DNA of 64,000 bases from Lama guanicoe (lineage: Eukaryota): contig MU054391.1 in the NCBI GenBank assembly GCA_013239625.1, forward strand, positions 744,001 to 808,000, written 5' to 3'. Under the pieces are notes generated by a model. It was not told the DNA's origin. It saw only the letters and a program-made list of their open reading frames with translations, and ran no database searches. Shown here one piece after another: positions 1-64,000 of this stretch; the first letter of the stretch is position 1; each line of letters begins with the position of its first letter. Position numbers and translations under genes: made by a program.

Positions 1-2054
1 TCTAGGGCGCAGAGAGAGGAGGCCAGGCGGACACTTGTTTATCCAGCCGACAGCAGAATGGAACACACAGTGGTGTGTTTTGACAAATACTAACACGCAC
101 TTCCAACATCTTTACCGGGTGGCCTTTCATTTTTCTAGACTTGAGATAGAACACTAAAATGGAAGAACTCTCAGTCAGACACTAACATTCTGTCTTGTTT
201 TGTGTGTGTGTGTCCATCTGTACATGTACCTCAGAGGGGAGTTTCAAACTCTCTTTTGGGAAATGGTTTTCGACTTACAGGAGCAGGTGCGGAGGCTCCC
301 TCAGTGTTTGCACCCAAATGCCCTTTTATGTTGACTCTGTTACTCAGTCAGCAGCACATTCGCTCTGGTTCCATCAACTTAGCCTATTTACTTCTCAAAT
401 CAACCAAACTGCGAAAGGATCAGTCAGATGTCTGTGACGGGAGGCCCTCTGCAGGCAGTCCGGGGCCAGACACAGATGGAGCCCTGGGTCTCGCCTTCAG
501 AGACCACAGGAAGGGGCGCTGCTCTGAGAACCCTTGGGAGGGAGGACCTCCGGCTCTGAGACTCGGCTCAGCTTTCCTGGAGGTGTGGGTGGTCAAGGTG
601 AAGGTCCAGGTGGGCTAGGAAACAGGCCAGGAAAGCTGGACAACGGGCAGCGAGAAAGCTGAGCGCATCTTCAGGGTGCAGGGGCCTGGGGGTCTGGGAG
701 CAGCTGGGAGTCTTTCCGTTGGCTCAGCAGGCAAGGCCAGAGGGTTTGGCCCCGAAAGTCGGAGTCCCTAAACCTCCAGAAGACTGGGAGTGGCTTGGGG
801 CAGAGGGGGCAGCGCTGGCGCAGGGACAGCGGGGAAGGAACGCCTGCGGGCAAAGCGGAGGTGGTGACGAAGGCCCATGAGTGGGGGGCCGCAGAGGAGA
901 CAGGACACAGGACAGGACTGCTGCCCTCACCTGAGTCTTAGGTTCCCGTTACACAATCTACCCAAAGGCGTCAAATCTTCACTGAATACACGTAGGTTTA
1001 AATTACTCTTTTCTTCCCTTCCTTCCCGCTTTTCCGTCTCACCCCTGGAACAAGTTTCCCCTGCGTGGAGACACGGCGGGGACCGTGCCTGGGGCGAGCG
1101 CTCAGGGCTGCAGGCTTGGGCTGGCCCCGGTGCCGTCCCTTCAGGTGGGGAGGGTCCTCCTTTCCTGCTGGTCGTCCCAGCCCGAGGCACGTGCAGAGAG
1201 CTGTTTGCAGATGCAGCTGTGGGTCCCAGGCTCCTGTTCTGCTGTCACTTGACTAGTTCCCCGTTGCATCAAGTGAAGAGAGGGGCCCCAGGCTGCAGAG
1301 CCACAGAAGCAGCGAACAGTCTGGACCAGGCGGGAGCTTCCGTCTGAACAAGCGAGGCTCGCGGTTTCGGACGAGGCTTGTCCATCTCAAGCAGCCGATG
1401 GAGCTTCTCAGTGGGAGCAGGCTTGGTACCGACCCCAGGAAGGGAGCAGGGACCCCGCGGCCTTTAAGAAGGATGTGGGCACTCAGCTCTTCGCGGCTCC
1501 CAGGGGTCTGGCCCAAGTAGGTCAGGGGAGTTACCGGGAGCCCTCAGCCTCAGTCTCCCTCCCCTTTCTCACAAGTCCCCTTGGACAGTAAACGCTCCTT
1601 CTCAGACGCACAGAGCCCAGGGCTTCAGGGGGAAGCCATCCCATGCCCCAGAACCAGGAGCGGGCTGAGGGGGGCCCGTGGGGCCCCACTGTTACTGATG
1701 CCAGCTCTCCTGCAAGGTGGGTGACCCTCAGGCACGCTGGGGCGTGCTGGGCTGGTAACGCCCACACGCAGGAATCGCCAGAAGAATGCACACACCAGCG
1801 CGTACGGCGGGCTTCTCTCTAAGCGGTGGGATCATGGGCGGTGTTTATTTTCTTGTTTTTGTCTAGTTAAATATTTCTCACTTTCTAGAAAGATTGTAAC
1901 TTTTCTATTGAGAGGGGAACGAAAGTGTAATGACGGTGGTGACGTCCTTCCCGAAAGACGGGAAATAACGACAAAACCAGAGAGGTTTTCAGCCATTTGC
2001 CCAGTGATTCCTTCCAAGTGATTCATCCCAAAGAAACAACGTGCCTGGAGGAAA

Positions 2055-2113
2055 GTGTGTGTGTGCGCATGTGTGCTTGTGTGTGCGCATGTGTGCGTGT
2101 GTGTGTGTGTGTG
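2055..2113. repeat. Interrupted (TG)n microsatellite with two GCGCAT interruptions
   Basis: Directly visible. Confidence 0.9.
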
Positions 2114-3220
2114 TACTTAATGCTCTCCCTTTAACAGAAATGTTGGGATTGGCCCGATGCCTCAGGGCTGGGACCCAGCCCCGGGACTGGTGGTCCTCCC
2201 CACGCAGGACACCACAGCTCCTAAGACGGCAGTGATGGTCCTTAGACAGACCTGGAAGCCCGCATCGGGGACAGTACTGCCTGGAAACGCAGACTCTGCA
2301 GAGCTCACCACAGTTCCCACATGGATGAGGGTCTGAAGGGCGCGTGCAGAACGGAGGCTGACGTGAGTGGGTTGCAGAGTGTGGCCTTCTCCCGCCGCCT
2401 CCCCTCCCAGTGGCCGTCCTTTCCTGGCCTTGGGCAGTGGGTCGAGCCAGGCGGGCTTTGCAGCCGACCTCGTCTCCACACTCCGTGACTGAGGGTCTCG
2501 GGCAAGTCATCTAACCCCTGCTCTTTAAGCAGGAGTGGTAGCACCCCCGCCCGCCTCCCAGGGGCACGTGGGGACAGAGGCGCCCCACATGGGCCGGTGG
2601 AGGTGGGATCACCCCGGCCACTCGGGGCAGTGACGCCGTCCTGCAGGCTGGGGTTACGCCCTCTCCTCCCTTTAAGATAAAATCACTTTGGAATTTAACA
2701 TGAAGTCTGCACTTTTAAGAAAAGTGAATTAAAAAAATCCAAGTGCAAAATTTATGAGATAAAGAGATTTCACTTAGTGAAATTAAAACAAGAAAATCAC
2801 ATTGGGCATCTCTAATTCTTTTTAAAAATTTTTGCTTTTTTGTTTTTTGGGGGGAGGCAATTAGGTTGGTTTGTTCATATGTTTGTTTGAATGGCATCTC
2901 ATTAATTCTTAAAGCTCCCTTTTCAGCTGCATTTACAGAACCAGGAAACTTCAGGGCCAGAAAGGAAACCAGAAGCAACTCCCTCTGCTTCTCTCTCACG
3001 AAAGTTCCCATGGGGCAGGGAGAGCCTGGGGGTTGGGGGCCCCTGCCCGCCAGGGCCACCCCGGGCGCCCGGCTCCTGCGGGAGAACGTCTAACTGCACC
3101 GGCCCCCCGCCCGCCTCCCCGCAGGCCACTACCCGGGCCGCCCCGCACTGGGCGCCCTGGGCGCCAGCCCCTGGGAGCAGGTGTGGGCGGCCCGTCAGGG
3201 GACGCGCTCTGCATCGGTAC

Positions 3221-3328
3221 CTTAGCACTCGGTCTGAGGCCTGGCTGGACTTGGACGCGTCACAGCTCTGGTGTTTCTCCTGGGCCTTCGCCAGTTTCTC
3301 TGCTGCGGCGATAGGGCATCCAGAGAGG
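3221..3328 (-). CDS. MYT1L: MYT1L coding exon 8 (108 nt): (S)[35 protein letters not shown](R)
   Basis: TGTCCTTGCAG|CCTCTCTGGATGC...GTGCTAAG|GTACCG; within ORF 2923..3558. Confidence 0.95.
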
Positions 3329-4858
3329 CTGCAAGGACAGACAGGGGAGTCACTGTCTCCCCCAAGGCTGCCCTGCACAATTGCCACCCCCTCCTGGCCC
3401 TCCGTCAGTCCCCAGCCCGTCCCGGGGCACGCCTGGGGGATGAGCAGGGAGCGAGGACTGAGCTGCCTGCCTCCTGGTCCCGCAAGTGGGGCTGGGGCCA
3501 GGCCGGGTGGAAAGGACACGCCGTCCTTTCCAATGACAGCGAGACAAAGGTGTGTCATTCAAGGGACGACAAGCCAGTTGAAAATTTACACACAGATTCC
3601 GTTCTGGGAGGCCCGTAGTTTCTGGAGAGGAGGAATTAACCGTGTGGGTAGGAGGGGTCCCCAAGGAGCCCGAGAGGTGGCGCGGAGCTGCTGGCCCCAG
3701 CGTGGCGGCCCATGGGCTGACCAGCACGTCCGCGTCCCCGGGAAGAGAAGAGGAGTGGGGGGAAAGCAGAATGGTCTCAGGCTGCCGTCAGGCATCCTCT
3801 GTGACTAAGTGCTTATGGGAGAGACGACAGATTTGCTCTTTTGTGTTTGAGCTGATTTTTCAGGAAACCATGGGGTACACGGGGTACAGGTGCTCAATTC
3901 ACGCCCACGACGCCTCAGACTCTGCGGAGGTTTGGTGGAGGAGCGGACGTCACCAGCCCTGTGAGCAGCCTCAGTGGGACCCTCCATCCGGCAAGTGCCT
4001 TTTTAGAGGAAGCCCAGAAAAACCTCTGAAGGGCACAGGCTCATGGCTTCCTCCACGGCACACTTGTCACAAGTCACCACACTTACCAGACAAGCAAAAA
4101 TTAAAGTGACACTTACAACAGGTTCCTCTGTTTAGATGTAATTTTACATAAACTTGTGAAGCAGAAACTATAGGCAGTAGAAAAAAAATTAACAGAATCA
4201 CTTCAGGCTTCTGAGAAAAAAGCGTCTGATAGGAACTGAGTGTTCTAAGTAACTCGGTGAAAGAATAAGACAGGAGAGAGAACTGGGCAAGAGCGTGGCT
4301 CTAAGCATGTGCGTTTCTAGCAGCAGCCCAGACCGGTCTACGTCCTGCAGGTGTCCCCCGCCAGCACCTGGCACGTCTGCTGGCACTTGGGTGGCGGCCA
4401 CCCTGACAACCAGCGCTTCGGCAGCGGGTCAAGGGGCCAGCCGAGTGGGGTCAGACACCGTTCAGTCGTACTGTTTGCTAATGTCCGTCCTGCCGGATGC
4501 GCCCAGGACGGGCCCTCCAACCCCTAGAAGGTGACGGAGCTCTTCCTTCCTTCCTTCAGGTCACTGCAAGCGGCTAGGGTGCCACCCGGGCTGCCACCCC
4601 GGGGAGGGCCCTGCTGGGGGCTGCCGCTCCACCACCACCAGGTGGGCGAACCACCAAGAAGTCCAACCTGCCAAGAGGGGTGTGAGCGCTGGGCGTGCCG
4701 TGCAGCCGGGACGGCTTGGCTCTGCCCCCCAGAGCGGCAGCGAGGACGCCTGTCTCGGGGCGGGAAGGGGCTGTGCAGGGGCCAGCCCCTCCGGAGGGCG
4801 CGGGAGCATGGCCGCCGGGGTCTGCGCGCCAAAGCCGAGACGCAGGAGCTCTGCTTAC

Positions 4859-4949
4859 CTTCGGTGCGAGTTCCTGTTGCTATTAACATGCCCTCGCCCT
4901 GTGCAGCCCGGAGTAGGACACTTGAGAACGTTCTCATGCATGGCAAGAA
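4859..4949 (-). CDS. MYT1L: MYT1L coding exon 7 (91 nt), most of zinc finger 3: (I)[29 protein letters not shown](S)
   Basis: Translated by hand; this reading frame is not in the ORF track. TTTTCTCCTCGTCAAG|TTCTTGCCATG...CACCGAAG|GTAAGC. Confidence 0.95.
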
Positions 4950-5749
4950 CTTGACGAGGAGAAAACAGCCCAGCGTTAAAACACAGCAGTGGTCCGAGGA
5001 CAAGAACACGCGCTCATCTTAACACAGGCTGGTTACTTTACAACAGACGGTCCTATGAACACTGGTCATGGCACGGGGGGGACACACACGGCGGGAGGAA
5101 GGCTGCCTCACCCTCACTCTAACTGGCATGCAAAGCGGGCAGCTGGGCGGGGGGGGGCTGGGGGGGCAGAACCGACCCCGCCGGGGTAGGAGGGCGAGGC
5201 CCCGCCACGTCTCCTGGAGGAAGCACTGTGCACTGACTGGCCACGTAACATCACATCGACTGGAGACACTTAAAGCATTGCCTGCGCCCTGAAACACAGC
5301 ACTGTGCAGGCACGGTGGTCACGGGTGGGTCTTCCTTTCGAGTGAAATAAATGACTTTTCACTTAGGAATTAAGTACTTCATTCTTCACACAGCAGAGGA
5401 GAGACAACGCACTGCAGCCCACCGCGTGAAACCAGCGAGGGGGAGGCGGCAGGGCCCGGTGTGCGGAGACAGGAAGCCGCCGCCTGTGTCGGGAGACCGT
5501 GTTTGTGTCCCCGCGGTGGCAACGAGCCTGTCCCTTCTCTCCTGTCCTTGGGGACCTCTCCACTGCTCTGGGTTGTGGGGATGGCTGGGCTGGGGGCAAG
5601 CAGTGCTGGCCGGTCAGGAGACCTAACCCAGGCACAGCTGTCTACGAAATCCAGGGGACGACCTCGGTCCTTCTCTGCCCGCGAGGTTTACCTGGCCCCA
5701 GGTGAGCGATAAGGGCCCACGAGACACACTCCGCCCAAGCTAGTTATGG

Positions 5750-7145
5750 TTTCTGCGATTCTCTCGTCTCTCAAACAGCCTCTCCCCCCACCGAAGTCTC
5801 CCTCCTGCTTCCACACGATGCCGTCACTGCTGGGGTCCACACCCCGGTCCTCCCTGCGGTCAGGTCCGCTTTGGTCTCGTCTCTGTAGCTGTCACAGCCC
5901 CATCACCCAACGGGGTCGATGCACCGTCAGCTCCACTCGCTCCGCGCTGGGACCCAGCTGGCCTGGGTTTCAGGGTCTCCTGCCGGGGCATCCCTTCCTC
6001 CCCTTCCCATGTCTTCAGGGCCAGGTCACCCTCTGAAGTCCTCCCGGCTGCCCTGCCACCCTCTCAGCGCCTCGGTAAGCCCTCCCGGGGACTCAGCTTC
6101 CCCCCAGTTAATATCCGTCTTTCCTTCCCTCTCATGCTAAACTCTTCAAATACCAAATCTTCCCTGGAGGTGGCCCACGCCCCCGAGCTTGCCTGCGGTG
6201 AGGCCGGCCCTCTCTACCGGCCCCGGCCTAACCCCGGGGGCCGGTCCCGGGGATGCACACTGCCGCCCGTGTCCACACGGCCCTCTGGCTCCTCCACGCA
6301 GCCGTCAGGCCTGCTGTGCACAGCTCCCCCCACCAGACCTCTTCCACAGGCACCCCTGCACCTGCAGAACCTTCTGGAACTCCCCTCAGACTTCTCCTGC
6401 CTGCCCCTCCTCTTCTGTGTCCACACCTCCTGTCTGGGCTCCTGCCCACCCTCCATCTGGGTCCCCTTTCCGCCCGGGCAACTGCGCCCCGTTTCCCCGA
6501 CACGGCTCAGAGGACAGAGTCCGGCGGCCCCACCCTCCTCAGGTCTCCAGGCTGGCCCGGCCGCCTGCTGGGATAACACACAGAGATCCCGGGTTAAACT
6601 GGAGACACTGGAGCCCTCACTGCCCCATTAGATGTGGCCCTGCTTCTGCAGTCTGCCCTCGGCTGTCGGTTTACCATCCTGACCATCTACCCAGGGAGAC
6701 TCCTTGGTGTCTTCCTGGCCTCCCTCCCTGTCTCATCCTCATGTCCTGTCAGCCTGTCTCGGAAGGTTCCTCGAGTCTGTCCCAGACTTTCCATCCCACT
6801 GCCTACTCCCCGCCCCCACCCCACCCCCTGGTCTCCTGTGCAGACTATCCGCACAGCTTTCAGAAAGCGCAGTGGGGGCTTGCTCTCTCCCACGGACCAG
6901 CTCAGCCGCTGCCCCAGGGATGCCCGCGGGCCCCTCCGGGGCGGTCCTGCCTGAAGGCCCCGGCACGCACTGGCCCTCGGTCACACGCGGTCACTGTCTT
7001 GTGCGTGTGCCCCCTTTCTCAGGTGGGCGGGGGGTTCTTGGGGGACCAGGGCTGGTCTCATCAGCAGTGTGTCCTCTGTGTCTCCGACACCGTGTGTTGC
7101 AAACTGGGGTGGAGGCTACTTGGCTGAATTTGGACAGAAATGACT
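5750..7145 (+). mobile_element. Highly diverged LINE-2 3' portion
   Basis: Long C/T-skewed stretch with L2-like phrases (cccctcctcttctgtgtccacac; gggctggtctcatcag...gtctccgacaccgtgtg...ggctgaat...aatga terminus). Recognised by eye only. Confidence 0.45.
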
Positions 7146-8611
7146 GGGGGAAGCCAGCCTAAACAAGCTAAAAAAACAAAAAGGAGAAAAGGACAGACGT
7201 GCCTTCTACGGAGCCCTTTAAGTTTTTGCACACTTTTATGGTGCTATAAAAAATCCCATGAGTCAGTCTTTAGAAATGACTTTTAGAGATACTCTGGAAG
7301 GCATCTGCAGGACTAGGGGCAGAGCTGAATGCCCACGTTACGTGGGTGAAGGTGAGGCCCGGCATGACCTGACCCCGGGGTCTGTGTGAGCAGGTACCAG
7401 GAGCAGCGTGTTGGGGCACAGGCCGGGTTTCACTGTGTTTAGACTTTTCTGGAGAAAACACGGAGTGAGGAGGGCGCTCAGCCATGGGAGGGAGCTGCTA
7501 GCCTACTCTGATGCCTCAAAGGAAAACTGCATAAAGCTCTTCCTTCTTAAACGTTAGTGCCTGGTCCTCAGGCCTTGCTCGGTAGATGAGGACCACGAAG
7601 TGCAGAGCGTGCACCTGCCCAGCCTCACACAGCTCGTTAGCACTGACCCGGAACGTCACACGCAGGCCTCCGCGGAGACAGGCGGGCGTGCAAGTGGGAC
7701 AGCGCGGGCTTCGGGCTCAGCTCTGCTCTCTGCTCAGCGAGGGAGCGCCTGCCACGGGTTCACAAAGCACTGTGCACCCCGGGGAAGAGGAGGCTGAGAG
7801 TCTGGGCTTCAGATTGCTCATCTGAAAACGGGCCCGGTACCACCCCGCAGGGTCCGCGGGGGCTCGGTGAGGCCGTGCTTGCCGGGTGGGGGCCGGGCGC
7901 CCGGCAGAGGGTGCGCTCGGGACGGAAGCGGCTGCAGGGGAAGCGTGCTGCCTCCTGCTCATGTAACACACGGGCTCAGCCGGGCTCCCCGGGCCTGGCA
8001 CTCACAGCCCAGCCAGCTCCCACCCGCAGGACCGTAGCAAGAAGCACAGGGTTCCGGGAGGCCCTCGAAGACCTGGAGCCACGATCGCTTCCACTGAGGT
8101 CTCACCTGAAAACACTCTGTCAGCCAGATGGCTTTCTAAGCCTCGACTACCACTGTGCACTGCTCTCTGTTCACGGGATCCATCAGGGTGGCCTTCCAGG
8201 TGGGACCACCCTCAGAAGGTGGCCGTGGTCACACCTCCTGTCAAACTCTGACTTTTTTCCCCACTAGAAACTGCGCCCCACAGAGCGAGGAGCACCCTTC
8301 ACGGACCCCAGACTCAGAATCACGATCTTGCACTCAGGTCGTCATTTCTGAAAATGGACCTTTTTTCTGAGCCGTCAACTCTAGCTGGACTGGAACAGTG
8401 GGCGTGTGTTACGGGCTGAGGGAAAGGTGAGGACGAATGTGTGCGTTGTTTCAGTTCTCAGAGAAATGTAGCTTTTTCATAAAGGTCATGCATAGTCTTA
8501 AAACCTAACTAAAATGAAGTGTAAGGTCAAAACCTACCCAATTTAGACCTCCTCATTTAGGATTTTGTTGTGTAGAAATGTTGAGACGACCGTGACATGA
8601 AAAAGGGTCTA

Positions 8612-9241
<630 letters not shown>

Positions 9242-12200
9242 TCAAGAGAGTGAATGTTTTACCAGCTGAAGACAAACGTGGTTATTCAACAATCCAAAGA
9301 GACTCTGATAAATAAAGACATAAAGCAGGTGTCGGGGGCGGACTGTGACGTCAGGCTTTGGCGCAGGTGGCTTGCTGATTGGGGGTGAATGTTTTACCTT
9401 AAATGGTAATCATGAATCATAACACATTTCCAACACTCTCTGCGTTCAAGCAAGAAGAGGCCGTCCCTACCAGAACTCTGACTCATTATTTTCCCGTGTG
9501 TTACATGGGGAGCTCTGCTGCTCAGAGTCAATGGAAATTGTGATGAGACAGTGGCCTTCTCAGAGAACAAAGTGTTTCCATGGCCGTTCGGCAACGGCTC
9601 CGTGAAATTCGACCAGAAAACATAACGCCAAACACTCTGGCGCAGAATTTCTTTCTTACTGAGAGAACTGATTGTACACACTCTAAGCTGCAGAATTTTC
9701 CTGAAATGAATTGAATTCTCTTGCAGCTCTGTCTCTTAGCACACCAATTCAGCGCTTTTCTGAAGACAAGCTGAACTCTCAGAAGGCACTGCAAGCAGAT
9801 GGCCCAACGGTGGAGACCCCACCCGACAGAGGAGACGGGCAGTCAAAACTGTGCCGGAAGCTGCTGGAGCGGTCACTGGTTTTGGTCTCTTCGTCTGTCC
9901 TTGGAACCAGAGGAAGGCTCTCGCAGCTGTGCATGCAAGATGCTTCTAGCAGCCCCATGGGCCCCTGAGCACCGACGGGGAGGGGCAGCAGGCATTTGGG
10001 CAAAACTCGAATGCCAGGTGCCAGCAAGGCAATGACACGGCTAACAAAATTACTTCTGTCCCCAGACTGACCACAGGTTCAAAGATGTGCAGGAAACCAG
10101 CCCAGAAACAACTGCTAAGGCAGAGCCCAGACCAAAGGGAGAGGTGTGTGGACACCACCTCGCAGCCGCGTCAGACCCAGGCGCGCAGGCCGCCCGTCGA
10201 CGGGGAGGGACTGCGGCGGGTCTGGTCTAGGGGCGCCGCCGTCGGAGTTTCTGCAGGGCCTCAGTGCTTTTTATTGCTGTCTCACTGCTCAGGCTAATTA
10301 CGATGGCTAGAAAATACATGTTTCCTTTTGGTTAGGGATTCATTTTATATCAAGAAAAAAGATGGGTTTAAAAATTTTGAAACTTTTTGGGGCTTTCTTC
10401 TCAAGTCATTCATGTGAACCTGAAACAGACGGAGGACTCATGGGAATATATGAAGGATTTACGTTTATATAAAAACCCCTCCTTGCAATTTTCTCCAACA
10501 TTCTGTCCTGAAAGATGTGTCTTCCGGGTCCTGGAATCTCTCAAGCCCGTGCGGGCGTTGAGGGAGATGCCCTGGGCGTGGCGCTCAGCTCCTTCCTAGC
10601 CCTGTTTGCAGGCAAGCCTGTCTGGAGGCAAACCTAAGCCTTGTGGCTGGTGGCGACTTCCGTTCCTCAGGCTCTTCCTGGGGCGGCTGCTGCACGTGCA
10701 GTCAAGGGGCTGGTGTGCCAGTGCCTTCGGAGCAATTCCAGTCGCGTGGGCACAATTTACCTACTGTGAACATAAGTTAGGAAGTGCGCAGTAGCAGTTT
10801 CAAAGGAAAATATTGATCACTTAAGGTCATAAGTGAGATACAATTTAGAATCATAAACCAGACATAAAGAACGTTTAAAGGGTGAAAAAATAGCTTATAA
10901 CTGTTACTAATCATTGACTCTTTTTCAAGAGCATACTGACAACTTCCTACCAAATTATATTATTGCACAGATTTGGAACGTGTCCAGAGGTTGGGTGCAG
11001 ATCTGTGTAAAGACTGTGTGGCTGCAGGTCCCACAGTTTTGGAGACCCTGAGGGTGCCCTCTCCTCTGGGTGCACGAGCCCCCTGGGGGGTGTGCTGTTT
11101 GCTTTCATCATTCCTTCCCTCCGCTTCTTACTTCTTGCAGCCCCGATTCATCTTGAAAGCAAATTATCTGAGCAAACATCAAACAAGGAAGCAAGCAAGC
11201 AAACAAAGCAACAATTCAACTGAAAACCTGGTGACATCTAGAAAAGCTCGTTCAGCTTGCTCCCTCCCCTGCCTCCCTTTCGAGTAGATGCTTGAGGGGA
11301 AGAATGCAGGATGAAGTTTGGTTTTGCTCCAGATTTTGGAACGGCTACTCAGGTAGAACTTACATCCCTTCGAGAAGATATAAACGTGTAGGAGAGAACT
11401 GGAGTGAATATTCTGTCTTTGACACAATAGCAGGGAAGCTGAGGACAGATGGTGGGTGTGCCTTGTGGTCGGGGGAGCTGTCCGCGGCCATGCTGGTAAG
11501 GGAGGACGCACTTTTTTTTTATTTTAATAAGGAGGGCGTTAATCTCTTTGCCGCCCTTTGGTGTCCTTGCTTGGCTTTACTGACTTGGTTCTGAAAATAA
11601 CTACAGACGTCTGAAAAGAACCTGGGGAGTGATGTGAGCGCACCGCTGAGAAGCAGAGGTGGGCTTTGACCAGAGGAGGGGTCCAGAAGCACTGGGGCGA
11701 GGCAGAAGCCGTGCCTCCCAGCTCACGCGGGAAGTCCAAAGCCCCAGCCCTTCCCCATTCCAGGGGAAGAGCACACCTCGGTTTGGGGTTTTACTGTTCG
11801 TTTTCATCCTGTTCCTGTTCATTTAGGGGAAGCAAGCGATCTGAATTCCACTTCTTGCCAAAAACAAAGTACAACAGAATAACAATAGCAAAACAAAATG
11901 AGTAAAAATCTATAGCGAGCTGCTGGGTGCGAAGGAACGACAGAATCCAAGGTGGCACCACAGTGTCGCCCCCTCGGCGAGCCCGCGGCCTCCCCGGAAA
12001 GCGGGCCTGTGCTCCTCAAGGCCGAGACTCCGTCCTGAAGCCCACTCTGCAGACCTCCAGACAAAAGCTGGATGTGCTTGTCCACCCGAGCCGTCCCGTG
12101 AGAAGGGACACCACGTCCTCCTAAACGTGTTTAGTTCCCGTGTGATTCTCAGACACCCAGCTAGAGAGCCCTCAGAGGTGGCAGGGCAGTTACACACACA

Positions 12201-13541
12201 CGCTGAGGCTCCTGGTCCTCAAACACCCACAGCAAGCCTGGAGCGCCACTGAGAAGCGGCCCTGCCCTGCACGCTGCACCTCGCGGGGTCTGCCCTGCAC
12301 CTGCCTGGGGAAGCGATGGTCAGCACCGAGCTCTGCCGCACGGGGAGCCCAGGGGCCTCTGGCTAAGGCTCACCTCCGATCGGGGTTTGGTGAGAGCGAG
12401 GCCTGACTTACCCCTGGAGGTGTGTGCACACACTGAGAGGAGAGCCTGCCGACGTCACAGCAGGGAAAAGAGGCTCTGACTGCTGGGAGTTTGCGCAGCA
12501 GTCGATTTTCAAACCACAATCCTGACCCTCATGATCAGGAAACAGTATTCGTGGAGCAATGTGCAGAACAGGAGGTCCTTTTGGTACTAATTTGGAAAGA
12601 TTTAAGAACCACCAACTTCTTGCTTCTCACTTCACTCTGGAACACCCACATTGCCAAGGTCCCGCCCGAGGTTGAATCACATTCCACCTCCTGCTGAGCG
12701 GGGACACATGACTGACCCTGGAAACACGAAGCAGCCGCTCAGGTTGGAAACACACATGCCTGCCGTGTCTGGATGCGGCTAAACCCACAGACGCGTGCAG
12801 ACCTGTGCCGCGTCCCCCGCCGGGGAAGACCTGGCTGCAGCTACCACGGCGGGCGGCTCTGAGGGTCTGACCATAAAGCAAGCACCGTGGCTGTTTCCAC
12901 CACGGACGGATCGGGGGTGAGAACTAAGGAGACGGCCGCTGCGCTCGGCCCGGGCCGCCTCGCGGGCGCCGCAGGGCCGCGCGGCTTCCTGTCTCAGGGC
13001 GCCGACGCGCGGTCGCCTGCCTCGCCTTCCGTCGCTGGTCGGTTTCTGTCGGGGGTACTTCCTGTGGGGAGTTCTCACCAGTGACTGCCACGTGCTGGTA
13101 ACTTTGTGAACCACGGTGCCACCGCCTCAACGCAGTGGGTGGAATCTGTGCTTCACCCCAGGGGACTGGTTGTCACGTGAGCCCCGGCCGCGGCTCCCAG
13201 GCTGGGGCTCCTCTGTGAGGACCCAGGCTGGTCCTGACAACACGCATCACGCGCCGCGCCTCTGCCTGGGCCCTCCTTCCCCGACAAGCCTTTCCCACGG
13301 ACCCAGCCCCCCGTCCACCCGCTCTGACTACGGGACTTCGGGCTGCTCTCTGCATTTCTCAGATGGACGTTTGACTTGTGCGTCAGAAGCATAACCACAA
13401 ACGAGAGACCTGGAGTCAACGCTGAGACGCATGCATGAGTGACGGTGCAGTGTGGGGCGGGCGGCCTCTCTCGAGCCTGCGCTCACCTGCCTCGCTAGCT
13501 CACGGTCTCGTGAGGCAACTTACGTGAGGTAGAAATATTAC

Positions 13542-14516
13542 CTTTACCATAGTATGGCTTTTTGACGTGGCTGTCGCCTGCCTTCGGCTTCCTCTCCTCC
13601 CCGGGGAGCGGTCGTGGCGACTGGTCCTCGTAGGACCTCATGCTGTCCCGCCTTCCAGCCTCCAGCGCCATCTTCTCCCTCATGGCCTTGGCCCGCTCCG
13701 TCTCCAGAGCGATGGCCTTCTCCAGGAGGGTCAGGTTCCCCTTGGTCATGTCGAACACCTCCTCGGACCGGTCCGAGTTCACGGAGGCCGCGTCGTCGTC
13801 CCCGCCGCGGTACCCGTCCTCCCTGGCGCAGCTGGAGAAAGTTCTGGAGCGCGGGCTCAGCTGCTCCTCCAGCCGCATCAGGTTCACCATGTCGGAATAG
13901 CTGCGGTCGGGCGTCCGGCCCGGGAAGTCATCCTCCTGCCGGCCGAGCGGGCGGAGGCCGGGGTTGGGCGGCGCGGGCCGGTCCTGCGGGGCGGTCTCGC
14001 TCAGCTTGCGGGCCAGGTCGAAGCACTGGTTCCGCAGGCACTCCAGGCTGCTCAGACACGCCTCCTCGTCCCTCTCCTCCGCCAGCTTCTCGGCCAGCCC
14101 GCCGCCCGCCGGCTTGCCCAGCATCACGTAGTTGAGGCCGCGCGCGTCCGGCGGTGCCAGCGGGTCGGCGTAGGCCCGGTCGGCGGCGCTGTCCGCCAGC
14201 ACCACGCCGTGGCCCTGGGCCAGCAGCTTCAGGGAGTCCACGGTCTCGCGGACCACGTCGCTGTCCAGGTCCAGGCTGAGCTCGGCCTTCCGGCCCAGGC
14301 CCTCGGGCTTGTCGCCCTCGTCCTCCAGGCTGTGGGAGGTGCTGCTGTTCATCTCGGACTCGGTCCGGGCGCGGAAGGCGGCGTCCTCGGCGATCTTGCC
14401 CAGGTTCAGCAGGGACTTGGCCACCAGCTCGTCGTAGTTGTCGTACTCGTCATTGTCGTCATCCTTCCCCGCGTCCTGCGTGCCGCGAGGGTTGTGGCAG
14501 CTCCCCTGGCGGGCCT
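13542..14516 (-). CDS. MYT1L: MYT1L coding exon 5 (975 nt with the middle donor; alternative ends at 13548 and 13524), (E)ARQGSCHN...[19 protein letters not shown]...KKPYYGK
   Basis: TGTCTTTGCAG|AGGCCCGC...TACTATG|GTAAAG|GTAATA. ORF 13495..14736 contains MYT1L-typical blocks [21 protein letters not shown] and [23 protein letters not shown]. Confidence 0.96.
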
Positions 14517-14670
14517 CTGCAAAGACAATGAAAGACAAGGACAGAAAAGAGGGAAAGGTGGCTAGCACTCGAGGTGCGGCTGCTCCAGCGCTGACGGCAG
14601 CAGCCTGCCCGCCAAGCCCTGCTTGCCGCACGGCCGAACCCCCGGACCACCTGCGGGCGCGCTGACCGTG
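13600..14670. promoter_or_regulatory. Intragenic CpG-island-like region over the large coding exon
   Basis: Very high GC and dense CpG by eye (e.g. 13900-14400); not computed. Confidence 0.6.
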
Positions 14671-17600
14671 TGGACGTGAAGGAAACAGAACATCCTTGCT
14701 TGGACATCCTTGCCGTGAGCTATGCACTTTCTTCACGCACGTTCAAAGAAACCAGTACATACGGTAAATGCACCTTTAAATGTTAATTTTTCATTACGTC
14801 TAAAGTTTGAGAATTACTTTTCATTGGCTTTGTTTATGGGCAGCCCAACCAGATGCATAATAATGTGCTCAGCATACGACTAGGCTTTCTCAGCACTTGT
14901 GAACTTTACGTGTCGCGGGCTCTTAAGCAGATGGTCACAGCCATTGCTTTTAAATGATGCCCACAGCGATGTCCAGGCAGCGCAGGACAAAGCCGAGGTT
15001 CTTGGGGGTGGTGCAGGGAGGGGCGGCACTGGCTTTCTGTTCAGGAGTACGTGTCTGGGCTGAGAGCGGTTTTGAGTTTTCTACCTGAGAGATAACCTGT
15101 CAGGGTGCGCAGCGAAGCAACAGGAATGCCCTGGCAAACACTCAGAAATGAAACCTGTTAACTGTGATTTCTCAGACGCATCTCAGCAGGCTGAGAGAGA
15201 GGGCGGGGGAAGCTACGCGGTGACCGAAAGCCTGAAGAAACGGGACTGAGCGAGCTGGCGCAGCCACGGCCCACGGACAGCGTCTGTGACTGGCCGTCCA
15301 GCCCACAGCCGCGGGGGCATCTGGGGGAGCTGGTGGAAGTGACCTGGGAATCGGCTGTGATCAATCTCAGAAAAACTTAGGAAAACTCATTAAAAATTAG
15401 ACGAAACCTCTGCATTTCATCCGAGGCGCATTCTGTTTAACACTAAAGGAGTATCTGGAACATGCAAACACGCCTGGTCACTGCTGTGTGTCCTGCAAAA
15501 TGTACAAGTAATAAACGGACCCTCAAATGGACCCCCGCCTCAGGCTGGCTTTGCTTAACTGCCATCTTGGAATGCACTCTTTGTTCTATGAGTAAACAAG
15601 CCAGAGTAAGAGGAATTTCTAAGGCTTATTAATGAGGAAAGGAAGCACCATGATTCGCAGACACCAGCTGACTTGGAGCTATGTCAGGTGCCTCAGTGTT
15701 GCCCTTATGGGTTTTGTGCTGCCTCCTCAGAAAAAGCTTTTGCTGGTGAAACAGGTTTGGATACGCCCCTATCAACACAGGTCAGCAGCAGGAACAGCGC
15801 CCTTGCTGGCCGCACCCCGCGTCAGCACGTGCGAAACCTAACGCAGCTCCCTGAGCACCCGCAGATCAGATTTGCGTCTCTCGGTCAGAGAGCATCACTC
15901 ACTGTACGAACACGTACTGTCTCGCTCCTGGATAATTGCTGTGAGTCAGATTCCTTGGTGTAAAGACACACGTTTTCCCAAAGAGCAGCAGGAGGAAGGA
16001 AGACAAAGCCAGCGAACGCACCAGAAACCCCCCAGACGCACACATGCGCCCCGGGGCCAGCTGTTGAGACTCGGCGGCAACCCTGTTCTCAGTCCTGTCC
16101 TCATGAATCTTTGAAAATTAACTTATGTTCTCCTCTCAGTTCACACACTTTGCTTTTTACGTTCGAGGGCTGATGAGAGAAGCAGCCTCTGGGTAGCCAG
16201 GCTACGTTACCTCCGCACTAAACTGGAGTTTTGAGAGCCAGCACCCCCGCACCTGTCAAGAACCAACCGCAAGATGAATCTACAAGTCACGGTTTGAAAT
16301 GAGACAGAACATGTGACGTTGGGAAAAATTCTGAGAGTTGAGTCAGAGAAGAAACCAGAGTCAGGTGAGAGGCACCCGTTTCACGACTTCCTCTTAACTG
16401 TCTTGGGAGATGCGTCTTGTCCCCCCAGGAGCTCGGAGGAGGGGGGGGTCAGTGGGAGAAAGACCCAGAGCCACGGTTTAGGGGACCCTCCTTCTCCTGC
16501 CAAACCTGGTGTCCGTGTGACGCGTTAATTCTTCCGATTTGGAATCTCAGGATCATCTTTCATCCGTTTGCCCCAAACAGGAAGCGGGTTTTGCTGTGAC
16601 TCTGAGCCTCCCAGGGGCCCCGCACGGCCCTCAGCGTCACACAGGAAAGGGACGCGTCTCACTTGTGCAACAATCAGACACCTGCTTGCCTCCCCGCTCC
16701 ACCTGTAAACTGCTTCCCCCGAAGGAGGGAAAACAAAGGCTCACACAGCCTCCCCACCGCAGAGAGCAAGCTGAGAGGGGGTTCCCTCCTGAAAGCCCCG
16801 AGCCCGCAGGCCGCCCCGGCATAGCGCCGGCGCAGGGTTCTGCACACTGCTGTGGCCACGCGGGGTGAAAATGGAAACAGAAGTGACGCCGCCTGGTCCG
16901 GGCTGCGCCTTTGCTGCTCGCTGGCCGCGTGATGCTGGGGACCCCGGCCTGGCCCCTCTGGGGAGCTGGGACCGGAGTCACAGGAAAACGGCGCCCGTAG
17001 AGACCCCCACAGTGAGGGCGCTCTGCACACCTGTGGTGGGTCTCACCGGAACCAGCCTACTTGTAGGAGGAATCTGAACATCACCGGAAGGTGGATTAGC
17101 GTCTGACCGAGCAGGGCCTACTCTGCCCCTGGGTGACCAGTGCAGCAGTCCATTCTGATGTGGAAAAGGATGGAAATTAGGAATACCCTGGAGGGGTTCA
17201 CAGCCCCAGCTTCCTGGAGAGCGCGAGGGACAGTGGGCAGGAAGGCAGGACCGTAGGGGACACCAGGCATGAGGTGACACGGAGAGGACAGTGGGACCGA
17301 CCGGAGGACCGACTGACCACCTCACTGTTCCACTGACACTGACCCGCCGATTACATGTAAAGTGCGCAGCTGCGTCCCTGACACCAGACAGGGCAGGTGT
17401 GGCCCGAGGCGCCAGGCACAGGCAGGTGCCCAAAACCGTGCTCACGCCACGGCGGCCTCAAGAGGTGCCCAGAACTGTTTCCACGGACTGATAAAGTGCC
17501 TAACATCTCTGCTAAAAGTGGCTTAAGGTGCACGGCTGCTCTCTGGAGTAAGACTTCCCTATTGACTGCGAGAAAGTGCTTCGAATTAGCTGTTACTGTT

Positions 17601-18889
17601 TTCTAATTAAGGGGAGCAGAGACCCTGCAGGGCAGTGGTAATCTCCCAGCGCTGCGGGAAGGGGCTGGGGCCCCTGCGCCGTCGTGAGACTCTGGACTTG
17701 ACACTCCAGCCGGCCAGTGTCACCGTCGTGCGGGTGGTCCTGTCCGCATGTGCCCTGTCCGTGGACAGCCGGGCCTCGCAGCAGGTCCTGCTCTCAGGAA
17801 GCACCCCCGCAGGCTGGCCTGGCGCTCTGCCCAGCTGCCCTGCTGTGCCGTCTCCGGGCGGGGCGGCCCACCGCTCAGGTTTGGAACAGCAGACGGACAG
17901 CCTCTCCAGGGCCTTTCCTTCGCCGCCAGTGCCACCCACACCCCGGCCTCCCATCTCTGTGGCTTCACATCAGACAGCAGGCTCTTTGGTCTCATTGGTG
18001 CTAATCCCTGCGGAGACGATTCTGGTGAATTACGGGCAACCACCCAAATACGCTTCCAGCCCCTTTTCTCTGAGCTGTGTGCTGTGTTGTCCGTGGCCAC
18101 TGGTGGGCTCTGGTCTCATTGCCACACAGCCTGTGCTCTGAGCAGCTCGCCCGCTTCCCCACCGAAGGAGTGGGTTTACTGGACTTGGATTCGCTGGTAC
18201 TATGGAATCTGCTGCTGTCTTTGCATCCATCTTTGTAAACCACCCCATTCCGTGCAGCAGGAGCAAATGCTTCCCTCCGGCCCAGTGAGGAGCGCGCCGT
18301 GTCCCCACTGCCCGCAGACTCAGGGAGGCCCCACACCCTGGGCTCGGCCTCCCGTCACAGACCCGCCAGGGCTCTCCACCGAGTCCGGCATATCTGAAAG
18401 GCTTCTGATCTGCGCTCCTGTCCTTGCCTGAAGGCCCTCCTCAGCCCACGTGAACCAGGCAGGACAGAGACCCCCTGCACTGCCGAGCCCCAGCCTGCCC
18501 TGGTGTCCCGCGTCTCAGGTGAGGGTGACCCGAGACGTGCAGACCAAGGCTGGGGTCGGGGCAGCTGGTCCAGCTGAAGCCGCGTAGCTCTCACGCAGCA
18601 AACTGAGGCCTCTGGGTTCCACGCCTCTTATTCACCTGGGTCAAACACTGGCGTTTCTGGACACCCTCCTCAAACTGCGCAAGCAAACACTTTGGAGAGG
18701 ACAACATCAATCACCAGACCCCAGAGGGGTGTTCTGTCATGATTTTGCTTAGGCCAGTTCTGCAGGGCCAGGGGACCACGAACAGGATGTTGCTGTGTAT
18801 TCCCTTAACAACTCTTTATCCAGCCCTGTTTGGAGCAAAACGCCGAACCAGAGAGGCAGCATGTGGGCAGTCACGGAAGTCACCTTGCA

Positions 18890-19100
18890 GTCGGCGAGAG
18901 AGAAACAGGCAGAAAATAAACACAAACTGTGATGTCGGAGTGACCTGCGCTGTGACGGAAGACGAGGCAGAATTAGGGGACGGGAGGAGAGCCGGGCAAG
19001 CCTCGCTGGGAGGGTGGCCTTGGAACAGAGACTTGAGGAGATGCAGGGCCCCTCCAGGAGGGGAGGCCGCGGGGGAGAGGCTGGTGCGATGGAGGACGGT
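18890..19100 (-). mobile_element. Diverged LINE-2 fragment
   Basis: aagcctcgctgggagggtggccttggaacagagacttgaggagatg resembles the reversed L2 3' region motif. Confidence 0.35.
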
Positions 19101-19112
19101 ATTTTCAGCATT

Positions 19113-19207
19113 TGCACTTTTAATTAATTTAAATTAAATTTAGATTCAGTGAATTTATATTTAAACGACCACGTTCAGCTGGGGGCTGCCAGGTTAGCCA
19201 GCCCAGG
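19113..19207. mobile_element. Degraded MER3/MER33-like fragment
   Basis: AT-rich ttaattaatttaaattaaattt followed by ttaaacgaccacgttcagctgggggctgcc, resembling the MER3/33 terminus. Confidence 0.4.
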
Positions 19208-19249
19208 GTCAGCGCATGGAGGTCCAGTAGGAGCTGAACTCCGATTGTG

Positions 19250-19340
19250 ACTTCTATAACTTCTATAACATACATATATGTTATATGCACATATATATAC
19301 ACACACACAACATATATATGTGTGTATATATATAATTTAC
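19250..19340. repeat. Degenerate (TA)n/(CA)n low-complexity tract
   Basis: acttctataacttctataac, then catatatatg/tatatacacacac/gtgtatatatata. Confidence 0.8.
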
Positions 19341-20249
19341 ATGTGGATTTAAGTAACAGATTTTACATAAACCACCTACCACCAGACCACTGCACAAGCG
19401 AGGAACAGCTCCATGACATCCTCGGTCCTGTGGCAGGACCACAGGACCGAGGCGCTGGGCCCCGCTTTGGAGTGTGACACTCTGGCCCGAGCCCTCATCT
19501 GGCCCTGAGACGGGGGCAGGGCTTGTCCTCCTGACTCCCCGGGAGCCACAGCTCCGCCTTCTCCCAGGGGCACATCTGCCGTGCAGGACGGAGGCCTGCA
19601 CGCCTGCTGCGTCAGTGCCAGAGGAAGCCCCGGCTTTCTGGGTGGCGGAGGAGGGTCACCCTTGTCTGCCCGGAGCCCGAGAGCGTCTGTTGTGCGACCC
19701 TCCCTCTCACCTGCCGTCGGCACAGGTGGGCACCGCAGTCAGCCTCCCGGGACCCCGAGCTGGAGGTGTGGGGGCGTGGGCGCCCCCCAGTGGGGGCAGA
19801 GGCACACACTACAATCACGACAAAATGCCTGAGAGGATTGGCTGACTGAGTCTAGAGGCTGTCCATTTCACAAGCTGAAACACACTTTAAAAGCTTCCTT
19901 TAAGCTCAATGAGATAAACAGCAGGAGAAAACAGCAATTTTCTCACAGGGTCCAAGCTGCATAACTTTCACGTAGAACTTGTAAATTTTCTTTCTTTCTT
20001 AAAGTTTTTACTCTCTAGGGATCTGAATTAAAGGAATGTGAATGAATAAAGTTCCGTTTATTCATTAAGTTTTGAGGACCTTTCTACTTGATGACATTTT
20101 AGGTTTGTGGCTTGAGTTTGGGGATTTGAACGACAGTCTTCCTCCCACCCAGACAGGAGCCATTTGAGGCCAACAGTTTCCCGGCGGAGATGGACTGAGA
20201 CACACTAACTAACTGCACATGGCTCCGTACCAGCACAAATACCCGCCAA

Positions 20250-20500
20250 AGCGCACAAGCACACACGCACCCCCCCCACGCACACATACACCCCCATGCA
20301 CACAAGCACACGCGTGCACACCCCATGCACACAAGCACACGCGCGCACACCCCAGGCACACAAGCACACGCGTGCACACCCCAGGCACACAAGCACACGC
20401 GTGCACACCCCAGGCACACAAGCACACGCGTGCACACACCATGCACAAAAGCACATGCGTGCACACCTCCACACACAGCACACGCACACAGGCACACGCA
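20250..20500. repeat. 29-bp CA-rich minisatellite (CACAAGCACACGCGTGCACACCCCAGGCA), about 5 good copies plus degenerate flanks
   Basis: cacaagc recurs at 20301, 20330, 20359, 20388 and 20417 (period 29). Confidence 0.9.
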
Positions 20501-23500
20501 GCTCAGCAACTTCCAAGCTAACTGGAGGCCCTCGAACTTCTCTCCGCAGCAGAGTAAGGCTTTCTCTGTTGCTGCAGATGCTGTCAATCAGGGAGCGGAA
20601 AAGAGTCTGTGGAGACTCTGGTCCTTCCGTCTCACAGGACAGCTTGATACAAAGTGGCTGATCCAACGAGAGGAGCCTGGGAGGACTCGGGCTCTGTTCT
20701 CTTCAGCCGAATTCAATCCCCCTCAGACAGGTAAGACCTTCCAGAAACACTGCAACTTTCTATGGTAACTTACAGCTCAACCAATCTTCAGTATCTGGAA
20801 AACTTTATTCTTGTTTTCGACTCAAATCTTTAAAGCCTCCAATCTCAGCTTACGGCTTCTAACTCTGCACTGTGGAAAGGACCACAATGTATGTATTTTC
20901 ATGCACACACTCCTCTTTCATACTGTTTGCATCTCTTTGGGGCAAAAGTTGATGTCTGCTGAGTTTCTGTGTCTGCAGGGAACCCTGCACGCTTCTGATG
21001 TAGAAAATACTTTCCCTCGTTGAAAATGAGCTGTCTCCAGGTTCGGACCCTTTTAAATGAATGCAGCCTTACGTACATAATGCACTTGCTGTGCCTCACC
21101 GTGGATCTGGGGTTCGGAATTACAGAAGAGCTTGAGCCAGTGCCTTGGGGGGAGTGCCAGGCAAAAGCCCTCCTGAGTGACAGCTGCTGCACGGCAGCCC
21201 TGAGCTGCGCTCCTTCCTCTCTGGGAGCTCCTCTCTGGGAGCTCCTCTGTGCTGCACCTGCTTTAAGCTGGGAAACCAGACAGGAGGTGGACGAGGGGCA
21301 AGTATTACCATCCTGACCCTTGGACGCCAAGCTGAAGTGCAGGGAGAGCAAGCAGTCCCCCAGGCTGGGGTGCAGCCGAAGCCCGCAGCCACACCTGCCC
21401 GGCCTGGGTCCCCCTCGCGGCCAGACTGGCACTGGGAATAAAAATGTGATTAAGACAAGGAAAGAAGCCAGTGATCCCTGCAAGTGGACTTTAAAAACAA
21501 ATTGAGTAAAAATGTGTTAGAGCTTTTCTCTCACATCTTTTATTTCTCATTATTATGAAGAAGCAAATTTTCCCCACACTTCATGTGTGTTGCTTGCCTC
21601 TCAAATGTACGTGGCTTTACCTTGCCAGCAAGTTTTCTGGTTTGTATTGAAGCGTCTGAAAATTCATGAAATAAAAGATATGATTATATTTTATAATTGT
21701 GCAAAATTAGCATGCATGAAGAAAGTTTAATTTTTATCACGGACCGCTACCTAGAAATGCCGAATTCTGCCCTTACTCATTTCTGAGTGGTAGAGGCACA
21801 CACCTCAGGGGGTTCAAATACTAAACGTCCTAAAATAACACGTTCATGGACCGAGTGAGAGATAAACAGCCGGCATGCTTTCTCTCACAACCGCGTGCAG
21901 CTGAAGCCCTGCACACCGCGCACGTCTTTGTCTCTGTGCCGGGCTCGGAGCGCGGTGCTTTTGCTGCTGACTGCAGTGGAAGGCCAGCGGGCTGACTCTG
22001 ATTTCCGCAGTCTGTCTGCGTCTCAGCTCGCGTCCCTCATCAGGGGCATTTCCTGAGGACGACGTAAGAGGGTGACTGACTAATCAGGGTGATCACTGCG
22101 TCCGGAGAGGAGTCCGCGCAGCGCAGAGCCACGGTGCAGACCCCTCTCCTCATTCTGTCCTTGTCTTAGGAAAATCCAAGCCCCCCACTGCAAATGGTCA
22201 GGATGCTTAAACAGCGTGGTGCCGAGGGCATCACTGAGTGTGAAAGAAAAAACACCCTGGGAACTTTGTGATTTAAAAAAAAATGGTTTCTGTGGAGAAT
22301 CTGTACCGTCTTGAGCTCCCCTCAAAGAAAGCTGAGTGCCTCAGAGAAGCTCGGTTATGGGCGGGCCCCTTCTTGGTAGGGAGGGTTGAGCAGAGCCCGG
22401 AGTCAGGGAGGGACGGGCACCACCCACCCGCACCACGGAGGGGTCCACAGGTGGGAGAGGGGACGGGAGCTCTGACCTGGGCCCAGCAGGCTGCACCCCG
22501 CCCGACACCTGTCACTCTGCCTCTGCAGGGGCAGCTGGCGCGGCCCCACAGCAGCCCTGCCGGACGGGAAGCTCACGTCTTCCCTCAGACCACCCCGTCC
22601 TCCGCAGAGTGGACTTCCACAGCTGCCCCCCACACCTCTGACTGATTCACGTGAAGCCAGAGAACCTTCAGGAAAGGAAGCCTTTCACACTCAACCATTT
22701 AATTTAATCCAACAATCAAGTGAATTGTCTTCAAAGTCAAATTGTCAAGAAAGTCCCAAGATTCAGTAAAGAGCAGCAAAGAAAGGACTTCACATTTTTG
22801 CAAATGCGTCTCAGAACCAGGATATAGTAGGAAAGTGTTCTCACTGACCACTACGCACAAAACAGACAGACAGTGAGGTCCCGCTGTGTAGTGAGTGCAG
22901 CTCTGTTCAGCGCCTCGTAGCAGCCTGCAATGGAAAGGAACATGTGTGTGCACCTGAGTCACTGCGCTGTCCACCAGAAAGTGACCCCACGCAGTGAACT
23001 GACTCACTTCAGTTAAAGAGAAGAAGCCGTTCTGTGTTAGAGACGGCAGTGAACGCGAACGCTCCCTCTCGTCTGGACGGCAAGTTGCCAGATTCCTCCT
23101 CATGGGACTTCTTCCTTGTCTGTGGGCAGCGGTACTGTATACGTGTAAAGAGACAGACACACACTTATCTACCCACACGGAAGCGTGTGCTTCTATTATT
23201 TGAAGACGTGTTCCTTCTCGTGGGCTACAGCATGAACCTGAGCCAGAAACTATTAGGCATTAAGTAACATTTGATCCGGATTTCTCAAACCACACGAATC
23301 TGAAAAGATACTATTCCACGTACACAATCTGCCATCAGAAAAACCTGTGCCCCCTGAGTACTAAGCTTCTCAGCTTCAGGATGACAAGGGAACGCTTACG
23401 GACTAGTTACAGACCATTCCATGCATCTTGAAAATAAAACCATGCAAAGGACCAGCCTGTGACAGGTCGACGGGACAAAATCGGATTTTGATAAATTAAT

Positions 23501-23624
23501 TATGAATTTAATGTAATCTGAAACGAATTGCTCAGATATTTTCCTCTGGTGTTGAAAAGAGCAGAAAGTGACACAAAGAGCACGAACTCTGTGGTGCGAA
23601 AACCACCAGCGGAGCTCCACCACA

Positions 23625-23900
23625 CATCTGCTACTTACTGAAAATCATCTACTCTTTCTGAGCCTCAGTTTTTTTTTAAATTTTTTTTTCCCCTTAACAG
23701 AGGCACTGGGGGTTGAACCTGGTCTCATGCACGCCAAGCATGTGCTCTACCACTGAGCTACAGGCCCACCCCCTGAGCCTCAGTTTCTAACTAGTGCAAT
23801 GGGAGTGAAATCGTTTTTACCCGCCTGCCTTACACAACTGGCCTGAAGAGCAAGCGTAGGGCTGGACGTCGCTGTGCTTGTCGGAAATGTGCACTATTAG
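23625..23900 (+). mobile_element. MIR fragment interrupted by the vic-1-like SINE
   Basis: ctacttactg...tctgagcctcagtttct...gcaatgggagtgaaa resembles the MIR core once the SINE and one TSD copy are removed. Confidence 0.5.
23672..23772 (-). mobile_element. tRNA-derived SINE (camelid vic-1-like) with A-rich tail and 14-bp TSD, inserted in a MIR
   Basis: Minus strand GGGGTGGGCCTGTAGCTCAGTGGTAGAGC...GGTTCAACCCCCAG (Pol III A and B boxes) plus A tail. TSD ctgagcctcagttt at 23658-23671 and 23773-23786. Confidence 0.85.
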
Positions 23901-26238
23901 AAGTATTTTGGGTCCTGTGTGATGACGATGCTGGAGGATCCTAAACTAAATAAACACCTAGACAGCAGTTATAAACAATGTAGCTGTCACGGACGTCAGC
24001 CCTCCTGTGGGCCGGGCGCCTGCTGTCATCGTGCGGTGGTGCGCGTACCATGGTTTCACCTACAGCAAACCTCTCAGCAGGCCCCATGCTTCAGCTTACA
24101 GCACAGGCCGAGGAGGAAGCTGCATCCTGCCAGGGGCACAGCTGAGACGTCACACCCACCAGCAAGGCTGAGGCCAGCTTAGGTTCACCTGCGCGGCTCC
24201 AGCACGACGCCCCGGTCCCCCCGTGTGAAGCGCTTGTCCGCTGCTGCAGACATGCCCTGAGCGGCCCCTCTCGCCGCGTCCTCACTGCTTTGCTCCTCTG
24301 CTGACGATCAGTCACTGTCTGTGCTTCGATTTGCTGAGGAAGACGCACAGTCCACCTTGAAGAGACTCTGCTGACGGCCCTGCAACAACGGTCACCACGA
24401 GCGTCAACCGAGGGACGTGAAAGACCAACTTCAAGATGCTGACCCAGAACTCTGGTCACCAGACACAAAAGAACACAATGAACGATTTCTGCCAACACCA
24501 GAGGGGACGCAGGCACGCTGCGTGCCGTGTCCTGTCCTCACTGTCTTTCTCCTGTCACAGACGTAACTACGGCCGGTGGAAACTCACATTGGGTGATAGT
24601 GATTTTGGCACTAGTCTCAGCCGTAAGGTAAGACAGAACGCATCTGGTGAGGACGCGACCAAAGTGACGGACAGACACGTGCCCTCGAAGCGTCACTGCG
24701 CGGAACCACACGCAGCTAGGAGTCTGATCGCGCAAAATGGGTGCTTGCTCAGCAAAGCCACGCATCTTTGCATCCGGGGCGTTCCTGGGTGTTCCTGGCC
24801 TGGGGCTACGGCTCACTCCACCTGGGAGGTTGCACGTGGTGCGGGCTAGTCGTGTCTTGGAGCAGCTGCTCAGGGGCTTCTCCCACAGACGCTCTCGTGG
24901 CAGAAAGGCTCGGTGACAGCAAGGGTCGGTGACAGCGTCTCCAGGAACTGGGCCTGAGACGCGGTTTCTTCTTGGAGGGATACTTTCGTTTGACTTGGAA
25001 ATCAAGTCAGACTTCGGTGGCTCCTTGCAGAAAACTTAGAGCGGTCAGCAGCACGGTGAGGGTCCCTCAGATGGGCCACCTTTGTGGGATCCCAGTGGCT
25101 CCCGGGGACTTGGGATCTGCACGAGAGGCTCCCTCGGGGGACTGAGTTATTACACGCCGCCGCTGTCTGTCTTAGGAGGAGCGGCCTGACAACCCCGGAG
25201 TGGCCCCCACGGCCCAGCTTCCCTTCCGCAGTTCCGGCTGATGCCTCAGAAGTTCCTGTAGCACGTGATTCCTGCAGGTGTCTAGCGGGTGCTCCAGCTA
25301 ACACAAATTCTGAAACCAGGAGCCAGCAGTTGGCTATTTGTCCTCCTTCTGGGGATTTTCTTTCTGGAACAAACTTCCTCACATGCCAAAGACTTCCGAG
25401 TCAGCATTTGCCGAGCACCTGAATGCCGGTCACTGTTTTGCGTGGGTCACATTCTGGGGCTGACATTATAATTATGCAATTGTTCCATGGTTCTGCCATT
25501 CATCCATTGATTAAGCCCACTTATTTGAGTTTTTCTAGAAAAATGTCATTAGTTTGATTGGCTTTCTCATTTTTTAAAACAATCCTAAGTGTTTAAGTCA
25601 GAGTGAACAAACCCAAGACAGTCACATTCTAAAGCTATTTCAATAAGGTTCTGACTGCTTTTCAAAATATGTCACTTTGTACTTTCGAAAGTAGCTTATT
25701 TAAAATATGGTCCTAAGTGAACTAAAATTGAAAGTTTAATTCTAGCAAATGGAGAGCAGAACCTGAATTTTGGTTAAGACTCTGGGTTAAATGATGCATA
25801 TTTGCAAATATCTCCTACCCTAATCTGTCAGACATGAATATCCATAACTTCAAACACACAGTCTACTGCTTTCCGAACACAGAATGAGCATGTGAAGGAG
25901 CAGTGCTTTACACCATCTTAATCATAAGCCATGGTTAAGCTGCAAATCATTAATCAGCCTCAACAATGAAGATTTCACCCAGAACTACATTCAATACAGT
26001 GTCCAGAAATAACCTGCCAAATTGGTCTGTTCTCCAACTTGCCACAGACTACACGGAGCTGCTGTTCTGAACTCTCGGTTTGAGCGCCCACATCACATTA
26101 ATGACACCGTCTGCTCAGCAGAACCCGTGGTGCCTGTGTTAGGGGGAACCCTGATGCTCCTGCCTGGGCCGTCTCCATACCAGGCTCCATAGCAATTAGA
26201 CAAGAAAAACAGCCTTGGGAGGCCAATTTTAATTCACA

Positions 26239-26265
26239 GTGTGTGTGTGTGTGTGTGTGTGTGTG
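26239..26265. repeat. (GT)n microsatellite, about 13 units
   Basis: Directly visible. Confidence 0.9.
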
Positions 26266-26580
26266 GATACATTTGCACCCATGTAAATGTAACAGTTGAT
26301 TGTTTTCATAAGGGCTTTAAACCACCATAACAATCTGGGATGACTTCATAAAATTCAGATTTCCTGGAACCAACTAGTGTGGCTTCTGAAGGAGGAATGT
26401 TCATATGTGCCCACCACACAAAATTAGCAACAAGTAACTCACACCTATTGGACCTAAAAGCACTCTGTTCTCTGGCTGAAACTACTGCCCTCTGTGTAGA
26501 GAAGTCGTCTTCCTCAGGATTCAGTCGTGAAGAGCTCTGAGCCAAGGAAGAAGAGTGAGGAAGAAATATTACCTTCACTT

Positions 26581-26667
26581 TCTTTTCAACGGAGGTGCTG
26601 GGGACTGAACCCAGGACCTCGTGCATGTTAAGCATGCGCTCTGCCACTGAGCTATTTCCATCCCCCC
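26581..26667 (-). mobile_element. tRNA-derived SINE (camelid vic-1-like), short tail
   Basis: Minus strand ...ATAGCTCAGTGGCAGAGCGCATGCTTAACATGCACGAGGTCCTGGGTTCAGTCCCCAGCACCTCCG; A and B boxes; degenerate c(c/t)tcacttt flanks. Confidence 0.85.
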
Positions 26668-27522
26668 TTCCTCACTTTTTAAGCCTGTTTTAGCGTTTCT
26701 CTGAGGCAAACTCCAAGCCAGTAGAGACTCTAAGTAGACTCCAGAAAACTCCCCCTTCTTTCTAGAAAAAAACTGACTCTTGTGAAAGGACTGGCTTTAA
26801 GGTCATATTTTTGAGTCTGACACTAACAGAAAACTGGCTATCAGAGCAAAGTCATCTTGAATTGATTGCCCCAAACGCGCCACTACCCCTGCAGTGGGCT
26901 TTTCACATGTCTGTCTCGCTCACAACGCTGGATCAGAAACATCGTTCTCGAACATGGAAGCAGATGGTGGGTCGACCAGTTACTTCCTTTCAGCTACGTC
27001 CCTTCTGGTCCCGACCTCTGACAGTCACTAAAGTAGAGCTTTGGCCATCGGTGACAAAACCTGCCTCCCCAGCTGACACACCAGTGGTCACACAAAGCTT
27101 CCAGCTCTGGGGAGGCGTGTGGGCTAGGCTAGCCCAACACCACTGGGGTGGACAGTAACAGGACCTCTTGGCTAGGGCATCGGAGAAAATGCAAATTTAA
27201 GGTCCCAGTGTGGCAGCTCACCTCTCTGTAGAAGAGCTGTAAGACAAGCCATATGGATGCCATAAATATGTCAGCAAATTTTTGTGACGACCAATCTGAA
27301 TAGCAACTAGACGGAGATAACATCTAACGTCTAGCAGATAATCTAAGAAACTCTTCAAAAGAAAGTTAGACGCACGAGCAGTTACTCCTCCCAGCAGGGC
27401 CTGGCCAGCCCGGCCACGTGGCCGGCGCTAATTAGCGCGTCCTGGGCCCGAACCCCAGGCCGCTCTCCTTGGAAAACGCGCCTGAGTCCCCCTGTGACAC
27501 CGGGTAGTGCTTGAGAGATTAC

Positions 27523-27878
27523 CGTTCTCCTCCTCCTCCTCCTCGTCCTCCTCCTCCTCCTCCTCGTCCTCCTCCTCGTCCTCCACGTCCTCGCCGTCCT
27601 CCTCCTCCTCCTCCTCGTCGTCCTCCTCCTCCTCCCGGTCCGCCTCCTCGTCCTCGTCATCCCTCTGCTCCTCCTCGTCTTCCGAGTACTCCTCCTCCTC
27701 CTCCTCTTCCTCCTCCTCCTCCTCCTTGTCGTCCATGTCCTCCGTCTCGTCGCTGTCGTAGCACTCATCCACAGACGAGCTGTCTGCCTTCACTGCAAAC
27801 GGCTTTCGCTTGGGAGCAGGTTCTTGGGGCTGTTTATCTTGTGTTTTCCGTTTCTTAGCCAAGGGGCAGCCATACACG
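27523..27878 (-). CDS. MYT1L: MYT1L coding exon 4 (356 nt): end of ZF1 (SVYGCP), basic KKRK segment and Glu/Asp-rich acidic tract
   Basis: TCTCTTTCCAACAG|CGTGTATGGCTGC...GAGAACG|GTAATC; ORF 27428..27877 carries the peptide. Confidence 0.95.
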
Positions 27879-30800
27879 CTGTTGGAAAGAGAGAAAGAGG
27901 ATCTGTGTTACTGTCTTGGGCATCAGGGCAGTAGGAGCCCAGGCGAAGAGCGTTAAGCGTGGGCACGGACACCATCCGCGCAGGCGCCGGGAGATGGAAG
28001 CGCGCCAGGCCCTCATGCGCACGCGGTGCCCGGCCAGGAGCGCAGTGACAGGGACGTGCAGCTGGCACCTGTCTGCTTACTACCAGCGCTTTGCCTCATC
28101 GCCTAGTCCCTATGACTACCATTCCACATGGTAACACGGAGACCCTGACTGTGTCCCCGAGGACGGTTTGGGAAGCACTTCCACACCGTGCGGCTGACCG
28201 CACAGGCTTATTAACGTCTGACAAACACACGCTTTAAACTAAGGGTTAGTCCATGCAGACTACATCAACACGTGGACATTCATGTGAAATAGGAAAAACA
28301 TATACACGCTGTGGAAAGGCTTTGGATGTACTGGATCTGAATCTTCCAGGGATAAAACTGTATCCGTAGACATAATGGCCCACTCACCGTAAACATCTGC
28401 TCATGAGAGTAAGTGCACAGCTCACGCTCTGCACAACCTGTCAGTCCCACGTCAGCCCTGCCCGGCACCACAGACAGCAGACTCGGGGCACTTGGCAGTC
28501 AGCACTAAATCTCCCTGAAATTGGCCCAGGCCTGAGTAAGACCCTTACAGCGGAGTTCACAACCTTTCTTTGAGAAAGGACAGTTTTCCAAGGCTTTGTT
28601 GCCAATTATAATTCTTTTCTTCCCAGAAACCCTGTCTGTCTCTCTGTCTGTCTGTGTATTCGCACTGCCGGGAATGGTGGGCACAGACGCAACAGCACTG
28701 CGGGCAGCTGCTCCGCTGTCTGCAGTGAGCCGTGTGAGCGCCCTCACTGACCGAGCACGTAGGGGGCCCCTGCAGGCCAGACGGCTCCCTTTGGGCCTGG
28801 AGGGGGAGGCCCTGCCCGGCTCGGGCCCCAGAGTGTGTCTGTTTTGGGAGCCTCCTCTGGGCCGGAGCCTGTGCTGTGCAGAGTCAGAGGGGAGAGACAG
28901 AGATCCGCAGTTCAGGGCACTTACGGTCCCGGGGGCTTAGATGTGTAGGTGATTCTGCTCGGGAGCCTCTCAGGACCATTCCCCTCGCTGCACCCGATCT
29001 GCAGCCAGTCACCGGCACTCAGTCGGTGGTTGCTGAGTGAGCAGAGTGTGGCGACACCAGGACAAACACACCCGCAGGGCGTCATGTCATCACAAAGAGG
29101 GGCAGCCCGTCGAGGGGCTGGCAGGTCCCCAGGAAGAGACCACGCTGGAGGTGGGTCTTGACGGTGATGAACAGGGCAGGGCGTCTGGGAGTGAGTGTGT
29201 GTAGGGGGCACAGCCACATGGGGTTGGAGCATGGGGGGCGACAGCCACGTGGGGTGGGACTAATCACAGGACTCCAGGTTTTATGCAGGAAGCAGGGAGT
29301 GACTTGAGCTCTTTCCAGCAATCAGTGACACAGTCACGTCTGCATGTCAGGAAGGTGACGGCAAGGTGTGGTGCAGGCAGAGTCGAGGGGCCTGAGGCGG
29401 AGACGCGGGCAGGGCCTCCACCCCGGAAACGCCAGGGCGATGGGCCTTCCGCCTTTGGGAAGCCACCGTCTCTCAAAAACGTAATAAGCAAGACAGGAGT
29501 AACGCTCATTGTAAGTAGAGAAGAACGGAAGAGTTTTCTTGTTTAAGTGCTGGTCTACGGAGAGTTTCCAACAGGAAGTGAACAGACAGCTGAGATTTCT
29601 GTCGTGCGCACGTTCACGCGGGCTGGGGGAGAGTCTGCGTCAAGAATCACAAAGACTCCAGGTGCTAAACTGGGCCCCCCACGGCCGCTCCACCTCGCTG
29701 AACCGACAAGTAGCCAGGCCTGGCTTCTCCACCAGCCGGGCTTCTCAGGGCGCGGCCCCGGGTGGGAGTGGGTGTGCTTGACGCCGCCACTCGGTGTTTG
29801 TCCGAGTCATGAGTTAGTAGGCGTAACAACAGCGTTGCTGCCCACGACCCTGCAGCTCAGCACAGCGGTGGGACCTTCCGCATCTCCTGTCTCCTCTCGG
29901 CTTATCAGTAGCTTGTTTGCTGCGTCTGTTCTGCACCGAGCCACCCGCCCCTCAGGCAGCCCAGGGGCGGATGAGCAGTCCTGTCTCAGCCACCAGATTC
30001 ACCCAGATTGCCAGGACACGGCGTGGGACAGCTGGCTTTGTGCTGGGAGCTCACTCAGCGCAGCCCCTGCCCCGCTCGGCCCTGGGAACCGTCCGCGACG
30101 GTACGAGCGCAGCGCCAGGGTGGGCTCCGGCCCGGCCCCTTCTCCTCTCGCTCACCGCACTCAGCTGCCCAGAACCTCACGGCGGCTGAGGCGGTGCCCA
30201 GAGCTGCGAGCGGGAGCACGGAGGCCGTCCTTCTGTCCTAACTGGGGCTAGTTTTCCTTTCTTACACTACGCTGTGTAAACCACTCACACTCATTTTTTC
30301 CCCAACTTTTTGGGATTAGCTGGCCTCGGACTTCGAGCGTCTCTCGGGCCCGCTCACGCGGCTGACGCTCTCAGGCTGTCTCCGCAGCTTCTGACGTGAA
30401 CTGCAAATGAGACTGCACACCAGCCGCAGCCAAGTCCCGCCAGGCCCCTCCTCTGGGTGATCCGTTTCTACCGGCTGCAAGTGTCCGGCGCCCCCTTTAA
30501 ACTCGACAACAAAATTCAAGCCCACTGGACAGAGGTCACTCTGCCTGTGTCAAACAGCTCGTGGGGCAAGACCCTGCTCAGATCCACAGACACCTCCTGA
30601 TCTACAAGACCGAATGGTTTGGAATATTTCAGAGTGAAGCCCCAGGAGGCGATTCTGGGACGTGCACTTGGGGAGCGTGGCTCCTCCTAAGCCCACACGT
30701 GTGCAGATCGTGTCCGTTGGTGGGGTGGCCGGCGGGAGAGAATGTGCCCACCTGGGTGGGTAGCACCTCTGTTCCACCCCTAGCCCCTGGCAGGTGCTGG

Positions 30801-31300
30801 CGGTCCAGGGGCGGGAAAAGCCACTGCTTTACACCGGCTTCACGTCTATCAACACACACGCATCTTCCTTGACAACAACACAGCCCGCAGCCTGGGGCGT
30901 TCCTGGAGTGAGTCTTAGGAAAAGCAGAGATCCCGGTGCCGAGGGACACCCCAGCTGCAGAACTCGGCAGGTGCCGCGGTGGGCCCTTCATCTATGTCTC
31001 CCACTCGCGGGAGGGTCCAGGCCCCACTTGCAGTTTGGAAGTCATGTCCATGTCCCCTTCCTCAATTATGCTTCTCAAGACTGTCGCCAGGCCTCCGCCG
31101 GCTGCGCGTCTCCCAGGGTGGCTCTTGGAGCCTTGCGTCTGAGGCCCCTCCGTGATCTTTGTTGAAGGGCCAAACCACAGTTTTGCCTGTTTATCAGAAT
31201 GAGAGCACTTGTCACGTCCTCGTGTGACTATGGCTGACAGTCTTTCTCCTTCCGAGATTAAGAAAATGCCCCGTGTTCAACCGATGGCTGTGTTTTCGAG

Positions 31301-31451
31301 CTGCAGGACCCAACGGAGTAGCCACTGGTCATACGTAGTTATTTAACACAATTAAAGGAAAGTTGAAAATTAATTCCTCAGATGTCCCAGTTACATGTCA
31401 AGGGTACAACAGCACACGTGGCTAGTGGCCACCACACTGGACATGGCAGGA
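31301..31451. mobile_element. MER3/MER33-like non-autonomous hAT-Charlie DNA transposon remnant
   Basis: gtagccactggtcatacgtagttatttaa...aattcctcag...cacgtggctagtggccaccacactggaca; internal inverted gtagccact/agtggccac arms typical of this family. Recognised from memory of the consensus. Confidence 0.65.
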
Positions 31452-32864
31452 GCTGGATAAACACCTGTGCAATGGGGACACTGGATGCTGAGGGAGGAAG
31501 GTGAGGGGGCCAGGGGTGGGCTGAGCTCTGGGGGCAGCTCAAGATTCCAAAAATGTGACTTCACGAAAGTGCAGTCTTCTGGCCCAGCCACTCCAGGGCG
31601 TGTACCCTGCATAACCACAGCAGAATTAGTCTTCGCCGTCCCTGCAGGACCAGGGCAGCGCGGGGCAAACGAGCCTGCAGACCCCTGCACACGAGACGCT
31701 TCCAGGGCGCTCAGGAGGTGTGGCCGCAGCCTCTGCCCACCTCCGGGCTGCGGTGGGCCCGGGTGCCGGGCCGGGGTCTGCGACGTGTTGACAGACTGTT
31801 TCAGGCCCCCTCTCCGACATTCTCACCATCTTATACAACACACACCATCCAAATGTGACAATGAATGCATTTTGCATTTTTCTCACACAGTCAGAACTTC
31901 GAAGCCTCGGCAAGTATGCTGACTCCAAGGGTCTCGGTAGCTCGTCCCTCGAGCTTGAGTTACTCAAAGTGACAAGTGGCACCGCAGGCAAGCCCCAGGC
32001 TCCTCCGTGGCCGCTGGGAGCCCCAGCCCCACGCTGTTCGCGGACGCCACGGCGCGCCCCTTAGCTGCCGTGGCCTTCACAGGCCTTCTGGTGTTGACCT
32101 GACTTCAACCAGCTTCGGCCTTTCGTATCAGGTTGTTCTAGAAAAGTGGCTACTTGCCCCAGAGCTGGCACAGCCAACACACATCTCAGTGTATTCCAAG
32201 CTCTCAAGGCCAGTTTCCATGCTATTTTAAATGCTTGACCTGTCCCTCATCCGATTTTAATCCAGGGGACAGGGTCTCAGAAATGGAAAACCAAGTTTGG
32301 TGGCGCGTGCCCCGGGCCAGGTCCCGTGCAGCCGCTGGCCGGGCGGAGGGTCTGGCAGGAGCGGCCGTGGGCCGGCCCGGCCCCGCCGAGGGGGAGCCCC
32401 GGGGTCTCTGGTGGCGGTATGTGTCTCGTGCTGCCTCGACAGCCCCGGCTGAGCCGAGGGTGCACAAGCACGGGGCGCAGCAGGAATGAGGCGCGGACGT
32501 GAGCCTGGGGCCCCGAGTGCTGCTCCCCGTCGGCCACAGCAGCACGCTCAGAGCACGCGCTATGCGCCTGCTGTTTCCTCACGTCTTAGGGGTCTGGACC
32601 CTACAGCGACCCTGTGAGACGGACGCCCACTTCTGGGCCGAGACTCTGAGTAACTTGCTGAAAACCTCAAGCCCGAGCAACTCTGAACGAGGCATCTGAA
32701 ACCCCGCCCCCTGTGTCTTGGCTGCCTGATCCCTAACGGGGAGCAGCTGCCCTATCTCATTGGGCTTCAGGGAGGGCCCATTAAAGCTGGAGCGCATTTG
32801 CATCCCGACTGTCTGTTGTATGGGGAGGAGGCGCTCCGAGACTCTGCTGGATGAACAGATTGAT

Positions 32865-33790
32865 TTGTTTGTTCGAGAAACATTCCACTGAGCAGTGCTG
32901 ACCCGCCCCTACCTCATGGGACGGGACAGAGAGTTACCGTGGTGGAGAGGGTGGAGGATCGGAAAAGCTGCACAGAGGAACCAATACGGGTGGACAGGAG
33001 AGAGACACAGAAAGACAAAGAGAGAGAGAGAGAGACAGGGAGACAGAGAGAGAGCCGTGTGAGTGTGACCGTGTCGGTGGGACAGTGAGGTACGGTCTGC
33101 AGATGGAGGTGGCCATCCTAAGGGGGGCGGTGGGAAGCCCCTAAGGAGTTGACCAGCCTGGCTGGACTTGCCCCGTAAGCACCCTTGACCATGGCTGCAG
33201 CGGGGGAGATGGGGGGGGAGACGGGGTCATATCCATGGATACGGAGATGCAGAAGACTCGGGGTGTTGTGGAGGATCTTTGGTGGGAGAGAGGCAGACAG
33301 ACCAGGCTGATCGGGGTGGGTTACACATAAGGTATCCCAGTGTCCATGACCGCTAGAGGGGCTGGCCTCAGAGAGGGGTGGCCAGTGCACCGTGGGATGG
33401 AGCTGGCTTCCTGGAAAGAGTGGAGAGGGAGGGGGAGAGGGCTTCGGACACCGGATTCAGGAAAGGGGGGAGGAGGGGCTGAGGGAAGGAGGCGCGGGGC
33501 CCGGAGGAGGCGCTAAGTATCCCGGGGCTTGGAGGAGGCCCGAGCACAGGGCTTGTCCCTGGGTCTCCCAGCCTGGCTGGAGTGGGTGTGAACACGGGAC
33601 GGGGCGGCACTCAGAGGACACAGAAGGCCACAGGAGTGGGGAGAAGAGGGACCTGGGCCAGGACAGATGTCACACTGTGAGCTGGGTTTTGAACCCTGCC
33701 TGGAAGGATGGGCCGTGTCCACACAGACGGAAGAGGGTCAGAGGATCACACAGGTGGGGCGCCTGTAGACTCCTCACAACCACGGAAACA
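32865..33790 (-). mobile_element. Diverged LINE-2 fragments with an internal (GA)n low-complexity tract
   Basis: Purine-skewed; starts gatttgtttgttcgagaaacattccactgagc (L2 3' end reversed). Minus-strand peptide ILHNTPSLLHLRIHGYDP weakly resembles L2 endonuclease GDFNIHVDDP. Confidence 0.35.
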
Positions 33791-33839
33791 CAGATGTGAC
33801 TCTGCTGAGAGTGCAGAGTGCAGCAACTTTCTCAGAGTT

Positions 33840-34005
33840 ACACGGCTATTTAACTTTGGGCAACTTATTTAATTCCTACCAGCCTCAGTTTCCCCATCTG
33901 CAAGATGGACACAGTAATGCCTATTTCAGACTGTTGGCAGCCAATGCAAAACACAGTCCATGTGAAACACCTGGTGACCAGCATGTAGGCGGTGCTTCAG
34001 AAATT
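33840..34005 (+). mobile_element. MIR SINE fragment
   Basis: actttgggcaacttatttaa...agcctcagtttccccatctgcaagatgga...taatgcctatttca: MIR core. Confidence 0.7.
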
Positions 34006-34851
34006 TGAATTCTCTTTTTCTTATTTTACCCCTCCTCCCGTCTTACGTACAATTGACATCTCTTGTCACCACTGAACTTTTAAAGGGTTATTCCCACATG
34101 TCTTTAGAATATATAAAGGCATTTAAAAAACTTCAGACGTAATGTAATTCACTGAATTAAATAGCTAGAATTCCAGACTCCTCTGTGATACCTCTTCAAC
34201 AACATGTATATTAATAAAACCAATTCAGTTTAAAATATATATTGACATATTTCCTTAATTTTGTTCTTCTATTCTCTGCAGACTATTGTAAACAAAAGTC
34301 AGACTGATTTGAAAAGTGTGTATTTTTAAATTAAATGTGACATAAATGTTCCAATGTTGTAAGACGCTCAATGAAAAATTTTGAAAAATATTTCTTGACT
34401 TTACAGTTCAGAGAATTAAAAAAAAAATCTGTTTCCGGAAGGCAGAGATATGCTTTATGCTTTTCTTCTTTTATCATTTTCAATGATATAGCCTGTTATT
34501 CAGTATGTACTGCCTTGAATGGCAACTTCAAGATTCAAATAAAACATAAAATAATCACTGTGTAATCTATTTCAACTCAAGAAGACTTTCCCCAGGAAAG
34601 ACAGCAGCCTGGGGGGTCCCTGCATCCCTGGGGAGCGTGGATGGAGACATACAGGAGCCGGCACTGTTTCCCAACTAGCTTTCCAGGAGTTTTAGTTCTC
34701 TGGCTGCTGAGGTGGTCTCTTGTATTTTTAAAATAATTCTCAAAATCCTTACAATATCCCCTCTCCCTTTTCTTTTCACCTACGATAGCCTGTGTGTCTC
34801 TGTTCCTTTAAAGCAGAAAGAGTTCAGCTAAAAGCAACACTGTGTGAGGGG

Positions 34852-35170
34852 AGCACCAACCAGAGCGCCAGCAGCACCAGCATCACCCAGAGCACTGGCA
34901 GCACCACCTGGAGCACCGGCAACACTGGTACCACCTGTAGCACTGGCACCACCTGAATCACCAGCGCCAGCACCACCTGGAGCACTGGTACCACCCTGAG
35001 CATTGGCACCACCTGCAGCACCGGCACCACCTGCAGCACCGGCACCACCTGAATCACCAGCACCAGCACCACCTGGAGCACCGGCACCACCTGCAGCACC
35101 GGCACCACCTGAATCACCAGCACCAGCACCACCTGGAGCACCGGTACCAGCACCATCAGCAGCACCAGTG
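34852..35170. repeat. GC-rich minisatellite built on GCACCA / GCACCACCTG with 18-24-bp subunits and a 60-bp higher-order period
   Basis: Lines starting at 35041 and 35101 are near identical; recurring ggcaccacctg(ca/aa/ga). Confidence 0.9.
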
Positions 35171-35599
35171 CTCACCCTGCCTCCCAGCGGTGCTTCTCTA
35201 TTTCAGCCATGCATCCCTAACAACCCTACCCTTGAGTTTGCCTCAAAAGCTCACACTCAGTGGGAGATACTTAGGACTTTCACAATTATACTCCTTTCCC
35301 GAAGCACCTCCGGAATGAGGACATGGGTCTGGTCCCAAAGGTTACCTCGAATCGAATTGTCTTTCATGATTCAACTCAGTCTGATTGACGCCCCCTTCAG
35401 GGAACACCCCTTGGAGGGAAGGGAGCCACTGGAGGGGTGCGGGGAGCCGAGGTGCAGGGAAGGCAGTGGGCAGCTCTGGAGGCTGCGGACGGCTGGGGCT
35501 GCAGGATGAAGATCGGACAGGTGCGCCTTCTGCTGCCCCTCCTGGCTCTCAAGCCCCAACCCCGTTTCCTCCTGGCAGACTTTTCTCAACCTTTCTCCT

Positions 35600-37200
35600 C
35601 CCACGGCAGTTGCCCTGCTTGAAATCAAGCCGGTTTCTTGAATTACAACTTAGATCACGTCCACTCTCTATTCAGATTTCCTCAATAGCTCCTCGACACT
35701 GAATCGTAGTCACCCTCTGTTTGCTTTTTAAATTAGCTTTTATTTGCACGCAGTTTGAAGAGGCATCCAGCTGGAAAGCCGCAGCTCCCCAGATCTCACC
35801 CTCAATGGATGTCCGTTCCCCACAGGAACCATCATCAAAATTCTGGTCACTCTTTTGGTTTCCACTCCTTTGTCTCTAACAAGGGGTTGTGTTCTTATGT
35901 CTTGATACCCTAGCTTCAGGCATTTCCTACTGCCTTCTTGCCAAAGGAAGTTCACCCTTCGCATCAGAGATTCCCGCCACCCACCGCCCAAGTAAACAAG
36001 TGCATCGTCAGCGCCGTGAAATTCCCATGTGGCTGGACTGTGATCTTGTTCAGTGTGGGGCTCACGTTCGACATGATGCCAGGGCGACAGAGTGGCAGAG
36101 CCAGGAAACGCACTACAGTTCTTTTCTTTCCTGCATAACTTAATTGTCCCTGTATTGACACATTCTGAGTTTTCTGCATTTCTATGTATTTGATTCCCAA
36201 ACTCTCCCCAGGTGTGTAAAACTCTGCCCAAGTTCAGATCCATTAGGCATTCCAGCAGTCATCTGGGCTACCCATGTCTCGGTCCCTCTGGAATGCCCAC
36301 CACCTTCCCAAGAATGCCGTCCCTCCTCCCGGCTGGGGTCTCCCTGTGAGACCAAGGGCTCTTTTCCTCCGGGCCTTCCATTAGGGTGAAGCACACACTC
36401 CCGGAGCTCGCTGAGGAAGGGTACGCTGAGGGGACATTGCTGAGACCTTGCACGACTGAAAACGCCTCTGTTCTAACTTCACGCTGGACTGCTGGTTTGT
36501 CTGCGGTTGTAAGTCAAAACTGCGGAGCATTTCCCCTCAGAACGTAAGCTGTTTTCTTTTTTGTGTTCCAGTTTCTTGCGATTGTGTCAAAAGTCCAACA
36601 CTGTTATGATTTTTGATCTTTTGTACGAAACCCAGCTTTCTCCTTCTCCCTGAAGCTCACAGGACCTTTGTCGCTAGGCTCTGAGGCTTCTCCTGGGGGG
36701 GGGGGGTCCTCGCCTCCTGGGACACTGGGCGGGCCGCGCTGNNNNNNNNNNNNNNNNNNNNNNNNNNNNNNNNNGGGGGGGGGGGGTCTTCGCCTCCTGG
36801 GGACACTGGGCGGGCCGCGCTGACCTGGAAAGGCAGTTCAGGGAAATGTTTTGAATTGCTCCTTGCAGTGTCCCCCCTAACTTGCTCTCGTCCTTTTTCT
36901 GGATGGCTGCTATTCGGACGCTGTGCTTCCGGGCTGGCTCCTTTACTGCCCTGTCTTTTTCCTCCCATTTTCCCACAGTTGTGGCCTTCTAGCTAGGAGG
37001 CTTCTTCAGTTTCATCTTCAAACCTCCCCTTGAGGTTCTATTTCTTACTATCTTTGATGTTTCTAAATTTCTTAGAGCTCATGTTGCTTTCTAAGCAAAC
37101 TATCTTCCCATCTCTCTGACAATACTATTGTAATTTTTTAAGGTCTCTTCTATACACAACCTATTTCTCCAAGTTGTTTTTCTGTGTATTGTTTCCATCT
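35600..37200 (-). mobile_element. Probable very old L1 remnants (T-rich + strand)
   Basis: T-rich composition with L1M-like phrases (ttcccctcagaacgtaag...aaagtccaacactgttatgatttttgatcttttgta). Boundaries uncertain. Confidence 0.3.
36742..36774. other. Assembly gap (33 N) flanked by two copies of a ~47-bp G-rich unit
   Basis: N run; G12-tc(c/t)tcgcctcctggg(g)acactgggcgggccgcgctg on both sides. Confidence 0.95.
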
Positions 37201-40200
37201 CAGAGGCATTTTCCGTGTCTGCTCACACTCAGGCAAGCTGTCTGGGTTGCTGTAAGCGTCAGGTGTGGCGATCTGATGGGGCCGCTCTGCAGATAACACA
37301 CCATGGGGCATTCACTTTCCCTCTTGGATTGGTCAGATTGCCTAGAAAAGGCTGTTTCAAGCTCCCAGTGGAGGGGAGCAGGTGCAGTCCTGGCAGAGAG
37401 CATGCTTGGAATCCAGTGCGGGAGACGCCCAGGGTCTCTGCACTCAGGGCACAGATGCCCAGGAAGCCCCCATGTGCCCTCCGCTGTCCGGTGACCCCCA
37501 CGATAAGCCCTGTGCTCTGTTCTCTCTAGACAGCGGTGGACGGCGTGTCTGCTTTCCACAGAAATGTAAACCCAGCTTTCCAGCTTTCCAGCTTTCCGAT
37601 CCGTGGTCCCTAGCAATTCAGAAACCCCCGGGGCCATAGGTGGTCCTGGAGCAACATCAGCTGCCTCCCCAGTGTCCTCAGTACCCCCGGAGATGCAGCT
37701 TCTTGGGGGCGGGCGACCTGATAGATAGGACGGCATTCAACTCTCTCTGCCCGCTTCCAAAATTTGGGCGCTCCCTCCTCTCCCATCGTTTTCCCAGTGC
37801 CCTTTTGCCTTCAAGAATCAGACTCTTTGCTGTCATTTGGGGTCTGTCTCCAAGGCAGTGCTGGCTAATAAGTGTGCTCAGCTGTGTCTTGAACTCTGAC
37901 ATCATCTACTCGCTTTTTAAGAACTTGGAACATTTGGCCGTGTCCTTCCTTTGTACCCTCAGATCCCACCACCAGCCCTCATTTAGCCTGCGCTGTGCTC
38001 ACCCATTTCCCGTCCTCCTCACCCTACAATTCTGCATCCACTGGCCTGGGGCCCCTCGTGCTGGCCCTTCCAGACCCACCTCCAGTACGACCTTCTCCAC
38101 GGCCATTCCCCGTCAGTCTGGAACCCAGCCTCTGGTCTTTGAGAACTCGGTGCCATTCGATATTTTGCACCCATTTTGTAAACCTCTTTCTACTGTTCTT
38201 GACTTTTCACGTGTGCACATCACATCATCTCGGTTTGCCTGTGTCCTCCTCGTCTTTGAGGACGAGCAGGGTAGTTATTCTAAGTCCCCGCCATGTCAGG
38301 GAAGGAGGGGCGTTCAGTGCGTTGCTTTCTGTCGGCTGATGCCACTGATGATTCTTCCAGAGCCTCCTGGCCCTCAGCTTTGGCTCCACCAGCACCTGAC
38401 TTTCAATGGAACGCTTACTGCCTCCTCTCCGTCTGCAGAACAGCATGTGCTCGCCTGCCACTTCTAAGACTAGAAGGTTGAGAACATTGAGACTGTTGGA
38501 TAAAATGACCCCGACAGCCAATTTGCCTCTTGGCAGTGAGATAGGCAAATTAAACTGCTCAGTAAACACATTTTGGCTCTTTCTATTAGAGCTAAAAATC
38601 TCAGATGGTTAACAAGGGCTCCTGATGTGGTCAACTGGTGATTACCCAGGCGCCAGGAGACAGCACCAAGACAGCATCCTCAGAACGGCAGGTTCCGGAG
38701 GAGACAGGAGCTTCAGTGCTCACTCACTCCATCCACCTCTTCACCCAGAAAAGGAAGAGACCAAGGCCAGAGAGAGTCAGCGACAGGTAGGAGGTCAGCA
38801 CACGACCGGACCTCCCACCCGCTAAGTGAGTGGTCTTCTGTGGGCCAGGCCACAGGAGAAGCAGAAATGAACATAAGTCAGAAAAAGTCCTTCTCCCGAG
38901 GCCATCGCGACGCTCTGTGTTCCTAGCGCTCACCGCCTCTTGGCCATCACTCTTGCAGCGGCTCATAGAACACATCCAGGGAGGGGACGGCCGGAAGTGC
39001 GCCCCTTGTGCATTTAGACTGCGACAGCACACTACTTTCGACTTGTCCTTTCTGAATATTTACTAGTCGACACCAGCACTCTGGGTCAGAAAGGTGCTGG
39101 TCACATTTAACAGTAACAGAGCAACACAGAGCACTTGGTCTGTGTTTAGTCCAGACGAAGAGATTCAACACCGAGGCAGCAGTGATGACCGCGTCATTAG
39201 CGAGGGGTTGCTCCGCTTTGTTGTGAGGTGGGTGCCTGACCCTGAGAGCTGCTGAGGACGGCTGTGGTCCTCAGCACTGCAGGACGCTGAGTGCTGAGCA
39301 GCACTGAACGCTGCGGTGGCACGTCATGCTGCTGTAGCATGTAGCACCGGGGCAGTGCTTAGCACTGCAGCCACGCTTACCTCGCAGCGATGCCGTCGAG
39401 CCCTGCAGCTGCACCAGGACTACGACCTGGAGTTACGGTGATTCAGACTGACAGGAGGAACTGAGAAGCAGGCTGCCTAAGGATTCATGATCTTATCAGT
39501 GACATCTTTGCCCCCGGGACCAATGTGTGAGAAAATACATGCAAACCAAAAGCTAAAGACTTCTCACTCCTCCTCAAGTACATACGAGAGCCCTCTTCTC
39601 CCGACGCCCTAGGACAGCGCTGTCTTCACGTGGCAGGTGAGAAGTCGCTCAGCTGTGAAATATTTATGATGTTGGTAGTTGATGCGTCGAGAGGCCTACA
39701 GCGCTGGCTTGGGGGTGAGGAGACGCACCTGAACGCTCCTACCTCACAGAAATATGACCATTTGCATGCTCACATACAGCCACGTGACAGAAATACAACT
39801 GTATGTACATCATACACACACGCGGAGTACGCACGTGGGTGTACGCACTCCAGGCAAAACGTGCCTCTCACAGGAACTATGAAGCTTTTTAAATATGCAT
39901 TTTCTAACCAATTACTGCAAGTAAAATACAAGCTCTCACACCACATAGATTTTTGAAGCTGCTCTGTGGTTTGTGGTCAGAGGGGGTCGGGCGTGTTCAG
40001 GGTGGCACAGCCCTAGGCGGGTCTGTACTTTACCAGGCACCAGGCTACAGGTATTAAGCTGCAAAATCTGGTCATTCTGAAGGGGATTAAAAATGCTTTC
40101 TCCACCAGACTGCCTTGCTTTTAACTCCCTTGGCAATGGGTAGTTTGCATAACTCCCACCCGGGCTCGTCTGCTTTTACTGCAGTTATTTGCAGTTCTAA

Positions 40201-43200
40201 CAACCACCAGAAACACTTGTCGTAAGAAAGTGCATAAGCAGTCCCTTCATGTGTGTGCCGCTCAGTCATCAGGCCCCCACACGCGCTGCACCACTCAGGA
40301 CGCACTCAGTCCACCGCGGGCTGCACTTTGTCACACGACTCCATCTTCCAGGCTCGGGTCTCTGTGAGTCCTGGCACCACTGCCCTCCTTCTGAACTCGG
40401 ATGACTAGAAGTGTTAAGATTTTCTTGTGACGGAAAACACTAGTTTTGAACAGGCAACTCTGCTTTTCACACAGAAGTCCTGGTGCAAAGAACGGGGCTC
40501 TCTCCTCCGTTCGTTTCAGGGGAGGTGGAGCAGAGCCCAGGGAGATGCTCTGAGGACAAGCGCACTCCTCCCTTCGGGGTCTGTCTCGGGTCCTCTGAAT
40601 ACAAGTCCCCGTGTGCTCCATCTCCAGCTTGTCCCTGAGCAGGGAGGTGCCCTCAGGGGACGTGCCCAGCGTGGCTGTGATGGCGGCTGTGGCCTTCCAG
40701 ACTTCCGGGTCAGAAAGGGTGAAAGGATGCGGCAGAAGTGGCTGGTGTGGGCGGGGGTGCCACGGCCAGGGCAGTCACGCCGCCCTACTTGGGTGGGATT
40801 TCTGGGAGTCCGGGTGGGTCTGCGGCCCCAGGGAGTGTGTGCCCCCTGGGCTCCGTCTCCCTCACACCAGCTTCTGGGATGTCGGTTCTTCCTCCTGTCT
40901 CCCGACTCCTTAGATGCTGCGCGGGTCTCCAGGCCATGGGAGCAGGACCGTGGGAGAGTCGGCCCAGTACACAGCCGCCCTCGGAACGGTTTCCACTTGT
41001 CCATTCCTGGTTCATGGTGCACAGCTCACGCGCACTGAGAGGCTCTCGAGCAGAAGGCTCTCACCTCCCCGGAGGGCTGGTGAGGGGCATCCAACAACCC
41101 CCAGGGAGGGGCCCTGCAAACGCCGCCAGCCACTCCGTTCACTGCCCTGGGGTTGGGGTCAGCCCGGGGGTTGGGGTCAGCCCTGGGGTGAGATCTGAGG
41201 CACTCCTCTTCCTTTCTGAAGAAAGGCAGTCTTGCTTCTCTCTGGTGGCAGGAGGTCCGCTGAGGGGCCTACCCAAGAGGAGGCAGGTGCTTCCCCGGCT
41301 TCGGAGTCAAATCCAACTCAGCTGGCCTCCAACGCAACGCCTGGCTGAATGTCCATGACGCTGCTCCGTTTCATCTGTCTCCACGTTTAGTGATACTAAA
41401 CAGACGGTTTTTCTTCTTTTCTGTTGGTTTTCTTAAGAGCTGCCCGCCTCCCCTCCCTGTGAGCAGAGAGAGGAATCTCAGTCCACAGATGGAACCAAAC
41501 CCGAGCCTGGACCAGAGGAGCTGGATTTGAAATCTCTCTTTACTTGTGTGACCTCGAGTGGGTCCCTCCATCAGTGTCAGGTCCCTGTCCGTGGGAGGAA
41601 GGGGTTGATCAGATTTCCAGGGTCTTCAAGTTTTCTGGAACTCGGGCTAGAGGCCAGGTGTCTCGGGGCCTCCGTCACGCGGGGCTCTCTGTCCAAGGAA
41701 GACTCCTGCTGGGGAGGGGCTGGGGGCTCAGCCACTTGCCTGGCTGCCAGGTCCCCCCGCCAGGCTTCTGCTCAGTTTCCTTTCACAGTTGCTATTACAG
41801 TCGGGTTCCTCACATTTTTTTTAATAGGTCACTCTCATCAAGTAAAAATTATCAGGTGCTAAAAAGAAATGAGTGAAGATCCGTGTACAGAGCGTGGACT
41901 GGTTTGGGGGTGTTGGCTTCTCAGAGCCTGACGGATGCTAACGTGACAACTGATGACAAGGGAACGCATGGGTGTCCCGGAGCCGCATTGCTGGGAAGCA
42001 GCAGCAACTGCAGAACCTGAACCAAAGGCTGCGTCTCAGAGCAGAGAACGTGGCCCTAAGGCCGGTCAGCGGGGTCCCTCACCTGACAGGTGCAGGGCTT
42101 CCCGGGGCCACGTGCCTTGGGAGGCAGCCCAGAACTAATGCCAGCCCCCTTCGGGGCTGCTTGTCAGCTTGCTCAGACCGCCCGATCCTGCCCCCTCCTC
42201 CCTCCGGGGGGCAAAGGCTTGGGTCTGAAGGCCGGGTCTGCAGGGAGAAGAGGTGACCGGCTCCCAGTCCTGGCCTCCCTTTGCTTGGTCTCAAGAGCAG
42301 AACGGTCACAGCAGAGGCCAGGCCCAGGCCTCACAGAGGGGAGGGGTGCCCTCCGTGTGTTCTGACGAGTCCAGCACCGCGGCGTCCCGCCTCCAGGGAC
42401 GTCACCTTTGGGTGAAGTCCTGCAGCCCATGGTAATTTGGTTTCTCCAAAAGTGACTCTTGTGTGAAAATGACGCCCCCACCCAGGGCTGAGAACGATGC
42501 CCTGGCCTTGACAGTCCCATGTCTTCCAAGGCAGAGCGGTGGGTCTGACCCCAGAGACAAGCCCCCAACAGCTAAACCAGTGAGCCCCAGTGCTTCCAGC
42601 TCTGCACAGTGCTGTGCAGAGCAGCTGGGCTTCCTTGGCCGGAGCCCAGGCTGGGTTGGGCAGCGTGGACCGGGGTCCTCAAGTGGCTGCTGCCACGAGC
42701 CTCCTTCACCCACGAATCACCCTCGTTTCAGGGGGGGGGCCTGGCCACGGTGGGACCTCAGCTTCAGTTCATCAGGAAGAACCTCCACAGTATCTCAGAC
42801 TCCCGGGACCGGGTCCAGGCTCCACGTGCCCTGCTGGCAGCAGCCCCAGCACAGGAGTGTTCATGTCGCTCTGGGAAGCGGCTGTGGGCAGGTCGGCATC
42901 ATGGCGAGAGGACGGGGTTAGAACGGGGAGGCCGGACCTGCCAGCCAGCGACCGGCTCCTGCCACTGTGACCCGAGCAAAGCTCGCGCCTCCCCGCACTC
43001 AGGCCCCCAGCACACGCCTGGGGTCAGGGTGCTCTTGTGACGGCGAGGCCCGTGCAGTGCACACGTGTGGAGTGAGTCTGCCTCGTTCCACGGAGGGCTG
43101 AGATGAGAGAAATCGTCGGCCGCGGCACACAAACCACGTTCAGCGTGTCCTGAGATGCCGACCTTCCTGCGCTCCGTGCTTTGTACTGAACCACGGCCGA

Positions 43201-44575
43201 GAACCGCGGGGTCTGAATCAAGCCAGACCCTCCTCCCCCCGCCCCTCCTGCCCCCGTCAGCTCTGGGTCCCGCTGCGTCCGTCCCCGGGCGTCAGCGGTC
43301 TCTCCACCTCTCTCGCTGATCTGCCCGCTGCTCACCTGGTCGCGAAGAGAGCGCACGCCTTTCACCTCCTCTGACACACTGACTGCAGGCGGCCGCTGAT
43401 CTCCAGAGGTCCTCACTCCCCTCCCCAACGCCCCAGCATGCACGCTGGGTCAGACCCAGGGCGGGGCTCCCGCATCTCCTGCCCGACGTGGGGACCGCCC
43501 GTGATCCAGACCTTCTCAAGCCACAGCCTCCCTTCTCACTTTCCTCCCAGACCTGACCCTCCCCCGCAGGGGCGGCCGCCGTCCCCTGGCCTCCCTGGGC
43601 CCCTCCGGCGCCGGGTCCGGGTCCATCGGGCTGACTCCCACCTCCATCGCAGGGGCTCGGGGCCTCTCAGCCTCCTGCTGACTGCAGCCGCTAAGCCTGG
43701 GCCCACCGCCCTCTCTGCTCGGGCGCAGAGCCCATCGGAGGCCAGGAATCCGACCTGTTACCACGTGGATCTCGCCCTGGCACAGCACAGCCTCACAAAG
43801 AGCTTGGCCTCATGGACTGAACGGCGACGGACAGATGGGCAGCACTCCCCTCCCCACCCTGAGGGCCCACGTCCCCACCCTGGCCAGGTAGAGAGTCTCC
43901 CCAGGAAGGCTGGCTGACCCAGGGGGACGCTGCCCCTCCTCTTCCAATCCCTGGCCCCCACCGTGACTCTGAGGGCACCTGAGACACCCTGTCAAGTCCA
44001 TGAGTCCACAGGGGGCTGGGGGCCCTGTTCCCTCCAATGATGCTCTGGGCACGGCCACGTTCCTGACTCGCATGGAGGCCGCAGGTGTCAGACAGTAACC
44101 AAGAAGACTTCCTGTGAGGAAGGGAGTAAGACCGACTAAGGGCTCTGAGCTGGGACAGGACAAAGTGGAGCCCACGTGTCCACAGAGCAGAGACCACCCC
44201 CCTAGGCACCCCCTCCTCGGTGTCCTGTTACATCGGCAGCAGCATCTTCCCGCAGGCGCCTGAGGAGTGGCCGCCGTGGGCCGCGGAGTGAGGCAAAGGG
44301 GGAGGGCCCTCTGACTTCAGAGGACTCGATGACAATCTGCCTGGGGAGAAGGTTTTATAAACGGGCAGAAACTGTGCCTCAGTGGCCAGCGGATCAAATA
44401 TCTTGCTTCAGATACTGCGTTTTGAGTGTGGAAGAGAAAGCTGCTCTTTAACGGGCAGCTGTGATGGATCCTCGTGTAAAGTGAAGCCTCAGGTGAGGGT
44501 CGAATCACTCAGGACGTGGACCCGCGGAGGTGAAGCGATGGACCAGGGTCCTGCCTACTGGAGCCAGAGCGCAGT

Positions 44576-44868
44576 GAGCTTGTTTACAAAACAGAGACAG
44601 ACTCACAGACACAGAAGACAAACTTACGGTTACGGGGGGGTGGGGGCGTGGGGAGACAAACTGGCAGTTCGGGATTACAGATACTAACCATTATACGTAA
44701 AATAGATAAAAAAACAAGGTCCTAGTGTGGAGCACAGGTAGCTATACTCAATATCTCGTAACAGCCTACAGTGAGCAAGAATATATATGTGTGCAGCTGA
44801 ATCACTGTGCTGTCCACCAGAAACTAGCACAACGTTGTAAGTCAACCCTATTTCGATACAATAAAGAT
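44576..44868 (+). mobile_element. LINE-1 3' UTR fragment related to 51264-51740
   Basis: Aligns by eye with 51362-51725 (tttacaaaacaga..cagactcacagaca..aaacttacggttac..aaaatagat..aacaagg.ccta..ctga.tcactg..tgtaa.tcaacc); ends with aataaa. Confidence 0.8.
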
Positions 44869-45299
44869 CTAAGACGTTTTCATGTAACGTTCGGGCGCAG
44901 CTTCCTCCCTCAGGGGCTCTGTCCCCACCCTCATGGCCCTGGTGACCCGGGCCCCTGGGTTCTCGCCTTCTCCCGTGCTTGGCGCGCAAAGCTGGTGGGT
45001 GGCTGGAGTGGGGACCAGGGGACCAGGGCAAAGAAGGAGAGCCCTTCACCTCCTGCCTGGCACGGAGCATCGCCGTCTGCCTGGAAGCCTGTTTCTCACT
45101 CGACCGCGGGGAGGGCCACCCTAGGGCCGGCCTGGGGGGAGGTGGCTGGGGGAAGCTTGCCTGGGCACTAGTAATGGAGCTCATTTAAAAAGTACAAAGT
45201 GTGGCTTAAATTTCGAGCAATAGCATTGTTTAAGAAATGATCAATCTTATAAAAATATACCCTTATACAAACAATTTTCTCTTGAGTAAGAAGAAAGTC

Positions 45300-45760
45300 C
45301 TTTAAGAACAATTATTCTGCATTATCTGCAGTAGGAAACGGGCACCCTCCCCTCTGCTGGTGGGAACACAAACGGGTCCCATCTTGCTGGAAAGAAGCTT
45401 TAGAACGGCCCACGTCCTCACACCCCTCCACCCAGGGCTCCTCCTGTGCGAGGCTCCCCTAAAGAAAGAGCCAAAGCCGTAAAAACGCTCTGCAAAGACA
45501 CTTAACTGCATGTGATCTACAACATGGAAAAAGTGAGACGTGAACCCCAGTAACTTCCAGTAAGAGGAGCGTGGCATAAATCACAGTCTCCCCACAGGAC
45601 GGAAGTCCCCGTGACAACTAAAATGAAAACAGTGGCCTCAGAAGTGGCTCATGTTATAACCTGAAATAAAAATTTAGAAAACGCGAGTTTACATCTGTGA
45701 GACTAATTCAAAGAGTAAAGTGCATCGGCAACCAGGAAAACCCTGACGACCGGGGAAGGC
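45300..45760 (+). mobile_element. Old L1M (L1ME/MC-like) 3' fragment
   Basis: tgctggtgggaacacaaacgggtcccatcttgctggaaagaagcttt resembles the L1M ORF2 3' motif; A-rich continuation. Confidence 0.4.
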
Positions 45761-47963
45761 GTGCCGCCCCTCGGAGCCGAGCAGTCACAGGAGCGCGACA
45801 GGTGTCCGGGAAGGCGGCCCCCGCCGTTGTTCCTGCTTTCCTAACCTCGGTTTTCGTCTTTATTTAAGGACACGAGCACTTCCCACCTTTAATCCCATGT
45901 CACCTTTGCACCCAGTGCAGTGTTTCTTTTGGTTTCAGCTGCCATAAAATTCCCCGAGAGGATCGGCTGAGACGGTTTGAAACGCAAACTCCCCTTTATC
46001 TTTTCACTTTCTGAAGTTTCACACCGCCAAGCCCAGGCCTCGCTGCCCCTGGCAGCCTGCACTGCGCGTGGGGTCCCGGGGCAGCTCCCACGGGTGGCCC
46101 AGGCCTGGAGACACGGACCGGCTGCTGCTGATTCCCGGGCGGACGGGGCTCTGGCGGGACCCCAGCCCCCAGACCTCCCCTCTGCCTCCACCATCACTTG
46201 TTAGAGACCAGTTTGGGTTAACTGAAGAAGCGTCTCTGACAAAAACCAGGCTGCCTTGGGGAGAGTCCAGCTGGTCAGTCCCTCGAGGTGGTATGGCCGC
46301 TGCAGTGTCTGACTGGTGCCCCCTGAGGTCGGGGAGGCGGTGGGGGGCTCTGGAGCTGGAGGGGCCGCCAGGCCAGGGGGCTGAGGTCCAGAGAGTCTGT
46401 TCCTACAGGGGGGTTGGGGCCACAGTGACTGCACTCCTGCCCCTCCGGCCCTTTGAGGGTGGGTTTCTGCTCTGGGACAGTGTCACATGGCTGCTCTGTG
46501 ACTAACTCCTCCACCTGCACGTGACCGTGGGAGGACCCCGGGGTCACACGGAGTGAAGCACAGCCCGCCATAGAGACCTTAGCCCAGGATCCGGGTCTGC
46601 TGGGTCCTGCCCCGACAGCTGCCTCCCTGCGCTCAGTTTCCGCCCTGGCGCAGGTGGTCCCCACGGCTCTCAGGGGAGCACGGCAGGCCATTCAGCGGCC
46701 ACGGGATTGGCTGACGGGGTGAGTCGAGCGTTTCACTGTATCGCGACGCATCACTGGCGGACAGAACTTCTCCTGAGATGCTCACGCCCCCTCCGCTCCT
46801 CCCAGAGTTTTGGGAAATGCATCCACGTAGAGGAAGCGTATCTCTGGCGACGACGGACGCAGTCAGGTAGCACTCACGGGCGTGGAGTGGCTACTAAAGC
46901 AGAGCTAGTGGATCTCCTGGAATTGGCTGAACTACACAGGTGGGGCTCAGAGCGCTCGCTTCGCAGGAGGGAAGGTGCGTCTGCCTCCTGCTCTGTTCCC
47001 AGTGCACAGGCCCCACGGTCCTGCGTGAGTGGGGAGACGGCCCCCCTCAGACTGTGCACAAGCTCCAGGATGCGCCCGGAGTCACTTTCAGCCGAGCTGC
47101 TTTGGCCCTTTATTGCCCGTATGCTCCTGACCACCAGGCTCTGCTCAGGCTGAGGCCGCAGAGCAGACAGTGGCGGGTGACCCTCGAGCCTTTTGGCCCA
47201 GGGGCACACACAAGGCAGGGCTGGCTGAGGGCTCTGAGCCTACCCGTGTGGGCTCGGGGAGGGGATCCCCTCGGGGGACAGGGCTGAATCTGCAGGGGCT
47301 GCCTGGTCCTCAGCCTGGACTCCATCCACACAGCCGTCCAGTCTCTCCCCAGAGACCAGCCACTCAGATGTCTCCATGGCTGTCATTTTCAGGGCAATTC
47401 CACGGTGGGGACAGAGTGAAGTGGAAGGTGACACTGTCCCCACTTAGAAGTTGTCCTTCTGGCCACTGGGGGCCCAGGAGTGAAGCTGGGGGTCAGCAAC
47501 GTGGGGAGCATGGCTGGGGCTGCGGGGGGGTGTGCCTCCACGTGGGCTTATGGTCTGGGTGGTGGAAACGCTTCTAGCCGGGATCTGCCCCGGTTAGAAA
47601 TTCCTGGGCTGGACGTGGACCTATAGGGCAGCAGACACCAGTGCAGGTGCCAAGGTGGCTCCCGGCGCCCAGGGACTCAGACCAAGGTTTCAGGTGTCAC
47701 CCGTGCCCGCTGGGTTGGTGTTCAGACTCACACACGTCCTGCCTTGGTTTGCTAGGTGCTCACCGGGGACCTTAAACCCCGTAGACCTGGAGTCTGCCCT
47801 CTGCACATGCAGACCCGTGCCCTCAGGGTCAGTGACCTTACACTCAGGGCATCAGAGTCCTCCGGTGGGGGTTGGAGGGACACACAGACAGCAGGCCTCC
47901 CCCCAGATCCTGAGTCCACAGGTCTGGGTGGAGACAGGTCTGAGGTGGGGGCGGGTCTGGGGC

Positions 47964-47994
47964 NNNNNNNNNNNNNNNNNNNNNNNNNNNNNNN
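47964..47994. other. Assembly gap (31 N) inside a G-rich repeat (GG(A/G)GGCGGGTCT-like units)
   Basis: N run with gggggcgggtct on both sides. Confidence 0.95.
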
Positions 47995-50900
47995 GGGGTG
48001 AGGGGGGCGGGTCTTGGTGGAGGCGGGTCTTGGCTTGGGGAGTAGCTGGGAAGCTGCCCTTCTAGAAGTCCCTGGTAACGCTGATGTTCTAGGCGAGGGG
48101 ACCCGACTGTGAGAAGCCCCCTTGAGGGACGCTGCCCCGGCCTGCAGTCCCGGGCGGGCCCAGGCCTCGGCGTGGACCTGCTGGAGCACCGGAGCTCTCA
48201 CAGCGGTGCGGGTGGCTTCCCGGAAAGTTCCTCCTCTGAGAAGCTTCCAGACCCCACCGCTCCAGCCTCCCTGGACGTCGGGCCGGGCAGCCAGGCCGGG
48301 GGGCCGCGACGGGCTGAGGACGGAGCAGACGCCCAGCGAGTCGACCTCAGTTTCCAGCTTATGCAGACAGTTAATTCTGTGCTGTTTACACCACTTGGAG
48401 GTGGGTGTTTTCTCTTTTTTTTTTTTTTTTTTTTGTAGCTGGAAAGATTCTAAGCCACACAGAAATTTTCAGACAAGAAAATCTCACCAAATTTCTGTTC
48501 CAGCTGAGGTGGAGGTCCCGTCCTGTGACTTTCACCAGTGTTGCAGGAAGAAGGCTCTGGAGTTTGGGCTTTGATGATGTCCTGGGGTCTCATCCTGGAA
48601 GCACTCTTTTCCCTCCAGGACAGAAGGTCCGGGAGGAGGGGAAGCAACCACTTCCCGTGTCAGGAGGAGCCAGGTCACCCTCAGGACTCCTCCGCTTCTC
48701 AAAGTGCGAATACACCAATGACATGACTGTCCCCAAGCTGGGTCACGAGGCCGCCATCACGCTGGCTTCGCAGAGATCACCGGTCCTGACTGCAGATTCC
48801 AGGAACAAGCAGCTGCTGCCTGGAAAGGCGACCTGGACCTCCCACTGTCCGGTCGGTCCACCCCCCACCCCCGCCTCTGACAAGTGGGGACAGTGTGCCC
48901 CTTTGGTGGATGGAGTCCACAGACCATCCAGCAGCCACTGACTCGGACATCACCCTTCCCTTCTGTCCCTGGTCCCTGGGGTGTGAGCAGGCACGGACCC
49001 CAACCCGGGGCAGGCCTGGCTGCAGAGCCAGCTGTCTGCAGGTGGGTGGCGCTCGTGGGTGATCGCTCAGCAGGGTCAGCCCCCTCTGACACCCTCCCCA
49101 TCGTGTCAGGACCCTCCCCGCGCGTCAGCTCTGGAAAGTGTACATGCTGCAGCCCCAGCGCAGGCCTGCTCGCAAGAACCGGCAGATCCCAGCCAGCAGC
49201 GGTACCACATACCCGTTTCTTGTGTGCGCGCCGCGGACGCTCAAAGCCACGTTTATGTATTTTTAATCATTACTCATGAAACCAGGCCGAGATTATAATT
49301 GCTACGTCTAGTCTCCACCAACACAGATTGTGAACATCAGAGCTTCCCTGTAAGCGCACTTACTGTTTTTAGCTCCCTGCCTGAAAATTACCTGTATTCC
49401 TTCTCTTCAAACGTTGCATTATTTTTAAAGTATGTTTAATTTTACCAAATGTCAAAAATATGCCCTGAAAGGCCCCACATGTTTTATCTGCAGTTTTAAA
49501 TACACCGAATCAGTCACACTGACTTCTAAAACACATAACAAAATAGGCCAGGGCCAGAGATCCATCCATGTGGGGAGACAGACCTCAGACAAGCAGCAGG
49601 CAAATTGGTTCCTTGGGATAATGGACAGGAAGCTTTTTTTTTTTTTTTTGGTAGAGGATTTATTGTGACAATAAAGGCTAACGCCACCACGGTCCAGAAA
49701 GACTGCCTGGATTTTGTGTTTGTGCCTACGCCATGAGCAGCAAGGCACCAAGCGAGGCTGCGTCTGGGAGCCCACTTGCTTTGAATCCCCTCTTCACACA
49801 GATGCGTCCCTCAATCTCAAATGTTTGCTCGATGCGCAACTCTGCAAGCTATCAAACTGATGCTATAGTAGGCGTGCGCTGAGTTCTGACTTACAACATT
49901 AGTGACAAACAGCAGAAAGGGCGGGCATGCCGTAGCTTACGGATGGCGTGATGCACAACGATGTGTCATAACGAACCAAGGGGGAGCTGTTGATCCGTGT
50001 GGATTCCCGAAGCGGAGCCCAGTGCGGCTGCGGGGTGGCTGCATCCGTGCGTGCGAGCGCAGATGCCTCCCCACAACCGCCCCGCCCCGCAGTGTGCCCT
50101 GCCGCACCGCAGCCAGACGTTAATTAGAGCGTTCAGCAGACACTGCAATGTTTCCACGCACCCAAGTGGATCTTCATTTTTCACATGCGGGGCCCCACTA
50201 ATTAAAATCAGCTTTGCAATTAAATGTGGAAAATTGTGTTAAACTTTCAAGCGTGGTTAGGGAAAAAATGCAATTATTTTGAGGGTTTATTTTAACGCAA
50301 ATGAAAATTCTGTCAAGGTGAAACGAGCAGCAGGGAGGTACAGGGATCCCTACTTCTCCCTCTTTCCTCCTGCTCCAGCCTTTTTTTTTTTTTTTTTTAG
50401 CTGCGCTCAGTTGCAGGCTGCAATGCTCCACCATCTCCCCCAGTCCTGGCTCTGTTCCAAGCCTTTCAGTGAGTGCTTGCTGTCAAGGCATGAATAATAC
50501 AGCCCGAGGCTGTCGGCGGAACCCAAGTGAGGCTGCATACATCAGGAAGCAAGCCCTCACTCGGCTCCTGAACCAGCCCCTGCAAAGACAAGCAATTACT
50601 CACCCGCGGCCGCGCAGCCTGGGCCACACGCTGCTGGGTGCAAAGGTATGTGACACGGAAAAGCATCTGACGGAGGCGTGTGCGCCGCCAGCCAGAGGGA
50701 GCCCAGTCCTGTTCTAATAAAAAGGAAACCCACCGTTCGGAGCTTTTAATTTTAGAGTTTCAAGATGAATTGATTTGACCCTGAATTTTCTAATTCAGGG
50801 GAGATTTAAATAGGACACCAAACTCACTACCTGGCTTCTGGGTGGTCGTCACATGTGAAAAGACCCCAAAGCTAGATTTTGGGCCAAATATTTCACCAGA

Positions 50901-51263
50901 ACTCTATGCTCAGCAAATATCTTTTAAAAAAAAGTGAAAGGTTAATGTAAATAAAATCCATTAAATTTCGGAAGTAAATTCAGAGGATTCACAGAACAGA
51001 TGATGTGAAAAATGTATCCACATTAGGGGCTCTCTCTCTTTCACTGGAGGCTCACACAAAAATCACTATTCAGAAGGAAGGAAGTAAATCCAATTAATTC
51101 CAGATGGTCCACTATGAATAAAACTATTATAAAGAAGGATGAAGAAATTCAAATTCCTCTATGTTGTTTAATATTTATTAATCTCATTAATATTAATTTA
51201 TATTCTATTAACAATTTTTTATTATTCCTATTTCTAATTTTCATTGGGCAAATTAAAAAAAAA

Positions 51264-51740
51264 GACTGAGAGATTATCATACTAAATGAAGTCGGTCAGA
51301 CAGAGAAAGACAAGTACTATGTGATGTCATTTCTATGTGGAATCTAAAATACGACAGAAATGAACTTATTTACAAAACAGAAACAGACTCACAGACATAA
51401 AAAACAAACTTACGGTTACCAGGGGTAAGGGGGTGGGAAGGGATAAATTGGGAGCTCGGGATTTGCAGATTCTGACTACTATGTATAAAATAGATGAACA
51501 AGGACCTACTGCACAGCACAGGGAGCCGTGTTCAGTTTCCTGTAATAAACCGTAAGGGAAGAGTCTGAGAAAGAACGAAATGGGAAGCATCTGAAGAAGG
51601 GATGCACGCCGCCAGCCAGAGCAAACCCAGCCCCTCCTAACACACGTGTGTCGGTGCGTGTCACTGAGTCACTGCTGTGCGCCCAAAACCAGCGTGACGC
51701 TGTAAATCAACCACACTTCAGTAAAAAATTTAAAAAAAAA
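51264..51740 (+). mobile_element. 5'-truncated LINE-1 3' end (ORF2 C-terminus, 3' UTR, A tail), laurasiatherian/artiodactyl type, antisense to MYT1L
   Basis: Encodes ...IILNEVGQTEKDKYYVMSFLCGI*, the typical L1 ORF2 end. Followed by aatgaacttatttacaaaacagaaacagactcacagacata..., a G-rich tract and an A-rich tail at about 51723-51740. Confidence 0.85.
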
Positions 51741-54700
51741 CTCTAAGAATAATAAGCTGGCCCTGACTCTGACGATGCCTCGTGTCCATGTAAGTGCCCC
51801 TTTAAACTTCACCTTGCACTGTGTCCTCACACCAACAGCACCTTACATCCGCACGGGGAGAAACAGCTTGTGACTGGAAGGCCCGAGAACGTTCATTCTT
51901 AGTCAGAGGTTCAAGAGTACGTTTTTGCAGAAATGTTCTGACTTTCCACATTTGGCCGTCATCTTAGTGTCCTTCGTGTAATTCTCCGGGTTAAGAACCG
52001 ATCTCTTCTTCAGGGACTTGAACCAAACAGAAGCAATGATAGGTCAAGTGTCATGTGGCCTGTCCTCCCCACGTCTCCGCCTTACGAGGTCCCCCTTCTG
52101 CTGGGGGCTGCCCCTCCTGAGACGCCCCCCAGCTCAGGACCTGGTGTTTAGAAGCTCCGTGGCCGGGACGCCCTGCACTTGGCCCTGCGTTGCCGGCTCC
52201 AAGCCCCTAGCTTCCAGCTGGATCTGCGCACTTCACACCTCGCCTGCCTGGAGCCTCCCAGCCAGCTGACCCACAGCCCAGCAACTTCCTGAATTCCACC
52301 TTTGTGGCTTCCGAGTGCTCTGGATCTTCCTGCCCGCCATCCACACTGAAAACACGCCCGTGGGAAACGCTCTTAGTTCAGCCACAGGGGTTTTAAACAC
52401 CTTCGGCTCACAAGCCTGCCTGCACACTGGGAAGGCGGTGATGGGAGAGGCAGGTTCCAGGACGCCTGGAAGACTCACTTAGCGTGACAAAGGGTTAGTT
52501 TGCAAAGGAAGCTAGGATCGGCCCCCATGTTTGCGATATGTACGTGTCTCCAGCTACTCATAGGTATCAGTAAGAGGAGAGTGGAGGGGCCAACAGGGCC
52601 AGGTGTGCGGCGATGAGACGGAAGAAGCACGTGGAAGGCAGAGGCCAGACTCGCTGGGCACAGAGAGGACTGAGTGAGCATTCTGGCTCAGACAGGAGAC
52701 TCACTTCCTGGCCCGAATGCAAACTCCATGATGCTTTTGCTCCACGTGTGTGCTAATAATAGAAAGCCTCATGATGGTTCTGAAGATAAAGGTTGGTGAT
52801 GTTAGCTACTTGACAGGCTTGACACGTCTCAGGGCACAAAAGTGTTGACTGAGCTTGGATCCCTGCTGGTCAGTGTGCAGGAGCCAAAAGACCCATCTTC
52901 AGTGCCCAGAGAGGCAGCTTCTCCGAGGGCCTGGAGTGGGTCAGCGTCAGACGCCGGAGTTCCTTCACCCGTCCTGCTCGCCGCTACCTTGACGGCCAGG
53001 AGGCTCAGAGCGACACTAAACTACACACGTCCTGGGGCTCTGGTAGAGCTGTGCCTCCATTTCCCTTATGCGTTTCCTAATTGCTCTCTCTGATTTGACT
53101 CTTACCTGTGCTGTTGTGCGTGTGCTGATCAGCCACCTCTGATTGTCTGTGAACCATGAACACAAACACCCGTGGACAGATTGTTGTTCATTCAAGGACA
53201 CAATTTTCAAGTAAGGTAGACCATCCGATAAAGTAAGTCTCATAATGTTAACTCCTACCCCTCAGCCTCTAACCAGGATCTTGAGTTGTGAGTTCCCTGG
53301 GAAGTCAACGATTGGCTCCTTTCACAGGGGTGAGCCTGCGGCCGATGGGCCCCACCCTCTCCTCCCGGTTTCTTACAAGTCCACAACCCTCCCTCGATTA
53401 CACTGGGAAAGGAAAGCCATCAGTGCCAGCAGCTACCGTGGAAAGCCAACTCCCTGTGGAAGCAGCAGCCACCGAGGCCAGCCGTGTTCGTCCTCCGAGG
53501 TGACACACGTTGCCCTGGAACTGTGGTTGCTGTCTGCCGTCCGTGGACGTTGCCTTGTTCCAACAAAGGCTAACTGGTGGCCGCGTTTGACCCCTGGGTG
53601 TCAAATTTCCTAACCATCTTAATTTTAATTTTATACACTGTTGATTCCCCACACCTGCCTCAGATTGATTTTTGCTCATTCAAATAAATGGATACGTCAA
53701 TATACTAAAACCACGCCTTTCACTCCGCTGTGAACTGGGGAGACGTGTGAGTCAAGTGAAACTACAGGCTTAACAGGAAGACATTCATCGAGCAATTTAA
53801 CGTTGAAGAAACAAAGAAACGAGAGATTTCATCAAGACCGGAGCTGAGGCCGCGCTCTTGTCATGGTGCAGGGGCTCGTGTGCTCGCGTCGCGGCAGGGA
53901 CCAGGTGAGGGCAGGTGGCACTTGCGTGTGTTTGGGGGGCGGCCTGCAGGTATTTAGGCGTGTGAGCAGCTGTCCGAGGGGGTAAACTTTGTTCAGGAAA
54001 TCTTTTTAAAATAGAGAAAAGCAAAGCCAGGTATCGCTGAGATCTCACAAATCTGATGCAGCAGCGTCAAAGGGCGCCCACGTGTGCTCGGGCCTCATCT
54101 CCTCCAAGGGGCCCTTTTCCAGTCTGAGAAATTCAACTGTCAGCCCTTAGCTAGAGTTCCTGGTCATATGTGGACATCAGCACAGAAGCCAGGAAGCCTC
54201 AGGGGACCCCTCAGCGAGAAGGCCATCTGGGACATAAGTCCGAGTGCTGTGAGCTTACATAGCAAAGTCTGCGACTTTATCATTTGAACACTGAGGACAC
54301 TGAAGTCAGTACAGGTTCACTGACTTGCCCAAAGCCCCTGGGGCCATCAGTGGCATCGGGGGTGGCGGCTGGAGCCACGTCTGTGTCCCGGGAAGCGCTC
54401 CTCCATGGTACTCAGGGTGTCTCCTCGTACGCTCTTCCTGCTACAACAGTGAGAACTCCAATCACTCATTCCCCACGTCTCATGATAAAAAATACATTAT
54501 TTTAAATTAAAAAGGTAGACTTTCTGTGGTAGAATTTTCCAGTCTGGCTGCCTCTCTGTATCCTCTCTCAAATTCCATCCACTGCGTGCCTCTAAGACTC
54601 AGGAGCTGTGTTCTCACCAGCATCCTGGCTCAGAGGCGAGCCTGCTTGTCTTCACGGTCTTCCCAGCCTCAGTGCCACTCTGTGAGCAGGGAGCCGACCT

Positions 54701-56244
54701 CACCGACGGCTGCGTGCACAGCGCACCACACAGGCCCGTCGGTCCCGGCTCAACGGGCTCACCTCGGGTGGAGACGCAAACGCCTGAAACAGCTGGGTGG
54801 GAGTGTCCCCACTTCCCCCGGAAAAACGTGGTTGTGACACCTCGTTAACACTACCTGACTTCTCATTCAAACTTTTTAGCCAAACGCAATCGTTTCCTCT
54901 AATAGCAACACCATAATGTTTAAGTGTTGACTAATCGAGAGGTGTTAGGCGAAGACATTCTCTCCTGGTTGGCTGACTTCTTTTCCGCTGTAAACACGAA
55001 AATCCAGTTTTTAAAACCTGGATTTTTAAGTGAATCTCCATACGTACGCCTTCATAAAATAACAAAGACTTAAAATAAACCACTTATTTAAATTACGTAA
55101 TTCAACAGTTTACTGTTTTACAGAATACAAATAATAATATGATAAATTAAATAGAATCATTTAAACCACAAAATACTCTTCAGAGTGGCCTGTCCTTTTT
55201 CTGGCATGAAACCATTTCTTCGAGGACGTCCATTACAAATTCCTGCCTCTTTAAAAGCTAGCCTGGGGATTTTGGACTCGTTTGTAATTTTTCTCTTGAT
55301 TTTACTAAAGGACAATCAAAATAATTGCTTGATTTCACCCAGAAATCAGTGTTCAGCTGAAAAGGGAAGAGCAGGGAAGGAAGGTCACCCGAGGGCTGCA
55401 GGTGCACCCGCTCAGCCTCCGCTTAGGCCGCGTGGCCTGGCTCCCGCTGGCGCGCGGGGCCGCACGACCTTGGTCCTCACACCCTGCTTTGTGGGAATTA
55501 GCTAGGGGTGGGCGGTAGCCTGTAAATGCTTCTCACGCATCGTGACCACAGCCTTCCACTGAACGGCGAAGCTGCGCTGATATGGGGGGAGACGCTCCCT
55601 GGGGGCGTGAGTCTGGAGCCCGAGCGGCAGGCGCCTCACGGCCTTGGGCGAGCGCCATGATTCTGCCTAGGTTCATCTTGCAATAATCCCCCCGCCCGCC
55701 TGCGGTCTAGGCGTTCCCGCGCCATCACAGCCCACGGACCTGGAGCCCAGTGTCTAGGGCACCATCGTCTGGGACCCCAGCCTCAGGGGCCTATGTGTCC
55801 CGTACACCCCCTCCTGCGCAGCCTTCCCGGGAGCTGCCCTGGCGCCAGTGGGGGCTTCTTCCCCCAGGACGAGCTGAGCCCCTGCAGAAAGGCCAGGGAG
55901 GAAGCTTGCAAGTCACCACCTGGGGTTCCTGAGCTCCTAGGGGGAAGTACGGGGTGGAGGGACACACCCTCCCAGGGACCAGGGGGCGGGGTGGCTCCCA
56001 GCAGCTGTGTGCGCGGAGCACTGTGTCCCCGCGTGGGCCAGCGTGTGAGGCTGGACCTCATCTGGGTCGTCTGATGTGTGAGGTGAATTCCGCCTCAAGA
56101 GGCATTTAGAAGGCCCAGCCAGAGACCAACAGCCAAGCCCTTGTCCGCAGAGAGAAGGCCAGCAGGACACTCGGAGTCCCCATCACCCCCCAACTCTGCC
56201 CCGCGGGAGGCGCCCAGACAGCAGGCATGAAAGCCAGGCCTTAC

Positions 56245-56307
56245 CTCCTGTGTCTCGCGTATTTCCCGCTAACGTGGCCACTGCCGTCGCAGCCCGGGGT
56301 GGGGCAG
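56245..56307 (-). CDS. MYT1L: MYT1L coding exon 3 (63 nt), most of CCHHC zinc finger 1: (S)[20 protein letters not shown](S)
   Basis: TTCTCCTTGCAG|CTGCCCCACC...CACAGGAG|GTAAGG; canonical CPxPGCDGxGH motif. Confidence 0.95.
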
Positions 56308-56537
56308 CTGCAAGGAGAAAGGAGGGTGAGTCACTGGGGTGCTGTGGGCAGGGGCCCCGAGAACCTCTTGGGTGTCGGAGAGAGAACAGGCGACACAGAC
56401 AGACAGACAGGACTGGAAACTGGAAGGAGGAGAGCGGGGGTGCAGGGCCTGGGCCCGGAGCCGAGGGCACGGTCTCCACTGGCCGGCGGGCTCTCTGCGT
56501 GCCCGCCCATGGGGCCCCCCGCCCGCAGCGCGCTCAC

Positions 56538-56571
56538 CTGAACAGCTCCTGGATGGCCGGCTCCACGGGCA
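56538..56571 (-). CDS. MYT1L: MYT1L coding exon 2 (34 nt), (V)PVEPAIQELF(S)
   Basis: CTCTCTCCGCAG|TGCCCGTGGAG...CTGTTCAG|GTGAGC; phase 1 to phase 2, continuous with both neighbours. Confidence 0.93.
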
Positions 56572-56734
56572 CTGCGGAGAGAGGGAACAGACAGTTCACC
56601 GTCCACGGGGGGCCCGCCGCAGGAGACCCCGGGAGCGCGGCTCAAAGGCCGGCTCGGAGTGCACCGCGCAGCCGGCTTCTGCAGGGCGGAGGGGAGCCCG
56701 CACAGGGCCCGGGGGCCGGGAAGCCCGGACGTAC

Positions 56735-56789
56735 CTCGCACCCCTTTGGACCGCGTGCGATGCCGCTTCTCCTCGGTGTCCACCTCCAT
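56735..56789 (-). CDS. MYT1L: MYT1L coding exon 1 (55 nt), MEVDTEEKRHRTRSKGVR; ATG is the first base after the acceptor
   Basis: Minus strand TCTCTCCCCAG|ATGGAGGTG...GTGCGAG|GTACGT. ORF 56331..56789 starts with this peptide. Confidence 0.95.
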
Positions 56790-59489
56790 CTGGGGAGAGA
56801 GGAAGGCGGTCAGCGTGCATCCCGGGCCAGCAGTTTCGGACAGTGTCTTAAACCCATTTCCCTCTGTGAGGGGCGCCGCCGGGAGGGTCAGGCGTTCTAA
56901 GTGTGCTGCTTAAAAATGAAGCAGACCGGGGTCTGGGGGGACTGCATCAGGAGGGGGAAGACTGATTTGGACGCATCGGGGCCGATCTGAGCTCTGCTCT
57001 GTCCCAGTAGTGCTGCGGACAGCACTGGGGCTTGCGAGAATGAAGCACGCACACACGGTGTCTGGGTTCTCCTCGCAGCTGAACCGTCTGACCTGACCGG
57101 GGGTTAGTGGGGAGGGGGTGGGTCTCACAGGAGGACGCATTTTACCTTGGGGGCTACCCTCACGGTGGCCTCGTTCCCGGGCTACAATTGTGTCCACCTT
57201 GGTCTAAATTGTCAAGATGCTTTCCAGGGACACAGGCCTTTGCTCATGGCCACTAGGGGTTACCAAGTCTTTCCAACCACGGCCTGTGTGATCCTCGCAC
57301 GATTCTGCAAGGAGGTATCTTTCTACACTTCTTTCACAGGTGTGACTTGCCCAAGACCATCCGAGCGGGAGCTTTCGGGCAGGACCCTGAAGCAGCCCCT
57401 GTCTGTCCACCCTTCCCCTTAAGCTGCAGGAACACACTGCTGGGCAGGTGGATCCGTGCCAGCGTGTTTGTGCCCGGAATATTTCGACGACACATGAGTA
57501 ATTCACACACAGCAAACCCGCATGGCAGGAGAATCCCCGTGTGTGTGTCAGAGGGGCTGGCAGAGCTGAGCAGCGAGCCGACCGCTCCCCTGACAGGTGC
57601 ATATGGGGTTGTTTTTGCCGAACGCCCAGCGTGGCCAGGGCTGCCTTCTGGCAGAAGATGGGGACACCCTGAAGTGCTAGGTGCGCACAGTTCACTTCCT
57701 CTGCAGTTTGTGACAAGAAAGTTCAGAATTTGGGAAGGAAGGCTCTGGTTAGAGGCATGTGACCCTCGTAGGTGCACGTTACGCAGAAGAACAGGGTAGG
57801 TCTGCGCGTGACTGGCCACGTCCCCCTGGAAGGTTCTGACAAGCCCCCTAGCAAACCTCATAGGACCTCAGAAGATGCCACAGGGGACTTGCCTGTCAGG
57901 GCCTTCTAGGCTTCCTTTGTTCACAACCAACTTGGAGCCTGGGGCCTAACGGAACATTTGAAACTGAAGCAAAATCTCAAAGGCTTCCAAGATGACCAGC
58001 AGGTGAGGTTTTAACAAAAGAATCGGCGTGCAGTTTCATTCAGATAAGGGGAGATCCGGCAGTTTCACACCCACGAAGCCCTGCTTCTCAGCTTGCACTG
58101 CCCCTCAGGACGGCGGGGAGGCCCGTGGCGGGGAGCGGTGAAGATGCTGACCGCTGCGATGGGTCACCCGGGGTTAACGGCCATCGCTGGAGCTCCCTTC
58201 ACGTTCAGCCCGTGCTTTCGGCCGCTCAGGGATGTTTACTTCTGAGTGTGGAACTTCCAGGACTTCAGGTGAAATTCCCCACCGTGTTCCCTCCAAATGC
58301 GACGACATTTCTGAGTAAAACAGCTGCTGCTCCTTCACCCCAGGTGGGAAAGTTAGAAAATAAGCCTGTGTCTGCATCAAAAGTCTGATCTTCTGACTCT
58401 GAGTGTGTTTCTAACGACTTCTCTGCTGCTGCATCCTTGAGCCGGTCCCAGGAGAAAACGCGGAGCGCCGGAACCCCGCATGAACCCCGGGGCCAGCGAG
58501 CCAGCACCCCGCCCGGAGCTACCCTGCGGTGCTCCGAACTCCTAACACGTCGGGCTAACACCCCACGTCTGGAGGGCCTGCACCCAGAGCTGAATCCTGG
58601 TTTTTCTGGGACTGGCCTCTGCAAACACCACTGGAAACACCACTCAATTTCTCTCGAAAGACACAGCTGGCTGGTGAAGCAGCCCCGCCACCTGGGGTCC
58701 CAGGTCCACCCGACCTCGTGTGTGACCCCTGCCGAGCCCTCGGGCAACCATTCTGCTCTCGGCCTGGTCCCCGCTGGTTCAGAAGACGGACTCTGACAGT
58801 GCTGACCGTGCGTCCAGACTGCCTGGGGCTGCGGCCTGGGTACCTTCCCAGGCCTCCCTGGGCCTCCCTGCTCTGGTCCAGGGACCTCAGCCCTTGAGGA
58901 CTGAGTCTGAGGACAGCAAAGTGGAACCTCTAGGTCCCGGGGCCTCTGAGGGGTCAAGGAGAAGCTGGACCTACGACACGTGACCGTTGTGGGATTTCCT
59001 GCTATTTTGTAGGAAGACTTCCTGTCCCGGCTCCAGACCCCACATCCACCATCAGGCCCTCCGTGGGCGGTGGAGGCCGGAGGTGTGGGATGCGGGGGCT
59101 GGACGGGCCGCTGAAGGATCCACACTTCTGGCTGCTTCCAGACGTTCACCATCGCACAGCAAGTTCATCTGAGGACCCTCCTCGCGTGTTTCCGTCCGGC
59201 CGGGGGCCCTCCCCGGAGCTACGCCGTTTCTTCCTGCCTCAAGGTTATTTACTGCTCTGACTTCTGTCCCCTCCATGCTTAGTAAACTCTGTTACACTTG
59301 TTTCTATGCGTTATGGTAAGAATAAGCCCCTCCCTGTTTTGTAAGCTCTTGGGTGCGTGTGGGGGGAACCCGGTAAAATCCCGCCCTCAGCCCACTGTTT
59401 CTCAGCGGTCATTTACTGAGCAGGTGCAGGGGCCGCTCCTTCCATCTGAAACCTTGAAGTCACACGTGGCTTTTCCCTTTCCTGTTTCT

Positions 59490-61916
59490 CTGTCCCACCA
59501 CCTGTCCCATCACCTGTCCCATCACCTGTCACACCATCTGTCCCATCACCTGTCGCATCACCTGTCCCACCACCTGTCCACCTGTCCCACCACCTGTCCC
59601 TCCACCTGTCCCTCCACCTGTCCCGTCACCTGTCCCACCACCTGTCCCACCACCTGTCCCGTCAGCTGTCCCGACAGCTGTCCCGTCACCTGTCCCACCA
59701 TCTGTCCCACCACCTGTCCCGTCAGCTGTCCCGCCAGCTGTCCCATCACCTGTCCCACCACTTGTCCCGTCAGCTGTCCCGACAGCTGTCCTGTCACCTG
59801 TCCCACCATCTGTCCCACCACCTGTCCCGTCAGCTGTCCCGTCACAGCTGTCCCGCTGTCCCGACAGCTGTCCTGTCACCTGTCCCACCATCTGTCCCAC
59901 CACCTGTCCCGTCAGCTGTCCCATCACCTGTCCCACCACCTGTCCCACCATCTATCTACCTGTCCCACCACCTGTCGCATCACCTGTCCCACCACCTGTC
60001 CACCTGTCCCTCCACCTGTCCCTCCACCTGTCCTGTCACCTGTCCCATCACCTGTCCCACCACCTGTCCCACCACTTGTCCCGTCAGCTGTCCCGACAGC
60101 TGTCCCGTCACCTGTCCCACCACCTGTCCCACCACCTGTCCCACCACCTGTCCCGTCAGCTGTCCCATCACCTGTCCCACCACCTGTCCCACCATCTGTC
60201 CACCCGTCCCACCACCTGTCGCATCACCTGTCCCACCACCTGTCCCACCACCTGTCCCGTCAGCTGTCCCGTCAGCTGTCCCGTCACCTGTCCCACCACC
60301 TGTCCCACCACCTGTCCCATCACCTGTCCCACCACCTGTCCATCTGTCCCACTACCTGTCCCACCACCTGTCCCTCCACCTGTCCCGTCACCTGTCCCTC
60401 CACCTGTCCCTCCACCTGTCCCACCACCTGTCCCATCACCTGTCCCTCCACCTGTCCCTCCACCTGTCCCACCACTTGTCCCGTCAGCTGTCCCAACAGC
60501 TGTCCCGTCACCTGTCCCACCATCTGTCCCATCACCTGTCGCATCACCTGTCCCACCACCTGTCCATCTGTCCCACTACCTGTCCCACCACCTGTCCCTC
60601 CACCTGTCCCGTCACCTGTCCCGTCACCTGTCCCACCACTTGTCCCACCACTTGTCCCGTCAGCTGTCCCGACAGCTGCCCCGTCACCTGTCCCACCATC
60701 TGCCCCACCACCTGTCCCGTCAGCTGTCCCATCACCTGTCCCATCACCTGTCCCACCACCTGTCCCACCATCTATCCACCTGTCCCACCACCTGTCGCAT
60801 CACCTGTCCCACCACCTGTCCCACCACCTGTCCCGTCAGCTGTCCCGTCAGCTGTCCCGTCACCTGTCCCGTCACCTGTCCCACCACCTGTCCCACCATC
60901 TGTCCACCTGTCCCACCACCTGTCGCATCACCTGTCCCACCACCTGTCCATCTGTCCCACTACCTGTCCCACCACCTGTCCCTCCACCTGTCCCGTCACC
61001 TGTCCCTCCACCTGTCCCTCCACCTGTCCCACCACCTGTCCCATCACCTGTCCCTCCACCTGTCCCTCCACCTGTCCCACCACTTGTCCCGTCAGCTGTC
61101 CCAACAGCTGTCCCGTCACCTGTCCCACCATCTGTCCCATCACCTGTCGCATCACCTGTCCCACCACCTGTCCATCTGTCCCACTACCTGTCCCACCACC
61201 TGTCCCTCCCCCTGCCCCGTCACCTGTCCCGTCACCTGTCCCACCACTTGTCCCACCACTTGTCCCGTCAGCTGTCCCGCCAGCTGTCCCGTCACCTGTC
61301 CCACCATCTGCCCCACCACCTGTCCCGTCAGCTGTCCCGACAGCTGCCCCGTCACCTGTCCCACCATCTGCCCCACCACCTGTCCCGTCAGCTGTCCCGA
61401 CAGCTGCCCCGTCACCTGTCCCACCATCTGCCCCACCACCTGTCCCGTCAGCTGTCCCGACAGCTGCCCCGTCACCTGTCCCACCATCTGCCCCACCACC
61501 TGTCCCGTCAGCTGTCCCGACAGCTGCCCCGTCACCTGTCCCACCATCTGCCCCACCACCTGTCCCGTCAGCTGTCCCATCACCTGTCCCATCACCTGTC
61601 CCACCACCTGTCCCACCATCTATCCACCTGTCCCACCACCTGTCGCATCACCTGTCCCACCACCTGTCCATCTGTCCCACTACCTGTCCCACCACCTGTC
61701 CCTCCACCTGTCCCGTCACCTGTCCCGTCACCTGTCCCACCACTTGTCCCACCACTTGTCCCGTCAGCTGTCCCGACAGCTGCCCCGTCACCTGTCCCAC
61801 CATCTGCCCCACCACCTGTCCCGTCAGCTGTCCCATCACCTGTCCCATCACCTGTCCCACCACCTGTCCCACCATCTATCCACCTGTCCCACCACCTGTC
61901 GCATCACCTGTCCCAT
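59490..61916. repeat. 2.4-kb minisatellite, 12-bp unit (consensus CACCTGTCCCAC; variants CAGCTG/CATCTG/CACTTG and GT/AT/GA/TC ends), with higher-order blocks
   Basis: Directly visible; about 200 units by length/12. Four identical 60-bp lines at 61321-61560. Identical repeat-derived ORFs at 60320/60928 and 60544/61648 show larger duplicated blocks. Confidence 0.97.
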
Positions 61917-62409
61917 TCTGCTCTTTGCCGTGGTATTCATTCTCCTCCTACTGCTCCCGTTTCCTTGGGCACCCCTAGCTCAAATCCTCTCCTGTTAAGC
62001 CTGAGTCACTGCCACCTCCCCGTCGATGCCTATCCCCTCGTCACCCCACTGTGTGTACAGCATGCAGGACGCTTGAGGAACCAGAAAGGTTCCCTGTGAC
62101 TTCCTCGAGTCTCAGAAGTGTCTGCCTTTCTTTTCTTTACTTCTTCTACGTTATTGGTTGGGAAAAGAAATCAAAAGACAGTGCCACCAGCTCAGCAGTG
62201 GCAACAAAGCAGCAGAGCCTCTTCCTCCAGCCGCCTGCCTCCGCCCGAGGAGGCCACGCTCTCTTCACTCCTGAAACGTGAGGCGCAGAGCCGCTGCCCC
62301 CCAGGTGTTTACTGTTTACAAAAGCCAGCTCCCATACACACAAACTCTCCTGTAAATCGCTATTTTTCACTTATTAAAAATCACAGCTCTCTCTCCAGGT
62401 CAATGCCTG

Positions 62410-63150
62410 TGGAGTAAACTCATTTTTTGCATAGCTGCATAATATACCCCAGAATGTGTATGTGATCGTTTATCCAACCATCCCCAGAAGCTCCCCTACG
62501 AATGGATAGTTACGCTCTTCTATTTCATTTTCTTCCAGCGAAGAAGAGGTGCGACCCAGATCACGCACATCTTTGTGCGTATTTCCCGATATGGCTTTCT
62601 TAAAAGGTTGCTGTTAGAAAATGTAAGGGTGCATGCCCTTGTTGGTAACGTATGTCTGTGCCCATCGCCACGGCTCCCTGGTCTTTTGTTTCCGCCGAGT
62701 GAAGTCACTGTCACACTCTCCAGCCCGCACGTGTCTCCATCCCCGACCACGGATGAGGGTCAGTGTCTCCTGGCTGCTGGCCTCCCTTCTGCTGGGAAGT
62801 TCTCCGTCTTATCCTCTGTCTGTTCTCCCATCCACGTGTAGTAGGTCTCTGCATGTCTGAGGTGTTGACCCCTCTACACAGCTTATCTGTTGTGAGTATT
62901 GTCTCATTTCCCCCTTTGCTGGTGGTGTTTTTCCCAAGCAGAGGTGCTAAATGTAGGTGATCCCACAGCCATGCAGACAGAGGCCAGCGCCTGCAGCCCG
63001 GGTGTCTTCCTCACCACCTGTACTGCCCAGCGGCTCTCAGCTGCCCGCCAGGTGCCCACCCTGTTCCCCGTGCCCCGCCAGGCTGAGTGCCCCGCGCCCT
63101 CGGCGGGCCTGGCGCCTCCTGTCTGGCTGTCGGGCTCACATCTGTGGTCC
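62410..63150 (-). mobile_element. Old L1M fragment (ORF2 3' region/3' UTR)
   Basis: ctcattttttgcatagctgcataatatacccc...tttatccaaccatcccc...atggatagtta is typical of reversed L1M 3' ends. Confidence 0.55.
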
Positions 63151-64000
63151 GTTCTGTATCCTCGGCTGTGTGTGTGTGACCGGCCTGGAGGGGTGCTCCT
63201 AGAGGATCCACACCTGCCTCAGCCAGGCAGCCCCTGAGGGGAAGGGAAATGAGAGGGAAGGCGTGTCTCCTTCCGGCAGGGATGACCCAGCGACGTGACG
63301 GGGACCCGCTCTGCCGAGCAGCCAGCTGCGCTCTACTCTCAAGCAGAGCAGAAAGCCCACCGCCGAGGCCCCTGGCCTGTGTTAGCACTTTCCAAGTTCT
63401 TCCACCTAATTTAAATTCTGACAAGGCAGCACAGAAGTAAAACTCAAAGATTCAAGTATGTTTTGACATAAAATACTAATAGAAATGTCCATTTATACAA
63501 GGATTTGAAATTATCCTAGTGATTTTCTAGTTCATAATTTTTTAATCCAGTTTAAAAAAAATTTTTTTTAAAGGGAGGAACATTCTGAAAGAGTAAAGAG
63601 AAGAAAAACTAGAGAAGCTTCTGTCTAGGAGTGAGAGAAGGTGCGATCTGTGAGCTGTGTTTGTGCTCAGCGGAGGTGACGTACAGGATCCCGCGGAAAA
63701 CGTTCAGAAATTAAACCGTCCCAGGAGCTGTTAAATGGGAACAGACGTGAGCTCAGAGAGAACGGCTGGCTCGGAATTTCGTTTCTCCCACTTCCTGCAC
63801 CTTTAGCCTCAGTTACATCACCGGCACAAACTGCAGTGAGACGAATGTTTCCCAAGAGCTTAGTGGGGTCGGAGGGGGCGACTTTGTAAACTGTGCAGTG
63901 CTGCGCACGTGCAAGGGGGGGCGCTGTGCCCTGACTCATCCAGTGACCTCAGCCCCGGGACGGGCCTCACGAGGCCGCACTGATGCTCTGTCCTATGGCG

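Follow-up and report, generated by a model that had tools for sequence, protein, structure and literature searches.

What is an intron of a neuronal gene doing with close to two hundred E-boxes laid head to tail, and is anything keeping them there? The question is raised by a small part of the window (the whole 64,000-nucleotide stretch of guanaco DNA analysed here), where a minisatellite at positions 59490–61915 repeats a 12-bp unit 206.7 times, with 80% matches, over 2,426 bp (TRF). A preliminary description of this DNA had spoken of about 200 copies, an E-box (CANNTG) in nearly every unit, common variants that alter only the central bases, and few units in which the motif is broken. All of this stands. 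An E-box is present in 193 of the 206 parsed units, and a count over the same interval gives 125 CACCTG, 38 CAGCTG, 20 CATCTG and 10 CACTTG; none of the 193 is of the CACGTG class. The breakers come to 13 copies (TACCTG 6, CATCTA 4, and CACCCG, CCCCTG and CCGCTG 1 each). Taking CACCTG and TACCTG together as ZEB-type sites (125 + 6), 131 of the 206 units carry one, at 12-bp spacing. The E-box density of about 80 per kb, against 6.05 per kb in 661 kb of surrounding DNA, arises because a single E-box-bearing unit is repeated; a random local 12-mer, circularised, contains CANNTG in 6.6% of cases and CACCTG/CAGGTG in 1.6%.

The array has the sequence features of a minisatellite: a head-to-tail 12-bp unit (about 207 of them, in 28 types), a GC content of 64%, strand asymmetry (a skew of about −0.6, the G-rich strand being the minus, or MYT1L sense, strand), interspersed variants, block duplications and unique flanks. 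The flanks, at 59050–59500 and 61905–62400 (forward strand), each have one match in the genome, namely themselves, in a search that skips very common words, and all six genome matches to an exact three-unit pattern of the array fall at this locus. Within the array, again on the forward strand, sequence comparison picks out a 284-bp block at 60318–60601 with an exact copy at 60926–61209, and a 279-bp block at 60533–60811 with an exact copy at 61637–61915; repeat analysis adds, at 61293–61568, a higher-order repeat in which a block of five units (60 bp) recurs about 4.6 times. The exact duplications point to recent block turnover, or are in part an effect of assembly. A pair of CAGCTG motifs at 59663 and 59675, the second said to lie within the palindrome GACAGCTGTC, is there as described (59663–59682, forward strand; palindrome at 59673). 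It folds as a 7-bp DNA hairpin (z −3.0), and there are 15 such pairs 12 bp apart. Some variants resemble CpG decay (CCCGT to CCTGT in 3 units, CCCGA to CCCAA in 2) and the array's observed/expected CpG ratio, 0.44, is below the 0.57 of the window outside it, which together suggest that the array may be methylated in the germline.

Where does the array sit? The host gene is MYT1L: a large exon is 99% identical to a Camelus dromedarius MYT1L cluster, and tblastn with the dromedary-cluster protein maps residues 1–18 to 56789–56736 on the minus strand. The first coding exon (56735–56789, minus strand, 55 bp) starts with the ATG at 56789, which lies 2,701 bp from the array and is abutted by a 3' splice site at 56790–56815 (minus strand) with a branch-point-like CTGAC, a polypyrimidine tract and CAG. 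In mouse Myt1l, according to the excerpted text of PMC9087967, exon 6 is the first coding exon. Since the ATG directly follows a splice acceptor, and coding begins only in the sixth exon of the mouse gene, the array most likely sits in a 5'UTR intron, the last one, rather than at the promoter. The preliminary description was thus right to place it some 2.7 kb upstream of the start codon, but the position is an intronic one. Judging by the structure of the human gene, we take the promoter to be some hundreds of kilobases from the array, and a distance of this order is likely. The contig is 9.7 Mb long, and 0.80 Mb separates the array from its start; the DNA there has 53–60% GC, and the region is presumably syntenic with human 2p25.3. 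A subtelomeric position is plausible; no telomere array was found in the first 30 kb of the contig. Human MYT1L is among the 100 genes richest in VNTRs, with 11 of them (PMC7608644, Table S8), and a sizeable GC-rich repeat here comes as no surprise. Excerpts of PMC12047246 and PMC13274601 link structural variants or repeats at human MYT1L to methylation differences, which have no bearing on the camelid array, and the excerpts of PMC8327921 do not mention MYT1L. We found no publication on the array itself among entries on MYT1L VNTRs, ZEB1 tandem repeats and camel minisatellites.

There is nothing out of the ordinary in the array as a minisatellite except its size, which is unusual in this assembly. 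The surrounding 664 kb contain 22 arrays with a period of at least 7 and a length of at least 100, of which it is the longest at 2,426 bp (the next is 498 bp); CANNTG is found in the consensus of 8 of the 22. Genome-wide, it holds 51 of the 67 CACCTG triplets of period 12. Among the matches listed, which include 100 of the 162 with short spacers, and at periods up to 14 bp, its 125 CACCTG compare with 56 and 38 in the next arrays fetched. It is the largest CACCTG array among these matches, and a larger one may exist beyond them or at other arrays interrupted by N gaps. Are CACCTG arrays favoured in general? With spacers of 2–8, CACCTG triplets number 366 genome-wide, between the totals for two non-E-box hexamers of matched frequency (529 and 167); a rarer reversed control has 21. 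On contigs numbered below C3031, a hand count finds CACCTG triplets at 32 loci, 7 of them with several matches, while the controls reach 20 loci (2 with several) and 22 (none). There is a mild hint here that CACCTG arrays are somewhat favoured in this genome, one that two controls cannot settle. The same searches turned up 458 forward against 71 reverse CACAGG triplets, which implies at least one very large array of CACAGG.

At the heart of the matter is whether the E-box has been retained by selection. The way substitutions fall along the unit speaks on both sides. The most variable positions, 11 (41%) and 12 (47%), lie outside the hexamer, but so do positions 7–10, which vary by only 0–7%. 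Summed over the four positions critical to the E-box, the variant rate is 0.063, and of 495 four-position sets 13 do as well (p = 0.026). The four breaking substitution types have copy numbers of 6, 2, 1 and 4, lower than those of the other 11 types (rank test, p = 0.02), and random reassignment of mutation events gives p = 0.037 for the retention observed. CA..TG is the best conserved of 12 registers, with three other registers of the form XX..XX at 0.092, 0.106 and 0.107; in the random reassignments some register equals the E-box 36% of the time. Counted as distinct substitution types, the effect is gone: 4 of 15 fall on critical positions where 5 are expected (p = 0.40), an even spread. Neutral growth simulations (4,000 runs at each of three rates, only diversity-matched runs being counted) reach the observed retention in 9 of 63, 27 of 422 and 49 of 1064 runs, or 14%, 6% and 5%. 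The motif was chosen after seeing the data, and the copy-weighted p values of 0.02–0.04 are nominal. Retention of the E-box in this array is non-random only in that nominal sense, with p between about 0.02 and 0.14. Nor does the pattern suit any one protein. The ZEB core is CACCT, and the 68 E-box-sparing variant copies, the commonest hexamer variants in the array, do not have it. The breaker TACCTG, read on the other strand as CAGGTA, is a sequence bound by ZEB1 in EMSA according to PMC12064536. The retention pattern therefore fits no single factor.

Other arrays offer a second opinion. Of 20 other CACCTG loci, 10 contain an array of at least 100 bp and were used, and L055–L059, L061–L063, L065 and L066 were left out as short or without an array; with the second cluster of the window added and two paralogous copies merged, 10 families resulted. 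Twenty control loci, mostly too short, were excluded from the substitution test. In these families the single-base variants comprise 28 types, of which 7 are central and spare the E-box; at one-third, about 9 would be expected (p = 0.87). For changes of the C>T class, keepers number 6 types against 10 breakers; by copies they number 23 against 14, but 14 of the 23 keepers come from one array. The family test left out hexamers with two changes or broken by an indel, whose inclusion would raise the number of breakers; it also undercounts the MYT1L array, whose figures come from its own unit parse. Selective retention thus appears when copies are counted (p 0.02–0.04), disappears when mutation types are counted and is unreproduced in other CACCTG arrays, so that selection keeping the E-boxes for gene regulation has no more than weak, unreplicated signs in its favour. 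There is a general point here. Motif retention in amplified arrays should be judged by independent mutation events and by other arrays, and not by copy counts. Three of the loci fetched deserve mention in their own right. L047 (2293–2903, 21 copies) and L048 (1944–2202, 9 copies) share a 29-bp unit with three CACCTG and flanks that are 97–99.6% identical; they are a recent segmental duplicate or an alternate haplotype with differing array lengths, and hint that such arrays vary in length. L049 (953–1869) is a 917-bp array of 10–11-bp subunits resembling the MYT1L-array unit, with 38 CACCTG and 14 CATCTG, the change from CACCTG to CATCTG having been made there independently.

We therefore favour an unglamorous account. 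The array is probably a GC-rich minisatellite of neutral origin with little regulatory effect, its E-boxes a legacy of the founder unit and not of selection, and all 193 of them most likely go back to a founding unit in which CACCTG was present by chance. A 12-bp seed of this kind would have been amplified by slippage or unequal exchange and by block duplication; about 15 substitutions would have arisen, a few early ones being carried to high copy number, and the abundant ones would have happened to miss CA and TG. The preliminary description had itself cautioned that a few mutations multiplied by block duplication might underlie the variants, and this caveat fits best, given the exact 284- and 279-bp duplicates and the 4 of 15 types at critical positions. 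A neutral origin need not mean an array that nothing binds. With a ZEB-type site in 131 of 206 units, it is predicted to attract ZEB1/2, Snail or E-proteins in cells where these are made, and by analogy with human ZEB1-bound tandem repeats such binding is likely. Once bound, it would acquire local repressive chromatin, probably with little effect on a promoter that is likely hundreds of kilobases distant.

Other intronic repeats make useful company for such a minisatellite. The hTERT repeat VNTR2-1, in intron 2, reportedly acts as an enhancer. From what the excerpts of PMC2915984 say of it, it is like the MYT1L array in being an intronic minisatellite with an E-box in many of its units; it is unlike the array in that its unit is 42 bp and carries CACGTG, of the MYC class, which the array lacks altogether. 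The excerpted PMC7608644 describes GC-rich subtelomeric VNTRs of long brain genes, and the array (more than 60% GC, intronic, with interspersed variant units) resembles these too, though its 12-bp unit falls below the enriched class of more than 15 bp.

The alternative that survives best, unlikely as we consider it, also starts from a neutral origin. In this case the array has since been exapted as a silencer, recruiting ZEB1, ZEB2 or Snail with co-repressors and measurably reducing MYT1L expression, except in mature neurons, by an amount that scales with repeat length. Its 125 CACCTG and 6 TACCTG, more than in any other array listed or fetched, would make a generous platform, and there is precedent. 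ZEB1-bound tandem repeats act as silencers near human chromosome ends (Balestrieri et al. 2018 Cell 173:1150, by way of citing passages in PMC12064536, PMC10250210 and PMC11934927). Like those repeats, as the passages depict them, the array has dozens to hundreds of identical CACCTG/CAGGTG sites in GC-rich DNA and is a candidate repressor platform. Unlike them, its host is neuronal and non-human, not a gene of epithelial identity (the described repeats, in the excerpts of PMC12064536, lie in epithelial genes), and a third of its units carry non-ZEB E-boxes. By prediction it would work like a ZEB1 repeat; we do not class it as one. A further precedent is the VNTR in intron 1 of human CDH2 (PMC12064536), which binds ZEB1 through units with CAGGTA/CAGGTG motifs and, like the array, is intronic. 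The CDH2 repeat has 24 copies over 528 bp, hormone-response and RBPJ sites, and binding data to go with them, unlike the 207 copies of a 12-mer with E-boxes only that we can read off the guanaco contig. Against a silencer stands the likely distance of the MYT1L promoter. Nor can selection for ZEB sites be discerned, the core being missing from the commonest hexamer variants, 68 copies in all.

Quite improbable is a bolder version in which this camelid array, the largest short-period E2-box cluster seen in the assembly, would be a switch of variable length. ZEB/Snail would use it as a silencer in progenitors and outside the neural lineage, ASCL1/NEUROD would take it over in neurons, and repeat length and unit mix would tune MYT1L, a haploinsufficient gene of neuronal identity. 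Were binding and an effect on expression demonstrated, the idea of ZEB1 tandem-repeat silencers would be carried over from epithelial genes in human cancer cells to a neuronal, dosage-sensitive factor of a different mammalian order, and the array would offer a compact way to ask whether motif clusters borne by repeats can act from deep inside an intron.

Could the shape of the DNA account for the variants instead? On this account, which we think very improbable, hairpin-templated (quasi-palindrome) changes, together with G-quadruplexes or R-loops formed by the G-rich sense strand, give the variants their pattern and cause the array to expand, and CA and TG persist as the already-paired bases of an imperfect palindrome. 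On the E-box axis all four mismatched pairs do have a variant that perfects the palindrome (3G, 9G, 11G and 12A), but the probability under a transition/transversion-matched null is about 0.06, and on two others of the 12 axes the perfecting sums, 163 and 181, are higher than the 120 reached here. In eight DNA folds, CAGCTG-containing stretches form hairpins (z −1.5 to −3.3) and CACCTG-only stretches do not. The sense strand has a mean G4Hunter score of 1.07, with 33% of windows at or above 1.2, but a G3 motif with loops of up to 7 is absent from it.

More doubtful still is the reading first proposed for this array, that selection keeps CANNTG while ASCL1/NEUROD activators compete with ZEB/Snail repressors and copy number tunes the dose of MYT1L. 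The nominal retention p values of 0.02–0.04 would favour it, as would the activator-type hexamers, 38 CAGCTG and 20 CATCTG. NEUROD-type sites have a C flank at CATCTG, and all 20 have it. ASCL1 prefers a G flank at CAGCTG, but this is present in only 6 of 38. MYT1L cooperates with ASCL1 and is haploinsufficient, according to the excerpts of PMC9087967. The retention fades by mutation type (p = 0.40), across registers (0.36) and in other arrays, and selection should hardly register it when a few of the 193 sites are lost. What survives of the enhancer/silencer reading is that the motifs are present and that CACCTG repressor platforms have a precedent in the passages cited above; what does not is the retention, which is not established, and a promoter likely far away and few ASCL1 flanks weigh against the rest. 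Least probable of all is that a shorter true array has been inflated by mis-joined duplicate blocks, since, for all the two exact internal duplicates of about 280 bp and an assembly fragmented into 55,231 contigs with N gaps in several other array loci, this array contains no N, its flanks are clean and single-copy, and the order in which its variant units and 4-bp deletions come back is consistent, like that in real minisatellites.

Several further readings were set aside. The array is open in all three forward frames (937, 842 and 846 aa) because its C-rich units hold no stop, and a coding role was rejected; these frames, spanning 59286–62099 (842–937 codons), are a composition effect that gene finders could mis-call. 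A structured RNA was dismissed with no Rfam match in 56500–64000, and a transposon origin with each flank matching only itself in the genome. Decoy 5' splice sites on the sense strand (repeats of CAG|GTG) fared no better: the best 9-mers match the consensus at 6 of 9 positions, no CAG|GT form has a G at +5, and a candidate acceptor occurs just once, 354 nt upstream. The REST half-site CTGTCC occurs 168 times in the array, fewer than the E-box, and comes without its other half.

A few observations concern the gene at large. Residue 5 of MYT1L (window positions 56789–56775, minus strand) is Thr here and Ala in the cluster representative P0001, and the introns contain N runs at 36742–36774 (33 bases) and 47964–47994 (31 bases). 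A near-canonical RE1/REST site at C3031:1150612 lies to the 5' side of MYT1L, some 345 kb away from the array, and may mark a silencer or the promoter region of the gene. Probably also in the MYT1L 5' region is a 54-bp repeat of 9.2 copies (C3031:1021225–1021722) whose unit holds CAGCTG and CACGTG, with 19 CANNTG in all. Finally, a second, unrelated CACCTG-rich repeat, with an 18/60-bp period and 11 CACCTG, occupies 34868–35168 in a coding-region intron of the same gene.
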